Of a stretch of 64,000 bases of DNA, positions 1 to 64,000 are shown piece by piece; positions within the stretch are counted from its first letter, which is position 1, and each line of letters starts with the position of its first letter. The stretch spans positions 98,890,001 to 98,954,000 of the forward strand of contig OZ024742.1 of the NCBI GenBank assembly GCA_964016885.1. The letters run 5' to 3'. The stretch is from Eledone cirrhosa. Its lineage: Eukaryota. The position numbers and the translations under genes were made by a program. The notes below the pieces were generated by a model. The model was given only the letters and a program-made list of their open reading frames with translations, was not told the DNA's origin and searched no databases.

Positions 1-1935
1 TATTGCAGGGGTATATTTCAGGGGGACACTCTCTCTGTGATATTATTCATCTTGTCATTAAACCCCTTGTCCTTTCTGCTCAAGAAATGTGAGGGATACA
101 TCATTGGCTCACAGGAGAACAGAAATACGAACCTAGCCCATAATTTCTTTGTGGACGATCTGAAACTCTATGCCAAGAACATGAATGGGATGAGGAAAAA
201 TCTTGACCTGGTTACAACGTTCTCAAAGGATATAGGAATGCAGTTTGGCCAAGATAAATGCTCATACATGACTGTAAAGCGGGGAAAACAACAACCCAAT
301 CTAGGAACATTGTCATCAATGGCCTAACTGTTTCACCGACATCTGAGGACTGCTACAGATACCTGGGGATAGATGAGAACATATCCTATAATGGTATCTG
401 TAATAAAGAACGCGTAACCAGGGAATTCTACAGCCGAATAAGAAAGATCTGGTCATCGGAACTCTCTGCGCAAAACAAAACAATGGCTCACAATGTGTTT
501 GCTGTGCCTGTCCTACCACCAACGTTTGGAATACTCAATTAGACGATAGACGAAATCCGAGCAGTTGATGTTGGAACTCGAAAAATACTGAACAACACCG
601 GAAACTTCCACATCAACAGTGATATAGACCGCCTTTACTTGAAACGTAAGCAGGGAGGCAGAGGCCTAACATTAGTCTAGACAACATTTGAATGTCGCAT
701 CATATCTCTCCGACAACATCTACGAACCTCGAAGCGTAGGAGCCCGATTCTCGAGCAAATCTATCTGCATGAAACAGATAAGATCCTGAGAGTTGGGAAG
801 GAACTCCTCGAGAGATATTCCCTGTGTGATAATCAAAATCCTACACCCAGGGATGTCGCTCAGCAGTATCGCAGTGACTCCATGGATAAAAAACTGCATG
901 TCTATCAGCAAAAAATCATGCATTGATATGTTGCCAGGAAGCTCCAGAGTGAGAGTAATATAGATAAGGAAAGTAGGCTATCTTGGACCAACAACCGCTA
1001 TATTGGCTCCACTTTGAAGGATAAGCTTTTGCAATCCAGGAATAGGAGATTAGCACGAAATACCTGATTCACAAAAGAGATAGGGATGCAGGCAAAACAC
1101 CTTGATGTGATACCAAGTGCAGACTCTGCAGAACAAACATCGATGTCATCAGCAGCTGTCCAAAATGTCATCGCGGTACTATCTACCTATGAGGCATGAT
1201 GTTGTGGCCAAAACTCTGTACAATGCTGTTCGTAAAAAAGATAGCCCCAATAATAAACACATTAAAAGCTACAGCAATGTGGAACACATCCATGTACATA
1301 ATATGAAAGAGTACTGTTGGAATGTTCCAGTAAAAACCCCAATAAAATGAAAGCATAACAGACCAGACATTATGATATGGGACAGGGAGAAGAAAGCATG
1401 CACAGTAGTGGGAATTAGCTGCCCAGCAGATGCCAATATAATATCAAGGATTAGTGAAAAGGAGATTATTTATGCAGAACTGATGAGAAATCTGCAGATA
1501 CTCCAACCTGATTACACCTTCAGATTTATGCCTGTGATTATTGGGGCACTGGGATATGTTAGTAACTGCCTCAATACAAATCTTGAGAAGCTAGGCTTCA
1601 CAGGAACAGAAAGAACACAACTAGTTAGGAAATTACAAGTACAATCCATTAATGGAACAGTAAAAATATGTAAAACATTCCAAAAATGTTGCATCTAATA
1701 ACTGCATATACACATGTACAGATGCAAAGCATATACACATGTACACATACAACTCAAAACATCCACATCCACACATACAATAACATCATATCTACACATG
1801 CATGCATACATACATATCTACCTAGTTGATGTTGTGTAAATTCCAATGAGAGAGTCTTGTGTCTATGTTAGAAACCGACTCTCTCGCTATTTGTAAAACT
1901 TTGTGAAATTATAAAACCAGAAGAACATACATACA
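1..1935 (+). mobile_element. Decayed RLE-type non-LTR retrotransposon (R4/Dong-like), 3' part
   Basis: RT motifs GIFQGDTLS and FFVDDLKLY, YRYLG, GGRGL, a CCHC-like zinc knuckle (CRLC...RHD), restriction-like endonuclease segment (RPDIMIWD...ISCP...PVIIGALG), then a 3' UTR ending in TACA repeats. Stops and frameshifts throughout. Confidence 0.85.
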
Positions 1936-2073
1936 TGCTTGTATATATACATATGTGGTTTAGAATTTCCCTTCAGAATCTGGTAGATTCGGAGTCACTT
2001 CCAATTGCTAAGTGACAACTTACTAATGCCTCCTCTATTTGATCATGATAGATAGAAACTGTACGGAAGACCA

Positions 2074-2292
<219 letters not shown>

Positions 2293-2812
2293 CAATTAAT
2301 TGTGTATGTGTCTTTATATGTGTGTGTGTTTATGTGAGCGTGTGTGTAAAGTATAGTCCGAATTAAGTGTCCTTTCAATTTCAGCTGGTTATTGTTCATC
2401 ATCAGAAATATGTAATTCTGCGATCTTTATGTTGGCGTCAGCGTCACTTAATCGTGGCATATGTGGATAATTCGGTTTGAATATACGAAATAATACAATT
2501 GAAAAAGATAGAAATGAAAAATAAAAAAAGAAGGAAGTGGAAAAATGTTTTAAAAATGGGTAGAAAAAGAATGTCTATTGAGGTCCCAATTATGTTCTAA
2601 AATCAATTAAAGATATGTATCATATATCTTTCAATTTACAGGGAATTTCATATATTTCGGAATGTCTACGTGCCAACATATTAAACATCTGTTTATACAC
2701 ATTACTGCAGTCTCAGTCAACCACGATGTACAGATATAATTCTAACGATCATTTCGGCTGTTAGCGCAAATCTTTCACATCAAGAATCTTGCACAACAAA
2801 TATACTAACTAA

Positions 2813-3164
<352 letters not shown>

Positions 3165-3939
3165 CGGGAACTTCAGTATAAAACACACGTCCAAGTCCAA
3201 TCGCTAATATCTCTAACTGTAATAGACTTATAGTTACACATGACCTCCTAACAACCAACACAACCAAAATGGGTATATAGAGAGAAAGTGTTGAAACAAT
3301 GGTGCAACAACGATTACGTATGTAACATTGCCTTGCAGTGCTGAATCCAAAGGTCCACGTCTCTATATAGCATAGGTTAATTTATTCAATACACAATGGT
3401 GACTTCCCCAAGACGCAGGACTCAAATACATAAAATCCTGTCATGTGTGTGTATATACATAAAGTTATGACTCACTACACGACTGAAAATAATTTTTAAA
3501 ATGGAGATACGTATAGGAGCGGATAATTAGGTTAGACAGATGAAACTATGTTCATATTTTTTGCTGGTCATGTGGATGGGGGATTAGCAGTATCGCTATA
3601 GGGGCTTGAGTTTAATTTGCACTGATAAAATTACATAGCAGAGATCGATTTAATCAGCTTTTCCTCCCGGTACATTGACTGAAGTAGACCATTTTATCTG
3701 CTGGTATCAAAGCTTGCAAGAAGGTGGGATATGAACTCAGAACACCCAGCCTTGTATCAGATAATGCAACATTTTTTCCCCCTATTATTTACAATTCTTT
3801 TAATCTATAATCACAAAAGGATGAAAGGCAAAGTCTCCTTTGATCTCAGAACGCAGTGAGACACAACAAGCACCGAGTTATTTATTTCAGAAACGTAAGG
3901 ACATTGGCAATACAATATCTTTACTTATATCATATATCA

Positions 3940-4125
3940 TTTTCAATTTATGCTGAAAGGATGTCGATCATACCTCCCTCAGTATTTAACTGGTACTTTA
4001 TTTTAATTGATCCGGAAGGATGAAAGGCAAACTTAACCGCGGTCGGGTTTGAACTGTGTGCGTAGAAATTCGTGTCTAAATACCTCAAAACATTTTCTCC
4101 CACGCTCTAATGTTTCTGGCAATAC
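3940..4125 (-). mobile_element. tRNA-derived SINE (Octopus OK-like), degenerate
   Basis: Reverse complement of the core gttcaaa.cc...ggttaa.tttgcctttcatcc...aaaataaagtaccagt also seen at 27250, 57895, 58085 and 59300. Confidence 0.65.
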
Positions 4126-4603
4126 ACATACCTCTACGTAATGGAAAATAATAGTAGGTTACATATATGTAGTGGAAATATATCTATAATACGACGTCGA
4201 AAAATCAATATTGGAAATTTTAAATTTGAAGTGATGAAGGAAACATTAATAAATTGCAATTCTTAACTGATAATACGATGTTGAATTACTTTCAGTATTA
4301 TCTTTCTAAGAAAAACGTATTGATATATTCTCTTTACATTTTCCTATCAAAGAAAATGTATAAATGTCCTCAGGCATACTGAAATTTTAGTTTACATACC
4401 GACTTTGATATATTTAGAGAAAATATTCTTCAGGTATGTAAACATACACCAACTCGGGCGCAGGCATGGCTGTGTGGTTAAGGAGTTTAAACCCACTCTG
4501 GAGCAACAGGTATCTTCTACTAAAGTCTTGGGTCGACCAAAACTTTATGAGGGAAACACGTAAGATAGAATCCTGTCATGTGTGTGTATATATATATATA
4601 TAT

Positions 4604-4661
<58 letters not shown>

Positions 4662-4814
4662 ACATATATATTTACATCTATATAGAAAGAGAGAGAAAGA
4701 GAAGCGGGAATAGAGAGAGAGAGAGAGATATAGAGACAGAGGAAGAGGGTGAGCGTAGGTATATATGTAGTATAAGACCAATATAGTTTCTAAACACCCT
4801 ATACAATGCGGTAG

Positions 4815-5012
4815 AAAATTACGAAGAGAAAATGATGACAAATGAATCAAAACAAAACAAAGTAATGTTTTAGCCAGTGTATCTTAACATATTTCATGGC
4901 TACAGCCCTCGTTTCAGGTGTGAAGTGGGTAATAGCGCTGAAATATCAGTCTAAATACACTGGGGAAAACATTACTTTGTTTGTTTCATTTGTCATAATT
5001 TGCTTTTCTTAT
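4815..5012. repeat. Imperfect inverted repeat
   Basis: atgacaaatgaa...caaagtaatgtttt..ccagtgtat versus atacactgg..aaaacattactttg...ttcatttgtcat. Confidence 0.6.
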
Positions 5013-6162
5013 ACTTGAAAAAAATCCCTCTAAGCAAACATTTCGAAGAATGCAGAGGAAGAACTCTACCAAATTTTTTTCTTTTCCCGTTTTACCAATC
5101 CGATTATAAAATCACAGAACAAGGTAAAATTAATAAAGAGAAAATGTTAATCAGAAAATTCAAACCATTTTGAAACACACAACATATTTTTTTTTTTCAA
5201 CACTAAGGGAAAGTAGAGTTGCGTCCCTTCTCACAAATTTAATAACTATGTTTCATACTCAAGCGACAGCAAACCTAAGAAACCAGATGTATCCATTACT
5301 CCTTCATGCTGTTTTACAATCGTAAAACAGCATGCACGAGTCGGTCGAAAGGACAATTTAACGTAAAAAGAATGTTTTGAAAACCTAAAAATGGAGAAGG
5401 CAAGCTTCGTCAACATCAATTTTCTGTACATGTTATAAAGATCCACTGTTATATATATATAGCAGGTGCGCTATTCAAACCCGCCTTTTTACTATTGACG
5501 AGAAACCGCTTTGTGGACAATATAAACATTTTTTTTTTTTTTTATTTGTCATGCAATGTAGATGGGAAAGGTACCGAAGTATTTATAATCGGACAAGTCT
5601 ATGAAAATGATATTTTCCTTAAAATGTGCATAGTGCTAATTTTGTATAATACTAATCTTGCAGCTTATTCCCAACCGCTTTAAGAAGTCTTGGAATTTGA
5701 ATAGGATTGACCCTAATTTCCCGATCACAAATGGTATCTCGAATTCCAAACAGCCATGCCATCTCCAGTTTTTTTTGTTTACTATATTAATATAAGTAAG
5801 CTGACTTTACAGCAGAGCATATTTTATCGTATTCTATTGTCCCGAACAATTATACGAATTCATTTTTTTTTTGTGTGTTTGAATGTAGATGAGTACGTAT
5901 ATATATGTATGTATAAATGTATGTATTTATATATGTATGTGTCTATATATATATATATTCATGGATGTATACATGTAAGTCTGTGTTTATGCGCATATCA
6001 AAGTTCTGAATGTAGTTAGATAAACTGAATATTTAGTATGCTTTCTGTGTAGGGTGCAAAGACTGATTTCTGATAGTGAATCTCCAAAATTCCGTGAGAT
6101 TTCACTTAGAAGATTCCTTCAGAAAGATTAAATGTTATTTAACAGTGAAATGTGTTCTCTCC

Positions 6163-6199
<37 letters not shown>

Positions 6200-6253
6200 A
6201 ATATATATATATTTATCTCTCCCTCTCTCTTTCTCTCTATTTCTCTCTCTCTT

Positions 6254-6289
<36 letters not shown>

Positions 6290-6358
6290 CATATATATTT
6301 ATATATTTATATTTATATATTATTATATATATATACACACGCACACACCAAACAGGCG

Positions 6359-6392
<34 letters not shown>

Positions 6393-6838
6393 TATGTATA
6401 TATATTTCTCTCTCTCACTCTCTCTCTCTCTTTCTTTATCTCGCTCTCTCTCACTCGCCCTCTCTAATATACGTGCATGTTTATATCATATGCAGGTTTT
6501 AAGTACATAAATACATGTTTACATGCATGCACACTACAGAAATATGCACACGTATATAGATGTTCATGCTTTTGCATGTGTTCCAGACATTGCTTATACG
6601 CTATATTCATGCAAGTACGTGTATGTGCAAGTGTTGATTTGTGTTTGCATAAGTTTGTGTTTGCATACGAAATCGTGTGTTTATGTGTGTTTGTGTATTT
6701 ACTTTTATACGCTTTTGTCTACATTTCATGTAAACATTTTATTCCTTTCCTTGCATTATATATATGTGTGCTATATATATACTCCGTTTTTAAATTTGTT
6801 TTGCAAGCTTTCTTATCTGAAAACGTGTGTTGAAACAG

Positions 6839-7346
6839 ATATTGTTATACTTTGGGATGGTCGTGCTGCCAATAAAAACGCACACGCACCTGTTGGTTTT
6901 CTCGTCAGTTTATTATAAATTTCCGGTTGATCAGTTGGTTCGATATCCGGATGGTTGTTTATATCTTGTCAAAGCGCTTTCGTCACACAATATGTGACCT
7001 CCTCAGTGACTACATTTTTATATTATGTCCCTCCTTTGTTCTGTCCTACACCATTTTGTAAATAAACACATAAATAAACGCACACACACACACACGGATG
7101 TAACGCATGCGCAAAGTAAGCACACAAAAACAAGAATGTGGCAGGACAGAACAAAGGAGAGATACAAAAAATAAAAACCTAGTCATTGAGGAGGTCACCG
7201 AATGTGTTAAGAAAGAGCTTTGACAGTATATAAATAACCACCCGGTTAGCGAACCAAACGCTATTTTATAATACAATGAAGTGTAACAATTGCGTGGTGC
7301 GTGTATTTTTTATTTACAGAATGACCCTCCCAAAGTATAACAATAT
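6839..7346. mobile_element. Non-autonomous PLE-like element with inverted termini
   Basis: atattgttatactttggga.ggtc at the left end and gaccctcccaaagtataacaatat at the right. The same terminus occurs at 24510-24530, 33167, 53173 and 54045-54069. Two inverted HHR motifs lie inside. Confidence 0.7.
6968..7010 (-). ncRNA. Minimal type I hammerhead ribozyme motif
   Basis: Minus strand: gtca-CTGAGGA-g-gtcaca(tattg)tgtgac-GAAA-gcgc-TT-tgac. Stem I gtca/tgac, 6-bp stem II, palindromic loop III. A degenerate inverted copy lies at 7182-7224. Confidence 0.75.
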
Positions 7347-7640
7347 ATATATATATGTGTGTGGGGGGGGGGGGGTGCTTGTCTGTGTGTGTATGTGTGT
7401 GCGTATGTGCGGCTTGTCGGTGTGTGTGTGTGTGTGTGTGTGCTTGTCTTTGTGTGTTTGTGTGTGTGTGTGTCTGTGTGTGCATGTGTACGTGTGTGTA
7501 TGTGCTCTGGTGGGTGACTGTGTGCAAATGGATGTGTATAAGTTAAAGATTTCCGCATAACATCAAATAATGGAACATGAAGCGTCGCACTCTAGCAATA
7601 ATAACTGCTGATGCTGCTGCTGATGCTACTACTACTACTG

Positions 7641-7685
<45 letters not shown>

Positions 7686-7973
7686 TAGCTGCGGATGCTG
7701 CTGCTGTGGAAGAACCAACAGCAGGCAACTCAATCAAATCTAAGTTATTCTCTGTTATATTCTAAATTCTATTTCCTCACGGAAATTCTCTAAACAATAT
7801 ATAAACAGTTTCTGGATAGACTAAAATAAATATTGAAAGAAAATATATAATATAACAACGGCAAAAGCAATGAGTAACAAGTAACATGTGTATGTGTGTA
7901 GTGGACGTGCTTTGTCCATATAAACATGCAGATATATATATATATGCATGCAAACTTACATTCACACATACGT

Positions 7974-8008
<35 letters not shown>

Positions 8009-8041
8009 TGTATATATGCATGAATATACACACACAATGAC

Positions 8042-8091
<50 letters not shown>

Positions 8092-8573
8092 ATGTGTGTG
8101 TGTGTATACATACATACATATGCACACATATGTACATATAGATACAAACGTTCGTGTATATCCAAGCCTTGAAAATTTACTCTTAAAATTGGTTCAGAAA
8201 TTTTATTGATTTTTCTACATTAGATAATGGAATCTCCCTGTTTACTTTTTAAATATATAATTCTTTCTTTTGTTTAAATACAAAAGATGGGGTGTTTGTT
8301 GTGTGCTAGTGTTTGGGAAAGGAGTTCTTGTTCGTTACTTGTGTTTATTGATTTTTGTTGTTTTTGATTTTCTTTGTTTGGTTTGGTGTCGGAGGAGGGA
8401 TTGGAATAGTTAGACATGATGTTGTTACGAATGAAATGTTATTTGGCGAATGCCATGTGTGTGTTGGTGGGGGAGAGGATTGCTTGTGTATGTTGTAGTT
8501 GGATTAGTTGGTTGGTTGGTTCAGAGAAACATTCAAAATATGATTATTTACCAACACCATCACTATCATCACT

Positions 8574-8616
<43 letters not shown>

Positions 8617-9499
8617 CCATCATGTTCACCATTAACTCAATGGTCGCCATCAATATAGTCATCAATACAGAGATGGCCATTGTCATCATCATGCTCATCT
8701 TCATGGTCTATCTCATCATCCTCGTCGTCAATATCGTCATAATCACCATCATCATCCACTAAACCTGTGTTCACCTGCATATGACTCCAGGGCCAGATCT
8801 GGGATGCAATCAAATACCGGCATATCATAATTATCCCGTGCACCAAACTGTTGTGTGTTGTAAAATTGTTTTATTCGCCTCAGTTTATTTCATTGATTTC
8901 GTAGAGGTGATATGCAAAACTTATAAAGATTGAGCTTAGACTGTAAAGACAATTCAATCCTGTATGGTAAACCTTCTCAAATATTTGATTTCACAACCAG
9001 CAACTGCCTGGTTTATATTTCTATATTCAGTTTCAACACAAATTATTCGTTCATTTAAACAGCCGTTCGTTTTCTATGTGTCGTGTGTGAATGACATATA
9101 TCTAGTAGTCATTATACTGAATCAGGCACTACTGGATGTATGAGATATCTGACCATCAGTTTACGTGATTCAGCCGGTTTGTTATATTATTAAAGGGCTT
9201 AATGCATACAAGTTAGTTAATTAACGCTTTTGGATGATCCGCCAAATGTGTGCTACGCTGCACCCGGGGCGAAAACAACACTGTTCATAAGCTAGCTTGG
9301 ACATGATAATTTCGTCGCATCTCTTTGCCACACACTTAGATTTTGCCGGGGATGTTCAACAAAGAGTACCCTCAGTAATAGGAACAATCTCTTATGTCTC
9401 TATTCTTGAAACTTGGGAATATCATGTCTCCATTCTTGAAACTTGCAATTTTCACTCCCGATTGCCTTTGCTCAGATACTTATCCGGAGAGCCAGACCA

Positions 9500-9700
9500 C
9501 CCGCGACACACAAGTCAGGTAGAGAATACCTTCACTATTTAGAGCTTTTAACACCACGAGCTGGATTTTATATTTCCCAGTGGCCTTGTCACTTTTGAGC
9601 TTTTTACCTACTTTTCTGATCTCAGTCTCTGAGAGATTACCCAACACTTGGAAATGATGGTAAGAGTGGAGAGAGAAGTGCCTCCCTCCCTTCAGTACAT
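9500..9700 (-). mobile_element. Short LINE ORF2 remnant
   Basis: EIRKVGKKLKSDKATG...IQLVVLKAL resembles the KA.G.D.I segment that precedes LINE RT. Confidence 0.35.
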
Positions 9701-9909
9701 TTGTGTTGACAATGGGCCTGTAGACGGGGAAGATAAAAGGCGAAAGGTGCACCTTCCTAGGTGGAGATGAAAGTGGGTCAGGATTCGTGGAGTTCCTAAC
9801 GCATCCTTGGTGATATTCCCCCTGTATGGCATTTTTGTTGTTTTTATCGTATTGTTAATTGTTTTTGATGCATTGTTTTTACACAGATTTATGTAAACTT
9901 CCACTGTTA

Positions 9910-10885
9910 CCAGTTAGAAGGTCCTCTGGAGTAGGCAGGCTATTTCTTTCTCGTCGAACCCAAGAATCTCTCCAAGAGCGTCGTCGCACTTGCCCACAGC
10001 TATATCTCGATAGAACGCCCGAGTGGAATTTTCACTGATCGCATTGCCCGATTAGTAGAGGGCTGTAAACGCCTGGCAACATTCCAGATACCAGTTTCGA
10101 TGTACGCTTGACTCATGAGTGCATGTCTTCCATGTAAAGGGTCTTGGCAGCAAATGGACTGCCTCACAAATGGGACATGTACCTTCTACAAAAAGTTTAA
10201 GAGCAGGCGAAAAGGCATGACATAGAAGCGGTTATAGACGGCTGAAACGTACAGATTCACCACCTCCACCCGAACTTTCAGGATAGTTTCGTCTCTGCCA
10301 TTTCTGAGTGAGAGAAGCCACCCTACTCATCACTTTCTCCTAGTTGTTATCTATCTGAAGGTCTGGACCGAACAATTCTCCAAGCAAATTGACCGGTCTG
10401 CATATGATGATATGGCATGGCATGGATTTGCCTATCCAGGTACTGAGCTGCAAGCCCACTGACTTGTCCGTAGTGATCTTTGCTCCTATCAAACAATCAT
10501 ATTCCTCGAGATAATTCTGATCATCTCGATTTACGACCTATTCGACACCATCACAGGGACGTTGTCCGCATATGCCGACGCAGCTGTTTGAGCGGGTTTA
10601 CCTAAACAGCTCCAGCTTCCTCAGTAAACGATTGAAAATCAATACAAAATGAAGTGGGGAGAGAGATCACCCTTGGCCAACCTAAAATGGTTCCAAAAGG
10701 GGGCCATTTACTTTGACCACCAAGCAGACGCTGTTGAACGTTGCAATGATCTAGCCTATGAAAAGGGAGACAAAGCCAGGCCCCTTGAGGCCACACTCCA
10801 AGTATCGATGGTCGACCAGTTCGATTGATCCGAATTGATCAGAGCACCACCAGGTTTACGCCCTACCATCTCTATGGTACACCCT
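9910..10885 (-). mobile_element. Highly decayed L1/Tx1-like LINE fragment
   Basis: Shares gagcgtcgtcgcactt, an AYAD-like segment, gatggtcgacc and ttgatcag.gc.ccacca with the elements at 13.4-16.1 kb and 59.5-62.5 kb. Confidence 0.65.
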
Positions 10886-10886
10886 A

Positions 10887-11032
10887 GAAGAAGAAGAAGA
10901 AGAAGAAGAAGAAGAAGAAGAAGAAGAAGAAGAAGAAGAAGAAGAAGAAGAAGAAGAAGAAGAAGAAGAAGAAGAAGAAGAAGAAGAAGAAGAAGAAGAA
11001 GAAGAAGAAGAAGAAGAAGAAGAAGAAGAAGA
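10887..11032. repeat. (GAA)n microsatellite
   Basis: Pure trinucleotide tract. Confidence 0.95.
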
Positions 11033-11803
11033 ATTTATATTATTCCTCGGTGACATGAGAAATAAAGAAGAAAAAAAACATCTAAGATCGAGCAATGGAT
11101 TTCACCATATGATCTCTTACTAGTTGGATCAACTTCGGATGTGTTGGCTCATGTCCCGCTCTTTCACAGAGATGTGTCTAATCAAAACTAAATATCATTT
11201 GATAATATTTATCAAAACATACGAACCAGCTAAGAAAATAAGAACCATCTTTCCAACGGATCAAATCTGATATTTGTATCGCTGGTAGTTTTTTGCTATC
11301 TAATTTGTCATTCTGTACAGGGCATGTTAGTGGTGATTGGTGGCGGTGATGATGGTTGCGGTGGGAGTGGCAATTGAAGTGTTGGAGGATAAAAGTGGTT
11401 ATGGTGGCAGGAGTGCTGCAGTATGTTGTATTGATGGTTGTAGGATACTGTTGTTGTTGTTATGATGATGGTTGTTGTGGTGGCGTTGGTACTAGTGATG
11501 GTGGTGATGGCGGTAGTTGGCTGGCTATCTTGGAGGGGTTAATAGTGTTAATGTTTACAGGTTGAGATTTCGAATCGATCCCATTTAACGTTTCCATTTG
11601 TTTCACTGTGGGGCGGTGTAGTAGGAGAGGAGAAATTGGTTGGGTGGGGTGATAAATTCAGGCATCAATGGCAGACAGGGGAAGAGGAGAGGGAATGGTA
11701 ATATCAATAGGAAAAGATAGAGTAAAATATCAGGAAATGAACGGGGAATGGGAGTGAGGGATACTAAGAAACAGAGATAGTTAGCTGGGTATGTATGTAA
11801 CTA

Positions 11804-11841
<38 letters not shown>

Positions 11842-12617
11842 TGAAGAGAGAACGAGAAATAAATATGGGGAGAGATGGTACCAGAGACTCTGATAGAAGG
11901 ATAGGTGAGGAAACAAGTATACGCCGTAGTTAGTTTGAGACTAAATAAATGATAGGGAGTGATAAATTAAAATAGGAGAGCAAAGAAATAAGAAGAAAAT
12001 TCCTAAAGAAAGAAACATATAGACAACCAGATAGACAACAATCACAAAAGAACAATATTAAGAAATACACGATATATGGGCAAGGCAATAAAAAATGGAA
12101 ACCCAGATGTAGCACTAACCCTAAATCGCAATATATTAAAGCTTGAAACTGACAATAAAAAAAAAAGAAATGTCAAGCATAAGAGGAAGCGAAAAGCGAT
12201 AAACTTTGTACATTAATGTATTGACATACGCTGTGGATTGTGTCCAGTAAATGAGCGAGTTGCGGAATTGATTACTTTCATGGTGACTACACCATGCATC
12301 ACAAGTGCTGGTCATTGATAGGTTAAAAGAAACAACAGTTACAGTACACTTTCTCATCTCTCTCCTCTTCCCCTTTGAATTTCTTACCCTTTTCCTCATA
12401 TGGCTCCTCTCTCTCTTTATCTCATATTTTATCATTCGAACTCACTCATTCAAGCATTTAGTCAAGCCTTCTCTCTCGTTATTCACTCTCATTTAGTTTC
12501 CCCTCTCACTCGCTTGTCTTAACCTAATCTTTTAACACACTCACCCCCACGTTCAACCACTCAGACGTTTAGTCACTCCAGCACTCGCACATCCCTTTTT
12601 CTACTCGACCCCCTCCG

Positions 12618-12703
<86 letters not shown>

Positions 12704-12832
12704 TCTCTCTCTCTCCAGACACAATTCGCATTCACTGTTAATTTTTTTCTGCAAAGGTCGTTATATATATCGTTATATTTTTTTATATTTCATGGTTGAT
12801 TTTTACTATCGGCTTTAATAATATTTGTGTGT

Positions 12833-12871
<39 letters not shown>

Positions 12872-12916
12872 TGGAGATATATGTATATATATATATATGT
12901 GTGTGTGTGTGTATGC

Positions 12917-12952
<36 letters not shown>

Positions 12953-12974
12953 AAGTATGTATGTACATATGTAT

Positions 12975-13032
<58 letters not shown>

Positions 13033-13284
13033 CTGCGTAAATTTATACATTATTTTTATTGATATCTTTATACAATATTTATTTAATTATTTCTTATTTT
13101 TATTTTTATGTTTATCTTTTATATTCGGTAGGGTGTTTGGTTTTACGAGATGTTTCTGTCACCTTTGCCGGATTTCCTCCATCTCGTAAATATCGTATGG
13201 TGTGAAAGATGGTAGAGATATGGAAAGAAAGGAAGAGAGCGACCGAGAGAGGCATTATCGATAGATAAATAGATTGATGGATGC

Positions 13285-13352
<68 letters not shown>

Positions 13353-13364
13353 CTTTCCATAACT

Positions 13365-16090
13365 CACCAGGGCATCAAAGAGTGGGACAAGTACAATGGG
13401 GGGGGGGGGTTACATAAAAAGGTGTCCTCAATAAGGAGGAGGCAATAACAAAATATAAAAATATAAAAATATAAAATATAACAAAAATAAATTGAATAAC
13501 AAAATCCTCAATAGGGATGGGGCGCCTTGGAGGGCCGCACACACCCGCGAAAAAAGTGTGCAACCCTTTTCCTCGGGAGAGAGGGTGCTCCCTTGATCTT
13601 TTATCTTTCTCACTTACAGTCTGATGCCATTCTCGCCACTTTCACCCATCTTTCATAAAAGCGGCTGGGGTGCAGCACCTCTCTCTCCATCCTGATCCTT
13701 CTTCCGAAATGATATCGGAAGAAACGGATCAGTTGTTGGCCAGAGAGAAAGGTGTCTGACCTCAGTCCTTTCAGACGCGTCCACCATACAACCTCTTTCA
13801 CCATGGCTATTACGCACAGAAACACCGTCTCTCCTTCATTTTTGAAGAGGGGAGGAGGCTTGATCGTTACAATAAACTCGGTGGTCAACCGGATCGGTCC
13901 CACCCTTGACATCTGTCGTTCGACATAGCCCCACAGGTCGGCAATGCCCGAGCAGTGTACCAATACATGTGCAACGGTTTCCTCGTCGCACACGCATCTG
14001 GGACAGATCTTTTTCGAGGGGTCACTACCCGGGCGCCTGTGTCTGTAGAGCATTTTTCGAACGGGCAGAGTCCCTCGGAAGCACTGCCAGGCCAGGGACC
14101 TCTGGAAGTTATCCATAGGTCCCGGGCTGAATGTCCCCTCGAACGGGTCCGCCTGTCAGAGAGCCGTTAGTGCCTGGGCACACTCTGTGTTCCAGGCGCC
14201 CAGTTTTCTCGGTCTTTGCTTGACCCAGGATTGCAGCTAGGTGAGCGAGACGAGTCAGGGAAAGGCTCGCCTCACGAACGGGGCCCACACCGGTTGAACG
14301 GTGAGGAATACCTGGAGGTGCCGTAGCCTTAATGCGTGTTTACGCATCATCAGCCACGGCATCCCCAGCCCTCCTTTCGAAGGGTGGACAGCAGATGGAT
14401 CTCCTCACATAGGAGCCCGCTTCTTCCAAAGGAATTGGAAGAGTGCGCGCTCCATTTTGGCGAGCGTTTCCCTTCGGCAAGGCACGACGGTCAGGCGGTA
14501 GTAGATGACGGACGCTATATAAGTGTTCGCCAGCTCCGTCCGAACTTTCAGGGACAGTTTGCACTCGGCCCACTTCTGGGTAGTGCAAACTCCCTGTTCG
14601 TTACCTCACCCCAGTTCTTCTCCTCCTGGAGGTCTGGTCCGAACCAGACCCCGAGCAACTTCACCGGGCCCTCCGTCCAGCGCCCGACGACGCCATCGGA
14701 GTGCATCGATTTGCCCATCCACGTTCCGAGTTGCAAACCGATCGACTTGTCCCGGTTTAGCTTAGCCCCTGTAAACCTGTCGTACTCCTCCAGTAAGGTG
14801 CCGATCGCCCCGATTTCCGAGGCCGTCGACACCATTACGGTTACGTCATCGGCGTAGGCGGACACCGCTTTCCGCAATCCCGGTTCCAACGGGATGCCCT
14901 GCAACAACATCAACTTCCGCAACAGTGGCTCTAGCGCCATTACATACAGAAGGGAGAAGAGAGGGCAACCTTGTCGGATGGACCGTGCGATTTCGAACGG
15001 CTCCGAGAGGTAGCCATTCACCTTGACTCTAGAGCAGATGCGGCTGCTGTGCATGGCAGTGATCCAACCCCTGAAAACAGGTCAGAAGCCTGCCGCCGCT
15101 AGCACCGCATCCAGATAACCATGGTCGACCCTATCAAATGCCTTAGATTGATCCAAGTTGATCAGGGCCCCACCAAAGCCGGGTTCGTTCCCAACCCTCT
15201 CTATGATGTATCGCATGAGGTGGAGGTTGTCCTGGATGGACCTCGACGGGATAGCACATGTCTGCCCATCTCCCACCCGGTTGCCCACGACAAGCGCCTA
15301 CCTCTTTGCTAGCACCTTGGCCAACATCTGTAACTCTGTATTTAGCAGAGTTATGGGCCTAAAATTATTTATATCGTCCCCCTTGTTCTCGTCCTTCCTC
15401 ATTAGCGTGACTACGCCCTTGGTCACAGCACAGGGAATCCTCCGGTCCTTTTGCCAGTTGCAGTTTACCGCCTCGAGGAGATCGGGGAACAAGTCCGGCA
15501 TAGCTAGATATAGTTCGTATGGAAGACCATCGAGACCCGGGGATTTTCGTTTGCCGCATTGGCTCAGCACGTTATCTATCTCAGCGGCTGAAATCGGCTC
15601 CTCGCAGGACTTCGCCTCCATGACCGTGAGACGCGGCAGGCCGTCGAGGTATGGACCGAAGTCCACTTCCCCAACCGGCTCCCCGCCCCTTCCGAACAAT
15701 CTGGCAAAGTGCTTTTGAAAAGCCTCGCACATCTGCTTAGGTTCAAGGATCACCCGACCATCCTGGTCTCGCAAAGACCGGATAGTTGATTTACTCCCTC
15801 TTTTGGCTTCTGTCACGCGGGCCCAGCTAACAGCTTTGGTCCCCTCGTTTCCCAGAGCACATATTTTGCTTCGGACGATGCAGCCTTCGTGTTTCGCGTC
15901 GAAGAACTGGCCCAGGGCCGTTCTCGACGCTAGCACTCTGGCCACGTCGCCGCTTCTAATTGCCTCTTCTACACTATCTACCAACTCCCTTTCGTTCCTA
16001 TTTCTATTTGAGGCTAACTCCTTACTAAATTCTATAGAGACTACTGTAATCTCTCTTTTGAGAGATCCCCACCAACTGCTGTTGACGATA
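13365..16090 (-). mobile_element. 5'-truncated L1/Tx1-like LINE (ORF2 RT plus C-terminal CCHC), disrupted
   Basis: KSPGLDGLP, NFRPITLLN, LDQSKAFDRVDH, IRQGCPL, AYADDVT, CPRC...ET..H...C. Frameshifts and an internal deletion relative to the 59.5-62.5 kb copy. Confidence 0.9.
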
Positions 16091-16890
16091 GAATGGTAGC
16101 GTCAATACTAAGAGTAGACAGTTTTTTCACCACAAGTTTTGGAGGAGTGATATTTCTCAGCAAAATAACTGGCGTTCCCTCTTTCAGAACCAATGTATTA
16201 GGAGGTAAACCGGGAGGATTTAAAGAATTTAGAAATTCAACTGGATAATTGAGCGCATCCTGTGGATCACATATAGAATCAATAGATTTATATATCCGTG
16301 GACATCCAGGAAGAAGCTGAGGAATTTGATCGTTAATACAGCTAACCGTGATATTTTTGGGTGCAAGAATGGCTCTTTCAGTTAGCCAATCAAGATTCGT
16401 ATAGTTATCACGCAAGTTAGGGAATACAGTCGCCTTGAGATCATCGACAGTTTCAACTACATTGCAGATGTGGTCAATTGCTATGTGTCCATCTGTATCC
16501 GGAGGTAAGTTACCATCTCCTATTGTAAGCATATCTCCAGAAAATACTGATGACAGAGGGTCCCCATGCAATCTTGCACGCATGTCGGTAATTAGTCTTA
16601 ATGATGTCACTTGTCTCCACAATCGCTCTTCAGTAGGCAGCGGTTGCAGTGATCCAATGAGATGATACACCTGGCCCTGTACTTTGAAAGTCAGCATAAA
16701 TCCATCTTTCTTCAGACGTTTTGCACCGAAAGAGGTCATTTGAAACGCAATGTTGTACTGTCGGATATGCTTCAGAAAATCACGTGATTGTGAATGTTTA
16801 CCTGTTAGAAGCATCTGGAGAGGTTGCGGTGGTTCCCTAAGGGTGGGCAAATTAACCTTACCATTGGAGTAGCACATTGCAGCTGATTCT
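16091..16890 (-). mobile_element. Helitron RepHel fragment with internal deletion
   Basis: N-terminal Helitron motifs (GKVNLP...FLKHIRQYN.AFQMTSFG...FKVQGQVYH.IGSL) are fused in frame to Pif1-like helicase C-terminal motifs (L..DMR, ERAILAPKN, YPVEFLNSL.PPGLP, L.LK.G.PVILLRN). Confidence 0.85.
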
Positions 16891-17456
16891 AGACTGCTGC
16901 GAGATTAGGCCCTTACCGCGAAAATTAACACTTAATATAGTGAAACAAGTGAAAACAAGAAGTGTTTTTTTAACTTTGAAAGTGCAACAAATTTTTGTTT
17001 GTATCAACAAGGCTTATGAAAGTAGCGATACCGACTTTGGGGGTTTTACAGACGACGACATTCAGAATAGACAAGAAACAAACGATAATATTAGTGATTT
17101 ATCTTCAAATGAATTTGATGTTTATATTTCTGAAATTTCGTCCGACGATAATTGTTGTTTTGAAAGTGAAAATGAAGGTCTCCATATCTCCCCTCTCTCA
17201 CTCTCTTTATAAGGATTGTTAATAAAGTTTGTTATCTCCCTTACATCATGGACTTTAGAAAAAATAATTTTTGGTATCGATAATTTTGGTATCGATTTTT
17301 TATTGCTCAACGTGGGTCGATTTGAAAAATGTTTGTAATGTTACCATCCTAGCGACAGGTGCAGCGTGCGTAGAAAAATTTGGTCAAATTCGGTTGGGAA
17401 TTGTAAAAGCCTTAGGTATCCACATTTGTACACAGACACACACACATCCTCGCTTT

Positions 17457-17497
<41 letters not shown>

Positions 17498-17503
<6 letters not shown>

Positions 17504-20500
17504 AAGTGAGTCCTTCATCAGTGACCCTCCAACCGTCCTCGGCATTTCATCGCTTTAAGGGCCATATGCCTCAGGTTGGTGCGAACAACGGCTAAAAAAA
17601 GTCGTTGGGACACGTAAATAAAGGGGGACGCTAGAGTAACAACAAAGGGGTTTAAGCAACGGAAAGTGAGTAGAAATAGACAAGTCCCAGATCTATATGG
17701 CCCTTAAAGCGATGAAATGCCGAGGACGGTTGGAGGGTCACTGATGAAGGACTCACTTTTTCATATGTATCCCATTTGCAACGCCGCAGCTCCATTATTA
17801 TCATCATATTTACACATATTACTTTTCCATACTGCCTGTCTGTTTCGTTCCTTGTATCTTTACCACTTCTAGCAGTCTCCCTCACTGTTATTCTCTCCTC
17901 AACTTTCACTCACTCATTCTCTGTCACTACCTCTCCTCCTCCTCTTTCCTCCTCCTCCTTCAAGTTTGACCTGTGTGTAATTCTTTTCTCGCGCAGTCTT
18001 GACCGAGCTGGTATGGAATTTTTTTCTCTCTCTCTTTCGTCGGCGACTTCACAAAACTTGCGTTTACCGAATTCGTAGACCAGACGACTTTATCTTCTTC
18101 TTCTTCTTCTTCTTCTTCCTCTTCTCTCCTTTTTCTTTCTCTCTCTCTCTCTTTTTTCCCCCCCGTCAAACTTGGGCGAAATTCTTTCCTTGCTCACATT
18201 TCTACCAGGTTCGATGGTCTTTCGTCTCTTGTTCACGATTTCACAGAGTTTATATTCATAGAGATCTGGGACTTGTCTATTTCTACTCACTTTCCGTTGC
18301 TTAAACCCCTTTGTTGTTACTCTAGCGTCCCCCTTTATTTACGTGTCCCAACGACTTTTTTTAGCCGTTGTTCGCACCAACCTGAGGCATATGGCCCTTA
18401 AAGCGATGAAATGCCGAGGACGGTTGGAGGGTCACTGATGAAGGACTCACTTTTTCATATGTATCCCATTTGCAACGCCGCAGCTCCATTATTATCATCA
18501 TATTTACACATATTACTTTTCCATGCTGCCTGTCTGTTTCGTTCCTTGTATCTTTACCACTTCTAGCAGTCTCCCTCTCTGTTACTCTCTCCTCAACTTT
18601 CACTCACTCATTCTCTGTCACTACCTCTCCTCCTCCTCTTTCCTCCTCCTCCTTCAAGTTTGACCTGTGTGTAATTCTTTTCTCGCGCAGTCTTGACCGA
18701 GCTGGTATGGAATTTTTTTCTCTCTCTCTTTCGTCTGCGACTTCACAAAACTTGCGTTTACCGTATTCGTAGACCAGACGACTTTATCTTCTTCTTCTTC
18801 TTCTTCTTCTTCTTCTTCTTCTTCTTCTTCTTCTTCTTCTTCTTCTTCTTCTTCTTCCTCTTCTCTCCTTTTTCTTTCTCTCTCTCTCTCTTTTTTCCCC
18901 CCCGTCAAACTTGGGCGAAATTCTTTCCTTGCTCACATTTCTACCAGGTTCGATGGTCTTTCGTCTCTTGTTCACGATTTCACAGAGTTTATATTCATAG
19001 AGATCTGGGACTTGTCTATTTCTACTCACTTTCCGTTGCTTAAACCCCTTTGTTGTTACTCTAGCGTCCCCCTTTATTTACGTGTCCCAACGACTTTTTT
19101 TAGCCGTTGTTCGCACCAACCTAAGGCATATGGCCCTTAAAGCGATGAAATGCCGAGGACGGTTGGAGGGTCACTGATGAAGGACTCACTTTTTCATATG
19201 TATCCCATTTGCAACGCCGCAGCTCCATTATTATCATCATATTTACACATATTACTTTTCCATGTTGCCTGTCTGTTTCGTTCCTTGTATCTTTACCACT
19301 TCTAGCAGTCTCCCTCTCTGTTACTCTCTCCTCAACTTTCACTCACTCATTCTCTGTCACTACCTCTCCTCCTCCTCTTTCCTCCTCCTCCTTCAAGTTT
19401 GACCTGTGTGTAATTCTTTTCTCGCGCAGTCTTGACCGAGCTGGTATGGAATTTTTTTCTCTCTCTCTTTCGTCTGCGACTTCACAAAACTTGCGTTTAC
19501 CGAATTCGTAGACCAGACGACTTTATCTTCTTCTTCTTCTTCTTCTTCTTCTTCTTCTTCTTCTTCTTCTTCTTCTTCTTCTTCTTCTTCTTCTTCTTCT
19601 TCTTCTTCTTCTTCTTCCTCTTCTCTCCTTTTTCTTTCTCTCTCTCTCTCTTTTTTCCCCCCCGTCAAACTTGGGCGAAATTCTTTCCTTGCTCACATTT
19701 CTACCAGGTTCGATAGTCTTTCGTCTCTTGTTCACGATTTCACAGAGTTTATATTCATAGAGATCTGGGACTTGTCTATTTCTACTCACTTTCCGTTGCT
19801 TAAACCCCTTTGTTGTTACTCTAGCGTCCCCCTTTATTTACGTGTCCCAACGACTTTTTTTAGCCGTTGTTCGCACCAACCTGAGGCATATGGCCCTTAA
19901 AGCGATGAAATGCCGAGGACGGTTGGAGGGTCACTGATGAAGGACTCACTTTTTCATATGTATCCCATTTGCAACGCCGCAGCTCCATTATTATCATCAT
20001 ATTTACACATATTACTTTTCCATGTTGCCTGTCTGTTTCGTTCCTTGTATCTTTACCACTTCTAGCAGTCTCCCTCTCTGTTACTCTCTCCTCAACTTTC
20101 ACTCACTCATTCTCTGTCACTACCTCTCCTCCTCCTCTTTCCTCCTCCTCCTTCAAGTTTGACCTGTGTGTAATTCTTTTCTCGCGCAGTCTTGACCGAG
20201 CTGGTATGGAATTTTTTTCTCTCTCTCTTTCGTCTGCGACTTCACAAAACTTGCGTTTACCGTATTCGTAGACCAGACGACTTTATCTTCTTCTTCTTCT
20301 TCTTCTTCTTCTTCTTCTTCTTCTTCTTCTTCTTCTTCTTCTTCTTCTTCTTCTTCCTCTTCTCTCCTTTTTCTTTCTCTCTCTCTCTCTTTTTTCCCCC
20401 CCGTCAAACTTGGGCGAAATTCTTTCCTTGCTCACATTTCTACCAGGTTCGATGGTCTTTCGTCTCTTGTTCACGATTTCACAGAGTTTATATTCATAGA

Positions 20501-22972
20501 GATCTGGGACTTGTCTATTTCTACTCACTTTCCGTTGCTTAAACCCCTTTGTTGTTACTCTAGCGTCCCCCTTTATTTACGTGTCCCAACGACTTTTTTT
20601 AGCCGTTGTTCGCACCAACCTAAGGCATATGGCCCTTAAAGCGATGAAATGCCGAGGACGGTTGGAGGGTCACTGATGAAGGACTCACTTTTTCATATGT
20701 ATCCCATTTGCAACGCCGCAGCTCCATTATTATCATCATATTTACACATATTACTTTTCCATGTTGCCTGTCTGTTTCGTTCCTTGTATCTTTACCACTT
20801 CTAGCAGTCTCCCTCTCTGTTACTCTCTCCTCAACTTTCACTCACTCATTCTCTGTCACTACCTCTCCTCCTCCTCTTTCCTCCTCCTCCTTCAAGTTTG
20901 ACCTGTGTGTAATTCTTTTCTCGCGCAGTCTTGACCGAGCTGGTATGGAATTTTTTTCTCTCTCTCTTTCGTCTGCGACTTCACAAAACTTGCGTTTACC
21001 GAATTCGTAGACCAGACGACTTTATCTTCTTCTTCTTCTTCTTCTTCTTCTTCTTCTTCTTCTTCTTCTTCTTCTTCTTCTTCTTCTTCTTCTTCTTCTT
21101 CTTCTTCTTCTTCTTCTTCCTCTTCTCTCCTTTTTCTTTCTCTCTCTCTCTCTTTTTTCCCCCCCGTCAAACTTGGGCGAAATTCTTTCCTTGCTCACAT
21201 TTCTACCAGGTTCGATAGTCTTTCGTCTCTTGTTCACGATTTCACAGAGTTTATATTCATAGAGATCTGGGACTTGTCTATTTCTACTCACTTTCCGTTG
21301 CTTAAACCCCTTTGTTGTTACTCTAGCGTCCCCCTTTATTTACGTGTCCCAACGACTTTTTTTAGCCGTTGTTCGCACCAACCTGAGGCATATGGCCCTT
21401 AAAGCGATGAAATGCCGAGGACGGTTGGAGGGTCACTGATGAAGGACTCACTTTTTCATATGTATCCCATTTGCAACGCCGCAGCTCCATTATTATCATC
21501 ATATTTACACATATTACTTTTCCATGTTGCCTGTCTGTTTCGTTCCTTGTATCTTTACCACTTCTAGCAGTCTCCCTCTCTGTTACTCTCTCCTCAACTT
21601 TCACTCACTCATTCTCTGTCACTACCTCTCCTCCTCCTCTTTCCTCCTCCTCCTTAAAGTTTGACCTGTGTGTAATTCTTTTCTCGCGCAGTCTTGACCG
21701 AGCTGGTATGGAATTTTTTTCTCTCTCTCTTTCGTCTGCGACTTCACAAAACTTGCGTTTACCGAATTCGTAGACCAGACCACTTTATCTTCTTCTTCTT
21801 CTTCTTCTTCTTCTTCTTCTTCTTCTTCTTCCTCTTCTCTCCTTTTTTCTTTCTCTCTCTCTCTCTCTTTTTTCCCCCACGTCAAACTTGGGCGAAATTC
21901 TTTCCTTGCTCACATTTCTACCAGGTTCGATGGTCTTTCGTCTCTTGTTCACGATTTCACAGAGTTTATATTCATAGAGATCTGGGACTTGTCTATTTCT
22001 ACTCACTTTCCGTTGCTTAAACCCCTTTGTTATTACTCTAGCGTCCCCCTTTATTTACGTGTCCCAACGACTTTTTTTAGCCGTTGTTCGCACCAACCTG
22101 AGGCATATGGCCCTTAAAGCGATGAAATGCCGAGGACGGTTGGAGGGTCACTGATGAAGGACTCACTTTTTCATATGTATCCCATTTGCAACGCCGCAGC
22201 TCCATTATTATCATCATATTTACACATATTACTTTTCCATGCTGCCTGTCTGTTTCGTTCCTTGTATCTTTACCACTTCTAGCAGTCTCCCTCTCTGTTA
22301 CTCTCTCCTCAACTTTCACTCACTCATTCTCTGTCACTACCTCTCCTCCTCCTCTTTCCTCCTCCACCTTCAAGTTTGACCTGTGTGTAATTCTTTTCTC
22401 GCGCAGTCTTGACCGAGCTGGTATGGAATTTTTTTCTCTCTCTCTTTCGTCTGCGACTTCACAAAACTTGCGTTTACCGAATTCGTAGACCAGACGACTT
22501 TATCTTCTTCTTCTTCTTCTTCTTCTTCTTCTTCTTCTTCTTCTTCTTCTTCTTCTTCTTCTTCTTCTTCTTCTTCTTCTTCTTCTTCTTCTTCCTCTTC
22601 TCTCCTTTTTCTTTCTCTCTCTCTCTCTTTTTTCCCCCCCGTCAAACTTGGGCGAAATTCTTTCCTTGCTCACATTTCTACCAGGTTCGATGGTCTTTCG
22701 TCTCTTGTTCACGATTTCACAGAGTTTATATTCATAGAGATCTGGGACTTGTCTATTTCTACTCACTTTCCGTTGCTTAAACCCCTTTGTTGTTACTCTA
22801 GCGTCCCCCTTTATTTACGTGTCCCAACGACTTTTTTTAGCCGTTGTTCGCACCAACCTGAGGCACATGGCCCTTAAAGCGATGAAATGCCGAGGACGGT
22901 TGGAGGGTCACTGATGAAGGACTCACTTTTTCATATGTATCCCATTTGCAACGCCGCAGCTCCATTATTATC

Positions 22973-22974
<2 letters not shown>
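17498..22974 (+). repeat. Tandem array of a ~0.7 kb non-coding unit with internal (TTC)n and a 5' inverted partial copy; retrozyme/PLE-like
   Basis: Units start at 17698, 18392, 19131, 19891, 20630, 21393, 22108 and 22868 (lengths 694, 739, 760, 739, 763, 715, 760). 17498-17694 is the reverse complement of the unit-junction region. (TA)n flanks both sides. Confidence 0.95.
18377..18474 (+). ncRNA. Candidate hammerhead ribozyme with reversed strand order and a kink-turn (representative copy; recurs at each unit junction)
   Basis: ccaacc-tga-ggca-TA|tggccct-taaa-gcga-t-GAAA-tgcc-gag-ga-c-ggttgg-agggtca-CTGATGA-a... Stems I and III pair in exact hammerhead register, with covariation against the 33247-33345 copy. 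Confidence 0.65.
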
Positions 22975-23034
<60 letters not shown>

Positions 23035-23073
23035 GAGAGAGAGAGGGAGAGAGGGAGAGAGAGAGAGTGAAAG

Positions 23074-23105
<32 letters not shown>

Positions 23106-23801
23106 TGATACAATACAATACATTGATGTAGGTGGAAATCGAGAATGTGGGAAAAATATAGAGAGTTGAAAACGGAAAAAGAAAGAGAATGAGTGAGAGG
23201 TGAGAAGACGAAAGTAAATAAGAGTTGGGGATGGAAATGCTGAAAAATTAAAGTGTAACTCATTTAAATATAGAGAAATAGAGAAAAATTCAAGATATAT
23301 ATATAGAGCATGATCAGTGAGAGAATGAGAGAGACAAATGCGATGGACTGAAGCAAAGAAATGATGAGACAAAAATATATATGCAAGTAAAATAAAAGGA
23401 AGAGAGATGAATTGCAAGAAGGTTGAGAAAGAGAAAAGTCAGAAAAACACTAATAGGATGAAGTGGATGAAACAATCTGAAATAATTGTTACAGAATAGA
23501 GAGAGAAACTGAAAAGGTAAAAGGAGAAAAGAAGAGAAACATGTGTAAACAAGGGGCACAAAAGAAGCTGTGTGATTTCGTACTCAGTCCGACTGCGTGG
23601 GTCATTAGCAAAATGTTTCCTACTCTAATCTGGCCTTGATCAAGGCCTTGTGAACGGCATTTTGTAGAGGTAAAGAGAATGGAAGTTGGATATATATATA
23701 AATAAACTTATTTACATCTTTGTTTATTGATTGGAGTATTGCAAACGGAACCCGAATTAATTATTTGTCATCCCTTGCTCTTTATATATTTCCAGACCAT
23801 G

Positions 23802-23838
<37 letters not shown>

Positions 23839-23947
23839 GAGGGGAGGTGCGTGTCTGTGTGCGTGTTTATCCCGGGTTCAATCGGGGGTAACCACAGTAA
23901 GTAGGTTACTCAATACATAGCAGAGTATAAATATTTCATATAGAAAG

Positions 23948-24041
23948 GGTTTCTACATGACTAGAACAGTTTCATTTGGAATAAATCATCGGGGCTTCCT
24001 GATGATTTCTCCCGAATGAAACAGTTCTAGTCTGTAGAACC
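23948..24041. ncRNA. Pair of inverted minimal HHR-like motifs forming a fold-back
   Basis: Plus strand: ggcttc-CTGATGA-tttc(tccc)gaat-GAAACAG(ttctagt)CTGTA-gaacc. The inverted degenerate copy is at 23948-23993. Same family as 56067-56117. Confidence 0.55.
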
Positions 24042-24051
24042 ATTTTTATAT

Positions 24052-24089
<38 letters not shown>

Positions 24090-24203
24090 AACATCCACCC
24101 TAACACACACACAGACACACATATATATATATATGTATATATATATATATGCGTGTGTGTGTATGAGTATGGCTTGAGCTCAGCCATCGGGCTCCTACAC
24201 GTT

Positions 24204-24249
<46 letters not shown>

Positions 24250-24253
<4 letters not shown>

Positions 24254-24522
24254 TAAAAAGAATTCCAACTTTCATTGATTTACTCGTTTTATTTACAATC
24301 CTTTAACATTATAATGATATTATATGAAATAGTATGGTAGAATATTAAATGTTAAATCTTTTGTCTATATTGTATCTGTATTTTTCACCGTTGGTAACAT
24401 TGAGGACCGAATAAATTAAATTAACCGATATAAAAGACACAGAATCGAAAACCAACCAAACAGTGAGTGCGTTCTGTTATTAATTCTGGCAATATTATTA
24501 CACAAATATGTCCTTCCCCAAG

Positions 24523-24530
<8 letters not shown>
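24250..24530. mobile_element. Two abutting PLE-like terminal fragments between (TA)n tracts
   Basis: 24250-24356 matches 42980-43085. 24360-24530 is the reverse complement of 53175-53355. Confidence 0.7.
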
Positions 24531-24579
<49 letters not shown>

Positions 24580-27179
24580 AATATCCATAGTGAAAGAGAG
24601 ATAGATATGTATGTATATAGATATATAGATATACATGCATACAAACATATTAGTATATTTATGTATTTATGTACTTATAAATGTGTAAACACATATTATC
24701 AAGTAGTACAGATATATACTTAACTACGTTAACGTGTATTTTTTTAAATTATACATTCCTAAGTGTTTGTATACACGCATACAACAGGCCAAATCGCAAA
24801 AAAATATATACACCTATTTAGACATATACACACTCAAATTTGAGATACAAGCATGCGTAAATGAACTTTATTGAAATTGATAGAAAAGAAAAAATATATG
24901 AACGTTGATGAATAAAATTCAAATTTATTACATGTTATGCAAAGAGATTCTCCTTCAGTCAGTTTGCTATTCAAAAGAATGACAAATGAATGAAGCCTTG
25001 TTCATTCATTGTATGCTGAAAATAAGATCATTTGATAAAGCCTGAACTCATTTAGTCGATGAAATAAATAAACATAAGCTAGAAATTAAAAATAGCGAAG
25101 GATTGTTTTCAAAAATTCTGAATCTGTCTTACGGATGGCTAAAACTAACAATTCAAAATAATTCTATTTGAAGTATTTGAATAACATGTCATATATTTTG
25201 GATAATCCATTTTCTCCGTCTTTTTTGTTTCAATTTTATTGCTATTTTGTAAAGATATTTGTTGTGGTTTAATATTCTTTCAAAGTATTTCATTATCTGG
25301 CAACGGCCATTTTTCCTTTTTTCTGTTTTATTGATGGAAACGGAATGTAAGCTTAATGCCGTAGTCTTGCACAATTGATTTAGTTGAATGGTGGTGAATT
25401 TATATATACATTGCACTTTTATTATTGTGTCTGAGAAAGAATGATGTTGCCCATACACTGTGAAACAAGCAAGCATTTTATCACCGAAATGTTCTTCGAA
25501 ATTTGTAGCTATAGCTACAGATTTATGGTATTAAATGGACGAAAAATAAATCACACATTGAACAGAACTCCAAGTTATTACAGATTTGATTTCTACAACT
25601 ATATCCTGTATTAAACTCCTAGGTTATCTTTGACGTGGTGAATACCTTTTTAATATCATTAATTTTAGCAAACGCTGATTAGCTTTGGTGCTGAACATAT
25701 GAAATATTTTTATAAAATGTCTTTGAGTTATTTCTAATTTCATTAATTTAATATGCTAGTTGTAAAAATAGCAAGGCTTTATGCTTGATTAGTTGAATCT
25801 CTCTTCAGATGGCACAACACCCCTATCTAGAAATACATTGTAGCCACAACATGAATATCATTTAATGTTTCCACTCTCAAAATGGGAAGTAGTTTTTTTT
25901 TTTTCTTTCTATGTTGTTAAACCCATTCATAGGTATAAATATATATTTAGGAATTTTCCCAAACATAACTATTATCCTATTTATGTATCGTTTGATAATT
26001 CGAACAAGGTTTATCCACAAATGCTGCTGCTACATAACTTTTCAGCTGAGTTGACGGGAACAACGTGAAATGAAATCCGTGATCGCGGACAGAACTCATC
26101 ATCCGCCCTGGTAATGGCACACAACCATATCTTAGCGTGTCTAATACACTAAGCATTAAATTAAATTGTTCACTTTCTACAAACGCTGTATAACAGGGTA
26201 CCATTGAATGTTAACAATTGACAACAGTATATGAAAAAATATCCCATGCAAATTATGTAATAATAAATTTCCATATCAAAATATAAAACAGTTTTAGGTT
26301 GCTTAAAAAAGAGTTTATGGGTATATACAGCACCAACTATAACGCAGCTAATTTTACAATCAATTACACATCATTATAAGGGATATTTCACTACTGTATA
26401 AATATGTGTTTGGATTAAGCACAAAAGTTTGAATAATAATGGTTTCCGATTAATACACAACGCCAATAATATATAGTCTCGCTGAGAAAATAGATCAAAT
26501 CGCCTTCAGTAATTAAGAGTTACTTTATTTTATTTTAGCGCAGAAGCATGAATTCTAAAGTTTGATTCGGTTGTGTTTGAAACATACACTAATATATGCA
26601 GATCGTAATATAAATGTTACAAGACAATTGTAAGCATCAATCTGACTTTTTATCGTGTTACAGGTGATGAACTACAACTTTTAATATACCAGTAAAACAT
26701 TTATATATATAAGATAATTAGGAAAAGAAATATGGTAGCCACTGTAATGAAATGTGTCATGCATTCATCTGCAGTGCGACAAATACGTAACATTTGTTGA
26801 TTGGGAGTAATTGCTATTTAACTGCTAAGTACTCGGGCTCGTATTATATATACTTTTGTATATGTAAAATAGTTATGTATATTTTAGCAATGTTGAGCGT
26901 CAAATCTACTATTGGTGATGGATTTATGAATAATTTGCTTTAACTGATCTGTTAAATGTTCATGCTCTCATTTACATAATAGCTATTTTCCTGGTTCGAT
27001 CGCTCAAATTAAGACACAAATGTTCATTTTTGTTTCAAAACGTATCTCAATAAGAACGACGAATGGCTGAAATTAATTCAGTAACCTAAATATGTGGAGA
27101 CAGTAGTGTTACAATATATAAAGATGTTGCGTTAAAACGGATATTCCTTCAGACCGGATCAATGAATATATGTTCCCAT

Positions 27180-27725
27180 TGTTGGCAGTATCAGTAGAGG
27201 GTCGGACGCCATGCTTTCACGCAAAGAGTTACGGCCCTTGCCATTCTGAGTTCAAATCCCGCCGAGGTTAACTTTGCCTTTCATCCTTACGGGGTCGATA
27301 AAATAAAGTACCAGTAATGCACTGGGTAATTTCTGGCCTTGTGCCAAAAAGTAGAAACAATTATTGATATTATATCTGCCAGTCGGAATTCTGGCAGAGG
27401 CGTCACTGTAATCAGGATATGAAATCAAAATGAACAGAACCGGAAGAGACATAGCAAAGCATCGCTTCCGGATTCTTAAATCTTCCGCCACTCTACCACA
27501 TTTGGGTTGGTGCTTTGTTTTTGAACCCGAAATGAAGAAGACAAAATTCATCTCAACTGAATTTGTACTCAGAGGGCAGAGAATCGGAACGAAAAGCAAC
27601 TTATTTAATCCGACATTCTAACAACAATGCCAAATAATAAAACACCGAAATTTAAATAATAATAATTGTTTCTACTTTTGGCACAAGGCCAGCAATTATC
27701 CCAGTGTATTACTGGTACTTTATTT
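27180..27725. mobile_element. OK-like SINE copies (plus strand 27180-27365; minus-strand remnants to ~27725)
   Basis: ttggcagtatc..taga.g.tcggacgccatgc...ctgagttcaaatcccgccgaggttaactttgcctttcatcc...aaaataaagtaccagt with a B-box-like GTTCAAAT. Confidence 0.7.
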
Positions 27726-30088
27726 AAGTAATAATAATATAAGGATAAATGCATAGACTAATGCAAATTGCATATATACTCACACATATAAATACATAAT
27801 CGAATAGTAAGATATCGATAGCAGATAGCATTGGGCTAAAACTGACATATAGTCATTATCATTCTCACATATAGAATATACACAATCATAGAGAGAGGCA
27901 TAGACACACACAAAAACAAAGGCGCGTGCACACATCCAAACTGATTACACGAAGAACAAGCATAGCAATCCTCTTTGAATTGAAAAACGTATATCATCAA
28001 ATAAAGATTCAACAGCAGTAAAGACAACAACAGAAAACTAAACAGATGATGGATGCACTCTAATACACAATTGTTCTATTTTGCAATAGATATCTCAATT
28101 TTAAGCAAAGAAAAATTCTTTCACACAAAGTAACGTAACATAAGGCAGCAAGCAGGGATACACATGCAATAAATAAACAGATTTATTGAATTCTGCCAAA
28201 ACAAAAGCTATTTTTTTCAATGTAAGGGAATTTTATGTTCCTTTTTGTTATTTATTTCTATTCGGAAAGGAGTTACTTCTCCTTCCATTTCACTGAGATT
28301 TGTATTCAAATTGTCTCAGGAACAATGCAACAGCAATCCAGAAATCCATCATAAGCGACACTACTAACACCACACACCGCATTTTCCTATGGCCAAAACA
28401 AAAACTAACAAAAATGAAGTCCGAAGAACTGAAATTTGATTGAAATTTCCTCCTTTGTTCCTCTAAAATTATTTTCTGAAATCAAATTCTTCGTAATTTT
28501 TCCTCTTTTCTTTGTGTTGTTATATTTTTACCTTTACAATTTATAAAGTTTCGTGTTTTTTTATTTCCCTTCATTGTTGTATTGTTGTTATTGCACGTTG
28601 CTACTGTTGCTATGTTATCTTGTAGGTTGATGTAAGAAGTTGCTGTTGGTGTTATTCTTATTCGTGTTATTATATTTCTAGTTCTTCTGCATTGTTGCTT
28701 TTGGTATTGTTGTTGGGTTGATGTAGTATATTTTTATTATTATTATTAATAATAATTTTATTATTTCCAGTTTTTCAGAATGTCGGTGGTTTTGTTGTAG
28801 GTTATCGTTTTGTTTCCTTTCTTATTGTTTTTGCCGATAAAGATGTTTTTGTTTTCTAATTGCGGTTGTTTTAAATTGGTGATGTTGATGCTGTGTTGTG
28901 TTTCTATTTCTTTACATTTAAAATAGTCACAACTACCAGCAACAACCCTCACCACCACAACCACTATCAAGGATCACCACAACCTCCACTAACCACCACC
29001 ACAACCAGCACCACAACCAGCACCAAACACCACCACAACCAGTACCAACCACCGCCACCACAACCACAAACAGCACCAACCACCAACCACCAACACAACC
29101 TCCACCAACCACAACCACAACCAGCACCAACCACCATCACTAACAACAACGCAAAATTTCAAAATAAAAAGAATATGGAATGAAAACAATATATCGAAAA
29201 GAAAGCGGAAGGCAAAAATGAACAATGGCGTTTATTTTAACTTCCATCGTTAATTAGCATTGTCTTTCAAATGTCTTTTGCTCTAGAGTATTTTTTATAT
29301 AGTTTCTATCCACTATCCATAGCGCCAAGCCTCACCTTGTTTCACCTTCTATAGCGCCCACACTCTCATCGATTTCGTCCTATGGTGCCAAATCTCCCAC
29401 TAACTTCCAACTTCTTTAGTTCCAGTTCTCCAACCAAGTTCTACCATCCATAGTTCCATCTTTCCCACCATCTTCTACCTTCTATCATTCCAACCCTCCC
29501 CACATGTTCCACCTACCACTGCAAACTCAGCCACGTTCTTCTTCCCTCTACACAGCCAGCACCCCTCTCTTTTTCCAGCTTCGATACCACTAACTCAGCC
29601 AGTTTGTTTCAGCTTTCATATGGCAAGCTCTTCCATCTTCTTTCACCTTCCATACAGTTATCTCTGCCACCTTCTTTCCACCTCCTATATTGCAAACTCT
29701 CTTATCTTCCTCCGCATTCCACAGCACCAATACTTGCACTGTCGGCGTCTTGTGTTTTTGTTTTGACTTTGGAGTGAATTTTAGGAATTTATTTGTTTGT
29801 TGCTCATACTTTTTCTTGTTTGTGGCTTTGTTTTAATGATTTCATCTCAATTAAATTATTGTGTTTAATAAAATCTATTTTCTCATTTTGGTTTGTTTTC
29901 TCTGCATGAACATGTTTGTATTTTCTGCATTTTTACAAGTGTATCTGAACATGTTTCTATTGTGTGGGTATTTATGCATAACTGTATCTATAAATGTACT
30001 TAAGTAAGTGTATACATAAATGCATATATATTTTATTTCTGTCTCTCTCTCTGTATCTCTCTCTCTCTCCCCTCTCACTCTCTCTCTC

Positions 30089-30119
<31 letters not shown>

Positions 30120-30639
30120 TTCTCTGATTACTTACACAGATTTATGTGTGAATATTTTAAAGTTTTGTCTTTGCCTAGATGAATATGTGCATATGTGTTT
30201 CATTACAATTATATATATGCATGTACAGTTACGTTTTGTGTTTTTCTGTATGTGTAAAGTGGCGGCGGCGTATGTACTTGTGTGTGTATCGACCCATGCA
30301 GGTGAAAACATACATCTTCTTTGTGGATATGCCGATACCGCTGTATGTTCACAGAAGTATGTGCAGTTCATATGTGCGTGTGTGACTGCCTGTGCCTGCG
30401 TATTTGCATATCATCATGTACGAAAGAACACAGGTAAGCTACTTTTAAGGAAAAGTACATATATGTGGTTCTGTGATTGTGTGTGAGTGTGTGTATACTT
30501 ATGTATATATACATATATCATCATCATCATTTGTATGTAGAAGATAAACAGGGTGAAACGACGGGAAGAGCGTCAGAGATAAGAAACGTTTCCAGTCACG
30601 TGAAAGATCCATAAAATGTTGTGATAACTTCTGCTATAT

Positions 30640-30960
30640 GGGTGAAATAATTAGCAGCGGAGGAGGGTGCTCCGAGAATATAATAGCTAGAATAAGGATA
30701 GGATAGAAGTTTGGAGAGGTACTCCCACTGTTGACGACAAAATGTTTGTCCATACGTACAAAAGGACAGATGTATGAAGTCTATGTGTAAAGTGCAATAC
30801 TGCATGGTAGTGAAACATGATTAGTGACTACAGAGAACAAGAGTAGGCTGGAGAGAAACGAAACAACCATGTTTCTTTGGCTGTGCAATGTAAATGTGAG
30901 AAGACGGCAGGGTTTGGATGGACTGTGGTAGAAGTGGCTTGCAATAAAGTAGACGGCATG
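30640..30960 (+). mobile_element. RTE-like LINE remnant
   Basis: Translates to SAILHGSET*...RLERNE..M..WLCNV, typical of the post-RT region of RTE-clade elements. Confidence 0.55.
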
Positions 30961-32154
30961 TTTCATTAATAGTATTGTTTTCATTGATGGTATTGTAGAC
31001 GCAATACTTAAGAAGTGTGATTTACAATCATAAGAAACTGGGATCCATCCTACTACATGGCATCTTAAGCAGCTGCTATTTAACGTTGCTTTGTGTTGAC
31101 TCAAGCCGAGTGAGGGAAATTAAATAAATAAGTATTTGGAAGCTCAACAGATGATTGCTCCAGTAATGGAATGCTCACAATGTGTAACTATGAATCGTTC
31201 TGGAAATTAACTCAATGTCACACGTGTTTCATGAATATACTATAATACGAGCTTCGCCTGAAACGTTGATATGCTGAATATGAATGATTGACGCTAGAGC
31301 TGTGAAATATTGCATGCATTAATTTCTTCTTATTAATAACTGCATTGTTTCCTTCCATGGACTATTTTGAAAAATGAAACTCGTTTGGTCATTCCATTAA
31401 AATATCTTTGTCAGGCTATGAACGTTCCAGACGACCCACGTATAATATGATTTGTACGTGTCATTTAAATTGCAAGATTTGTCACACACAGTCACGCTGG
31501 AACTCCTCTAGAAATACTCTATGTGTACATGTCTGGTTGGTTTACTCTGCCAGCTATACGTTATTTCCAAGAAAAGACCGTTCTGTTTACCGAACAGCTC
31601 GAACACTCATCGTCGCTATCAATGGAGATCCATTCCTTTCTGGTGTAATAGCTAATGATGTTTTTAAGTTATTGATGTTATATATATGTATAGACCAGTA
31701 AATCCTGATGGTGTCGTAGGGGCACTATCATACCATTTTCTTGAGCATTTTAGGCCTTGGCGAAGCCCATCTTCTTGCCAGGTCTGAATACAGCAGATTT
31801 CCACCAAAGAACGAGTAAGAGTGAAAAGGAAGTGAGAAAGAGACACAGAAGAAGAATCGTCCGGCTATTAGAGTGGTATTTTGTCATGGACCCCGAAAGG
31901 ATGAAAAGTTGGGTTTGAACTCAGAGAGCAAGAGACGAAACGAATATCTCAAAGCCGTCAATCCAACGTACTAACGACTCTGCTATTTCACTTCCTATTA
32001 TCGTGGCTGACGTAGTTACTAATATTGTTTTTTGGTTTATGGATTATATTCGTATCTTATTTCGTCTATTGTGAACTCAGTAAACCGGAAATACCCTATC
32101 TCTTCTACTTACGAGAAAAAGAAACGTTTATATACATTGTACGCAGAATACATT

Positions 32155-32915
32155 GCTCTGATTATTTAATTTATTAATTCTTTATTGAGCCACAAAGTGA
32201 CCCGTTGCAAAACATATATATCTATGACATTATATATATATAGATGTAAACCTTTATATGTAATAATCTCCCGTTAGGTTGAGATAAAATTTTGGCTGTA
32301 TTGGGCTGCGCTTTCTAGCAAAAAGCCTACCAGCCGTAAGCAACTAATCACACCCTTTCTAACTTGACCGCTGCCACGTCACGATTCTTAGCCATTTTTG
32401 AATGTATTCTTGGCGCGATCACTTTGGAAAATTAATTGTCTAAATTTGAGCTAACTCGTGAAGAATCCGTAGCTCTAGATATCCAATATTATCGGATGTC
32501 TTAAAATGCGGACCAAACCATGGTAATTAAATGTGTACACTTTTCGTCTAGTTTATTTTACACCTAATTCTGTTTAGTTGACTGTATACCTGGTCGATTT
32601 ATACATGCTGCCGAAATATTCGATAAATAATCCGTCGTAACCGCCGCGAAGGGGCTGGTTTCGGTTATTTGTCGGAGATTTCTTCATAGGAGCCTTTATT
32701 CTTATAGCTTTGTCGAATTGATTTTTTATATGGTTAATTATGGTAATTGGGAGAGGAAACGGTATATATTTTATCTGGTGATTCTATAGACATGTTTTAT
32801 GATATATAGCTGTGATTATTTAATTTCTTAATTGTTCATTGAGCCACAAAGTGACCCGTTGCAAAACACATATATATCTATGACTTTATATATATAAATA
32901 TGTAAACCTTTATAT
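32155..32915. repeat. Direct repeat (~100 bp, period ~655 bp), pseudo-LTR-like
   Basis: tgattatttaattt...attgagccacaaagtgacccgttgcaaaaca...atgtaaacctttatat at ~32159 and ~32813. Confidence 0.75.
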
Positions 32916-32920
32916 ATATG

Positions 32921-33044
<124 letters not shown>

Positions 33045-33204
33045 GATAGATAGATATAGATATAGATATATATAACATATGTAATCAGAGTGTTTAGAAT
33101 ATTAATAATAACATTGGATTATATATATATATATATTTATATATTTATATATATATATATATATATATTGTTATACTTTGGGAGGGTCATGTTGCCAATA
33201 TCAG

Positions 33205-33811
33205 AAACGATATATAAACATGAGAAGAAAGAAGAATACTGCGTGGTTGCAAATGGGTTACATATGATAAAGATTGTCCTTCGTCAGTGACTTTCCAACC
33301 ATCATTGGTAATTCATCGCATTAAAAATCCGATACCTCAGGTTGGTGCGAGCAATAAGGAAAAAAAGTTATTGGGACCAGTAATTCGCGTAAAGCGAGGG
33401 GGACAAATAAACAACATAGAAGGATATAAGCAAACCGAAGATAGGAAAATAAACAAGCAACATGGTTGTCCGGTCAGCATAAGCTCGGTAGATTTCATGA
33501 GCGAGAGTTACAAACTGTCCGATGTGTGTGAGATGTAAGCAAGAAGAGACCCACTACAAGCCAAACGGGCGGAAGTGAGAAGGGGAGAAACAGAGAGTGA
33601 GTGAGTGGAAGTGTGAGGAAGAGGTCAGTCGAGAGAAAGTGTAACTGACGGAGGGGGCGAAAGAAGGTGAGAGAAACAGAGAGAGCGGGGAAGCAGTAAG
33701 AGAGAAACAGACAAACGCAGCCGAGGTAAATATATATAAAAAAACATGAGAAGAAAGAAGAATACTGCGTGGTTGCAAATGGGTTACATTTGATAAAATA
33801 GTCCTTCGTCA

Positions 33812-33875
<64 letters not shown>

Positions 33876-33881
33876 TGACGA
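33205..33881 (-). mobile_element. Diverged relative of the 17.5-23 kb array unit (one unit of ~525 bp plus a partial repeat)
   Basis: Direct repeat of ~33208-33290 at ~33731-33815. The reverse complement aligns without gaps to the ribozyme-like region of the array. A short inverted tcactgacga follows a (TA)n tract at ~33872. Confidence 0.8.
33247..33345 (-). ncRNA. Second-family copy of the reversed-order hammerhead/k-turn motif, probably decayed
   Basis: Minus strand: ccaacc-tga-ggta-TC|ggatttt-taa-tgcga-t-GAAt-tacc-aat-ga-t-ggttgg-aaagtca-CTGACGA-a...ttgca. Confidence 0.55.
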
Positions 33882-34318
33882 TATATATATATATATGGGG
33901 TGGGAGGAGGGCGCGGATACATATACAAACACACACGAATACATATTGTAGTTAATCTAAAAAAGACGACCTCCTTGATAAAAAAATCCCCTTCAGGTTT
34001 ATACAGCATTACGAGTGTATATATTGCTTTGTATGAAAGGTTGGAGTTTGACATTTTCATCCACTTAACTATTTTGGCCTTTTAATAACTTTTTTAACCA
34101 TTTCTTTTAATACTCATCGAAGTTGGAGTATGTGTTTGAGAATGCTTGCTTTTTTTTCATGTGTTTTTTTTTTTTTGCAATCTTCAAACGTTCCCAAGTC
34201 TCTGATACGGTCTGGCTGCGACTCTCTGTGCTCTCAGTTCCAACTCCTCTGCAGTCAATTTCGCCTTTCATTTTTCCGAAGGCGATACATAAAGAACCAA
34301 TCTTCTCGCTCTCTCTCT

Positions 34319-34376
<58 letters not shown>

Positions 34377-35541
34377 ACGAAATCAATGTTATTGAGTCCA
34401 CCAAATATACAATCCGCAAATCACGCCGTATTAAAAGGCGCTTCCTTACGACTCCATGTCAAGTAAAATACCCATAAATGGATGTGAGCGGTGTGTAAAA
34501 AGATTTCACAGAATTCCAGAATAGAAGACCTTCAGAGTTTGAATGCACGTGCAGTAGATTTTTCAATCAACAATTTCAACCATCATTTGGAGCGAATTTG
34601 GCTCTCGTCTCCCGAGTGTAACTGACTGTATATGTATGGGAATTTGAATCATCTCTTGGTCTGGATCCTCGAACTACCTCCCTACGAACATTGATTGGGA
34701 CAAAGTATCCCATCCCTACGAAGAAGCCTTGCCGGTTAAACTGTTGTTTGGCAGTCTATCTCTTCTCTATTCTTCGTAATAATGTATTCACTAATCAGTT
34801 CACCAGAACACCAGATAAAAGCACTACCAGTAATTTATCGGTTTAAATTCAATCTATTACACCGTCATTCCATATAATTATATGATCGTCTGCCAGTATG
34901 AAAAACTAGTATTTGTTTGTATACTTTTTGTAAAGACAGCGAGTCAATAAAACATTGGGGAGAAGGCTGACGGATGTGTGCGTCCTGAATTCAAATACCA
35001 CTAGCGTCAATGTTGCATTTCTTCCCTCTGGTTTCCTTTCTCACACTCATCTCTCATTTTTCTGGGCGAAATAGGCAATGATTGCTACCAACCCTGGGGA
35101 AGAGTTGGTTCTACCAGGTTTAAATGCCCAAGAAAGTCTGTATAACACGTCGGTGCCATTACGACTCGAACCGTAGTTCAGGACTAACTCATGTTAGCTA
35201 TGTCCTGTTATACATGTTATACATGTTTAATGCCATGTTATCCATGATCTAAGAAACAAATATAAAAAGCATTCCACCCATGAACATCAAGTTTGTTTGT
35301 ATGTCTGTGACTAAATTATACAATGTGCTCTTTGAGTGTTTGATAAAAAAGTGTAGTGTGTAATTTGAGACAAATTTGGTACAGAGAAATAGAGTGTGAG
35401 AAAGAGAATAAGTGCTTAATATAGAGCATGAAGAAAGCTAGATATAGAGAGATAGGAAAGGGTGAGGAGAGAGATGTGTGAATGAGAAACAGAGAAGCTA
35501 AAAATGAGGAGTCAGAAAGAGAGAGTGAATTGCTGAGAAGG

Positions 35542-35647
<106 letters not shown>

Positions 35648-36732
35648 ATAATATGAGAGAACGGAGAAAAAATAAACAATGAAAAAGAAGACAGAAAGGG
35701 GGGGGGGGGGAGCGGGTGGCGTCCAGAAAACATCTGCCAAATCTCATGTCGATAGAATAATAATTATGTCAGACACGAATGCCTGGAATCCCAGTTATTG
35801 GCAGCCACGATTAGTTATGACCGACTATGGTCAGCTATGGTCAGTTATCATAAATTATCATCAGTTATGACTAGTTATGGCCATTTACGGACAGATAATC
35901 TTTGCACAAGGATTTTATGGGTGTCTGTTGTCTTTATCGGGATTTCCTGAAATATCTCAATTCAGGAACATGATTAGTCGTAACTTTATCTCAATCTCCT
36001 GCCTTGACCACTTTGTTTAGATGACCATTTACAGCCATTAGCAGCACCAGAACCAGCCACATGCCTCCAGTACCAATACAACCATCACCTACACCATCAA
36101 CCACTAGTACTATCCACACTACTTCTACTACAACCAATAAAAACACTAATAAAAACCACCACCATCCCTACAACTTCCATCACAACTGCCATTACAGGAC
36201 GACGACCACCACCAACTCCACTAACCTAAATAATAATTAGAACAACATCACTGATACCACTACCTGCACCACCACCTCCATCACTACAAACATCATCATT
36301 AAAGCGGTGCGCGGTCAGCCGTTGTCTCCTGTCGATAACTGCTGTGGAGATTGAGGAATAGACGAGGTGTGACGCGATCCTTATGTTTAATTTCATAAGT
36401 GATTAATACTATTCTTGTTGGTGAATGTCGTGGTGCTGATGTTAGTAGAGAAGCTAGCTATCGTTCTGTTAATGACAACGATGATGGTGATGGTTGTTGA
36501 TGTTGTTGATATTTTTGTTGTTGTTGGTGGTGGTGATGGTGATGGTGATGGTGGTTTTGGTGGTCGTGGTGATGATGTTGTTGTGTGTGGTGGTGGTTGT
36601 GGTGGTGGTGGTGGTGGTGGTGGTGGTTGTGGTGGTGGCGTTGGTTGTCGTCGTCGTCGTGATTGTGACGGATGAGGAGTTGGTAATCGTGCTGTTGACG
36701 TTGTTTGTGGCTGGCCTGTAATAGAGATGGGA

Positions 36733-36804
36733 AAAGAAGAAGAAGAAGAAGAAGAAGAAGAAGAAGAAGAAGAAGAAGAAGAAGAAGAAGAAGAAGAAGA
36801 AGAA
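36733..36804. repeat. (GAA)n microsatellite next to (GGT)n/(ACC)n low-complexity DNA
   Basis: Directly visible. Confidence 0.9.
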
Positions 36805-38110
36805 GGATGAGGAGGGGAGGACTAGGAAGAGTAGGAAGAGTTGGATGTGATAAAGAGGTGAAAGATAGAAGAAAAAGGGAGCAAGCAAATAAAAAAGAAC
36901 AAAGAAGAAAGTAAAATGAAATGAAAACAAATTGAAGTGCAAAACAGATATAACAACAAATACCAACACCTACAACAGTTACACCAGAACTATTTCCACC
37001 TAGAGCATCAACACAGCATCTGCCACCAATACAAATACAAAATTACAACAAAGCTACTAAGAGTTTCGACTGAAACGTTCATAGAACGAAAAGTTGACAA
37101 GCTGACCAAGATACACACATGCAATGACCAAATGATGTTTATATTTCAACATAGTCCCTGGAATACTTGAAATTAATGCAAGAATTATTTCCCATGTCTA
37201 GTATCACTACTTCATAATCAGCCTTTGAATTTTTCAGTCGACTCTCGTACTTCACAACCAGCAACAACACTACCACCACAATCCAGATCAACAAAACTAC
37301 CACCACGAGCAACAACACGACCAACAAGAACATCATTAAGAAAATTATCATCGCCACCATCAATAATAATAACACTCCCACCAGCAACAACAAGGTTAAC
37401 GCAAAAAGTCATTCAATGCGTGTTCATTAAGTGTTCAGTTCCAATGATAGATTGAAGTATTAAATGCTGGTATTGACATGAATCAGACTTCTTGAGTATG
37501 TTGTTAACTTCCTGTCTTTAAGTAAGTGAGAAAACAGGCGGGAAGAATAATCTAAACTGATTTCCATCTTTATTTGGTGCTTAATATGACAGTAGAGTGA
37601 TAGAGTGTGTGAACTCTAAGACCTTATATACTAATTCTCTTTTGATGATATAGCTGGTTTCCACGCTACATTTGTATGCGGATATCATACCATGTCGTCT
37701 AAATATATATATATATATATGCTATATCCCCCCTTCTCTCTTTCTCTACATATATCTTTATTTTTATCAATATTATATTTATTTTAATGTGATAGGTTGA
37801 TTTCGTAACGTTGCCGGTTATACATTTAACTATATCTTCGTTCCTTCTTTCTTTCTTTCTCTCTCATTTCCATTTGTCTCCCTTCCTTCCTTTATTTAGT
37901 TATCATTAACAATATTATCGATGTAGTAATTTGAATTTTTAAGTTTGCCGTTACGCCTATATATTTTATATTTCTTAATGGTTTCTGATGAAATGATTGA
38001 ACATAAATGTATTGTAAATTGAGTTATACTGTCTCCAGTATTTAGCAATTTATAGACAATTCTATCATGGAAACCCTTGTTTGTGCTGTCAACCATGTTA
38101 TTCTTAACTT

Positions 38111-38207
<97 letters not shown>

Positions 38208-38544
38208 TAGTAGCTAAGGTGCTTCCATAGGCGGTATGCTGGTTGAGCACTCTATGCTCTTATAGAGCTGAGTATGATATAATATAAAACGAAAAATCAG
38301 TGATGCATCTGAACTCAATTTATTTTGTGTTACAATTGTTTTGCCGACGGACAGCTCGAGACACGATCATTTTGTGGATCTGTCTAATCCTGATCTGCAG
38401 GTTCGACGCGAACACGTCTAATGATTTCGGAGCAAATTCTTTCACTTGGGTGTTAGCGTCAAAAACATCCTCTTCGCGCGTCCTTTTATTGGCTGCTGCT
38501 TTTCTACCACATCATAAATCTGACCAACAGGTGTGAATTCTACT

Positions 38545-41572
<3,028 letters not shown>

Positions 41573-41815
41573 GTGTGGTCTCATTTCAATTTATACTTTT
41601 AATTTTAATGTTGTTCCTATGCCTCTAGTAGCTTATATTCTCTTTACGCTGGTTGTTTGAAATTCCTGTAAAGAAAAACACACTCTTCTGTGTCTTTCCC
41701 CTCTATATATTGTATTTTAAAAGGCCAAGAAAACTCTTTCCTTTGAGCTCATTTAATTACAGGAGTATACGCCTGTAACTTTGCTCCGTTATTTTTACTT
41801 TTTATATATATATAT

Positions 41816-41866
<51 letters not shown>

Positions 41867-41952
41867 GTAGGAGGTGAGTTTTATTGTAGTACAATAAAGC
41901 AATGCAGATATCGGATAAGAAGCACTCTACAGTTTGTAGGACTGGAGTATAC

Positions 41953-42131
41953 ATAATATAAGATCAAAAGATGGTTAAAGGAGTTCCATGTATTTTATTA
42001 TGCGCATTTCAAAAACAAACATCATCATGCAATAATATTTGATGAAAACACAAATATTATTGCATGATGATGTTTGTTTTTGAAATGCGCATAATAAAAT
42101 ACATGGAACTCCTTTAACCATCTTTTGATCT

Positions 42132-42139
<8 letters not shown>
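41953..42139. repeat. Perfect inverted repeat, 89-bp arms, 9-nt spacer
   Basis: 41953-42041 is the reverse complement of 42051-42139, and it runs into (TA)n. Confidence 0.9.
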
Positions 42140-42188
<49 letters not shown>

Positions 42189-42319
42189 GATAAATCTACC
42201 AAGAGTTTACGGTAGTGTCCAATCCGTATGAAGAACTCAATGTATTCCGGATATCATGGAAAGAAGAGATGTAATGAAAAATCACTTTCGGTGAAAGATA
42301 AACGGTATACAGAGTCAAG

Positions 42320-42709
42320 ATAAAATATTAAACAAATAATGAATAAACAATTCCTTATATTAAACAAAAAAAGTTCATTATTTAACGATCGTTTCTAGGA
42401 TATATATGTGTTAGAATTGGTATGCATATTCAACAGATCTATGTACAAAATTATACAAAATTATACAAATTATCAAGATTAAATATACATACCAACACAT
42501 ATATACGCCGTCTTAAGACGGCGTATATATGTGTTGGTATGTATATTTAATCTTGATAATTTGTATAATTTTGTATAATTTTGTACATAGATCTGTTGAA
42601 TATGCATACCAATTCTAACACATATATATCCTAGAAACGATCGTTAAATAATGAACTTTTTTTGTTTAATATAAGGAATTGTTTATTCATTATTTGTTTA
42701 ATATTTTAT
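42320..42709. repeat. Spacer-less palindrome, 195-bp arms
   Basis: Centre gccgtctt|aagacggc at 42514/42515. The arms appear identical by eye and the right arm runs into (TA)n. Confidence 0.9.
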
Positions 42710-42838
42710 ATATATATATATATATATATAGCAAAGAGGGCATCGATACTTGTGGTTGTAGAGTGGGCAATCTGAAAATAATTAGTTCGGATCTAGGTGT
42801 CAAAACGGCAGATCCTCAGACGCCGGTGTTCTGAATCT

Positions 42839-42937
<99 letters not shown>

Positions 42938-42975
42938 GAAATATACACGGGTGTGTATGATTGCGTATAGAAGAT

Positions 42976-43378
42976 TATATTAATAAAAGGAATTCCAACT
43001 TTGTCTGATTTACTCCTTTTATTTGCAATCCTTTAAAATGTATAATGGTATTAGAATGAAATAGTATGGTAGAATATTAAATGTTCCGTCTTAATTGAAC
43101 AAGTACTTTCCTGCTTTCGCAATCTTCAGGTTCATATTCTGTGGTGACTGTCAAATTTGCAATTTTCAACTGTGAAATTTTAAACAGTTGAAAATTGCAA
43201 ACTTGAGTGTCACCACAGAATATGAACCTGAAGATTGCGTAAGCATGAAAGTACTTCTTCAATTAACACTTAACATTTAATATTCTACCATACTAGTTCA
43301 TTCTAATGCCCTTATACATTTTAAAGGATTGTAAATAAACGAGTAAATCAGACAGTTGGAATTCGTTTTATTAATATA
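42976..43378. mobile_element. Imperfect fold-back element with one HHR per arm
   Basis: Arms of ~195 bp around a gaaattttaa spacer near 43175, with HHRs at 43096-43134 (-) and 43223-43261 (+). Confidence 0.8.
43096..43134 (-). ncRNA. Minimal type I hammerhead ribozyme motif
   Basis: tgaac-CTGAAGA-ttgc(gaaa)gcag-GAAA-gtac-TT-gttca. GNRA loop II (GUAA in the other arm) and palindromic loop III. Confidence 0.75.
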
Positions 43379-43860
43379 TATATATAAATATATATATGGT
43401 GGCTGCCAACTCGTTTTCGAGTACGGCCACTACTTTATATCCATGAAGGAGAACTCCTACCGATGAGCTAAACGAGTGTGACTTAGTCCAGCCAGCGACT
43501 TGAAAACTCTGGTACAAACACTACACTCGGACAATTATTGACACCTAGTGCTGGGCCCATGGTACCATGTGACGACAAGTGCAGAGAGATCTCCAGATAT
43601 AAAGCCATGCCTGTGTCGTGAAGCTTTTATAGTGAGCAAAGGCACTGCACAAAGCCAGTCCCACTCTCTTAACCATATGTATGATATTTACCAAAAAGAA
43701 GAACAAGTCAACATCATTGGATACCATCAGGGTTGCAGGTGTTATATCAGAGTTTTCCTTCTCCTAGAATTCTGCCTTGACAAAGGCTAAGGGGTCATCT
43801 CTCCCGGTGATTTTGGATGGCCATTGACTCTTAAGAGCTCCTTTTCCCTTTGACAGGTTT

Positions 43861-43994
<134 letters not shown>

Positions 43995-44047
43995 CATATG
44001 TATATACATATATATATACATATATATATATACATATATATATATAC

Positions 44048-44078
<31 letters not shown>

Positions 44079-44103
44079 CATATATACATATATACATATA
44101 TAC

Positions 44104-44168
<65 letters not shown>

Positions 44169-44249
44169 CATATATATATACATATATATATATACATATA
44201 TATACATATATATATATGATAGATATGTTTACATTGGTGTCTCTGGAGA

Positions 44250-45370
44250 GTTACTACAATAGATGAAGTATTTCCTGACAGACAGAGCCCAACATATCGT
44301 AGTCGAAGGAATAAAATCAAACCCAGCCAAAGTCAGTAGTGGCTTTCCGCAAGGCACTGTGTAAGGCTCACTTCTTTTCGTCATCTATATTAATGTCATT
44401 ACTGACATCATCAAAAAAAGCAACATAAGAATTTTTGCAGGTGATTCCAAGCTCCAAAAGATCATCAATGAAGTGGGTGACCGGACTTGTTTTCAGTCAG
44501 ACCTACTGACTGTTATACAATGGGCGGAAAAGAAAAATATGCTGCTGAACGAGGATGAATTTGAGTTTATCCACTTTGGAAAAGACGATGACCTGAAGCT
44601 CCCATACTCCCTTCCTTCAGGTGAAACTCTCGTGGCATCCAACAACACAGAGACTTGTGAGTAATTGTGGACAATAACATTAGCTGGGCAATTCATATGA
44701 ATAGCAAAGTTGACATCACCCGCAGAATGTGTTCCTGGATTCTCAGAACTTTCCAGTCGAGAGATATCCACACCATTATCCGTCTCTTCTCCACTTCTGC
44801 TTGACCCCACCTTGAATATTGTTGTTGTGCACTGTGTTCTCCCCACACCAAACAAAGTATCATGAAAGTTGAATCACCTCAAAGGTCAATTACAAAAAAG
44901 ATAGATGGCATGACAGGCCTTGACTATTGGGGTCGACTAGAAAAACTCAAACTTTATTCTCTCCAACGTCGCCGTGAGCGCTTCATTATTTGCATGATGT
45001 GGAAAATATTGCATCAGCATTGCCCAAATGATGTTGGCATTATCTTTAAGTCTTCGGCACCGTGCTATCCGCAAACAGCAAAAATTACTCGCATCTCATA
45101 ACAAAAATACGGCACAATTATTTCAGCTCAGTTGGTCACGCTCTCTTTAACATTACAGAAAAACAGATTAAAACAGACCCCATAAAATTCAAGAAGACTT
45201 AGGACAAATTCCTTCAAGAAATCCTGGGTAAACCTCTCACACCCGGATATGTCTCCGTAAACATTAACTCTCTACTTGATTAGGCCATGGTATCCAGATC
45301 CTGATATGAAAAGCTTCGCCAGGTGGTGCTATAGTGGCCGAAGCCTATCTAAGTTATCAAAGGTATTATC
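44250..45370 (+). mobile_element. CR1-group LINE 3' fragment, decayed
   Basis: FLTDRAQ..V.G..S....[18 protein letters not shown]...IFAGDSKL, then VESPQR..TK.I.GM..LDYW.RL..LKLYSLQRRRER, and a 3' UTR. Confidence 0.8.
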
Positions 45371-45432
45371 AAGTTATGTGCTTCAAGAAATCTACACAAC
45401 CTTGTTATGTATATACCGTATATATATATATA

Positions 45433-46036
45433 TGATTTATTTACATTTGGTAGTTTTGGAAGCCTCAACAATGCAGATGGGTAATTCTTCGGGTAACAGG
45501 ACCCGGTGGTGAAGAGAGAGATGTAATGGAATGTAGAATGTGATGTATAGTGTGTAGAGGAACGTAGGAAAGAGCGTAAAAAATAAATATAATAACACGA
45601 GATAGAGTTACCTTGGGAGAGATTTAATTGTCCCTATATTTCGGATTCGCATCCATCATCTGTGGGCGTTTTCTGGGGATGGGTTTATCTGTCGGAGAGG
45701 AACGGTACGTGTCCTCTGCTGTTCGCTAGTTAGTCACAAACAGCGAACAGCAGAGGACACGTACCGTTCCTCTCCGACAGATACCCTCCCCCTCGGAAAA
45801 TCCCCTAGTTGATGAATGCGAATCCAAAATATAGGGACAATTAAATCCCTCCCAAGGTAACTCTATCTCGTGTTATTATTTTTATTTTTTACGCTCTTTC
45901 CTACGTTCCTCTACAGACTATACATCTCATTCTACATTCCCTTACATCTCTCTCTTCACCACCGGATCCTGTTACCCGGAGAATTACCCATCTGCATTGT
46001 TGAGGCTTCCAAAACTACCAAAAGAAAATAAATCTT
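45433..46036. repeat. Long imperfect inverted repeat (~290-bp arms, ~14-nt spacer)
   Basis: tttggtagttttggaagcctcaacaatgcagatggg... versus ...cccatctgcattgttgaggcttccaaaactaccaaa. Centre 45728-45741, with a degenerate HHR-like motif at 45632-45666 (-). Confidence 0.9.
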
Positions 46037-46576
46037 ATTATTCCACAATGCTTCAAGCAAACTTCAATACCCTGATATATATACTATGTAAGAATAATAA
46101 AATTAGGCACACACACACACGCTTACATGCACATAAACACAGACATTACACACTCAATACCAGCACATATGCTCTCCAATAAAGGAATATTTATATAAAT
46201 GAAAGCATGGAAGCAAAACAAATGTAACAATAAATTCAAGGGAAAATTTCTTCCATCTTTCTCTCTGGTGGCATAATGATAATAGATTCTGATTTATACG
46301 CATAGCGAGCAATTTGGGAGCTAGTGGAATGTCGATTAAAGCGACTCCAGTACGTTAGGGGTACATTATTTTATCGACGCCATAATGATGAAATACAAAT
46401 TTAACCTCGACGAGATTTGAACTCAGAGCGTAAATATATGCCGCATAGCAAATAACATAATATTTTCTGATTTAATCACAAGGCCAACAATTTTGGATGA
46501 GGAGAATGTCGATTGAATTGACCACAGTGCATCACATGTTCTTACATCTGTACTATCTACCTATCTAGGCAAACTC

Positions 46577-47925
46577 TCTACTATCTACCTATGAGGCATC
46601 ATTTAGTGGCCAAAACACTGTACAATACAATCCATAGAAAAGAAAGTCCCGACAATAAACACGCTTAAAGTTACAGTAATGAGGCTGATATATATTAACA
46701 TAATATAAAAGAGTACTGGTGGAACGTTCCAGTCAAAACCCAAATAAAATGCAAGCATAACAAACCAGATATAATTATATGGCACAGGGAAAAGAAGGCA
46801 TGTAGAGTAGTGGAAGTTAGCTGTCCAGCAGATGCAAATATATTATCAAAGATTAGCGAAAAGGAGAATATCTATGCAGAACTAATGAGAAATCTGCAGA
46901 TACTGACTATATCTTCAGATTTATACCTTGGATATACTAATAACTGACTTAGTACAAATCCTGAAAAGCTGGGCTTCACAGAAACAGAAAGAACATGACT
47001 AATTAGGAAATTACAAGTAAAATCCATTAACAGAACAGTAAAAATATGTAAACCATTACAAATATTGTGCATCTAACCACTGCATGTATATATGTACAGA
47101 TACAAAGCATATGCACCTACACACTTATAACTCAAAACAATAACACAGTGGCTTACAATGTGTTTGCTATGCCTGTCCAACGTTTGGAATACTCCATTGG
47201 ACAATTGGCGAAATCCGAGCAATTGATGTTAGGAGTCGAAAAATACTAAACAACACCGGAAGCATCCACATCAACAGTGACATACACTGCCTCTACTTGA
47301 AACATATAGCAGGGAGGCAGATGCCTAACATCAGTCCAGACAGCATTTGAATGTCGCATCGTTCCACTCCGACAACATTTACGAACCTCGGAAAGTACGA
47401 GCCCATCTATCGAGCAAGTCTATCTGCATGAGACAGATAAGACCATGAGAGTTGGGAAGAAACTCCTTGAAGGATATTCCCTGCATGATAATCAAAAACT
47501 CACACTCAGTGATGAAAAGCTGCATGCTTATCAGCAAAAATCAGTACAAATATAGAGAAGCTGGAATCACAGAAACAGACGGAACATGACTAGTTAGTAA
47601 ATTAGAAGTACAATCCATTAATGGAACAGTAAAAATATGTAAAACATTCCAAAAATTCTGCATCTAATAACTGCATATACACATGTACAGATACAAAGCA
47701 TATACACATGCACAACTACAACTCAAAACATCCACATCCACACATACAATAACATCCATACCTGCATACGCATGCATGCATGCAGACATGCATACATATC
47801 TACCTAGTTGATGTTGTGTAAATTCCAATGAGAGAGTATTGTATCTATGTTAGAAACCGACTCTCTCTCTATTGGCAAACAATTGTGAAATTATAAAACC
47901 AGAAGAACATACATACATACATACA
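46577..47925 (+). mobile_element. Rearranged second copy of the R4/Dong-like family
   Basis: Segments match ~1178-1755, then ~476-915, then ~1590-1935 of the first copy. Confidence 0.85.
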
Positions 47926-48348
47926 AAACATACCTCCATACATAGATACATGGTGGCTGCCAACTTGTTTTCTAGTATGGCCACTACTTTATATCCATGT
48001 AGGAGAACCGCTACCGATGCGCAGAACGAGTGTGACTTTTTAGTCCAGCCAGCGACTTGAAAACTCTGGTAAAAACACTACACTTAGATACATATATACA
48101 TACAAGCGAAATGTGAACGGATAGATTGCACAGCCAAACCTTAATACAGTACAATAAATAAAGATATATATTAATTAGTTGAACGCTCCATATAGTAAGA
48201 AAAATGTATTATGGTTTCTCATACTTGTCGTTCATCAGTAGGTAGAATGACTAATAAAAGAAGAAATAAAAAAATAGAGCAGAGTGTGAAATATTCTTTG
48301 GAGAAATAGCATGTGTGCATTCAGTTAACAATACATATATATGAATAC

Positions 48349-48393
<45 letters not shown>

Positions 48394-48541
48394 TATATAC
48401 ATATAATAATACGTACATATATTTATGACTATACGAATACGTATATGCGTATAAGTTTTTTACATAAACATATATACATACATATATATTTATATGAATA
48501 CACATATATTTATATCAGTGTGGGCATGGGGTGTATGTGTG

Positions 48542-48580
<39 letters not shown>

Positions 48581-48713
48581 ATGCGTCTCCAATTATTCTG
48601 AGATATATAACGGTCATTTTATTAAGTAGAATTTAGAATAACTTCGATATAAGAGGAAGTCTTTGGAAAAATAAAGACAAAAGTTACAAACATACAGTGA
48701 GAGAGAGAAAGAG

Positions 48714-48801
<88 letters not shown>

Positions 48802-49641
48802 TAACAGATAAACTCACAAAAACTAGAAGTACATAGAAAAAATTGCAGGACAGCAATAACGATATTTCTTACAGGCAAAATGGAGGTTATGAGCAATTGA
48901 TGTTCATATATTAATGATATGTTGCATGGAAATATATAATTAAGTCAGATCTGAGAGCGTCAATTAGTCTGATACTCGCCTTATTGCATTAATAGGGTCT
49001 GAAAACATACCTGCTGTTAACTAAACTTTGTAATAGGAGGGTAGAAGACAAATAAGCAGTTCGGTCGGTTCCAGAATATGTCGACATAAATTTTCAGCCA
49101 AATAAACGTTGAATATAAAGTAAAGAAAAAGTAATAACGTAATTATTTTATTTGCATACAAAGTATATAAGGAATATAAGAAATAACATAAATATAGTTA
49201 CCATAGGATGCACATACAAAACCGAGGTATATGTATGTGTGTGTATATATATATGCCGAACCCCACGTCATTCCTTGTATTAGCATTTGAACTAAAACCT
49301 GTTGAAAAAGTGGCTTCCTTGTTCAATCATCTTACCAGAAGCCTAACATTATTTATGTAAGCGGACAGTACTTGATCTAGGAGTCGCAGAAACCCAAATG
49401 CTCGATTTTACCAACCATCCAGGGGTCCGGGTAAATTTTAATCACATATATTTTTATTTGTTTGACCCGAATTACTTGGTCGTTTCTTTGGATGTGCGGA
49501 TGATTGTTTAACCATCGTCTCAGTGTGTTTGGCCTTTAACGTGTGTTGTAGCTCTGGTTCATCTGAATCATTGAGCGCTTGCCACACATCTCGGAAGTTG
49601 TTTTTCGTTAATTCCTAAGCCGAAATACGATTCTCGCTAAT

Positions 49642-50790
<1,149 letters not shown>

Positions 50791-51678
50791 TGGTAAACGG
50801 AATAGAAAATGCTGACAAATTGTTCACAGTGAAAAACAGTTTAATTAGGAATAAGTGAGAATTAGTAATAATATTGGTTAGTATTGAGTTTCGGTTTTTA
50901 GTTTTACCGGTTGCGCATTTCTAATGCTTTTCAAAAATAATTTTGAGATAGAGCGTCCGTGATGTTTGCTCTGATCTGATTAGTTTTGGGAATTCTACCT
51001 GTTTATGTTAAAAAAGTGGCTCCAGCGGTATTAAAATAAGTTTTGCGCCAATTCGTGTTGCAAAAATTCTTGTGGTCAAAACAATTTTGATTGGTCGGTA
51101 GAGGTCATGTGAATGTAAACAATTGAATTTACGCCAAATGTAGGTTTGTGTCGGCTGACTGAGAAATAAGTCTTTCACAACCAATATGTGTGTGTGTGTA
51201 GTAGTAGTAAAGAGCTTCGTTGACGTGATAATGGTCAGCAGGGATGTGTGGGCGAACCGCAGCCTGTTGACAGTTCAAATGCCTATTAAGACAAGTGTGT
51301 GGGTGTGTGTGTGTGTGTGTGTGTGTGTGTAGCAGAGTAATTCGTGGTAGAGGGATGGTCAGTAGGAATGTGTCTGTAAGTGTGTGGGGGATATTTTAAC
51401 ATGTTAAAAGATATTTTTCAACTCTTGTCTTATACGGAGAAGTGTGTGTGTGTGTGTATGTCTCTTTGTATGTTAATGTACGCGTGTGTATGTGTGCGTG
51501 TGTGTGTTAGAGAATTTGTCTGTGTGTGTGGGGGTGGACCAGTATTTTTTTCTGGTAAAATGGTGTACATTATTGGATATTTTCAGTAAAATCGATTCTC
51601 TCAATAGAGCATCAAAAACCTTAATAATAAAAGGTGTGAAATGATATATATATTGGCATTATACCAAGGTGTGTGTGA

Positions 51679-51902
51679 GTGTGTCCAGATTGTACGTACT
51701 GCAAGGGGGATCCATTAGGACTTGCCGTATTGGAATACCTGTGCACAAATATGTATCTGGAGTGTGTACAGAAATTGTATACCTGTGCACAAATTGTATA
51801 CCTGTGCACAAATATGTATCTGGAGTGTGTCCAGATTGTACGTACTGCAAGGGGAATTCATTAGGCCTTGCCGTATTGGAATACCTGTGCACAAATATGT
51901 AT
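51679..51902. repeat. Local direct duplication (~78 bp, period ~146 bp) downstream of the PLE ORF
   Basis: gtgtgtccagattgtacgtactgcaagggg...ttgccgtattggaatacctgtgcacaaatatgtat occurs twice. Confidence 0.85.
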
Positions 51903-52114
51903 GTGCCCATCAGTGTGCAATGCATGTGTGCGTTTATGTATGTGTGTGTGTCGGCACCTTTATATCTATAGACATCAAAAGGTATGCAAATTTGTGTATA
52001 TTTGTGTTGCACCATAGAACATGTGTGTTTACGTATGTCATTGTGTTTATATGTGGGTAGAGATGTATGCTGATGTAGGTATGTATGTTGACGTGTGTAT
52101 GTTGTGGGTTCGTA

Positions 52115-54069
<1,955 letters not shown>

Positions 54070-54127
54070 TTGTTTCGACACACACACGATTTCATATCAA
54101 AAACCTCGCAAAGCTAATTGATCGCCG

Positions 54128-54179
<52 letters not shown>

Positions 54180-54299
54180 AATATAAAATGAAAGTGCTTT
54201 TTTTTAAAAAGGAATTTATTAGGTATTGACATATGACAATATATTATCACTACATTATTGATAACCTGACTTTTTATATATATATATATATATATATAA

Positions 54300-54491
54300 A
54301 ACGAAGGAAATGTGGTAAAGAACTAGATGGACCATAATGCACCAAACTACTCTACTTAGGGTAGTAGAGTGGGTAATAGGAACAAGTATGACTCCGGCGG
54401 CAGAGCTCAAGCCGTTTCGACGGCTATTTCAGTCCAGAAATAGCCGTCGAAACGGCTTGAGCTCTGCCATCGTGGTCATACTTGTTCCTAT
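54300..54491. mobile_element. PLE-like terminal fragment ending in a hairpin with ~55-bp arms
   Basis: ataggaacaagtatgac...gacggctatttc(agtcca)gaaatagccgtc...gtcatacttgttcctat. Same family as 2863 and 54771. Confidence 0.8.
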
Positions 54492-54714
54492 ATATATATA
54501 TAATCAAGGTTTAGCAAATAGAGAACAAGTTTTAAAATTAATTTTTAATAGCTCGCTGTACTTACTATATGTACCCTTCCTTACCGCGCGGTTTCAAATC
54601 ACCAAATAAATGGATAATCCCGGTGGACCACCATTGAGAACGGGATTCTCGTTAGCAGGTTCTTCTCGCTCGGAGAATATATATATATATGTGTGTGTGT
54701 GTATATCCATCTAT

Positions 54715-54772
<58 letters not shown>

Positions 54773-54863
54773 CGAAGGAAATGTGGTAAGGAACCAAGTG
54801 GACCATAACGCACCAAAGTACTCAATACTTAGGGTAGTAGAGTGGGTAACAGGAACAAATAAG

Positions 54864-54957
54864 ACCCCGACGGCTGAGCTCAAGCCGTTTCGACGGCTAA
54901 TTCTGGACTGAATGAAAATTTATTCTGGTATTTAAATAGCCGAGCTTGTCAAGGGGT
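54864..54957 (-). ncRNA. Type I hammerhead ribozyme motif, U3-A8 core variant
   Basis: acccc-TTGACAA-g..cggcta...tagccg.c-GAAAC-ggct(tgagctc)agcc-GTC-ggggt. Confidence 0.7.
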
Positions 54958-55343
54958 AATTCCATATATGGTCAAAGAGATAAACACCAGGATTGGTCAC
55001 ATCACAAGTTAGTAGTAAATCTGTGATGGCAAAATGGTGGGGAAAGGGGTAGCTGAACCTGCCAGTAGGAGAAAAGGGAGAGGGGGTGGAGTAGACCCAT
55101 TCAAGCGTTGGTAGTGCCGGCTACAGCTGGGTGTGAGGTCAAAGAGGATACTGGGGAGGGGGAGGGGGAGGAAGTCGAAGCGGTAAGTAAGAACAATGAA
55201 GTGTAAAACTATGAAATGTACTGAGAGAGAGAAAAGAAAAAATAAGCAAGGTTTGGTTACTAGTCTCTCGCTATTGCTAGGCTAAAGAAATACATAAATA
55301 AATAAATAAACAAATAAGTGAATAAAAGAATAGATAAATAAAT

Positions 55344-55380
<37 letters not shown>

Positions 55381-55643
55381 GAACAATGAAAAATGAATAA
55401 AAATAAACTAGGTGGGACGGAAATAAAGGGACCCTTATACGAGGTATAAGTGCGTGTGTCGTACGGTGACGGGTCAACAAGGGGGGGGGGGGGGGGTACT
55501 AAAGAGACTACCAGCTGAGGGTCCGCATGAGGTGAAAGAATTGGTCTCGGTATGGTGAACTAACTGTCGTGTTGCTACTTCTACCAAACTCGTCCCATGG
55601 ACTGAGTGCGCTACCACTACGGATATTACCTTCCATCTCTCTC

Positions 55644-55709
<66 letters not shown>

Positions 55710-56066
55710 TACGTTATTCCGGGTTGAATCGGAGGTAACCACAGTAAGTAAGGTACTTAATACATTGCAGAGTATAAAAGTTGTAATATAGATGAGATTC
55801 TACAAACTGATGTGATAAAAGATATACTTATCTTAGCTTAAGAGAAACTTAATAATAAGGAGTGGCACCCCATCCTGAACCTGTTTATAGAATTCTTTCT
55901 GCCTTTGTTACTCTAAAAATAAAAATAAAAATAAACTATAGCTTTGTAGAATTAGCTTTTAATGAATTCCCTTTTCTATCAACCAATGACCTACACCCAC
56001 CCCACTCCCTACCCTCTCCTACCACTTGAAGAGACCTATAAATACCATACTTATTTTTTGATACCC

Positions 56067-56117
56067 AGGTTCCTGATGATTTCTAAAGAATGAAACAGTT
56101 CTAGTCCTGTAGAATCT
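56067..56117 (+). ncRNA. Minimal type I HHR-like motif inside a PLE-like element (~55708-56230)
   Basis: aggttc-CTGATGA-tttc(taaa)gaat-GAAACAG(ttctagtc)CTGTA-gaatct. 55715-55805 matches 23870-23958. Confidence 0.6.
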
Positions 56118-56132
56118 CATCTATATTAAAAC

Positions 56133-56190
<58 letters not shown>

Positions 56191-56394
56191 TATATGACAA
56201 ATGTATATCTTTTATCACATCAGTTTGAGGGGCATATCGATATTAGAGATGGTCCATAATTCCTATGGTTCACTTGAGCCAATCCTCTGCGAAACGCGCG
56301 TAACAGGTTGATATGAAATACATATTTTTCATATGTAAATGAAACAATTTTTTTTTATATATACATATATATATATGTGTGTGCGTGTGTGAGA

Positions 56395-56478
<84 letters not shown>

Positions 56479-56479
56479 T

Positions 56480-56815
56480 GAAGGCGCGTTGCTTTGTGGT
56501 TTGGGTGTTCGACTAGCAATCGTCAGGTCGTGTGTTTAATTCCCGGCGGCGCGTTATGTTCTTGAGCAAGATACTATGTCTCACATTTCTCCATACCACT
56601 CAGCTGGCAAAAAATATTTGTACCTGTAATTCGAAGGGTCAGCCCTGTCACATTCTGTATCACTTTAAATCACCCTGAGATTTACGTTAAGCGAACGCGT
56701 GTCAGTGGAATACTCAGTCACTTGCACGTTAATTTCACGAGCAGCTTGTTCCACAGATCGGACCAACTGGGACATTGTCGTGGGAACCGAGCAAAGAATA
56801 TATTTCTTGTTGCAT
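56480..56815 (+). mobile_element. tRNA-derived SINE (Octopus OR-like)
   Basis: tRNA-like head gaaggcgcgt.gctt.gtggtt.gggtgttc...gttt.attccc, followed by a CORE-like ttgagcaag..act..tcac segment. Confidence 0.7.
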
Positions 56816-57468
56816 CTATCAATTCAACTCGAAAAAGAGCTACTACGACACTGGTCCCAAATTATATCGGCCTTTGTGTTTTCCCTTGACAATATCAGTG
56901 GTGTGGAGAGGAGAGATTGGAACAAGAGTGGCTGTTGGTCTTCCTCAAACAAATAAAGGTCATTCGTTGGTTGCGTTGGAATGTTGGGTAAGTGTCATTC
57001 TCATCTACTCAGGTCGAACGAAGTGAGTGAAATTTTGACGTTGAAGTTCAAGATTGTAGAATCAAGTCGAATCTGTTGTGCCTGTAATTCAAATGCCCAG
57101 CTTTGTTATATATTGCATCATGCTCGATCATGTGTCTGTTTAATTCTCAACCACATTTTAGTAATTTTAGGAGTCAGATGTTCAGCTAATTGAAAAATTA
57201 AATGATCATCGTCGAATGAGTAACAATACAAAGAGGAAAACATGATTGTGCTAATTATGTTAGTTATTATAATGTATTTCAGTGACCTAAAGACATATTT
57301 AAAGGAAATTGGGCGTGGTGAATTGAACTGACATTAGTATAGTAAAGTACATCTCACCGATAAAGAAGAGTGTTATGTGGTGGTGATTGTGGTGGTGCTG
57401 CAGGTAGCAGCAGCAGTAGTAACAGCAGTAGTAGCAGTAGCAGCAATAGCAGCTGCAGCATTAGTTGT

Positions 57469-57506
<38 letters not shown>

Positions 57507-57819
57507 TAGTAGTAGTTGTAGTAGAAGAACTACAACAACAAGAGCATCATAAACAACAATAAATACACTCCCAAGTCAACGTCAGCCATTAATATAGTTT
57601 AACTTTCATTTGATTTATTCATTAACATTTTATTTTTAATTCATAATTACAGGCTTCACAGAAGAAATTGTAATATATTAAAGGATAATATTGACGGTAA
57701 GGATACTGTTCTTTATGTTAGTAGTATATCTGATAGTGTTGGTGATTGTTGTGGTGGTGATGGTGTTGATGGTGTTGGTGGTGGTGGTTTTATTGATTCC
57801 GATGTTGGTGATATTATTA

Positions 57820-58410
57820 TCGGTGGATTGGCAGTATCGGTAGGGAGTCGGACGCCAGGCTTTGACGCATAGGGTTACAACCCTTGCCATTCTGAGTTCA
57901 AATCCTGCCGAGGTTACTTTGCCTTTCATCTTTATCGGGTCAATAAAATAAAGTACCAGTAATCCACTGTGTAATTGCTGGCCTTGTGCCAAAAGTGGAA
58001 ACAATTATTATGGTAAGTTGGCAGTATCGGTAGAAGGTCGGTCGCCATTTTTGCAGCAAAAGTTACGGCCCTTTATGGTTTGAGTTCAAATCCCGCCGAG
58101 GTTAACTTTGCCTTTCATCCTTATCGGGATCGGGTCGATAAAATAAAGTACCAGTAATGCACTGGAATAATCGGTCGCCTTGTGCCAAAAGTAGAAACAA
58201 TTATTATTGTAGGTGGATTGGTAATATCGGTAGAGCGTCAGACACCATGCATTGCGATATTTAGTTTTGGCTTTTTGTTACGTTCTGAGATTAGCTTTGT
58301 CTTTCATCCTTCCGGCATCGATGAAATACAGTACCTGTAACGCACTGGGATTTAATTGATTTTATTTTCTTCATGATGTGTTGGCCTTGAGCCTAAATAA
58401 GAAACCCTTA
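57820..58410 (+). mobile_element. Three head-to-tail OK-like SINE copies
   Basis: ttggcagtatcggtag...gcctttcatc...aaagtaccagtaa...gccttgtgccaaaagt.gaaacaattatta starting near 57828, 58018 and 58218. Confidence 0.75.
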
Positions 58411-59234
58411 TTAGGTTACGGATATAGTGGAGATAGTTATATAGGGATAATATTGATGGTTTTATTAGCATCGCCTTACTAAACCTTAGTCTGTTTTTGG
58501 ACATAGATAATTTTAATATATATTTCTTTATACTATAACACTTCATGTCTGTCAAACTAGCTGCATGTATATCGTTGATGTAGTATATCGATGTTTACGT
58601 AAGTCTATACTATTACGTATACAGTAATTTATACTGTAGCACAGGACTGCCTGTCATAATATATCGCTGTGTACATTTGTGTATATCCTAATACTGGTCT
58701 GATCGCGATTGTCTATCTCTATGTACTCTTCTCTATAACCTGACACTGGTCTGACCGCCGTGGTATATCTCGATATACATCCAGGGCCGACGCCAGATTA
58801 TCTGACACCCTAGGCAAGGAGAGATACTGCCTACCTCCCCGGAAAATATCAATTTCACAATTTATAAACAATAAACTTTTAAAAAATTAGAGCACAGACC
58901 AAGGCTAACTTAAAATAGAAATTATCCCTCTGTACTCAAATATCCGGACACCCGCTAAAAGAAACTGGCTTGATACTATTTTATTTGCATAATTAAGGGA
59001 AGACTAAACAAACATAAAGGCAGACATTAGTCAAGAACTAACATCATAATGGACAGTTGAGCAGACGGTCAATACTAATCAGGAGCGATGGAACTGGAAG
59101 GCACGGGTGGCTGAGGGTGGGGGCGTGCATGATCCCCACCACCACCACTACCTATGATTTTATTTTTCTCTCCAAACTACTAAAACACACATCTATTTGT
59201 ATATGGGCTACAATTTATGTACATGTTATATAGG

Positions 59235-59415
59235 GATTGTCAGTATCGGTAGAGTGTCGGTCGCCATGCTTTCCAGCATAGTTACGTCCCTTTACGATCT
59301 GAGTTCAAATCCCGCCGAGGTTGACTTTGCCTTTCATCCTCATGGGGTCGATAAAATAAAGTACCAGTAATGCACTGGCTAATTGCTGGCCTTGTGCCTA
59401 AAGTAGAACCAGTTA
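59235..59415 (+). mobile_element. OK-like SINE
   Basis: Same consensus as the 27180 and 57828 copies. Confidence 0.75.
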
Positions 59416-59498
59416 TATAGAGATGGATAGGAGAGATAGTTATAGATATAGAGAGAGGGAGAATTTGGTGGTAATTGATATATATTTCTATTTATTTG

Positions 59499-62492
59499 CC
59501 ACCAGGGCATCAAAGATTGGAACACATACAAAGGGGGGGAGTTTACATACATTTAAAAAGACGTGTAAAAAACATATAACAAATTAAATTTAACAATCGA
59601 TGTCCTCAATAGGGAGGGGCGTTGACATGGGTCGCACACACCCCCGAAAAAATGTGCAACGCTCCTCTTCAGGAGCACAAAGAGCGGGTGCTTCCTTCCT
59701 CTCCTCATTCTTCTCCTCTCTCACCTACAGGCTGATATAGAGAGAAGGCCCATTCACTCGGGCCATTCTCGCTACTTTCACCCATCTTTCATAAAACTTG
59801 CTGGGGTAGAGCACCCCTCTCTCCATTCTGATCCTTCTTCTAAAGTGGTACTTGAAAAAAAAGACCAGTTGTTGGCCGGAGAGATAGGTGTCTGACCTCA
59901 GCCCTTTCAACCTTGTCCACCATACAACTTCTTTCGCCATGGCTATCACACAGAGGAAAACCGCCTCTCCTTCGTTTTTGAAAGGAGGAGGCGGTTTGAT
60001 TGTGACAATGTTCTCGGTGGTCAACCGGATTGGTCCCACCCGCGACAGTAGTCGTTCTACATAGCCCCACAGGTCAGCAACGCCCGGGCAGTGTACGAAT
60101 GCGTGTGCGACGGTTTCCTCGTCACGCACGCATCTTGGACAGATCTTCTTCGAGGGGTCCCTACCCGGGCGCCCGTGTCTGTAGAGCTTGTCCCGAACGG
60201 GTAGAGCTCCTCGGTAACATTGCCAAGCCAGGGACTTTTGGAAGTTGTCAATCGGTCCCGGGCCAAACGTCCAACCGAACAGACTGGCCAGCTCGTCTTC
60301 CTCCATGCCCAGAGCCTGTCCGAGAGCGTCGTCGCACTTACTGCGCACCAACCCTCTATAGAATGTTGAGGTTGAGTCTCCACTGATTGCCGGATCCGCT
60401 TGCCAGAGGGCCGTGAGCGCCTGGGCACATTCAATGTGCCAGTCGCCCATTTTTCTCGGTCTTTGCTTGACCCAGGATTGCAGCTCGGTGAGTGAGACGA
60501 GTCTCGGAAAGGCTCGCCTCACAAACAGGGCCCACACCGGCTGACCGGTGAGGAATACCTGGAGGTGCCGTAGCCTTAATGCGTGTCTACGCATCGTCAG
60601 CCACGGCCCCCCAGCCCTCCGTTCGAAGGGTGTTGACAGCAGATGGATCTTCTCACCAAAGGAGCCCGCTTCTTCCAAAGAAATCGGAAGAGCGCGCGCT
60701 CCATTTTGGCGAGTGTTTTCTCTGGGCAAGGCACGACGGTCAAGCGGTAGTAGATGACGGACGCTATATAAGCGTTCGCCACCTCCGCTCGACCTTTCAG
60801 GGATAGTTTGCACTCGGCCCACTTCTGGGCGAGTGCAAACACCTTGCCCGTTATCTCGTCCCAGTTTTTCTCCACCTGGAGGTCCGGTCCGAACCAGACC
60901 CCGAGCAGCTTCACCGGTCTCTCCGTCCAGCGTCCGACGATGCCGTCGGAGGGCATCGTTTTGCCCCTCCACGTCCCGAGTTGCAAACCGACGGACTTGT
61001 CCCGGTTCAGCTTGGCTCCTGTGAACCTTTCATATTCCTCCAGTAAGGTGCCGATCTGCCCGATTTCCGAGGCGCACGACACCATTACTGTCACGTCATC
61101 GGCGTAGGCCGACACCGCTTTCCGCAATCCCGATTCCAAGGGGATGCCCTGCAACAGCTCCAGCTTCCTCAGTAGTGGCTCGAGAGCCAGCACATACAGG
61201 AGCGAGGAGAGAGGGCATCCCTGTCGAATGGATCGCGTGATTTGGAACGGCTCCGAGAGGTAGCCGTTCACCTTGACCCTCGAGCAGGTGTTGCTGCTGT
61301 GCATTGCAGCAATCCAGCCCCTGAAAACGGGTTCGAAGCCTGCCGCCGCGAGCACCGCATCCAGGTACCGATGGTCAACCCTATCGAACGCTTTAGATTG
61401 ATCCAAGTTGATCAGGGCCCCACCAAAGCCGGGTTCGTTCCCTACCCTCTCTACGATGTATCGCATGAGGTGGAGGTTGTCGTGTATGGACCTGGACGGG
61501 ATTGCGCATGTCTGCGCTTCTCCCACCAGGTTCCCGACGACAAGCGCCAACCTCTTCGCTAACACCTTGGCCAAAATCTTTAACTCTGTGTTTAGCAGAG
61601 TTATGGGCCTGAAGTTATCTATGTCATCCCCCTTGTTCTCGTCCTTCCTCACCAGCGTGACTACGCCCTTGGTCACAGAACTGGGAATTCTCCCGTTCTG
61701 TTGCCAGTTGCAGTAGACCGCCTCGAGGAGACCGGAGAACAAGCCCGGCATCGCTACATAAAGTTCGTATGGTAGACCATCGAGACCCGGAGATTTGCGT
61801 TTGCCGCATTGGCTCAGCGCTTTCCCTATTTCAGCGGCTGAAATCGGCCTCTCGCAGGACTTCGCCTCCCTGTCCGAGAGCCGCGCCAGACCGTCGAGGT
61901 ATGGACGAAATCCATGGCCCCACCCGGCCCGCCGCCCCTCCCGAACAGTCGTGCAAAGCGCCGTTGAAAGGCCGCGCTCATCCGCTCAGGTTCAAGGTTC
62001 ACGCGTCCATCCTGGTCCTTCAAAGACCGAATCGTGGACTTGTTTCCACTTTTTGCCTCTGTCACTCGGGCCCAGCTAACAGCTTTGGCTCCCTCGTTAC
62101 CCAGAGCACGTATTTTACTCCTGACAACGCAGCCCTCGTGCTTCGCATCAAAGAACTGGTCTAGGGCCGTTCTTGACGCCATCACGCCGGCCACTCCTAA
62201 TCGCCTCTTCTACTCTATTTGTTAATTCCCTTTCAGTTCTATTCCTATCTGATGCTAATTCCCGACTAAAACCTATCGATTCTATTCTAATTTCTCTCTT
62301 GAAAGAGCCCCACCACCTCCTGTTGACAATTGCCCCCGTCAAACGCTGCTTAACTAGTGTGCTAATCCGCTTACTGTAAGCTTTGTTTGTCGGTAAAGAC
62401 AAGTCTAGCTTCCAGTAACCGGGTCCCTGTCTATGAGTTCTATCAAGGTTGACCACTCCGGTCAATAACTTGTGATCCGAATAGTCAACCAT
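59499..62492 (-). mobile_element. 5'-truncated L1/Tx1-like LINE ORF2 (end of APE, RT, CCHC), frameshifted
   Basis: YSDHK...GPGYWKL, NFRPITLLN, KAFDRVDH, RQGCPLS, YADDV, CPRC..H..C. The 3' end caccagggcatcaaag is shared with 13365. Confidence 0.92.
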
Positions 62493-63059
62493 GAACAGTC
62501 AATGTATATCTCTATGTACAGCTGTCTATACGATATATTACGATTTTTGACGTGGAGTAGTCTATATTATAAAACTGGACTGCCATAATATATCTAGATA
62601 TACAGTGGTTTATGATATACCTTATGATTGCCTGTCGCACTGTATCTAGTATCGATATATAAAGGTGTTTGTACTATGCCTTATGACTACTATCGAGTAA
62701 CTGTAAATACTGTTATATATATATATTACAAGTCTACTATCAGTCTGAACGTGTCTTTACGTACAGTCTTCTATAATATAACTCTTTATATTCAATTCAC
62801 TATAATAGGACTCTCTAATTGTATGTATGCTTGGCTGTACTTCTGCTGACTATAAAATATGTATATGTCATTTGAACTTCTGTCACAAACTATCGTAACA
62901 ATATGTATACTTGTTTGAATCATAACCCTTGACTATCACCCTACCTGTATGTGTGTCTCTGACATATTGGAGCTATCTGTATAGTTAGTGGTGCTATTTA
63001 TGTATATGTGTGTGCGGGTAACAGCTCACACCTTTGCAGGTTTAGCTGGCCTCCTCCAG

Positions 63060-63265
63060 GGTATATCTCGTTGGAAGTCTCTTGGGTAATTTTAATGATA
63101 GGGATCCCAGTGTCTATCATTTCATTTCTACAGCTGAGTAAACTAGAGCAACGTGAAATAAAGTGTCTTGCTCAAGGAAACAACACATCACCCGGTCCGA
63201 GAATTGAACTCACAACCTTTCGATTGCAAGCCCAATGCTCTAACCACTAAGCCATGCACCTTCAC
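63060..63265 (-). mobile_element. tRNA-derived SINE (OR-like)
   Basis: Reverse complement reads gaaggtgcatggcttagtggttagagcattggg...gagttcaattctcggacc...ccttgagcaagacactttatttcac (A and B boxes plus a CORE-like segment). Confidence 0.75.
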
Positions 63266-63564
63266 ATTTATGTATATCTGTCATAGTGTATCGATATGTA
63301 TAATTATTTAAACAGTAACTCTTGACTGTTTGGTTATCTGTGTTTATGCATGGCTCTGTTATATTGTATTTATCTGTATAGTTATTTATCTATGACTTAT
63401 CTCTTGTTTATCATAGTGTAACTGGAGGTTTAGTTGTCAGTGTTCTTGTATCTATAATATCTCTATATCTTATCTGTCATCATGTCTATTTGTCTATTAT
63501 TGTTTGCATATATATATTATGTACGCACACACATACATGCACACACACGTACCGCCACTCTCCC

Positions 63565-63641
<77 letters not shown>

Positions 63642-64000
63642 TTCCTATCTCTCACTCTCTTTTCTTTATCAATACATCAAGTCTACACTCACTTCTACTA
63701 TCTGATAGCTAGCTGTATCTTATATATCTTTCTATCTATCTATCAGAAACAAAACGACACATCCGCCTACTCTGTCACTCTTACACTATTAATCCATCAC
63801 ATACCCTCTACCCCTCTCTCTTTCTCTGCTAAATTCTTTCATTCTCGCCCTTTTATGCACCACCACTCACCATATACACCCTCTATCTTAGAGAAAGTAA
63901 TTTTGTAGCCGCCATAAATATTTTACTGGGTGAGATAAACACACTTTACGCACAAAGAATATCACACGCAATTCCAGGCACTCACATATACACACACAGT

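Follow-up and report, generated by a model that had tools for sequence, protein, structure and literature searches.

A predicted non-circularly permuted hammerhead in a young tandem element of Eledone cirrhosa, probably a retrozyme of Naiad-type Penelope-like descent

Hammerhead ribozymes with a non-circular permutation of their conserved blocks were described in a 2023 report which, in the parts available (PMC10085705), relied on metatranscriptomes only, with the host unknown and with folding and origin left open. In particular, its type-SGC hammerheads (HRIMA-1 and variants) were sourced from assembled metatranscriptomes only. On the side of the mobile elements, the accessible portions of PMC8557442 report Naiads to be without canonical hammerheads, marking only "HHR_core" or "HHR_half_core", and this lack was read as evidence that Penelope-like elements can do without the ribozyme.

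The window analysed here is a stretch of 64,000 nucleotides from Eledone cirrhosa (contig OZ024742.1, positions 98,890,001 to 98,954,000), and it contains a tandem array. Quite likely, this array represents a single insertion of a young retrozyme that is non-coding and non-autonomous and has arisen from the 3' end of a Naiad-type Penelope-like element; it would bear a permuted hammerhead and probably be copied from circular RNA.

Array anatomy and the domain at its unit junctions

An earlier note on this DNA had described seven near-identical units plus a partial one, an inverted 5' copy, (TA)n on both flanks and a variable internal (TTC)n. All of this is confirmed, with units of 694-763 nt (window coordinates):

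17460..17499, no strand, (TA)n target tract of the left flank
17498..17694, minus, inverted, 5'-truncated copy, which stops at the short 3' end with no tail
17695..18388, plus, unit 1 (694 nt; 8 TTC triplets)
18389..19127, plus, unit 2 (739 nt; 23 TTC triplets, tract near 18787-18876)
19128..19887, plus, unit 3 (760 nt; 30 TTC triplets)
19888..20626, plus, unit 4 (739 nt; 23 TTC triplets; 1 substitution relative to unit 2)
20627..21389, plus, unit 5 (763 nt; 31 TTC triplets; 0 substitutions relative to unit 3)
21390..22104, plus, unit 6 (715 nt; 14 TTC triplets)
22105..22864, plus, unit 7 (760 nt; 30 TTC triplets)
22865..22974, plus, partial terminal unit (usual 3' end of the family at about 22934-22936)
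22937..22974, plus, 38-nt extension ("tail") at this array end only (compare the tail in the available text of Craig et al. 2021)
22975..23034, no strand, (TA)n target tract of the right flank

The inverted copy corresponds to unit positions ~613-739 and 1-70. With the (TTC)n tract masked, the seven units differ by 0-11 substitutions, and the tract itself ranges from 8 to 31 triplets inside this one array. The near-identical pairs are units 2 and 4 and units 3 and 5 (a dimer periodicity), which indicates duplication at the DNA level (or in the assembly), so that reverse transcription is not the source of all units. Frames free of stops reach 120-155 aa but have no coding appearance, and neither of the two tested matched Pfam, in line with the non-coding character claimed earlier. 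In run X6 (contig-type data, with no strand or end information) the array appears at a depth of ~2, too low to count.

The motif at the junctions is very probably a hammerhead maintained by selection, all the hammerhead core nucleotides being found. Its blocks follow the non-circular sequence S-G-C, with the cleavage site first, GAAA second and CUGAnGA third. Its features, located at junction 1 by descriptor and covariation, and its other copies are as follows:

18345..18446, plus, SGC domain of junction 1
18345-48/18443-46, plus, leader helix P-a
18349-56/18363-70, plus, hairpin H0
18372-75/18403-06, plus, helix P-b
18377-82/18422-27, plus, stem III extension
18383-85/18416-21, plus, k-turn-like loop
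18386-90/18411-15, plus, stem III
18389-91, plus, cleavage triplet AUA
18392-98/18428-34, plus, stem I
18408-11, plus, GAAA
18435-41, plus, CUGAUGA
18442/18407, plus, pair 10.1-11.1
19084..19185, plus, SGC domain of junction 2 (H17 at 19130; G-to-A in the k-turn-like loop)
19844..19945, plus, SGC domain of junction 3 (H17 at 19890)
20583..20684, plus, SGC domain of junction 4 (H17 at 20629; same loop change as at junction 2)
21346..21447, plus, SGC domain of junction 5 (H17 at 21392)
22061..22162, plus, SGC domain of junction 6 (H17 at 22107)
22821..22922, plus, last SGC domain (C in place of U16.1, at 22866)
17510..17611, minus, complete SGC domain inside the inverted copy (H17 at 17565; limits set by offset)

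Cleavage is predicted after AUA (18391 at junction 1), and the domain would probably cleave itself in vitro. The last domain failed the descriptor because of its U16.1 change and is predicted to be inactive. Unit 1 starts with the bases of the cleavage triplet itself (17695-17697), without the leader and without the 5' strand of stem III.

Stem II of the domain consists of one canonical, covarying pair (10.1-11.1), after which both strands pair with the 5' leader (P-a and P-b). Since the published SGC descriptor specifies a stem II of G-C plus at least two more pairs between blocks C and G, it is left unmatched here. The leader contributes four covarying helices (P-a, hairpin H0, P-b and the kinked stem III extension). 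These would stand in for a normal stem II and connect the three arms at their far ends through a second junction, and it is presumably with their help that the scrambled block order can fold. The published helix that ties stems I and II together on their other sides is absent here in that form, the arm ends being joined instead by P-b and the stem III extension.

In the consensus k-turn, a 3-nt bulge is followed by tandem G.A pairs, between two helices. Of 98 copies from families A-G, J and others, 92-97 keep G and A on each strand of the k-turn-like loop, one of the GAs being fixed by the G+C fetch pattern. In family H the G.A pairs are swapped for Watson-Crick pairs and the bulge is retained.

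Conservation, dispersal and related families

Covariation was assessed in 25 family representatives, picked by hand from the 112 of 227 anchored matches that passed a stem I/III filter. Both sides change in a compensatory manner in 23 of the 35 proposed pairs (6/7 in stem I and 3/5 in stem III) and 94.4% of the cells are paired; none of 500 shuffles was as good, and slid controls reached 29-46%. In 98 distinct copies taken with no pairing filter, the helices are 94-97% paired (stems I and III 95-96%) and the core positions are 96-100% fixed, except N7 (U or C), figures to be read with the fetch patterns having pre-set some core positions and related copies being counted many times, in this set as in the 25 rows. 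Additionally, H17 is A in 60 copies, C in 37 and U in one (never G), and A15.1-U16.1 is found in 93. Pair 10.1-11.1 is formed in 95 of the 98 (A-U 69, G-U 11, U-A 8, G-C 7) and shifted between families as predicted beforehand. Block C was found at a fixed distance, although the S+G pattern had left it unspecified. When the motif was folded with pseudoknots disallowed, it did no better than shuffles (z -1.3 to +0.1), which is what a pseudoknotted fold would lead one to expect.

Genome-wide, a first look gave 2405 candidate copies, the best 40 of which are 98-100% identical and lie on many contigs. The G+C pattern (GAAA plus CUGAnGA blocks) matched 12,537 times, the S+G pattern 5,332 times and a further variant pattern 407 times, with 0 matches for each reversed control. 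The census that the earlier note had called for thus finds dispersed copies, which disposes of the single-locus satellite that it had set as the opposite case. Besides, its proposal of a Penelope-like insertion anatomy is borne out by 18 distinct insertions that were fetched: among the 17 with a resolved 3' end, 15 have a common short 3' end plus (TA)n; the 5' ends spread over 17 different positions; and four of the 18 have an inverted copy, with a one-sided tail in all four. The array family is therefore young and dispersed; its 3' ends are fixed while its 5' ends vary, a pattern that fits the expectation for target-primed retrotransposition. Units of one array have private variants in common (divergence of 0.70% within and 1.81% between arrays) and, in the array L030, one deletion is repeated in every unit.

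The cleavage site is intact at insertion ends, and junctions ending at it number only four genome-wide. A 5' start at most 3 nt from the site occurs in one of the 18 insertions, the present array, and enrichment of 5' ends there was accordingly dropped as evidence.

The window also holds a second, related family:

33239..33815, minus, decayed copy of family B (unit of ~525 nt)

Only ~145 nt around the ribozyme are common to this copy and the array unit (77%), with compensatory changes present, families A and B having little in common beyond the ribozyme module.

Several searches bear on what the motif is. With the gathering score, Rfam gave no match in the whole window and, by E-value, one unit gave three chance matches only (E 3.2-4.4), none of them a ribozyme. 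No type I (CGS) descriptor match was found within the window; the junction motif has CUGAUGA, yet without GAAA after it in hammerhead order. A six-order descriptor gave seven matches in the whole window, 7/7 of them SGC and all inside the array, 0 of 500 shuffled units with a match and, over 150 loci, SGC in 181 of 185 matches, so that canonical type I-III readings are ruled out. For HDV-like and pistol readings, the rejection was by visual inspection only. The retrozyme-like element of the earlier note therefore stands as regards a dispersed, non-coding, tandem, ribozyme-bearing repeat, with the correction that the ribozyme is not a type I hammerhead, but one assigned to type SGC.

Two alternatives would deny the motif this identity or its activity. 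A twister or other non-hammerhead ribozyme is extremely improbable: the UUAA-N-GCG linker after stem I does resemble the P1-UAA start of a twister, but the loop-4 consensus is missing on either array strand, the Rfam matches include no ribozyme and the hammerhead reading accounts for all the covarying pairs. It is also very improbable, if less so, that the motif is a catalytically dead relic within a SINE or a satellite-like repeat. Core mutations in some copies, including the last unit of the array, would suit such a relic. Against it, the young copies are dispersed with the polarity of retrotransposition, and the module, with compensatory changes, has been preserved across families with unrelated bodies.

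Probable Naiad ancestry, mobilisation and proposed life cycle

The ribozyme module is likely to derive from Naiad. Inspection by eye of the published supplement finds SGC or CSG hammerheads at 11 of the 24 3' ends of Naiads that were read. Among them, Naiad_Obim, Naiad_Ovul, Naiad_EuTe and Naiad-2_Movir show at this end the SGC core together with equivalent leader helices, whereas Naiad_Hcon and Naiad-3_Nbra have the CSG order. In the present genome, nine aligned 3' UTRs of Naiad remnants have the S-G-C order, most of them being off-core at C3 and G8, and an intact ribozyme is absent from the 3' ends of 3 + 20 extended remnants. The unit body shows no similarity to the Naiad remnants.

As for a mobilising partner, a 132-aa piece taken from a single Naiad remnant drew 69 matches, every one of them short or broken (longest open frames up to 236 aa), leaving no intact Naiad among them. 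Of four back-translated Naiad patterns, three gave 0, 0 and 3 chance matches in the genome and the fourth led to three decayed remnants. Because a single piece from a single lineage and four tight patterns made up the search, it could have passed over a different Naiad lineage. At the loci examined, no ORF with N-terminal GIY-YIG and C-terminal RT was found in the unit or upstream of the motif; the autonomous element sought in the earlier note, with the motif beside an RT ORF, did not appear, no Penelope-like ORF being joined to it at L001-L150. Neptune-like fragments at L074 and L104 are separate insertions in a common (TA)n tract.

In the life cycle that we propose, a transcript through the array would be cut after AUA at each junction, giving monomers of ~700-760 nt, and their ligation into circles would regain the cleavage site. 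A Penelope-like endonuclease/reverse transcriptase, supplied in trans, would nick (TA)n, with priming at an AU-rich site ~15 nt (or ~55 nt) beyond the core. Several rounds of copying of the template would then account for the fixed 3' ends and the 5' truncation, as well as for the partial tandems and the inverted copies. That the template is the circle itself is favoured by a narrow margin only; rolling-circle copying fits, since private variants are shared within arrays and the cleavage site is intact at insertion ends.

Both the enzyme and the template of this scheme have rivals. Today's mobilising enzyme may belong to a Neptune-like Penelope element and not to Naiad, which we consider unlikely, but by no means negligible. 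Such an element also occupies (TA)n tracts in this genome, its fragments adjoin several copies, and every Naiad match found is broken, in contrast to the 98-100% identity of family A across the genome. The Neptune-like fragments, however, bear a type I hammerhead of their own (by eye) and, at these loci, the unit is matched only by the nested retrozyme copies themselves. This question bears on the partner alone and leaves our reading otherwise untouched. On the template side, the same SGC fold and Naiad origin could go together with movement of uncut, multimeric read-through transcripts, with long arrays growing by DNA-level duplication and with a slow or blocked ribozyme serving chiefly as an RNA handle for the enzyme. 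We hold this to be improbable, even if the rarity of ends at the cleavage site, the intact sites of inserted copies and the dimer periodicity of the array agree with it. Published SGC ribozymes are also at the slow end (available text of Eckert et al. 2023, PMC10085705), and in a recent test Xenopus retrozyme dimers were without cleavage in 8/9. Nevertheless, the core varies only where hammerhead chemistry allows it (N7 and H17), which indicates selection on catalysis and not only on shape, and private variants characterise each array, including the L030 deletion.

More generally, it seems rather likely that the native ribozymes of the Naiad clade are SGC hammerheads, plus CSG in nematodes, over several animal phyla, with the SGC fold being a closed cage whose three arms are tied together at their far ends by the 5' leader, and that they spawned retrozyme families of more than ten thousand motif copies per genome. 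If Naiads do bear non-circularly permuted hammerheads, their reported lack of hammerheads is explained, and a real role of the ribozyme in the Penelope life cycle would be favoured. The permuted ribozyme would also be placed in animal genomes, where structural studies could draw on thousands of natural variants. As type I-III descriptors are blind to these families, "rare" permutations may rank among the commonest ribozymes in some animal genomes, and type I-based retrozyme surveys would undercount.

Comparison with known systems

The closest autonomous counterparts of the array are Naiad elements. In the available parts of Craig et al. 2021 (PMC8557442), these have, like the array, a preference for (TA)n, partial tandems, an inverted 5'-truncated copy and a 30-40 bp tail at one end. 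They differ from it in that the array unit has no ORF, and cephalopod Naiads are described there as long inactive, in contrast to the young array family. The same text presents the non-autonomous Chlamys elements (e.g. MRC1), which are also Penelope-like derivatives with multicopy head-to-tail insertions, but are green algal and, within those parts, come with no reported ribozyme.

Metazoan non-LTR retrozymes (PMC7229834; 10.64898/2026.07.22.740005) resemble the array in being dispersed, non-coding tandem units with one hammerhead each and in having Penelope-like elements proposed as their movers, and the array unit length falls within the 51-972 bp of Li et al. 2026 (10.64898/2026.07.22.740005). 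Expression as linear and circular RNA of monomer size is a further mark of such retrozymes. Both their definition and the searches for them rest on a type I hammerhead, which the array unit does not have, so that the array family would be missed; here, moreover, the Penelope-like insertion anatomy is directly visible.

The type-SGC hammerheads, as far as the accessible text of PMC10085705 describes them, have in common with the array the S-G-C order, the core of CUGAnGA, GAAA and UH, a pseudoknotted topology and a short stretch that links stem I with the G block. In the published form stem II is regular and the G-to-C linker forms a helix with the 3' tail. In the array, a one-pair stem II is followed by leader helices, and it is the leader with which the G-to-C linker pairs, by way of a kinked helix. 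Finally, the host in our case is a retroelement of an animal genome, with more than 12,000 copies of the motif.

The array and its predicted rearranged hammerhead

The tandem array of family A proved to be as the earlier note had described it, and its coordinates were confirmed: seven units and a partial unit, a 5' inverted copy, (TA)n tracts at both flanks and a variable (TTC)n tract (8-31 triplets), which accounts for the differences in unit length. At one fetched locus (L030) every unit lacks the (TTC)n region and is ~647 nt long, so the tract is dispensable for copying; another (L171) holds ~129-nt sub-repeats in tandem, which are related to a portion of the unit body. Pfam had no match for the two scanned stop-free frames of a unit, Rfam gave none anywhere in the window at gathering score, and its three matches to one array unit were all at chance level.

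Features of the array, of its SGC motif at junction 1 and of a related repeat
17498-17694, minus strand: inverted copy, 5' side of the array
17695-22864, plus strand: seven full units, 694-763 nt each
up to 22974, plus strand: partial terminal unit
18345-48/18443-46, plus strand: leader helix P-a, both-side changes in 2 of 4 pairs
between P-a and P-b, plus strand: hairpin H0, both-side changes in 4 of 8 pairs
18372-75/18403-06, plus strand: leader helix P-b, both-side changes in 2 of 4 pairs
18377-82/18422-27, plus strand: stem III extension (leader and G-to-C linker), both-side changes in 5 of 6 pairs
18386-90/18411-15, plus strand: stem III
18389-91, plus strand: predicted cleavage triplet AUA
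18392-98/18428-34, plus strand: stem I
18435-41, plus strand: core CUGAUGA
33239-33815, minus strand: family B, a diverged relative of the array; partial tandem, unit ~525 nt, between (TA)n tracts

All three hammerhead blocks are present in the array motif, the cleavage site first, then GAAA and last CUGAUGA; types I-III were ruled out, because no GAAA follows CUGAUGA. In Eckert 2023 (PMC10085705), the order cleavage site-GAAA-CUGAnGA is named type SGC. A descriptor for all six block orders matched seven sites in the whole window, all of them SGC and all in the array, where it fails at the truncated first junction and at the last one (U16.1 changed to C at 22866), and none of 500 shuffled array units. 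Across 150 loci it gave 181 SGC against 4 type I (CGS) matches; the latter, canonical, lie at L032, L069, L109 and L136, three of them from one repeat family. Two-block patterns matched 5,332, 12,537 and 407 times in the searched genome, and their reversed controls never.

Stem II of the array motif is a single canonical pair, so that the published SGC descriptor does not match, and both its strands continue into helices with the 5' leader (P-a and P-b). Between stem III and its extension lie a bulge of 3 nt and a pair of G.A oppositions, which we take to match the k-turn consensus. A further SGC family, H (L112-L130), retains the bulge with Watson-Crick pairs instead of G.A, and has a long and perfect H0 and a longer P-b (5 bp); its triplet is GUU or GUC, and a one-nucleotide insertion after A9 is required to form G10.1-C11.1. 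The way in which the helices connect would bring P-b, stem I and the extension together in a second three-way junction, closing the far ends of the three arms. Such a junction would suggest how the far end of stem III is linked back to the other arms, a geometric problem raised in Eckert 2023.

In family B (1854 candidates genome-wide), both stem I and stem III carry compensatory changes, and the copy in the window is altered in the core and in stem I in ways that most family B copies are not. The two families have ~145 nt around the ribozyme in common at 77% and little similarity elsewhere, which makes the ribozyme module the conserved part. Among the first pattern matches, position 11.1 is U, C or A and its partner 10.1 is A or G, G, and U, respectively, an identity predicted from 11.1 before inspection. 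For 25 family representatives, hand-picked from the 112 of 227 anchored hits passing a stem I/III filter, the 35 proposed pairs are 94.4% paired, with both-side changes in 23; 0 of 500 shuffles, which ignore relatedness, reach this level, and slid structures give 29-46%. Because of that selection and of the blindness of the shuffles, the count was repeated with 98 distinct copies that had been selected by two unpaired anchors and not filtered for pairing; their helices are 94-97% paired, and pair 10.1-11.1 forms in 95 (A-U 69, G-U 11, U-A 8, G-C 7). In these copies, obtained with fetch patterns that fixed some core positions, H17 takes any of A, C and U but in no copy G, and within the core only N7 varies. 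The predicted SGC structure is well supported by this comparison.

Dispersal and copying

The genome-wide copy census proposed in the earlier note revealed a young, dispersed family: a 321-nt array piece found 2405 first-look candidates in the genome (3.0 Gb), the best 40 of which, when scored, were 98-100% identical. Thirty fetched loci represent 18 distinct insertions, with the 3' end resolved in 17. Fifteen of these stop at a common point ~15 nt past CUGAUGA, followed by (TA)n; the window array extends 38 nt beyond this stop, and one insertion is interrupted at its 3' side by other sequence. The 5' ends fall at 17 different positions, and four insertions have an inverted copy, the 38-nt extension being one-sided in all four. 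In 48 terminal motifs from several families, the distances from the core to the end form two clusters, at 14-16 nt and 52-66 nt. Target-primed reverse transcription characteristically leaves 3' ends that are fixed and 5' ends that are truncated or inverted. For Naiads, a clade of Penelope-like elements, Craig 2021 (PMC8557442) describes a bias for (TA)n, partial tandem copies, an inverted copy truncated at its 5' side and a tail of 30-40 bp on a single end.

Within an array, the units have private variants in common (mean distance 0.70% within and 1.81% between arrays): one site sets all 7 window units apart from all 27 other units, and at L030 an internally deleted unit is repeated along the array. 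Units 2 and 4 differ by 1 substitution and units 3 and 5 by 0, a near-identity suggesting either that two units were later duplicated together or that the assembly is in error here. The forward strand of the window array starts at the cleavage triplet (17695-17698), at most 3 nt from the predicted cut, as the only one of the 18 insertions to do so. Junctions ending at the cleavage site number only 4 genome-wide, for the families covered by the search pattern, against thousands of motif copies, which argues that copying seldom starts at the 3' end of a cleaved linear monomer; insertion ends lie downstream of an intact cleavage site. Both observations would be explained if the template were a circle, closed again by ligation, on which copying is primed at an internal site and continues over several rounds, the model proposed for retrozymes in Cervera and de la Pena 2020 (PMC7229834). 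Uncut multimers serving as template would also account for the rare cleavage-site ends and for the ends beyond an intact site.

Relation to Naiads and neighbouring elements

Craig 2021 reports Naiads without a canonical hammerhead; 10 of them are labelled 'HHR_core' there and another 8 'HHR_half_core', the second group including the elements of octopus and bobtail squid. We examined 24 of the 54 published Naiad 3' ends, whole or in part, by eye, unscripted and with no shuffle control; on this basis, the SGC core is clear and stems I and III are present in seven (Obim, Ovul, Esco, EuTe, Naiad-3_Chem, Naiad-2_Movir and, by supplement order, Plae or Dcar). As judged by eye, Obim, Ovul, EuTe and Movir-2 also have counterparts of P-a, H0, P-b and the stem III extension that differ in sequence. 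Four nematode Naiads (Parc, by supplement order, Nbra-2, Nbra-3 and Hcon) read by eye as type CSG with full stems, an order with only two known natural sequences in Eckert 2023; the Bfor end gave a weak hammerhead reading, and in 12 of the 24 ends none was recognised by eye.

The earlier note had also envisaged an autonomous partner; searches of the genome gave Naiad remnants only, with 69 matches among 94 candidates to a 132-aa remnant piece and open frames of at most 236 aa. These remnants resemble the published octopus consensus, which makes a cephalopod host probable, and none of 20 extended ones has an intact ribozyme at its end. Nine aligned remnant 3' UTRs keep the S-G-C order, with 5-7 of 7 stem I pairs in eight; this weakly supports the Naiad link, as C3 and G8 of the core are altered in almost all nine.

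Other elements were noted. Penelope-like pieces at 39320-39781 (minus strand, GIY-YIG-like) and 40508-40900 (plus strand, RT-like) lie in opposite orientation and have no Pfam match; their motifs resemble those of the Hydra clade. A 5'-truncated Penelope-like element with a C-terminal GIY-YIG domain (PF01541, E 1.1e-7) at 52115-53029 (minus strand) adjoins (TA)n. A Helitron-like Pif1 helicase piece (PF21530; 16041-16904, minus strand) adjoins LINE RT fragments at 13610-16101, and there is a related LINE at 59725-62209. Two Neptune-like Penelope fragments (L074 1-1340, L104 1100-2580) end in a small type I hammerhead, recognised by eye, and a terminal tail, with retrozyme copies nested in the adjoining (TA)n. 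Related sequence also occurs in runs X3 and X6, whose contigs are assigned to two further organisms; X3 has the stem variants known from families of the searched genome, and X6 has a depth of only ~2.

Comparison with known systems

The array is best read as a retrozyme with a predicted leader-closed SGC hammerhead, probably derived from Naiads. The full texts searched, with few subscription papers among them, contained no description of such an SGC retrozyme, of non-circular hammerheads in Naiads or of a hammerhead with a k-turn in a retrotransposon. According to Eckert 2023, all its rearranged hammerheads come from metatranscriptomes, and its supplement mentions neither Octopus nor Mollusca nor Metazoa. 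The retrozyme-like character claimed in the earlier note holds for the array's predicted working, which is that of a non-LTR retrozyme, yet not for the type I hammerhead that defines those elements, the block order being SGC. From the published type SGC hammerhead the array motif differs in its stem II, but it has the same order and core.

Follow-up and report, generated by a model that had tools for sequence, protein, structure and literature searches.

A predicted hammerhead ribozyme of reversed strand order, opened at the A9/10.1 junction, in a Penelope-like tandem repeat of Eledone cirrhosa

Results

A tandem repeat carries a hammerhead core in reversed order

The window, as we call the whole 64,000-nt stretch of E. 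cirrhosa DNA analysed here, contains a motif that is a hammerhead core with its conserved blocks in the order cleavage site, GAAA, CUGANGA (S-G-C). Its likely explanation is a cis-acting hammerhead whose type-SGC core has been rearranged further and which resides in a non-autonomous Penelope-like (PLE) tandem repeat, a retrozyme, with its origin at a Naiad 3′ end. That the fold is real and under selection we regard as nearly certain; somewhat less firmly, we consider it highly probable that the predicted ribozyme cleaves in cis and, to the same degree, that the ribozyme unit descends from Naiad.

17695..22975 (+), tandem array of seven units of 694–763 nt with eight cores, non-coding, ending in (TA)n
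17500..17699 (−), inverted copy at the left end of the array, 5′-truncated, with the ribozyme complete and (TA)n at its end
18461..18508 (+), optional tail of PLE type between two recurrent 3′ ends of family 1 (the family of the array)

Units of the array differ at 0–9 of 670 non-microsatellite positions and have neither a reverse transcriptase (RT) nor a GIY-YIG frame among their open reading frames. The array is flanked by (TA)n on both sides. Ten distinct junctions of family 1 into (TA)n lie at the equivalent of position 18460 and six were scored at 18508, some of the latter type turning to (TA)n a few bases earlier. A five-helix descriptor matches seven of the nine cores in the window (eight forward, one inverted); of the two missed, one (core 17741) belongs to a 5′-truncated copy and the other (core 22911) has C in place of U16.1.

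Every core segment named in a preliminary description of this DNA lies where that description had put it: GGCAT (18386–18390), A18391, TGGCCCT (18392–18398), the TAAA linker, GCGA (18403–18406), T18407, GAA (18408–18410), ATGCC (18411–18415), AGGGTCA (18428–18434), CTGATGA (18435–18441), A18442 and TTGC (18470–18473). The motif possesses the hammerhead core (C3–A9, G12–A14, A15.1–U16.1 and H17), flanked by stems I and III, which covary, as well as a stem II and a 10.1–11.1 pair that is A-U in families 1 and 2 and G-C in family 5. The reversed, pseudoknotted order recognised in that description is confirmed; it departs from the cyclic order C-G-S of types I, II and III and their Rfam models. 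Standard descriptors do miss the motif, as had been foreseen, and an Rfam search at gathering scores matched no hammerhead family in the window; nor did 11 Naiad-type loci return any Rfam match at these scores. We put a weak match to ceN56 (E 1.6, 16 versus 60 bits) down to resemblance of the internal loop. The core is not a chance occurrence, a similar descriptor yielding no match in 6.4 Mb of shuffled loci. The published type-SGC descriptor demands CGAAA, CUGAUGA(U)G and at least two further pairs (PMC10085705).

Other repeats and mobile elements lie elsewhere in the window. Another repeat family has canonical type I hammerheads at 23985–24050 (+) and 56060–56125 (+), below Rfam gathering scores, and further PLE families contribute minimal motifs resembling type I hammerheads at 43080–43145 (−) and 6950–7030 (−). 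Broken PLE frames with GIY-YIG and RT pieces occupy 39320–39781 (−), 40508–40900 (+) and 52115–53178 (−), the first pair being inverted. Two broken retrotransposon copies with RT motifs (13610–16101 and 59725–61985, both −) we take to be non-LTR retrotransposons, and a frame at 16041–16904 (−) is presumably helicase-like. Elsewhere in the genome, loci L274, L280 and L287 are short tandem repeats (310–470 nt) with type I hammerheads, implying that ordinary retrozymes coexist in E. cirrhosa.

Related families retain pairing

The genome (~3.0 Gb) contains further families of the ribozyme. Family 2 was found by DNA similarity, not by its core, whereas families 3, 4 and 5 were reached through core-demanding patterns, which renders the conservation of their cores circular. 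A 161-nt family 1 query returned 943 candidates, of which the best 40 scored were all 100% identical; family 2, with a unit of ~527 nt, returned 1390, families 3 and 5 returned 1202 and 965, respectively, and family 4 gave seven matches, none of these candidate numbers being a copy number. One copy of family 2 lies within the window.

33239..33370 (−), copy of the family 2 ribozyme with GAAA changed to GAAT

Decayed copies of further reverse-order families were seen at L276 (~6182, +), L277 (~2539, +), L053 (532–591) and L166 (2803–2873). Sequence variants of the ribozyme unit are present in three sequencing-run contig sets.

Families 1 and 2 differ at 21 of 102 nt. Fourteen of these differences fall at paired positions, where all 14 keep pairing and six pairs change on both sides; the seven unpaired ones include N7 and N17, and none touches the 11 invariant core bases. 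The stems of family 3 differ in sequence and its pairing is the same. We then aligned 16 chosen copies of families 1, 2 and 5 (alignment A2): 92.9% of 464 cells are paired, compared with 27–47% in slid controls, and 20 of 34 pairs change on both sides, cell counts that overstate the number of events because A2 holds few independent lineages.

Predicted fold of the ribozyme

18345..18446 (+), whole predicted ribozyme, a reverse-order (SGC-core) hammerhead opened at the A9/10.1 junction
18345..18348 with 18443..18446 (+), closing helix Pc; eight informative A2 rows, UCCU/AGGA in family 3
18349..18370 (+), hairpin Pa; double-sided changes at three of six pairs, all cells paired (100%), pair probability 0.82–0.91
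18372..18375 (+), strand X, the displaced 5′ strand of stem II, pairing with 18403–18406 (11.2–11.5)
18377..18382 with 18422–18427 (+), P0, the helix tying stems I and II; five of six pairs change on both sides
18383..18385 opposite 18416–18421 (+), k-turn-like internal loop with the short strand UGA
18386..18391 (+), block S: 5′ strand of stem III, U16.1 (18390) and N17 (A18391); four of five pairs change on both sides
18392..18398 with 18428–18434 (+), 5′ strand of stem I with its partner; double-sided changes at five of seven pairs, 96.4% of cells paired
18399..18402 (+), linker joining stem I to stem II at their distal ends, read from the sequence
18403..18415 (+), block G: 3′ strand of stem II, U11.1 (18407), G12-A13-A14-A15.1 (18408–18411) and 3′ strand of stem III
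18422..18442 (+), 3′ strands of P0 and stem I, C3–A9 (18435–18441) and A10.1 (18442)

Covariation supports a stem II composed of two strands, with A18442-U18407 at the core followed by the upstream strand X. It likewise supports a P0 that links stems I and II at their distal ends and bends back to stem III via the k-turn-like loop, and a Pc and Pa that branch at the A9/10.1 junction, the RNA ends exiting through Pc. Stems I and III as originally drawn are borne out by covariation, as is the A-U 10.1–11.1 pair (18442/18407), which is U-A in five A2 rows, C-G in seven, U-G in two and unpaired in two; the short linker between the distal ends of stems I and II also stands. A distal stem II formed by GCGA and TTGC finds no support, the matching 4-mer being GTGC in family 2 and unrelated in families 3–5. 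GCGA pairs instead with the upstream TCGC (18372–18375), with compensatory changes (U-A to G-C and C-G to U-A). This helix is the weakest in A2, with 78.8% of cells paired; it reads GGCGCU/AGCGCC in family 3 and comprises 4–6 bp in seven metagenome loci. Since P0, Pc, Pa and the k-turn-like loop had been overlooked, the motif begins at 18345, not at 18377. Pc, nearly invariant in A2, says little by itself, and Pa is missing from family 5.

Within the loop between P0 and stem III, the strand 18383–18385 reads NGA in 13 of 16 rows and the opposite strand has GA in all 16. The loop forms a 3-nt bulge and tandem G-A pairs in 13 of 16 rows, a pattern that we take to be that of a k-turn. Family 3 and the inspected metagenome examples have bulges at this place instead. 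Geometry calls for a sharp bend, because stem III and the I–II helix have their distal ends far apart (PMC10085705).

In families 1, 2 and 5, the base that follows A9 is the partner of position 11.1 (A-U or G-C). That base cannot pair with 11.1 in families 3 and 4 and in six of the seven metagenome SGC matches, where strand X provides G10.1; at metagenome locus L229 either partner would serve. The backbone opening therefore sits immediately on one side or the other of 10.1. For families 1 and 2 we prefer the register of X given above to an alternative one (GUUGUU or AUUGC), which draws on the 3′ strand of Pa, is misaligned with family 5 and does not adjoin P0.

From the sequence, the cut is predicted at 18391/18392, after AUA; N17 is A or C in the aligned copies. 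Stem II is weak in family 1, where it consists of a single A-U pair and a 4-bp helix (−3.6 kcal/mol). Nested folding supports Pa, stem III and partly P0 and assigns stems I and II probabilities of at most 0.02, as expected of pseudoknots, a value that lends these stems no support either. It also predicts a hairpin (18438–18445/18451–18458; window 18438–18458, +) that hides part of the CUGAUGA core, and family 3 has a similar downstream complement to CUGAUGA. Judging from this modelling, the hairpin could be an off-switch.

Predicted reverse-order hammerheads near the 3′ ends of Naiad elements

Naiad PLEs were reported to be without canonical hammerheads, with 'HHR_core' flagged in nine and 'HHR_half_core' in eight of 54 and the flagged cores fitting no descriptor (Craig et al. 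2021, PMC8557442). The suggestion to compare the motif with PLE clades of this kind proved to be the right lead. We read the Naiad consensus DNA of that study by eye around CTGATGA (places 1–15 and 21–50 of 62), CTGACGA (1–15 of 23) and CTGAAGA (9–38 of 43) and at four record boundaries. In these passages, the opened-SGC fold is clear in Naiad_Amil, _Aacu, _Anas, _Obim and _Ovul and in two more records, which come from supplement parts 12 and 19 and which the order of the file would assign to a box jellyfish and a crustacean; two others (parts 8 and 25) show it partially. Type-CSG is clear in Naiad-2_Nbra, Naiad-3_Nbra and three records of parts 13, 15 and 16. By eye, at least 14 of the 54 published records carry a reverse-order fold, clear or partial (PMC8557442). 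By eye, the 3′ ends of Naiad_Ovul and Naiad_Obim have the architecture of the window motif, and Naiad_Ovul has GAAACCATAGTGAT in common with family 5; the fold and short identities thus read point to a possible kinship of the array unit with the 3′ ends of these octopus Naiads, an ORF-linked copy not being found in the E. cirrhosa genome. Bivalve passages of the same supplement showed no core by eye. Several arthropod 3′ ends (parts 16–18) carry CCCC-CUGA(C/A)GA, which fits neither SGC nor CSG and is possibly another variant.

A decayed RT of the E. cirrhosa genome led to Naiad-type proteins with N-terminal GIY-YIG and, from these, to 80 metagenome loci. Ten of them match the descriptor on the sense strand, seven as opened-SGC and three as CSG (two of the three being identical in the ribozyme region), whereas the antisense strands of the same loci and 10 shuffles of 243 kb gave none; the descriptor limits had been widened after inspection of the loci, its first version matching seven. 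Nine of the ten lie 3′ of the Naiad-type RT ORF and one lies 5′. The remaining 70 loci are without a match, at least 600 nt following the ORF in only 29 of the 80, and a type I hammerhead was found in none of the 80. N-terminal GIY-YIG precedes the RT in six of 13 loci checked.

Plain type-CSG hammerheads occur in the Naiad-type 3′ UTRs of L230 (~3613) and L231 (~3746). A CSG form in which two hairpins separate A9 from G10.1 was recognised in L227 (~3028) by descriptor and in L214 (~2350) and L237 (~2921) by eye; L244 has one at ~1594, which is cut by the contig end. The two hairpins of L214, L227 and L237 correspond to Pc and Pa, and the opened-SGC and CSG forms are circular permutations of one reverse-order fold.

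The unit of the array has no ORF with the N-terminal GIY-YIG, CxC, DKA and RT of a Naiad PLE and is therefore a Naiad derivative at most. An intact Naiad RT was not found among 115 + 101 matches in the E. cirrhosa genome, the Naiad-like ones being broken or short. The decayed Naiad family of this genome has no parseable core in its 3′ UTR (18 copies aligned), and no ORF-linked copy of the ribozyme was found in the genome. Ribozyme copies near RT loci L143/L179, L276, L277 and L280 were judged to be separate insertions because they lie on the opposite strand or inside (TA)n. Three decayed PLE frames gave nothing above the Pfam cut-off, and viral contigs scanned for Naiad RT yielded none.

Discussion

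Proposed mechanism and alternative readings

We infer that the RNA cuts itself in cis at 18391/18392, circularises and is mobilised in trans. Read-through transcripts would fold Pa, P0 and stem III first, with stems I and II docking once CUGAUGA has been transcribed. G12 and the G8 2′-OH would cut after A18391; these groups perform hammerhead catalysis, a 1-bp stem II being tolerated (PMC11300833), and AUA is a natural cleavage triplet (PMC1636495). The cut would release ~740-nt monomers able to circularise, and retrozymes do form monomer circles (PMC7229834; bioRxiv 10.64898/2026.07.22.740005). A PLE RT/endonuclease acting in trans would nick (TA)n and start reverse transcription inside the RNA, ~69 or ~110 nt past the cut; internal initiation is known to give tails (PMC11167929). 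Trans priming on (TA)n would produce tandem arrays, tails and inverted 5′ copies. Type-SGC and type-CSG RNAs cleave in vitro, with five SGC RNAs cleaved and all four helices needed (PMC10085705).

As regards mobilisation only, family 1 may now be moved in trans by intact Poseidon-type PLEs of the genome and not by Naiad, which we regard as possible but rather unlikely. This would suit the 100% identity of family 1 copies over 161 nt (best 40 of 943 candidates), the Naiad-like matches that are all broken or short, and the long open PLE frames in 18 stretches examined, which are Poseidon-type (C-terminal EN, DKG) and several of which have type I hammerheads nearby. However, the searches scored the best candidates only and the assembly may miss a rare intact Naiad; moreover, the units and Poseidon elements have no sequence in common save separate insertions into (TA)n.

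Alternatively, the conserved fold could be a structure for protein recognition or for the start of reverse transcription, with cleavage poor, absent or dispensable for transposition. Insertion by a Poseidon PLE in vitro was unimpaired by core mutants, and no reads ended at the cut site of that element (PMC11167929); the weak stem II, the predicted competing hairpin and the many core-mutated copies in older families point in the same direction. Yet the core differs between families 1 and 2 only at N7 and N17, positions that are free in hammerheads, and 11.1 is always partnered, via X or the base after A9, and we judge this reading improbable. In another reading, neighbouring units would contribute blocks to the active ribozyme, either in trans or as dimers; assembly in trans had been raised in the preliminary description, and dimers have been proposed for minimal PLE hammerheads (PMC4209133). 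The tandem, near-identical units would lend themselves to such assembly. It is not required to build the fold, however, as all helices close within 102 nt, and with a non-palindromic stem III and a complete fold in single-copy Naiad 3′ UTRs we deem it very unlikely. An ordinary type-SGC hammerhead with stem II drawn from sequence 3′ of CUGAUGA, contiguous or from the distal TTGC, would share block order, short linker and I–II helix but is scarcely credible, the contiguous stem II having 0–2 pairs in all own-genome copies scored and 0–1 pairs in five metagenome SGC matches, and the distal 4-mer not being kept between families.

Novelty and implications

For the cis-acting, further rearranged hammerhead that we favour, what looks new is the completion of stem II by a strand 5′ of the whole core, with the RNA ends leaving at A9/10.1, and also the host, a young, non-coding, (TA)n-targeting Penelope-like tandem repeat together with Naiad-type loci. 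Subscription journals and bioRxiv supplements aside, we found neither SGC nor CSG hammerheads described for any retroelement or animal genome, and a 2026 paper (PMC13725137) mentions Eckert in passing only. We lean towards a joint view in which many Naiads carry a reverse-order hammerhead split at A9/10.1 by two helices or by the RNA ends, outside Eckert's six permutations and here with a k-turn, thousands of retrozyme copies in animal genomes have gone unseen by type I searches, and the youngest family has perhaps been moved by a different PLE clade. If true, non-circularly permuted hammerheads, till now confined to environmental sequence and one weak bacterial candidate, would occur in animal genomes at high copy. 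This would answer the puzzle of why Naiad PLEs seemed to be without the ribozyme carried by other PLEs, and it would weaken the argument, drawn from its absence in Naiad, that hammerheads may merely parasitise PLEs. The block from CUGANGA to stem II would accept inserted helices, which bears on ribozyme searches and design.

Comparison with known systems

The S-G-C order, which the preliminary description did not know to have been described, had already been published and validated as type-SGC (HRIMA-1 and an SGC variant; Eckert et al. 2023, PMC10085705), and the suggestion of a new order therefore falls. The window motif has the same block order, full core and I–II helix (P0) and a linker within the 0–8 nt of type-SGC, in which 3 nt is typical (PMC10085705). 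In type-SGC, stem II directly follows CUGANGA in an uninterrupted block C and the I–II helix is completed 3′ of CUGANGA, whereas in the window motif the contiguous stem II is a single pair, the 5′ strands of stem II and of P0 lie upstream of the core, and Pc and Pa stand at A9/10.1. Eckert et al. had taken CUGANGA, together with the paired nucleotides next to it, to be a block that tolerates no interruption. Their type-SGC examples came from metatranscriptomes, and genomes of known organisms yielded none (PMC10085705); the window motif, by contrast, belongs to a high-copy animal retroelement. Type-CSG, for which two natural sequences were published (PMC10085705), has the same cyclic strand order as the window motif, and this is how we read the Naiad-type L230/L231 and, by eye, the nematode Naiad consensus 3′ ends. 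In type-CSG the chain is opened beyond stem III, in the window motif within the Pc loop; L214, L227 and L237 add two hairpins.

The PK hammerhead (Zhan et al. 2024, PMC11300833) is alike in that a single 10.1–11.1 pair is continued by a remote-strand helix and is catalytically competent. Its pseudoknot partner is the loop of a separate stem-loop (helix IV), its connectivity is pistol-like and its block order is apparently not reversed.

Metazoan non-LTR retrozymes are, like the array, non-coding tandems with one hammerhead per unit, and their mobilisation by PLEs via circular RNA has been proposed (PMC7229834; bioRxiv 10.64898/2026.07.22.740005). They are defined by type I hammerheads, which the unit of the window lacks; sought with type I descriptors, retrozymes of the window family are invisible to such searches.

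Naiad and other PLE insertions match the window element in target site, tail and inverted copy, although tail, inversion and microsatellite targeting are not specific to a clade. The window element differs from a Naiad PLE in having no ORF. What it has in common with Naiad PLEs (PMC8557442) is the (TA)n target, partial tandems, the inverted 5′ copy, the tail and the same ribozyme fold near the 3′ end.

Follow-up and report, generated by a model that had tools for sequence, protein, structure and literature searches.

A predicted SGC-type hammerhead ribozyme in a Penelope-like retrozyme of Eledone cirrhosa, and insertion ends that may record its cleavage

The insertion and the element it belongs to

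The window, by which we mean the whole stretch of 64,000 nucleotides that was analysed, contains a tandem array inserted into a (TA)n repeat. We number positions so that +1 is the base 3' of the predicted ribozyme cut (17698 in the first unit) and -1 is the base 5' of it. The left flank of the target repeat, evident from the sequence, covers 17460..17499. It is followed by a short inverted arm on the minus strand (17500..17694), which begins at a first fixed 3' end (about +65 to +69), extends back as far as position -130 of the unit and crosses one cut site; the same 3' end adjoins (TA)n in 347 genomic places. Past a head-to-head joint (17694..17699) lies a forward arm on the plus strand (17695..22974), where unit alignment gives seven units of 694-763 nt and a partial unit reaching a second fixed 3' end at about +107, roughly 40 nt from the first. 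The right flank of the target repeat, again evident from the sequence, is 22975..23034. To the left of the insertion, 14300-16900 holds disrupted RT pieces of LINE-like type and part of a Helitron-like helicase (PF21530), all unrelated to it.

Units 3 and 5 of the array have variants in common, which gives it a period-2 structure. The array therefore either copies a multimer of mixed units or underwent later duplication; an origin in seven laps round one monomer circle is unlikely, given these shared variants.

Alignment identifies a relative in the same window, an insertion of subfamily B on the minus strand (33220..33816), which carries the same ribozyme with compensatory changes and has a second arm of 11 nt (33871-33881). 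The initial annotation had named this relative as a check on its proposal that the ribozyme gave the template RNA its 5' end, and had listed truncation away from the cut as the outcome that speaks against it. The 5' end indeed lies at +40 and not at the cut, so that, on the annotation's own terms, the relative speaks against the proposal.

All marks of Penelope-like elements (PLEs) are present, namely fixed 3' ends with a tail of 30-40 bp, 5' truncation and an inverted partner copy, together with the Naiad-like preference of the window's family, family A, for (TA)n. The retrozyme trait is present too: tandem non-coding units of about 720 nt with one hammerhead each. Of the 347 places, 98 of the first 100 listed were mapped. 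Their median arm is 620 nt, their 5' ends are scattered across the whole unit, and a second inverted arm is joined head to head in 34 of them. In these 98 mapped insertions the cut site was read through about 132 times, and ends at -1 occur in L087 among the 98 first arms and in L068 and L080 among the 34 second arms. The family was found in two organisms (three contig runs were searched).

The unit contains no ORF; the Naiad clade's ORF, with an N-terminal GIY-YIG domain and RT, is therefore absent from family A. Hence the element is a non-autonomous dependant of Penelope-like type, an animal retrozyme, and judged by its ORF content it is not a member of the Naiads, although it is most likely mobilised by a Naiad-type enzyme. 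In the loci examined, an ORF scan and a Pfam scan of 12 of 92 ORFs (no match to a PLE family) did not reveal an autonomous partner: the PLE ORFs there are of other types or lack this ribozyme, and no SGC motif lies near PLE-like ORFs. One such locus (L099:1838-4597, minus strand) encodes a PLE-like ORF of 920 aa with a C-terminal GIY-YIG-like domain and no Pfam match. Upstream of it is a minimal hammerhead in the classical order, so that both hammerhead types occur in one genome. Two long arrays, one of at least 13 units of about 630 nt (G000:C1:132609145-132616815) and one of about 27 units of about 730 nt (G000:C2:54547246-54566354), are candidate donor loci for multimeric transcripts.

The predicted ribozyme

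Within one unit the blocks of a hammerhead follow each other in the order S (cut site), G (GAAA) and C (CUGAUGA). The core is complete, with CUGANGA, GAAA, A15.1-U16.1, H17 and R10.1-Y11.1, and within this core the subfamilies vary at N7 and H17. Thus the cleavage site predicted by the initial annotation, 17697|17698, is the right position if the fold is a hammerhead. Its description of the hammerhead as non-canonical applies to the strand order, which is the unusual part, and not to the core, which is fully canonical.

The fold is best described on a unit of the plus strand. An upstream splint (18345..18375) consists of W1 (18345-47, predicted to pair 3' of CUGAUGA), a hairpin (18349-70) and W2 (18372-75, predicted to pair 5' of GAAA). 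The next segment (18377..18427) holds blocks S, with the cut at 18391|18392, and G, with GAAA at 18408-11. In it stem III (18386-90 with 18411-15) is extended past a 3-nt bulge (18416-18) and the tandem G.A pairs of a predicted kink-turn (18383-85 and 18419-21) into a 6-bp stem (18377-82 with 18422-27), which leaves a gap of 1 nt to stem I. Within the loop closed by stem III lies the 3' strand of stem I, which pairs downstream as a pseudoknot (18392-97 with 18429-34), in a segment (18392..18446) that also contains block C (CUGAUGA at 18435-41). The stem II side has only one direct pair; its remainder would come from the splint helices W1 and W2, which show little covariation within families A and B. 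The upstream strand pairs on either side of the single G10.1-Y11.1 pair.

Covariation was assessed in 16 copies picked from 23 representatives of 109 distinct sequences. With 33 pairs in 16 copies, 93% of 528 cells pair, versus 26-46% in slid controls. Double-sided change occurs in 10 of the 33 pairs (three of six in stem I, one of five in stem III, three in the hairpin and one in W2 are among them, and none in W1), and none of 500 shuffles reached as high. The copies essentially amount to two or three subfamilies, and further pair types are not above shuffles (19 versus 20.9). Positions 10.1 and 11.1 are paired in 15 of the 16 copies, as G-U in 13 and G-C in two. A register with A10.1-U11.1 was dropped in favour of a bulged base and G10.1-Y11.1; two copies have C at 11.1. 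The canonical types I, II and III (CGS, GSC, SCG) within one unit were likewise rejected, there being no GAAA where it would be needed. None of 4,227 Rfam families matched the window in a scan at gathering thresholds. Based on these comparisons we predict, with high confidence, that the fold is a type-SGC hammerhead.

A kink-turn has a 3-nt bulge followed by tandem G.A/A.G pairs between a canonical and a non-canonical stem. In families A and B both G.A positions are invariant or nearly so, and the bulge is variable. The third pair is A.G in a B-like subfamily (L113, L149, L184), U.U in B, and C.U or C.C in A, a change that involves both strands. In the window array a G.A position is altered in two units and U16.1 in the last one (regions 19061-19229, 20560-20730 and 22840-22870). 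Hence three of the forward arm's seven complete ribozymes may be impaired.

A relaxed descriptor applied to the loci examined found two more high-copy families with the same order, for example at L032:2290-2385 (plus strand), at L030 about 410-520 (minus strand) and in L241-L260. Family D has 1,018 candidates (36 copies aligned), a unit of about 804 nt and a 6-nt linker, and no kink-turn. Family E, with 1,512 candidates (22 copies aligned), is older, with about 82% identity between copies, and combines a kink-turn with a 0-nt linker. Both insert into (TA)n. Their block order and stems are those of family A, while the stem sequences are wholly different, and the W1 and W2 splint helices recur with other sequences. 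A stricter descriptor gave no match in 1.0 Mb of reversed sequence. The kink-turn pattern is met in A, B and E and is absent in D. Since a kink-turn goes with a linker of 0-1 nt, and its absence with a longer linker, this suggests that the kink-turn is what brings stem III to stem I.

Insertion ends around the predicted cut

The inverted arm of the window insertion matches the unit exactly up to 17694, with no mismatch to two of seven compared copies and one mismatch to each of the remaining five; the match of the forward arm is exact from 17695, that is, from -3. This bears out the initial annotation's observation that an inverted segment ends near 17694 and forward sequence follows. Its placing of the joint by microhomology within 17695-17699 holds if one mismatch is tolerated at 17695 (C expected, A seen), since the next four bases then fit either arm. 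Strictly, the joint is blunt at 17694|17695, has no microhomology, and lies upstream of the bond predicted to be cleaved, at a distance of 3 nt. The annotation also considered a chance match unlikely. The prior is indeed small, 0.7% per end and 1.4% per two-ended joint for one named 5-nt window; however, the site was chosen post hoc, the inverted arm itself crosses one cut site, and the forward arm crosses seven. Because the exact match starts at 17695 while the predicted cut is at 17697|17698, this locus alone is ambiguous, and we give the view that its joint derives from the cut slightly less than an even chance.

As the initial annotation proposed, the 5' ends of other insertions were tabulated. 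For family A a pattern search sought every copy that is unbroken as far as +7, with two mismatches at -15 and -17, and all 89 rows were scored by script. After removal of eight same-direction indels or jumps and two duplicates, 79 ends over 21 positions remained. The filter misses the window's own joint and L087; hence the counts are lower bounds. There are 11 ends at +1, seven at -1, 12 at -4 (nine of them with TA microhomology, compatible with +1) and 12 at +7. Against a background of 2.3 ends per position (15 positions), +1 is about 5-fold enriched (Poisson P 2.6e-5), and pooling +1 and -1 gives 18 of 79 (binomial P 3.8e-4). If the background is taken from A/T-ending positions alone, it rises to five per position and the excess at +1 has P 0.014. 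The base that follows the +1 ends is G in five cases, A in four and C in two, non-template in all 11, as expected of run-off with untemplated addition. One locus, L292, stops at +1 twice. Four independent +1 ends (L290, L292, L323, L326) each continue with G, A, T, which suggests that these untemplated bases are favoured, or that H17 has an uncommon variant. Among head-to-head ends the script places eight of 17 at +1 or -1. By eye, one end that the script set at +2 belongs at +7 and about four joints were missed, so that the fraction is nearer eight of 21.

The other families show no such peak. In family B, scored by eye among the matches listed (the first 100 of 227 rows, with 13 indels and three duplicates removed), three of 84 ends fall at +1 or -1 where 4.1 are expected. 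In family D, also by eye but over all 48 rows (eight indels and one duplicate removed), none of 39 does where 1.6 are expected; the difference from A in the local window has Fisher P 0.02. Even in family A the ends at the cut are a small minority: at least 1,875 core-bearing copies stand against 18 ends at +1 or -1, which means that 1-2% of passes stop at the cut and 98-99% read through it. The pile of ends at +7..+11 was considered as trimmed run-off products, and this was rejected, other AT-rich spots being equally hot. Thus the proposal of a template 5' end made by the ribozyme is partly supported: the excess at +1 in family A speaks for it, and the absence of a peak in B and D, the read-through, the position of the window joint and the +40 end of the relative speak against it as stated. 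The excess suggests cutting in living cells and, going by the distribution of the ends, we consider it likely that the +1 peak of family A reflects cleavage in vivo.

It may be argued that the fold is real and that the peak at +1 and -1 arises from events at the level of DNA, because the palindromic, TA-like hexamer CATATG encloses the cut and would be favoured by a TA-targeting endonuclease or by microhomology joining. In family A this hexamer occurs at -4..+2 and again at +65..+70, the first fixed 3' end, and family D, which lacks the hexamer, also lacks the peak. A/T-rich spots do gather ends, at +7..+11 in A and B and at about +94..+100 in four of 98 arms among the matches listed, and non-TA bases follow ends at other positions too. 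However, ends with TA microhomology are counted at -4 and not at +1, and all 11 ends at +1 go on with a non-template base, whereas the comparable CA step at -9 leads into a T-starting TA repeat in five of six cases. Moreover, the eight of 17 head-to-head ends found at +1 or -1 are not joined to (TA)n at all. In our opinion this explanation, the main alternative to cleavage, is unlikely. For the window joint itself, an ordinary random 5' truncation at -3 has an even chance, and it is compatible with our explanation for the family: the zero-mismatch reading, the spread of ends across the whole unit and the seven other cut sites crossed by the cDNA speak for it. The low prior for a 5-nt window speaks against it, and the TA-like additions after +1 in L292 and L323 make three template-mimicking bases plausible.

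A further objection is that strands of different units or molecules come together to form a canonical three-way hammerhead, or that the motif is a non-catalytic structure that binds protein. Tandem arrays would permit pairing between units, as in the dimeric PLE hammerheads described in the accessible part of PMC4209133, and a pseudoknot-free energy model favours another fold (-31.2 versus -22.3 kcal/mol for the nested part). Yet the canonical order would take strands from three units, while Naiad consensus sequences have one copy with all stems local. The catalytic bases are fully conserved in five families, and type SGC works as a monomer in vitro according to the accessible part of PMC10085705. 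We regard this objection as very unlikely to hold.

Our preferred explanation, which we consider probable overall, is a PLE retrozyme with an SGC hammerhead in which a minority of template 5' ends are made by the ribozyme. The splint would complete the stem II side, and the kink-turn would bend the long stem III back to join stem I through a linker of 0-2 nt. The enzyme would nick (TA)n and prime two cDNAs at two fixed sites, and the cDNA ends would be joined to each other or to the flank. The templates would mostly be uncut multimers or religated circles, so that most cDNAs read through the cut site. In a small minority of RNAs the ribozyme would have made the 5' end, and there the enzyme would run off at +1 and add a few untemplated bases. 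The joint in the window would then be a run-off of this kind, its three added bases imitating the template, which we hold to be possible at a little under even chances, or an ordinary truncation at -3.

Relation to known systems

For 53 consensus sequences of Naiads (File S5 in the supplement of PMC8557442), the final 330-400 bases were read by eye. Type SGC was recognised in eight of the 53 3' ends: Naiad_Obim, Naiad_Ovul, three Acropora elements, Naiad-3_Chem, Naiad-2_Movir and Naiad_Bfor, the last with a short stem I. The eight amount to about five independent cases. The octopus elements Naiad_Obim and Naiad_Ovul have, by eye, an upstream hairpin, splint and kink-turn as in family A, with a bulge that differs between the two. 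Six others, all from nematodes (three Nbra, Hcon, Hpol and Asuum), were read as type CSG with Watson-Crick pairing in stems I, II and III; no hammerhead was parsed in the part shown of the other 39.

We lean towards the view that Naiads and the non-autonomous arrays bear hammerheads in both non-circular permutations, that elements of ctenophores, cnidarians and cephalopods have SGC (those of octopus, and A, B and E, with a kink-turn) and nematode ones CSG, and that these are present in thousands of copies in animal genomes, with insertion ends that record germ-line cleavage. If this is true, ribozyme forms that had been reported from environmental sequence alone are abundant in animals, and the apparent lack of hammerheads in one whole PLE clade would be explained by descriptors that presumed strands in classical order. 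Natural hammerheads would gain an example with a kink-turn, through which a host protein of the L7Ae family could tune cleavage in the octopus elements and in A, B and E. The ends would also give a sequence-only test of the long-open questions of whether PLE hammerheads cut in vivo and what shares of the templates are cut, uncut or circular. In the literature covered by our search, which left most subscription journals outside, we found no report of SGC or CSG hammerheads from PLEs or from the genomes of animals.

The comparisons that follow refer to the accessible parts of the cited papers. Type SGC hammerheads (HRIMA-1 and variants; Eckert et al. 2023, PMC10085705) cleave in vitro at 0.007-0.19 per minute. 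The non-circular permutations described there come from environmental sequence, CSG from two metagenomic sequences, and that part of the paper places none in the genomes of known organisms except one GCS candidate. The ribozyme described here agrees with type SGC in the S-G-C order, the full core, the pseudoknotted stems I and III and the short linker that connects stem I with the stem II side. It differs in that no fourth helix was found between the far sides of stems I and II, the upstream splint and the kink-turn arm taking its place.

PLE hammerheads are given as type I only in PMC4209133, where dimeric forms are described and circular templates proposed. Like the metazoan non-LTR retrozymes (10.64898/2026.07.22.740005; PMC4209133), which derive from PLE pseudo-LTRs, the present element consists of dispersed, non-coding tandem units with one hammerhead each; unlike them, with their type I hammerheads, it has the SGC order, units of 530-800 nt and clear marks of PLE insertion.

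For Naiads (Craig et al. 2021, PMC8557442) canonical hammerheads are reported absent, with only the labels HHR_core and HHR_half_core. They share with our element the (TA)n target, 5' truncation, an inverted 5'-truncated copy and a tail of 30-40 bp; the (TA)n preference is also given for an element of the Hydra clade and so is not unique. In contrast to Naiads, family A has no ORF, and the likeness of its ribozyme to Naiad 3' ends is one of architecture.

The closest parallel for the insertion process is Poseidon PAc of Anolis (Frangieh et al. 2024, PMC11167929), whose tail arises from two internal starts of reverse transcription. Both have an AT-rich target, and family A would share the two starts and uncut RNA as the main template. 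PAc differs in its hammerhead, which is of type I and protein-assisted. Insertion in Anolis did not depend on hammerhead cleavage, and none of the RNA reads stopped at the cut, whereas in family A genomic ends are in small excess there.

Follow-up and report, generated by a model that had tools for sequence, protein, structure and literature searches.

The sequence at 18377-18427 (plus strand) of the window, meaning the whole 64-kb stretch of DNA that was analysed, was confirmed by its letters as a standard kink-turn (k-turn) pattern, in which UGA faces a 3-nt bulge plus GA between stem III of a predicted hammerhead ribozyme and a further helix, P4. This k-turn probably serves as a structural elbow, its folding likely driven by Mg2+ together with ring closure, in a predicted hammerhead with its blocks in the non-circular order cleavage site, GAAA, CUGAUGA (S-G-C), carried by a likely non-autonomous Naiad.

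Structure of the predicted k-turn ribozyme

All parts of the ribozyme were located on the plus strand. The 5' flank, supported by covariation, comprised the 5' arm of helix Pa (18345-18348), hairpin Pb (18349-18370) and the 5' arm of helix Pc (18372-18375). The P4 5' arm ccaacc (18377-18382) pairs with gguugg (18422-18427) and forms the non-bulged strand of the NC helix of the k-turn. It was followed by uga (18383-18385), giving U3n, G2n and A1n, which face the bulge and GA, and by the stem III 5' arm ggcau (18386-18390), which ends in U16.1, pairs with 18411-18415 and serves as the C helix of the k-turn. H17 is the a at 18391, and by analogy with the hammerhead core, cleavage was predicted 3' of A18391. 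The stem I 3' arm uggcccu (18392-18398, pairing with 18428-18434) led into the UAA(N) linker uaaa (18399-18402), conserved among 35 chosen copies, and then into the 3' arm of Pc, gcga (18403-18406, pairing with 18372-18375), which a single u follows. The GAAA core block with the stem III 3' arm occupied 18408-18415 (GAA at 18408-18410, augcc at 18411-18415) and matched the core. Next came the 3-nt bulge L1-L3, gag, of variable sequence (18416-18418), the conserved GA of G1b and A2b (18419-18420) with C3b (18421), and the P4 3' arm (18422-18427). The stem I 5' arm aggguca (18428-18434) and the CUGAUGA block (18435-18441), again a core match, were followed by N10.1 and the Pa 3' arm (18442-18446, the arm being 18443-18446), whose pairing was seen in the aligned copies. 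The segment 18345-18375 together with 18443-18446 formed a junction standing in for stem II.

The original prediction of CUGA facing a 3-nt bulge plus GA, reading gag-GA-c in the array, thus held letter for letter at 18377-18427. The tandem pairs fell in k-turn register (G18419.A18385 and A18420.G18384), with C.U at 3b.3n, and the 3-nt bulge lay between a canonical helix (stem III) and a non-canonical one (P4). The P4 3' strand ran into the stem I 5' arm (18422-18434) with a spacer of 0 nt, and the claim that the k-turn routes the chain back to stem I had good support from the sequence. RNAfold, as a nested model, predicted P4 and stem III; pseudoknots lie outside such a model.

The k-turn belonged to a tandem array read from the sequence at 17695-22975 (plus strand), with units of 694-763 bp and seven complete ribozymes followed by (TA)n; unit 1 began about 3 nt 5' of the predicted cut. 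An inverted, 5'-truncated copy with complete ribozyme and k-turn was found at 17492-17699 (minus strand), abutting (TA)n at 17460-17499. Among the eight complete array copies, 2n was A instead of G in two (19123 and 20622) and U16.1 was changed to C in one (22866, the last unit). The G2n to A change and an equal TCT-repeat length in alternate array units suggested that a dimer was duplicated. A related ribozyme of family B was read at 33276-33376 (minus strand), with its k-turn at 33295-33345, and there the aau-GA-u opposite CUGA described earlier for the 33.3 kb relative was found as stated. This relative carried the private changes A15.1 to U and U1.1 to G, which were absent from most family B members.

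No reverse transcriptase (RT) or GIY-YIG frame was detected in the window repeat unit, and an Rfam gathering scan of the 64-kb window gave 0 matches. Elsewhere in the window, all on the minus strand, lay what we take to be Penelope-type RT thumb and GIY-YIG fragments (52115-53030 and 39320-39781), a LINE-type reverse transcriptase frame that, judged by its motifs, is presumably present in two broken copies (13610-16101 and 59725-61985), and a fragment (16041-16904) that we assume to resemble a Helitron PIF1-type helicase. A hammerhead core in canonical, type I-like order was also observed on the minus strand at about 6975-7010, and similar type I-like cores were present in several fetched loci adjoining Penelope-type remnants.

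Covariation and conservation

An alignment was made of 35 natural copies picked to span the lineages, with 75 gap-free columns; the copies are related and hence non-independent. Two-sided changes were found in 19 of 23 pairs, with covariation in P4 (5/6), stem III (4/5), stem I (6/7) and Pc (3/4). The covariation score was reached in none of 500 shuffles, and slid registers fell to 33-49% paired. These conservation and pairing figures are inflated, because 30 of the 35 copies had passed a pairing filter and most search patterns contained the bulge-side GA. In 28 copies, two additional helices and a hairpin covaried and took the place of most of stem II; Pa and Pb showed two-sided changes in 4/4 and 6/7 pairs, with 80% and 67% of cells paired, respectively. 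The Pb hairpin seemed to be absent from the oldest (J) copies. Stem II itself was reduced to at most one pair, 10.1-11.1, present in 26 of the 35 copies and unpaired in 9.

The core elements CUGANGA, GAAA and U16.1-H17 were present in S-G-C order. GAAA was invariant in the alignment, as the search patterns demanded, and H17 was A or C in 34/35 copies. The UAA linker (18399-18401) was conserved like the core (U 35/35, A 34/35, A 35/35) and may make tertiary contacts. In pre-selected loci, a scan that assumed no geometry or spacing returned 360 core matches (reversed control 0); of the 131 distinct cores, 123 had a GAA-to-CUGA spacing of 24 nt.

The whole genome (3.0 Gb) was scanned with a pattern that took the stem I linker and GAAAU as its anchors and left the non-bulged strand free. 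GA at the 1b/2b register was found in 15,351 matches (reversed-pattern control 0), and neither G nor A in 133 (control 16); these are the both-letters and neither-letter classes, and single-letter changes fall outside both counts. The k-turn GA therefore exceeded chance. Thirty of the 133 neither-letter loci were read, and among them no family without the bulge-side GA was found; what they showed were truncations, indels or decay of single copies, and three neighbouring loci shared one deletion. On the non-bulged strand, 88 copies fetched from the GA matches had GA (77), UA (6) or other letters (5) at 2n-1n, with A1n in 84. The non-bulged GA was also found in 82 of the 86 copies that reached past P4 among 100 consecutive copies on contig C1. 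For older families, a GA-free pattern gave 290 matches (control 2), and GA was read by eye in 82 of the 100 matches listed. The 3-nt non-bulged register was present in 275 of 287 filtered copies; A1n was kept in 271 of these 275, and 2n was G in 251, U in 17, A in 4 and C in 3.

In DNA run X1, with 1,030 contigs, variants at a level of at least 5% occurred at 3n, L1, L3, 3b and the stems and at none of the four k-turn purines. In the 35-copy alignment, A1n was kept in 34 copies and G1b and A2b were invariant, an invariance that is partly ascertainment, most copies having been found by patterns with the bulge-side GA. Parsimony steps on the tree of these copies numbered 0 for G1b, 0 for A2b, 1 for A1n, 6 for 2n, 6-8 for L1-L3, 7 for 3b and 10 for 3n. 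The bulge varied in sequence and kept its 3-nt length in most copies. G2n was replaced by U throughout the E/H/J clade. One multi-copy subfamily (L120, L121, L128 and L396) had an insert of 3 bases separating A1n from stem III, and other subfamilies had 1 extra base within P4 or at the P4-stem I joint. The 3-base insert fell where k-junctions insert a helix.

Across lineages, G1b, A2b and A1n stayed constant while the bulge, 3b.3n and all flanking helices changed, which gave the proposed k-turn identity good support at the level of sequence. The expectation that the GA dinucleotides are conserved across the family stood for G1b, A2b and A1n and failed in part at one position, G2n, which is U in a whole clade.

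Relation to Naiads and to type-SGC hammerheads

Naiads are reported to insert in (TA)n and to form tandem and inverted copies (Craig et al. 2021, PMC8557442), and the (TA)n targets, the tandem array and the inverted 5'-truncated copy in the window matched this insertion anatomy. According to the same source, canonical hammerheads are missing from Naiads, of which some have 'half cores', and Naiad_Ovul bears only the tag 'HHR_half_core'. When the 3' ends of Naiad_Obim and Naiad_Ovul (PMC8557442 File S5) were read by eye, the same hairpin, Pc, P4, full S-G-C core and 24-nt spacing were found. Their k-turns, also by eye, had UGA facing AAU-GA-U or AGU-GA-U, and the helix sequences differed from those of the array; bulge length 3, G1b, A2b and A1n were fixed from the array to Naiad_Obim. 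Since these Octopus Naiad 3' ends carry the same ribozyme and k-turn, the ribozyme repeat is likely a non-autonomous derivative of a Naiad, a Penelope-like element (PLE); it differs from the Naiads in having neither an RT nor a GIY-YIG frame. In the same file, three Acropora Naiads, Naiad_Esco (Euprymna) and a Naiad from the Morbakka part were read by eye to combine the S-G-C core with a P4-like helix; their U/A linker is short, and they have a plain bulge with no tandem GA. Among the nematode entries of File S5, four Naiad 3' ends read by eye as C-S-G hammerheads in which all three stems pair; two CSG hammerhead sequences only are given in Eckert et al. 2023 (PMC10085705).

No coding partner beside the ribozyme was accepted in the fetched loci, where tblastn with Penelope-type fragments as queries located RT/EN remnants nearby. 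Those of L398-L401 were in opposite orientation and had type I-like cores of their own, and in these loci the ribozyme repeats were seen inserted, in opposite orientation, within the Penelope-type remnants. The RT/EN remnant of L406, on the same strand 2.3 kb upstream, was not accepted either. Relatives were also absent from viral contigs (0) and from the 9 of 64 metagenome parts scanned by pattern, in which none of 117 loci paired at more than 13 of 18 positions.

The repeat was also compared with the animal non-LTR retrozymes, which have been proposed as non-autonomous PLE derivatives (PMC7229834; bioRxiv 10.64898/2026.07.22.740005). Both are noncoding tandem repeats with one hammerhead per unit. 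Retrozyme units measure about 150-450 bp and contain hammerheads of type I (same sources), whereas the present repeat has the non-circular order and units of about 530-760 bp and is known here from DNA alone.

The block order of the array is that of type-SGC hammerheads, which Eckert et al. 2023 described from metatranscriptomes only, with none from the genomes of known organisms (PMC10085705). HRIMA-1/SGC variants of that study and the array share the S-G-C order, the full core and a short U.A-type linker from stem I to GAAA. They differ in that the published SGC ribozymes have a stem II of 5-6 bp and form their additional helix with the 3' flank (PMC10085705), while in the array ribozyme the additional helix is P4, formed with the 5' flank via the k-turn, and stem II is replaced by the Pa/Pb/Pc junction. 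A multi-pair stem II and a I-II helix to the 3' flank were accordingly not found in the array ribozyme, which has one loose pair. A kink or k-turn is not mentioned in the main text of PMC10085705, nor a kink in its supplement text; neither term was found in PMC3088659 or PMC7229834, nor 'kink' in bioRxiv 10.64898/2026.07.22.740005. In the literature searched (titles and starts of abstracts, with few subscription papers), neither a natural hammerhead with a k-turn nor a permuted hammerhead in Naiads was found, and the term 'type-SGC' occurred solely in Eckert 2023.

Proposed mechanism and alternative explanations

Strand 1 of the ribozyme, with the P4 arm, UGA, stem III arm, cut site and stem I arm, pairs lengthwise with strand 2, which begins with the stem III arm and the bulge, continues with GA and the P4 arm and ends with the stem I arm and CUGAUGA. 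The result is a closed ring of three helices, stem III, P4 and stem I. The lengths of the ring are fixed (stem III 5 pairs, P4 6 plus 3, stem I 7). Such a ring would demand that the RNA bend sharply where stem III gives way to P4, a bend which the k-turn could provide through sheared G.A pairs and cross-strand contacts of A1n and A2b. Folding would proceed with Mg2+ and the help of the ring, docking P4 back towards stem I, and the k-turn would thereby pre-organise the core in place of the usual contact between loop I and loop II. The array transcript would be cut once per unit, 3' of A18391. The monomer ends could re-pair because the 3' end holds the P4 and stem III arms and the 5' end the rest, and they may possibly be ligated to a circle, which a Naiad reverse transcriptase would copy into (TA)n sites.

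The original prediction had gone further and held that the kink makes the reversed topology feasible. This was too strong: type-SGC ribozymes cleave in vitro with no k-turn described (PMC10085705), and the coral, box-jellyfish and squid Naiads read by eye have the same topology. As these Naiads keep the topology and P4 with a plain bulge, the kink is one solution, by which particular lineages achieve the bend with short helices, and the reversed order does not depend on it. Counted against the elbow itself were the changes at 2n, the inserts, the loose stem II, the many U.U lineages, the Naiads outside octopuses that lack the k-turn, and the 5' ends of truncated copies, which do not cluster at the predicted cut.

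In its parts, the array motif resembles Kt-7, box C/D and Kt-23 k-turns, sharing the 3-nt bulge, G1b.A1n, A2b.G2n, a non-canonical 3b.3n and C-G at -1; it differs from simple k-turns in that its C helix is stem III of the predicted ribozyme core. In the 35 copies, -1b.-1n was C-G in 25 and 3b.3n was non-Watson-Crick in 33, most commonly U.U, C.A, C.U, C.C, U.G or A.G; U.U, U.G, C.A, C.C and A.G are among the types found in solved k-turns (PMC4914095). A C at 3b or a G at 3n favours folding in ions (PMC8191799, PMC4382518), and the array, with C at 3b, is therefore predicted to fold protein-free in ions (PMC8191799). Non-canonical pairs of this kind, predicting protein-free folding, occurred in the array and in 45 of the 88 sampled copies.

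The latter count bears on the alternative that a host protein of the L7Ae family (15.5K/Snu13) must bind for ring closure, so that cleavage or circle formation would be protein-gated. This has a small but appreciable chance of being right. A box C/D-like combination, U.U at 3b.3n together with U at L3, is found in families B and D and in the two Octopus Naiad consensus ends; U.U was present in 28/88 sampled copies and L3 was U in 23/35. The archaeal U.U k-turn of box C/D type does not fold in ions alone and requires protein (PMC4382518), and L7Ae binds most k-turns (PMC8191799, PMC4382518). The box C/D likeness noted earlier thus extended to several lineages including Octopus Naiads, and it did not hold for the array (L3 = G, 3b.3n = C.U) or the U2n clade. 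However, L7Ae contacts G1b and G2n (PMC3884654), and a whole clade has U2n; L1-L3 and 3b.3n drift freely; ring closure alone can stabilise the kink; and related Naiad ribozymes have no such motif. Protein gating in the U.U lineages is possible and is unnecessary to explain the data, for which the ion- and ring-folded elbow is preferred.

At 2n, G was present in 6/8 array copies and in most young lineages; where 2n is U, in E/H/J, the k-turns are non-standard and Kt-23-like. There is a small chance that the element is a bulge with one sheared G.A or a looser purine hinge, its adenines docking elsewhere in the ribozyme, so that the 50-degree k-turn fold is not formed. Watson-Crick pairing is conceivable for A2b.U2n and C3b.G3n of family E, the insertion at 1n/-1n persists in one subfamily, and other Naiads use plain bulges. 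But in H and J a C.A or C.C mismatch flanks U2n, as in k-turns, and bulge length, G1b, A2b and A1n are fixed as far as Naiad_Obim. In Kt-23, 2n is the naturally varying position, and the Kt-23 of T. thermophilus folds with U2n (PMC5061560); a G2nA k-turn folds within SAM-I, rescued by tertiary context, and not as a duplex (PMC5061560).

Traces of cleavage were sought in the ends of truncated copies. The 5' ends numbered 220 at -4 to 0 of the predicted cut, 290 at +2 to +6 and 203 at -10 to -6, and about half of the 100 listed for the last interval were an intact subfamily. Genome-wide, no enrichment of 5' ends at the predicted cut was found, in a test that (TA)n microhomology blurs; among 100 consecutive copies, about 11 breaks lay near the site, 3 of them at 0 to +4, which was not significant. 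Fold-back or inverted junctions at the predicted cleavage site were observed at L441 (G000:C1:29085120-29085219) and L187 (G000:C1:14079648). The unenriched 5' ends, the location of the motif at the 3' end of the element and the reduced stem II with its loose 10.1-11.1 pair would all suit a structure that is retained so that the Naiad protein can recognise it or prime from it, with cleavage weak or absent. We give this only a slim chance, as the core nucleotides are intact across lineages with H17 avoiding G (34/35), and cleavage is on record both for natural hammerheads whose stem II is a single pair (PMC3088659) and for the published SGC ribozymes (PMC10085705). That CUGA/AUGAUG is a relic box C/D snoRNA motif, as the AUGAUG facing CUGA in family B might suggest, can practically be dismissed, for the D-like strand precedes the C-like one in the 5'-to-3' direction, the final A of box C is absent, the array reads GAGGAC, Rfam gave no match in the window, the motif lies inside hammerhead stems, and the snoRNA layout of 5' RUGAUGA, 3' CUGA and guide regions was not found.

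Implications

A far-reaching proposal is that Octopus Naiads and their noncoding derivatives hold the first natural ribozyme with a built-in k-turn, bound by host 15.5K/Snu13 to switch cleavage and circle formation. It would belong to an animal-wide non-circularly permuted class, of SGC type among cnidarians and cephalopods and of CSG type among nematodes, and this class would explain the seeming lack of ribozymes in Naiads. As a whole this is unlikely, if worth keeping in mind. The non-circularly permuted hammerhead, earlier environmental and of unnamed host, is now found in more than 15,000 animal chromosomal copies with deep covariation. Eckert et al. 2023 (PMC10085705) drew attention to an open steric point, the connection by which the chain returns from stem III to the side of stem I, and the k-turn is a specific candidate answer to it. 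The RNA of about 105 nt with a putative native L7Ae handle suits crystallography and the design of protein-responsive switches. For the Naiads themselves, the permuted ribozyme offers a concrete answer to the point of Craig et al. 2021 that they have no canonical hammerheads and in some cases 'half cores', and the permuted order would account for type I/II/III descriptors and Rfam missing the Naiad ribozymes.

Follow-up and report, generated by a model that had tools for sequence, protein, structure and literature searches.

A (TA)n-inserted tandem repeat of Eledone cirrhosa, represented here by a decayed copy, carries a covarying hammerhead motif of non-circular order that is likely self-cleaving

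Does a diverged repeat copy of Eledone cirrhosa, which had been proposed from its letters alone to supply covariation for a reversed hammerhead, belong to a family of ribozymes whose segments stand in a non-circular order? The copy occupies positions 33,205-33,881 of the stretch of DNA analysed here, 64,000 nucleotides of contig OZ024742.1 (assembly GCA_964016885.1, positions 98,890,001 to 98,954,000), which we call the window. Non-circularly permuted hammerheads have so far been found almost solely in environmental RNA of unknown origin; the order considered here recurs about 20,000-fold in an animal genome, where every helix comes with its own natural series of mutations, which makes structure and activity directly testable. 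In the reading that we regard as probable, the locus is a decayed copy of a (TA)n-inserted tandem repeat with a covarying non-circular hammerhead, likely self-cleaving, which would spread through a retrozyme-type cycle by means of the reverse transcriptase (RT) of a Penelope-like element, probably a Naiad.

The motif lies on the minus strand (33378-33276) and aligns with the plus-strand array at 17695-22989, which belongs to the sister subfamily A, at 77% identity over 145 bp (E ~4e-27). The unit containing it, assigned to subfamily B, measures 526 bp, close to the ~525 bp first estimated, and the tandem periods of subfamily B range from 521 to 531 bp; the ~700 bp first given for the array turned out slightly low with respect to the spacings listed below. 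Outside the motif, only short simple-sequence patches match between the unit and the array, as in the poor conservation initially ascribed to the remainder of the unit. The 3' end of the unit at 33210-33735 enters (TA)n ~115 nt beyond the predicted cut. The features of the locus and of the array are as follows.

33210-33735, minus strand: one full 526-bp unit of subfamily B, a non-coding repeat, 94-95% identical to other copies over all 526 bp
33736-33815, minus strand: 5'-truncated remnant of the preceding unit, starting at the CUGACGA block, 94% identical to 33210-33290
33816-33881, no strand assigned: (TA)28 and a 10-nt inverted motif piece (33872-33881), an inverted 5' end according to sequence and palindrome
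33374-33378, minus strand: upstream strand a (GUCC), partner of the GGAC after CUGACGA (covariation, 50-row alignment)
33352-33373, minus strand: side hairpin of the stem II junction, with two changes private to this copy (helix 92% paired)
33347-33350, minus strand: upstream strand b (UCGC), partner of the GCGA before GAAA, replacing the 5' strand of stem II (helix 93.5% paired)
33337-33345, minus strand: CCAACC bridging strand and U-GA, the non-bulged strand of the k-turn-type loop (covariation)
33324-33336, minus strand: Block S, that is the stem III strand GGUAU, C17 and a stem I strand; the G at 33330 is private to this copy
Between 33331 and 33330, minus strand: predicted cut, by analogy
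33315-33323, minus strand: conserved UAA(W) linker, GCGA (b') and the nucleotide preceding GAAA (linker letters kept in 48-49 of 50 rows)
33307-33314, minus strand: Block G, that is GAA(U) and a stem III strand; A15.1 is U at 33311 (subfamily comparison)
33295-33306, minus strand: 3-nt bulge, GA-U and GGUUGG, that is the bulged k-turn-type strand and the second bridging strand (counts, alignment)
33276-33294, minus strand: Block C, that is a stem I strand, CUGACGA, one nucleotide and GGAC (a'); 6 of 7 pairs with double changes
17695-22989, plus strand: tandem array of sister subfamily A with 8 motif copies, the first 5'-truncated, at spacings of 694-763 bp
17492-17699, minus strand: inverted, 5'-truncated subfamily A copy heading the array (alignment)

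Directly after the 3' end of the unit, ~30 bp at 33170-33201 (minus strand) correspond to the 3' extremity of another Penelope-like element, of which a full RT and a GIY-YIG remnant are found at locus L112; this match is due to nested insertions within one TA run. Matches to microRNAs returned by Rfam at 33804-33881 all fall below the gathering score and were discarded as artefacts of the TA palindrome. Within the array, A replaces the k-turn G (2n) in the copies at 19147 and 20646 (plus strand), and C replaces U16.1 in the last copy, at 22884 (plus strand).

The letters on which the original prediction was built are present in the sequence: the change of stem III from C-G to U-A, those of the triplet from AUA to AUC and of CUGAUGA to CUGACGA, the invariant CCAACC/GGUUGG, GCGAUGAA and AGGAC, the conversion of the upstream hairpin from CAACG/CGUUG to CAAUA/UAUUG, and, in this copy, the replacement of A15.1 by U (33311) and the G at position 1.1 (33330). 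The double changes listed for stem I are likewise all there, but the one described as C-G to U.G is private to this copy, the G at 33291 being found in 1 of 38 subfamily copies and an A in the other 37; since the subfamily has U-A at that position, stem I displays four double changes rather than two plus wobbles. These 38 near-full copies derive from a genome search with the 151-bp motif (1,254 candidates, 40 scored, 30 fetched) and were ranked by their likeness to the copy at 33,205-33,881, which shows eight differences from the subfamily majority, the second most among the 38, in line with its decay. As had been anticipated for the subfamily, GAAA is found in 36 of the 38 copies (genome-wide, GAAA 2,174 versus GAAU 11), while U1.1 occurs in 36 and A2.1 in all 38, restoring the U-A first pair of stem I; the contrary outcome, namely a subfamily consensus of GAAU with an unpaired 1.1-2.1 position, did not occur. 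At H17, on which these copies were not selected, we counted 31 C, 6 A, 1 U and 0 G. Furthermore, in contigs of sequencing run X21, which may be the sample behind the assembly, 279,281 of 279,478 depth units show the letter that completes GAAA and 155,051 of 155,110 show U1.1, and contigs of run X23, from a second organism, have the same letters, the kind of runs X20-X24 being unrecorded. Nineteen of the 24 runs contained only 0.04 of the words, which we count as no evidence, and X13 (RNA) yielded 0 contigs. It follows that subfamily B has an intact core and that the present copy, which contributes covariation, is decayed; from its U at A15.1 and the G.A at its first stem I pair, it is predicted to be impaired as a ribozyme.

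Read from 5' to 3', the 5' half of the motif comprises a (GUCC), the hairpin, b (UCGC), the bridge, U-GA, stem III, H17 and stem I, and the 3' half comprises UAA(W), b' (GCGA), one nucleotide, GAAA, stem III, a 3-nt bulge, GA-Y, the bridge and stem I, after which the motif ends with CUGANGA, one nucleotide and a' (GGAC). Seven helices are kept across subfamilies. The hammerhead core (CUGANGA, GAAA and NUH) is found in the subfamily, the copy under study departing from it at A15.1, and stems I and III flank the core. A canonical stem II, pairing the strand after CUGANGA with the strand before GAAA, is absent: between AGGAC and GCGAU a single pair can form, and this candidate helix was ruled out. 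That pair, 10.1-11.1, occurs in 32 of 50 rows (64%) of the alignment described below, as A-U, U-A, G.U or G-C, with C.A, G.A or A.A in the others (p ~0.05); since the core-adjacent nucleotides pair in only these 32 rows, stem II amounts to no more than one pair, beyond which a junction opens. Both would-be stem II strands pair with upstream segments instead, so that the GCGA and GGAC listed at first as simply invariant take part in two further helices. We suggest that the place of stem II is taken by b/b' and, judging from topology, that CCAACC/GGUUGG is equivalent to the bridging helix between stems I and II of type-SGC hammerheads.

The loop between the bridging helix and stem III displays the elements by which the standard k-turn is defined, that is a 3-nt bulge followed by G.A and A.G; the helices flanking it covary, and one clade has U at 2n. 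The linker between the bridging helix and stem I has 0-1 nt. The UAA linker (33321-33323, minus strand), whose letters were not fixed by the search patterns, reads U in 48, A in 49 and A in 49 of 50 rows and is also present in an unrelated family, family G, and it likely makes a tertiary contact. The reversed-hammerhead reading is upheld by core conservation and covariation, on which the identity of the motif as a hammerhead rests, and has to be completed with the organisation of stem II, the k-turn-type loop and the two further helices, none of which it addressed. Among the best 150 of 167 matches of an Rfam scan there was no hammerhead. By analogy with known hammerheads, self-cleavage after the NUH triplet is likely.

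The fold was evaluated on 152 distinct copies, retained after dropping 154 duplicates, 10 copies without the upstream anchor, 8 truncated ones and 1 at an edge; of their 56 cluster representatives, 6 rearranged ones were dropped and the remaining 50 were aligned without structure. The 35 pairs of the 8 helices, drawn by eye from some of these same rows, are paired in 89.4% of cells, core and GA columns being partly fixed by the search patterns. Double changes occur in 23 of the 35 pairs, a value as high being reached in 0 of 500 shuffles. The four top pairs by APC-corrected mutual information (APC-MI), out of 5,909, are predicted pairs, as are 8 of the top 20, the rest of which are lineage effects. 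The summed APC-MI is 6.01, to be compared with a mean of -0.01 and a maximum of 1.46 under a tree-aware null in which the changes of each column are placed independently on a tree built from the same alignment; 0 of 300 such simulations reach the observed value.

Individually, one pair of stem I, three of the bridging helix and one of b/b' (a single event on one branch) have E < 0.05, whereas no single pair of stem III, the hairpin or a/a' is significant after correction, these helices being supported in sum. Stem I is paired in 89% of cells, with double changes in 6 of 7 pairs, and stem III in 93%, with double changes in 2 of 5 and further variants in subfamilies retrieved later, family G included. 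The side hairpin (92% paired) has double changes in 4 of 7 pairs and the bridging helix in 5 of 6, three of which are those significant under the tree-aware null, while b/b' (93.5% paired) passes from U-A to A-U in 8 rows, by one event, and from C-G to U-A in 2 rows. The a/a' helix is 76-86% paired, and its pair 11-126 is A-U in 20, G-C in 19 and U-A in 4 of the 50 rows. Minimum-energy folding, a method that cannot show pseudoknots, recovered the full set of nested helices in 1 of 6 sequences and part of it in others, with z-scores from -2.8 to +0.4. Taken together, these data indicate that the structure is real and well supported.

The same arrangement recurs throughout the genome. The spacing AUH-16-GAAAU-22-CUGANGA has 19,875 matches, compared with 44 for reversed controls, and both GA steps are present in 16,214 of these cores (control, 0). 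Five patterns that exclude both known subfamilies at one position yielded 469, 2,162, 1,091, 1,571 and 274 matches, versus 0, 0, 0, 15 and 2 in the respective controls, and stem I pairings that had been predicted on subfamilies A and B proved to be maintained in further subfamilies retrieved afterwards. In particular, family G, identified in a search with 274 pattern matches that include other families, has helix sequences unrelated to those of the superfamily but identical order and spacing. It mostly carries a GUA triplet, has no side hairpin and places the G after CUGAGGA opposite the C before GAAA, that is a G-C pair at 10.1-11.1; its copies are ~75-80% alike, as in an older family. A long subfamily A array at 54.547-54.566 Mb (G000:C2) has 16 perfect-match units listed over ~19 kb. 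At loci L111-L112, three copies of a diverged subfamily lie in a local tandem duplication of 5.2-5.3 kb; the corresponding spacing of the motifs, considered as a sign of an autonomous element, was rejected as being this duplication.

With type-SGC hammerheads (HRIMA-1 and variants; Eckert et al. 2023, PMC10085705) the motif has in common the order of the S, G and C blocks, the bridging helix between stems I and II and a full catalytic core. Among the papers found, this one alone describes the type, from metatranscriptomes only, whereas the present motif occurs in the genomic DNA of an animal repeat. Different from type SGC, where stem II uses the strand after CUGANGA, the repeat takes it from an upstream strand, a solution that the six-permutation scheme supposes not to exist, and has no uninterrupted Block C with its own stem II strand. 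It also possesses an added helix and an optional hairpin at the stem II junction, a linker of 4 nt (typically 3 in type SGC) between stem I and the stem II side, and a junction of stem III with the bridge on both strands via the k-turn-type loop. The published permutation scheme assumes an intact block of CUGANGA and stem II, and the wiring seen here breaks that assumption; in a literature search comprising few subscription papers, no account of such a wiring from an animal was found, and PMC13725137 merely cites the permutation paper.

In type SGC, a direct connection between stem III and the bridge is sometimes seen despite their distance in the crystal structure (PMC10085705), and a k-turn would be a physical answer to how stem III reaches the bridge. 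The loop shares with the standard k-turn (McPhee, Huang, Lilley 2014, PMC4382518) the 3-nt bulge and the G.A and A.G pairs between two helices, and its 3b.3n pair is non-Watson-Crick in most rows; unlike the standard motif, one clade has U rather than G at 2n. We found no paper describing a k-turn inside a natural retroelement hammerhead.

As for the element that carries the motif, the 3' ends of its copies are fixed at (TA)n and their 5' ends truncated to a variable extent; tandems of ~470-760 bp and inverted heads also occur, and the copies consist of dispersed non-coding tandem units with one ribozyme motif each. Units of this kind, with one ribozyme per unit and thousands of dispersed copies, are likewise typical of metazoan non-LTR retrozymes (Cervera and de la Pena 2020, PMC7229834; Li et al. 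2026, preprint 10.64898/2026.07.22.740005), whose size range of 51-972 bp includes that of the repeat and for which a Penelope-like partner has been proposed as well. However, those retrozymes carry type I hammerheads, found with type I descriptors, while the motif of the repeat, given its non-circular order, is not type I. From its sequence, it would work like a type-SGC hammerhead within a retrozyme-like element, while departing from both in one defining feature. Other Penelope-like elements were noticed to carry canonical minimal type I hammerheads, at L070 (~212, plus strand), L112 (~7370, minus strand) and other loci; in one type I family, CUGAUGA is followed by an extra A and by a GGAC paired with GUCC, the letters of helix a/a'.

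Among 166 terminal copies, 147 have a downstream TA run, located in 131 of the 147 at 60-139 nt past the predicted cut, a count that is biased by its anchor and includes at least one chance match. In an unbiased count, the sequence turns into TA at the cut in 13 copies and runs on past it in 9,580; a cleaved monomer, copied starting at its 3' end, is hence not the template. Priming at an internal site of a circle or of a multimer would fit the 3' ends, and internal initiation has been reported for one Penelope-like RT (PMC11167929). The 5' ends (75 at the cut, 83 at +10, 12 at -8 and 4 at -22) are confounded by TA microhomology and show no clear run-off peak at the cut.

Naiads are described as having (TA)n targets and tandem and inverted insertions (Craig et al. 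2021, PMC8557442), and the repeat shares with them (TA)n targeting, 5' truncation and tandem and inverted insertions, features that other Penelope-like elements of this genome display as well. Different from Naiads, whose ORF encodes an N-terminal GIY-YIG and a C-terminal RT, the repeat has no ORF: in the loci examined, no ORF was contiguous with the motif, and all 10 of 10 upstream matches to Penelope-like elements were parted from it by TA runs. No Naiad ORF joined to the motif was found in this genome in the loci examined, and one exact search for the Naiad RT motif gave two matches, both by chance, on the non-coding strand of another element. The RT and GIY-YIG frames near L111-L112 were discarded as candidates, being separate Penelope-like elements with TA runs between them and the motif. 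Since no Naiad ORF is attached and other TA-flanked Penelope-like elements are present, a Naiad partner is likely and not more; the partner is likely a Penelope-like RT, probably that of a Naiad.

On this basis, it is possible to propose how the repeat would function and spread. The k-turn-type loop would bend stem III back, and the bridging helix could then join the tips of stem I and b/b'. Transcripts spanning two units would be cut into monomers and circularised, and reverse transcription would begin at an internal site, 60-140 nt beyond the cut, and proceed across the junction, which would generate ends away from the cut and tandem arrays.

A different possibility, which we judge unlikely, is that the hammerhead is active only as a domain-swapped dimer, with the C block coming from the neighbouring unit or from a second molecule. 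Covariation cannot separate pairing within a unit from pairing between units, the linkers of 0-1 nt make the geometry of a monomer tight, and amphibian retrozyme hammerheads are reported to need dimers (PMC7229834), the units of the repeat also occurring in tandem. Yet the spacing of the blocks is fixed across all 19,875 copies and in the unrelated family G, the k-turn-type loop is placed where a monomer needs a bend, and type-SGC RNAs that possess this bridging helix cleave as monomers, the rates of the RNAs of that type tested in vitro being 0.007-0.19 per min (PMC10085705).

It is also rather improbable that the fold persists as a signal for recognition or packaging by the retroelement protein, or by a k-turn-binding protein, with slow or absent cleavage. 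Such a role would agree with insertions whose ends lie beyond the cut and leave the motif intact, with the frequent disruption of the 10.1-11.1 pair and with the lack of a run-off peak at the cut, but all catalytic letters and the H of the triplet are kept while N7 and the helix letters vary, which is the pattern expected under selection on catalysis. Finally, kinship among the subfamilies, a structure drawn by eye from some of them and search patterns that fixed some core letters could favour a resemblance due to chance, or to shared ancestry without structural constraint, but this is hardly credible in view of the tree-aware null, the control counts of 44 and 0 and the success of predictions from two subfamilies in those fetched later.

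The self-cleaving, retrozyme-like reading would also bear on Naiads themselves, which are reported to have no canonical hammerhead and 'half cores' in 8 families only (PMC8557442). Compared by eye, the 3' end of Naiad_Obim in the supplement of that paper displays the wiring of the superfamily with its k-turn-type loop, as a, hairpin, 6-bp b/b', bridge, loop, GUA, 6-bp stem I, CUGAUGA and a'; three other Naiad ends, also by eye, follow the order a-hairpin-b, S, G, C, a' without that loop. At L260 (~6858, plus strand), a decayed motif has letters resembling the Naiad_Obim end, and the preceding 1.2 kb has no ORF. We tentatively hypothesize, with slightly less than an even chance of being right, that Naiads and their non-autonomous derivatives have four-segment hammerheads, not covered by the six published permutations, with a split stem II and with a k-turn in stem III that lets a host L7Ae-family protein switch cleavage on or off. 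If this is true, the reported absence of hammerheads from Naiads would be resolved, and tens of thousands of such ribozymes per genome would exist across invertebrates, invisible to every standard descriptor.

The window contains further repeats. At 59.7-62.0 kb (minus strand) and 13.5-16.1 kb, two open frames of 434-462 aa and a second copy with 86% identity resemble a LINE reverse transcriptase, and a 287-aa frame at ~16.0-16.9 kb (minus strand) resembles a segment of a Helitron Rep-helicase. Long palindromes are located at 6839-7346, 41948-42144, 42320-42709, 42976-43378 and 45430-46038 and are probably MITE-like or inverted insertions.
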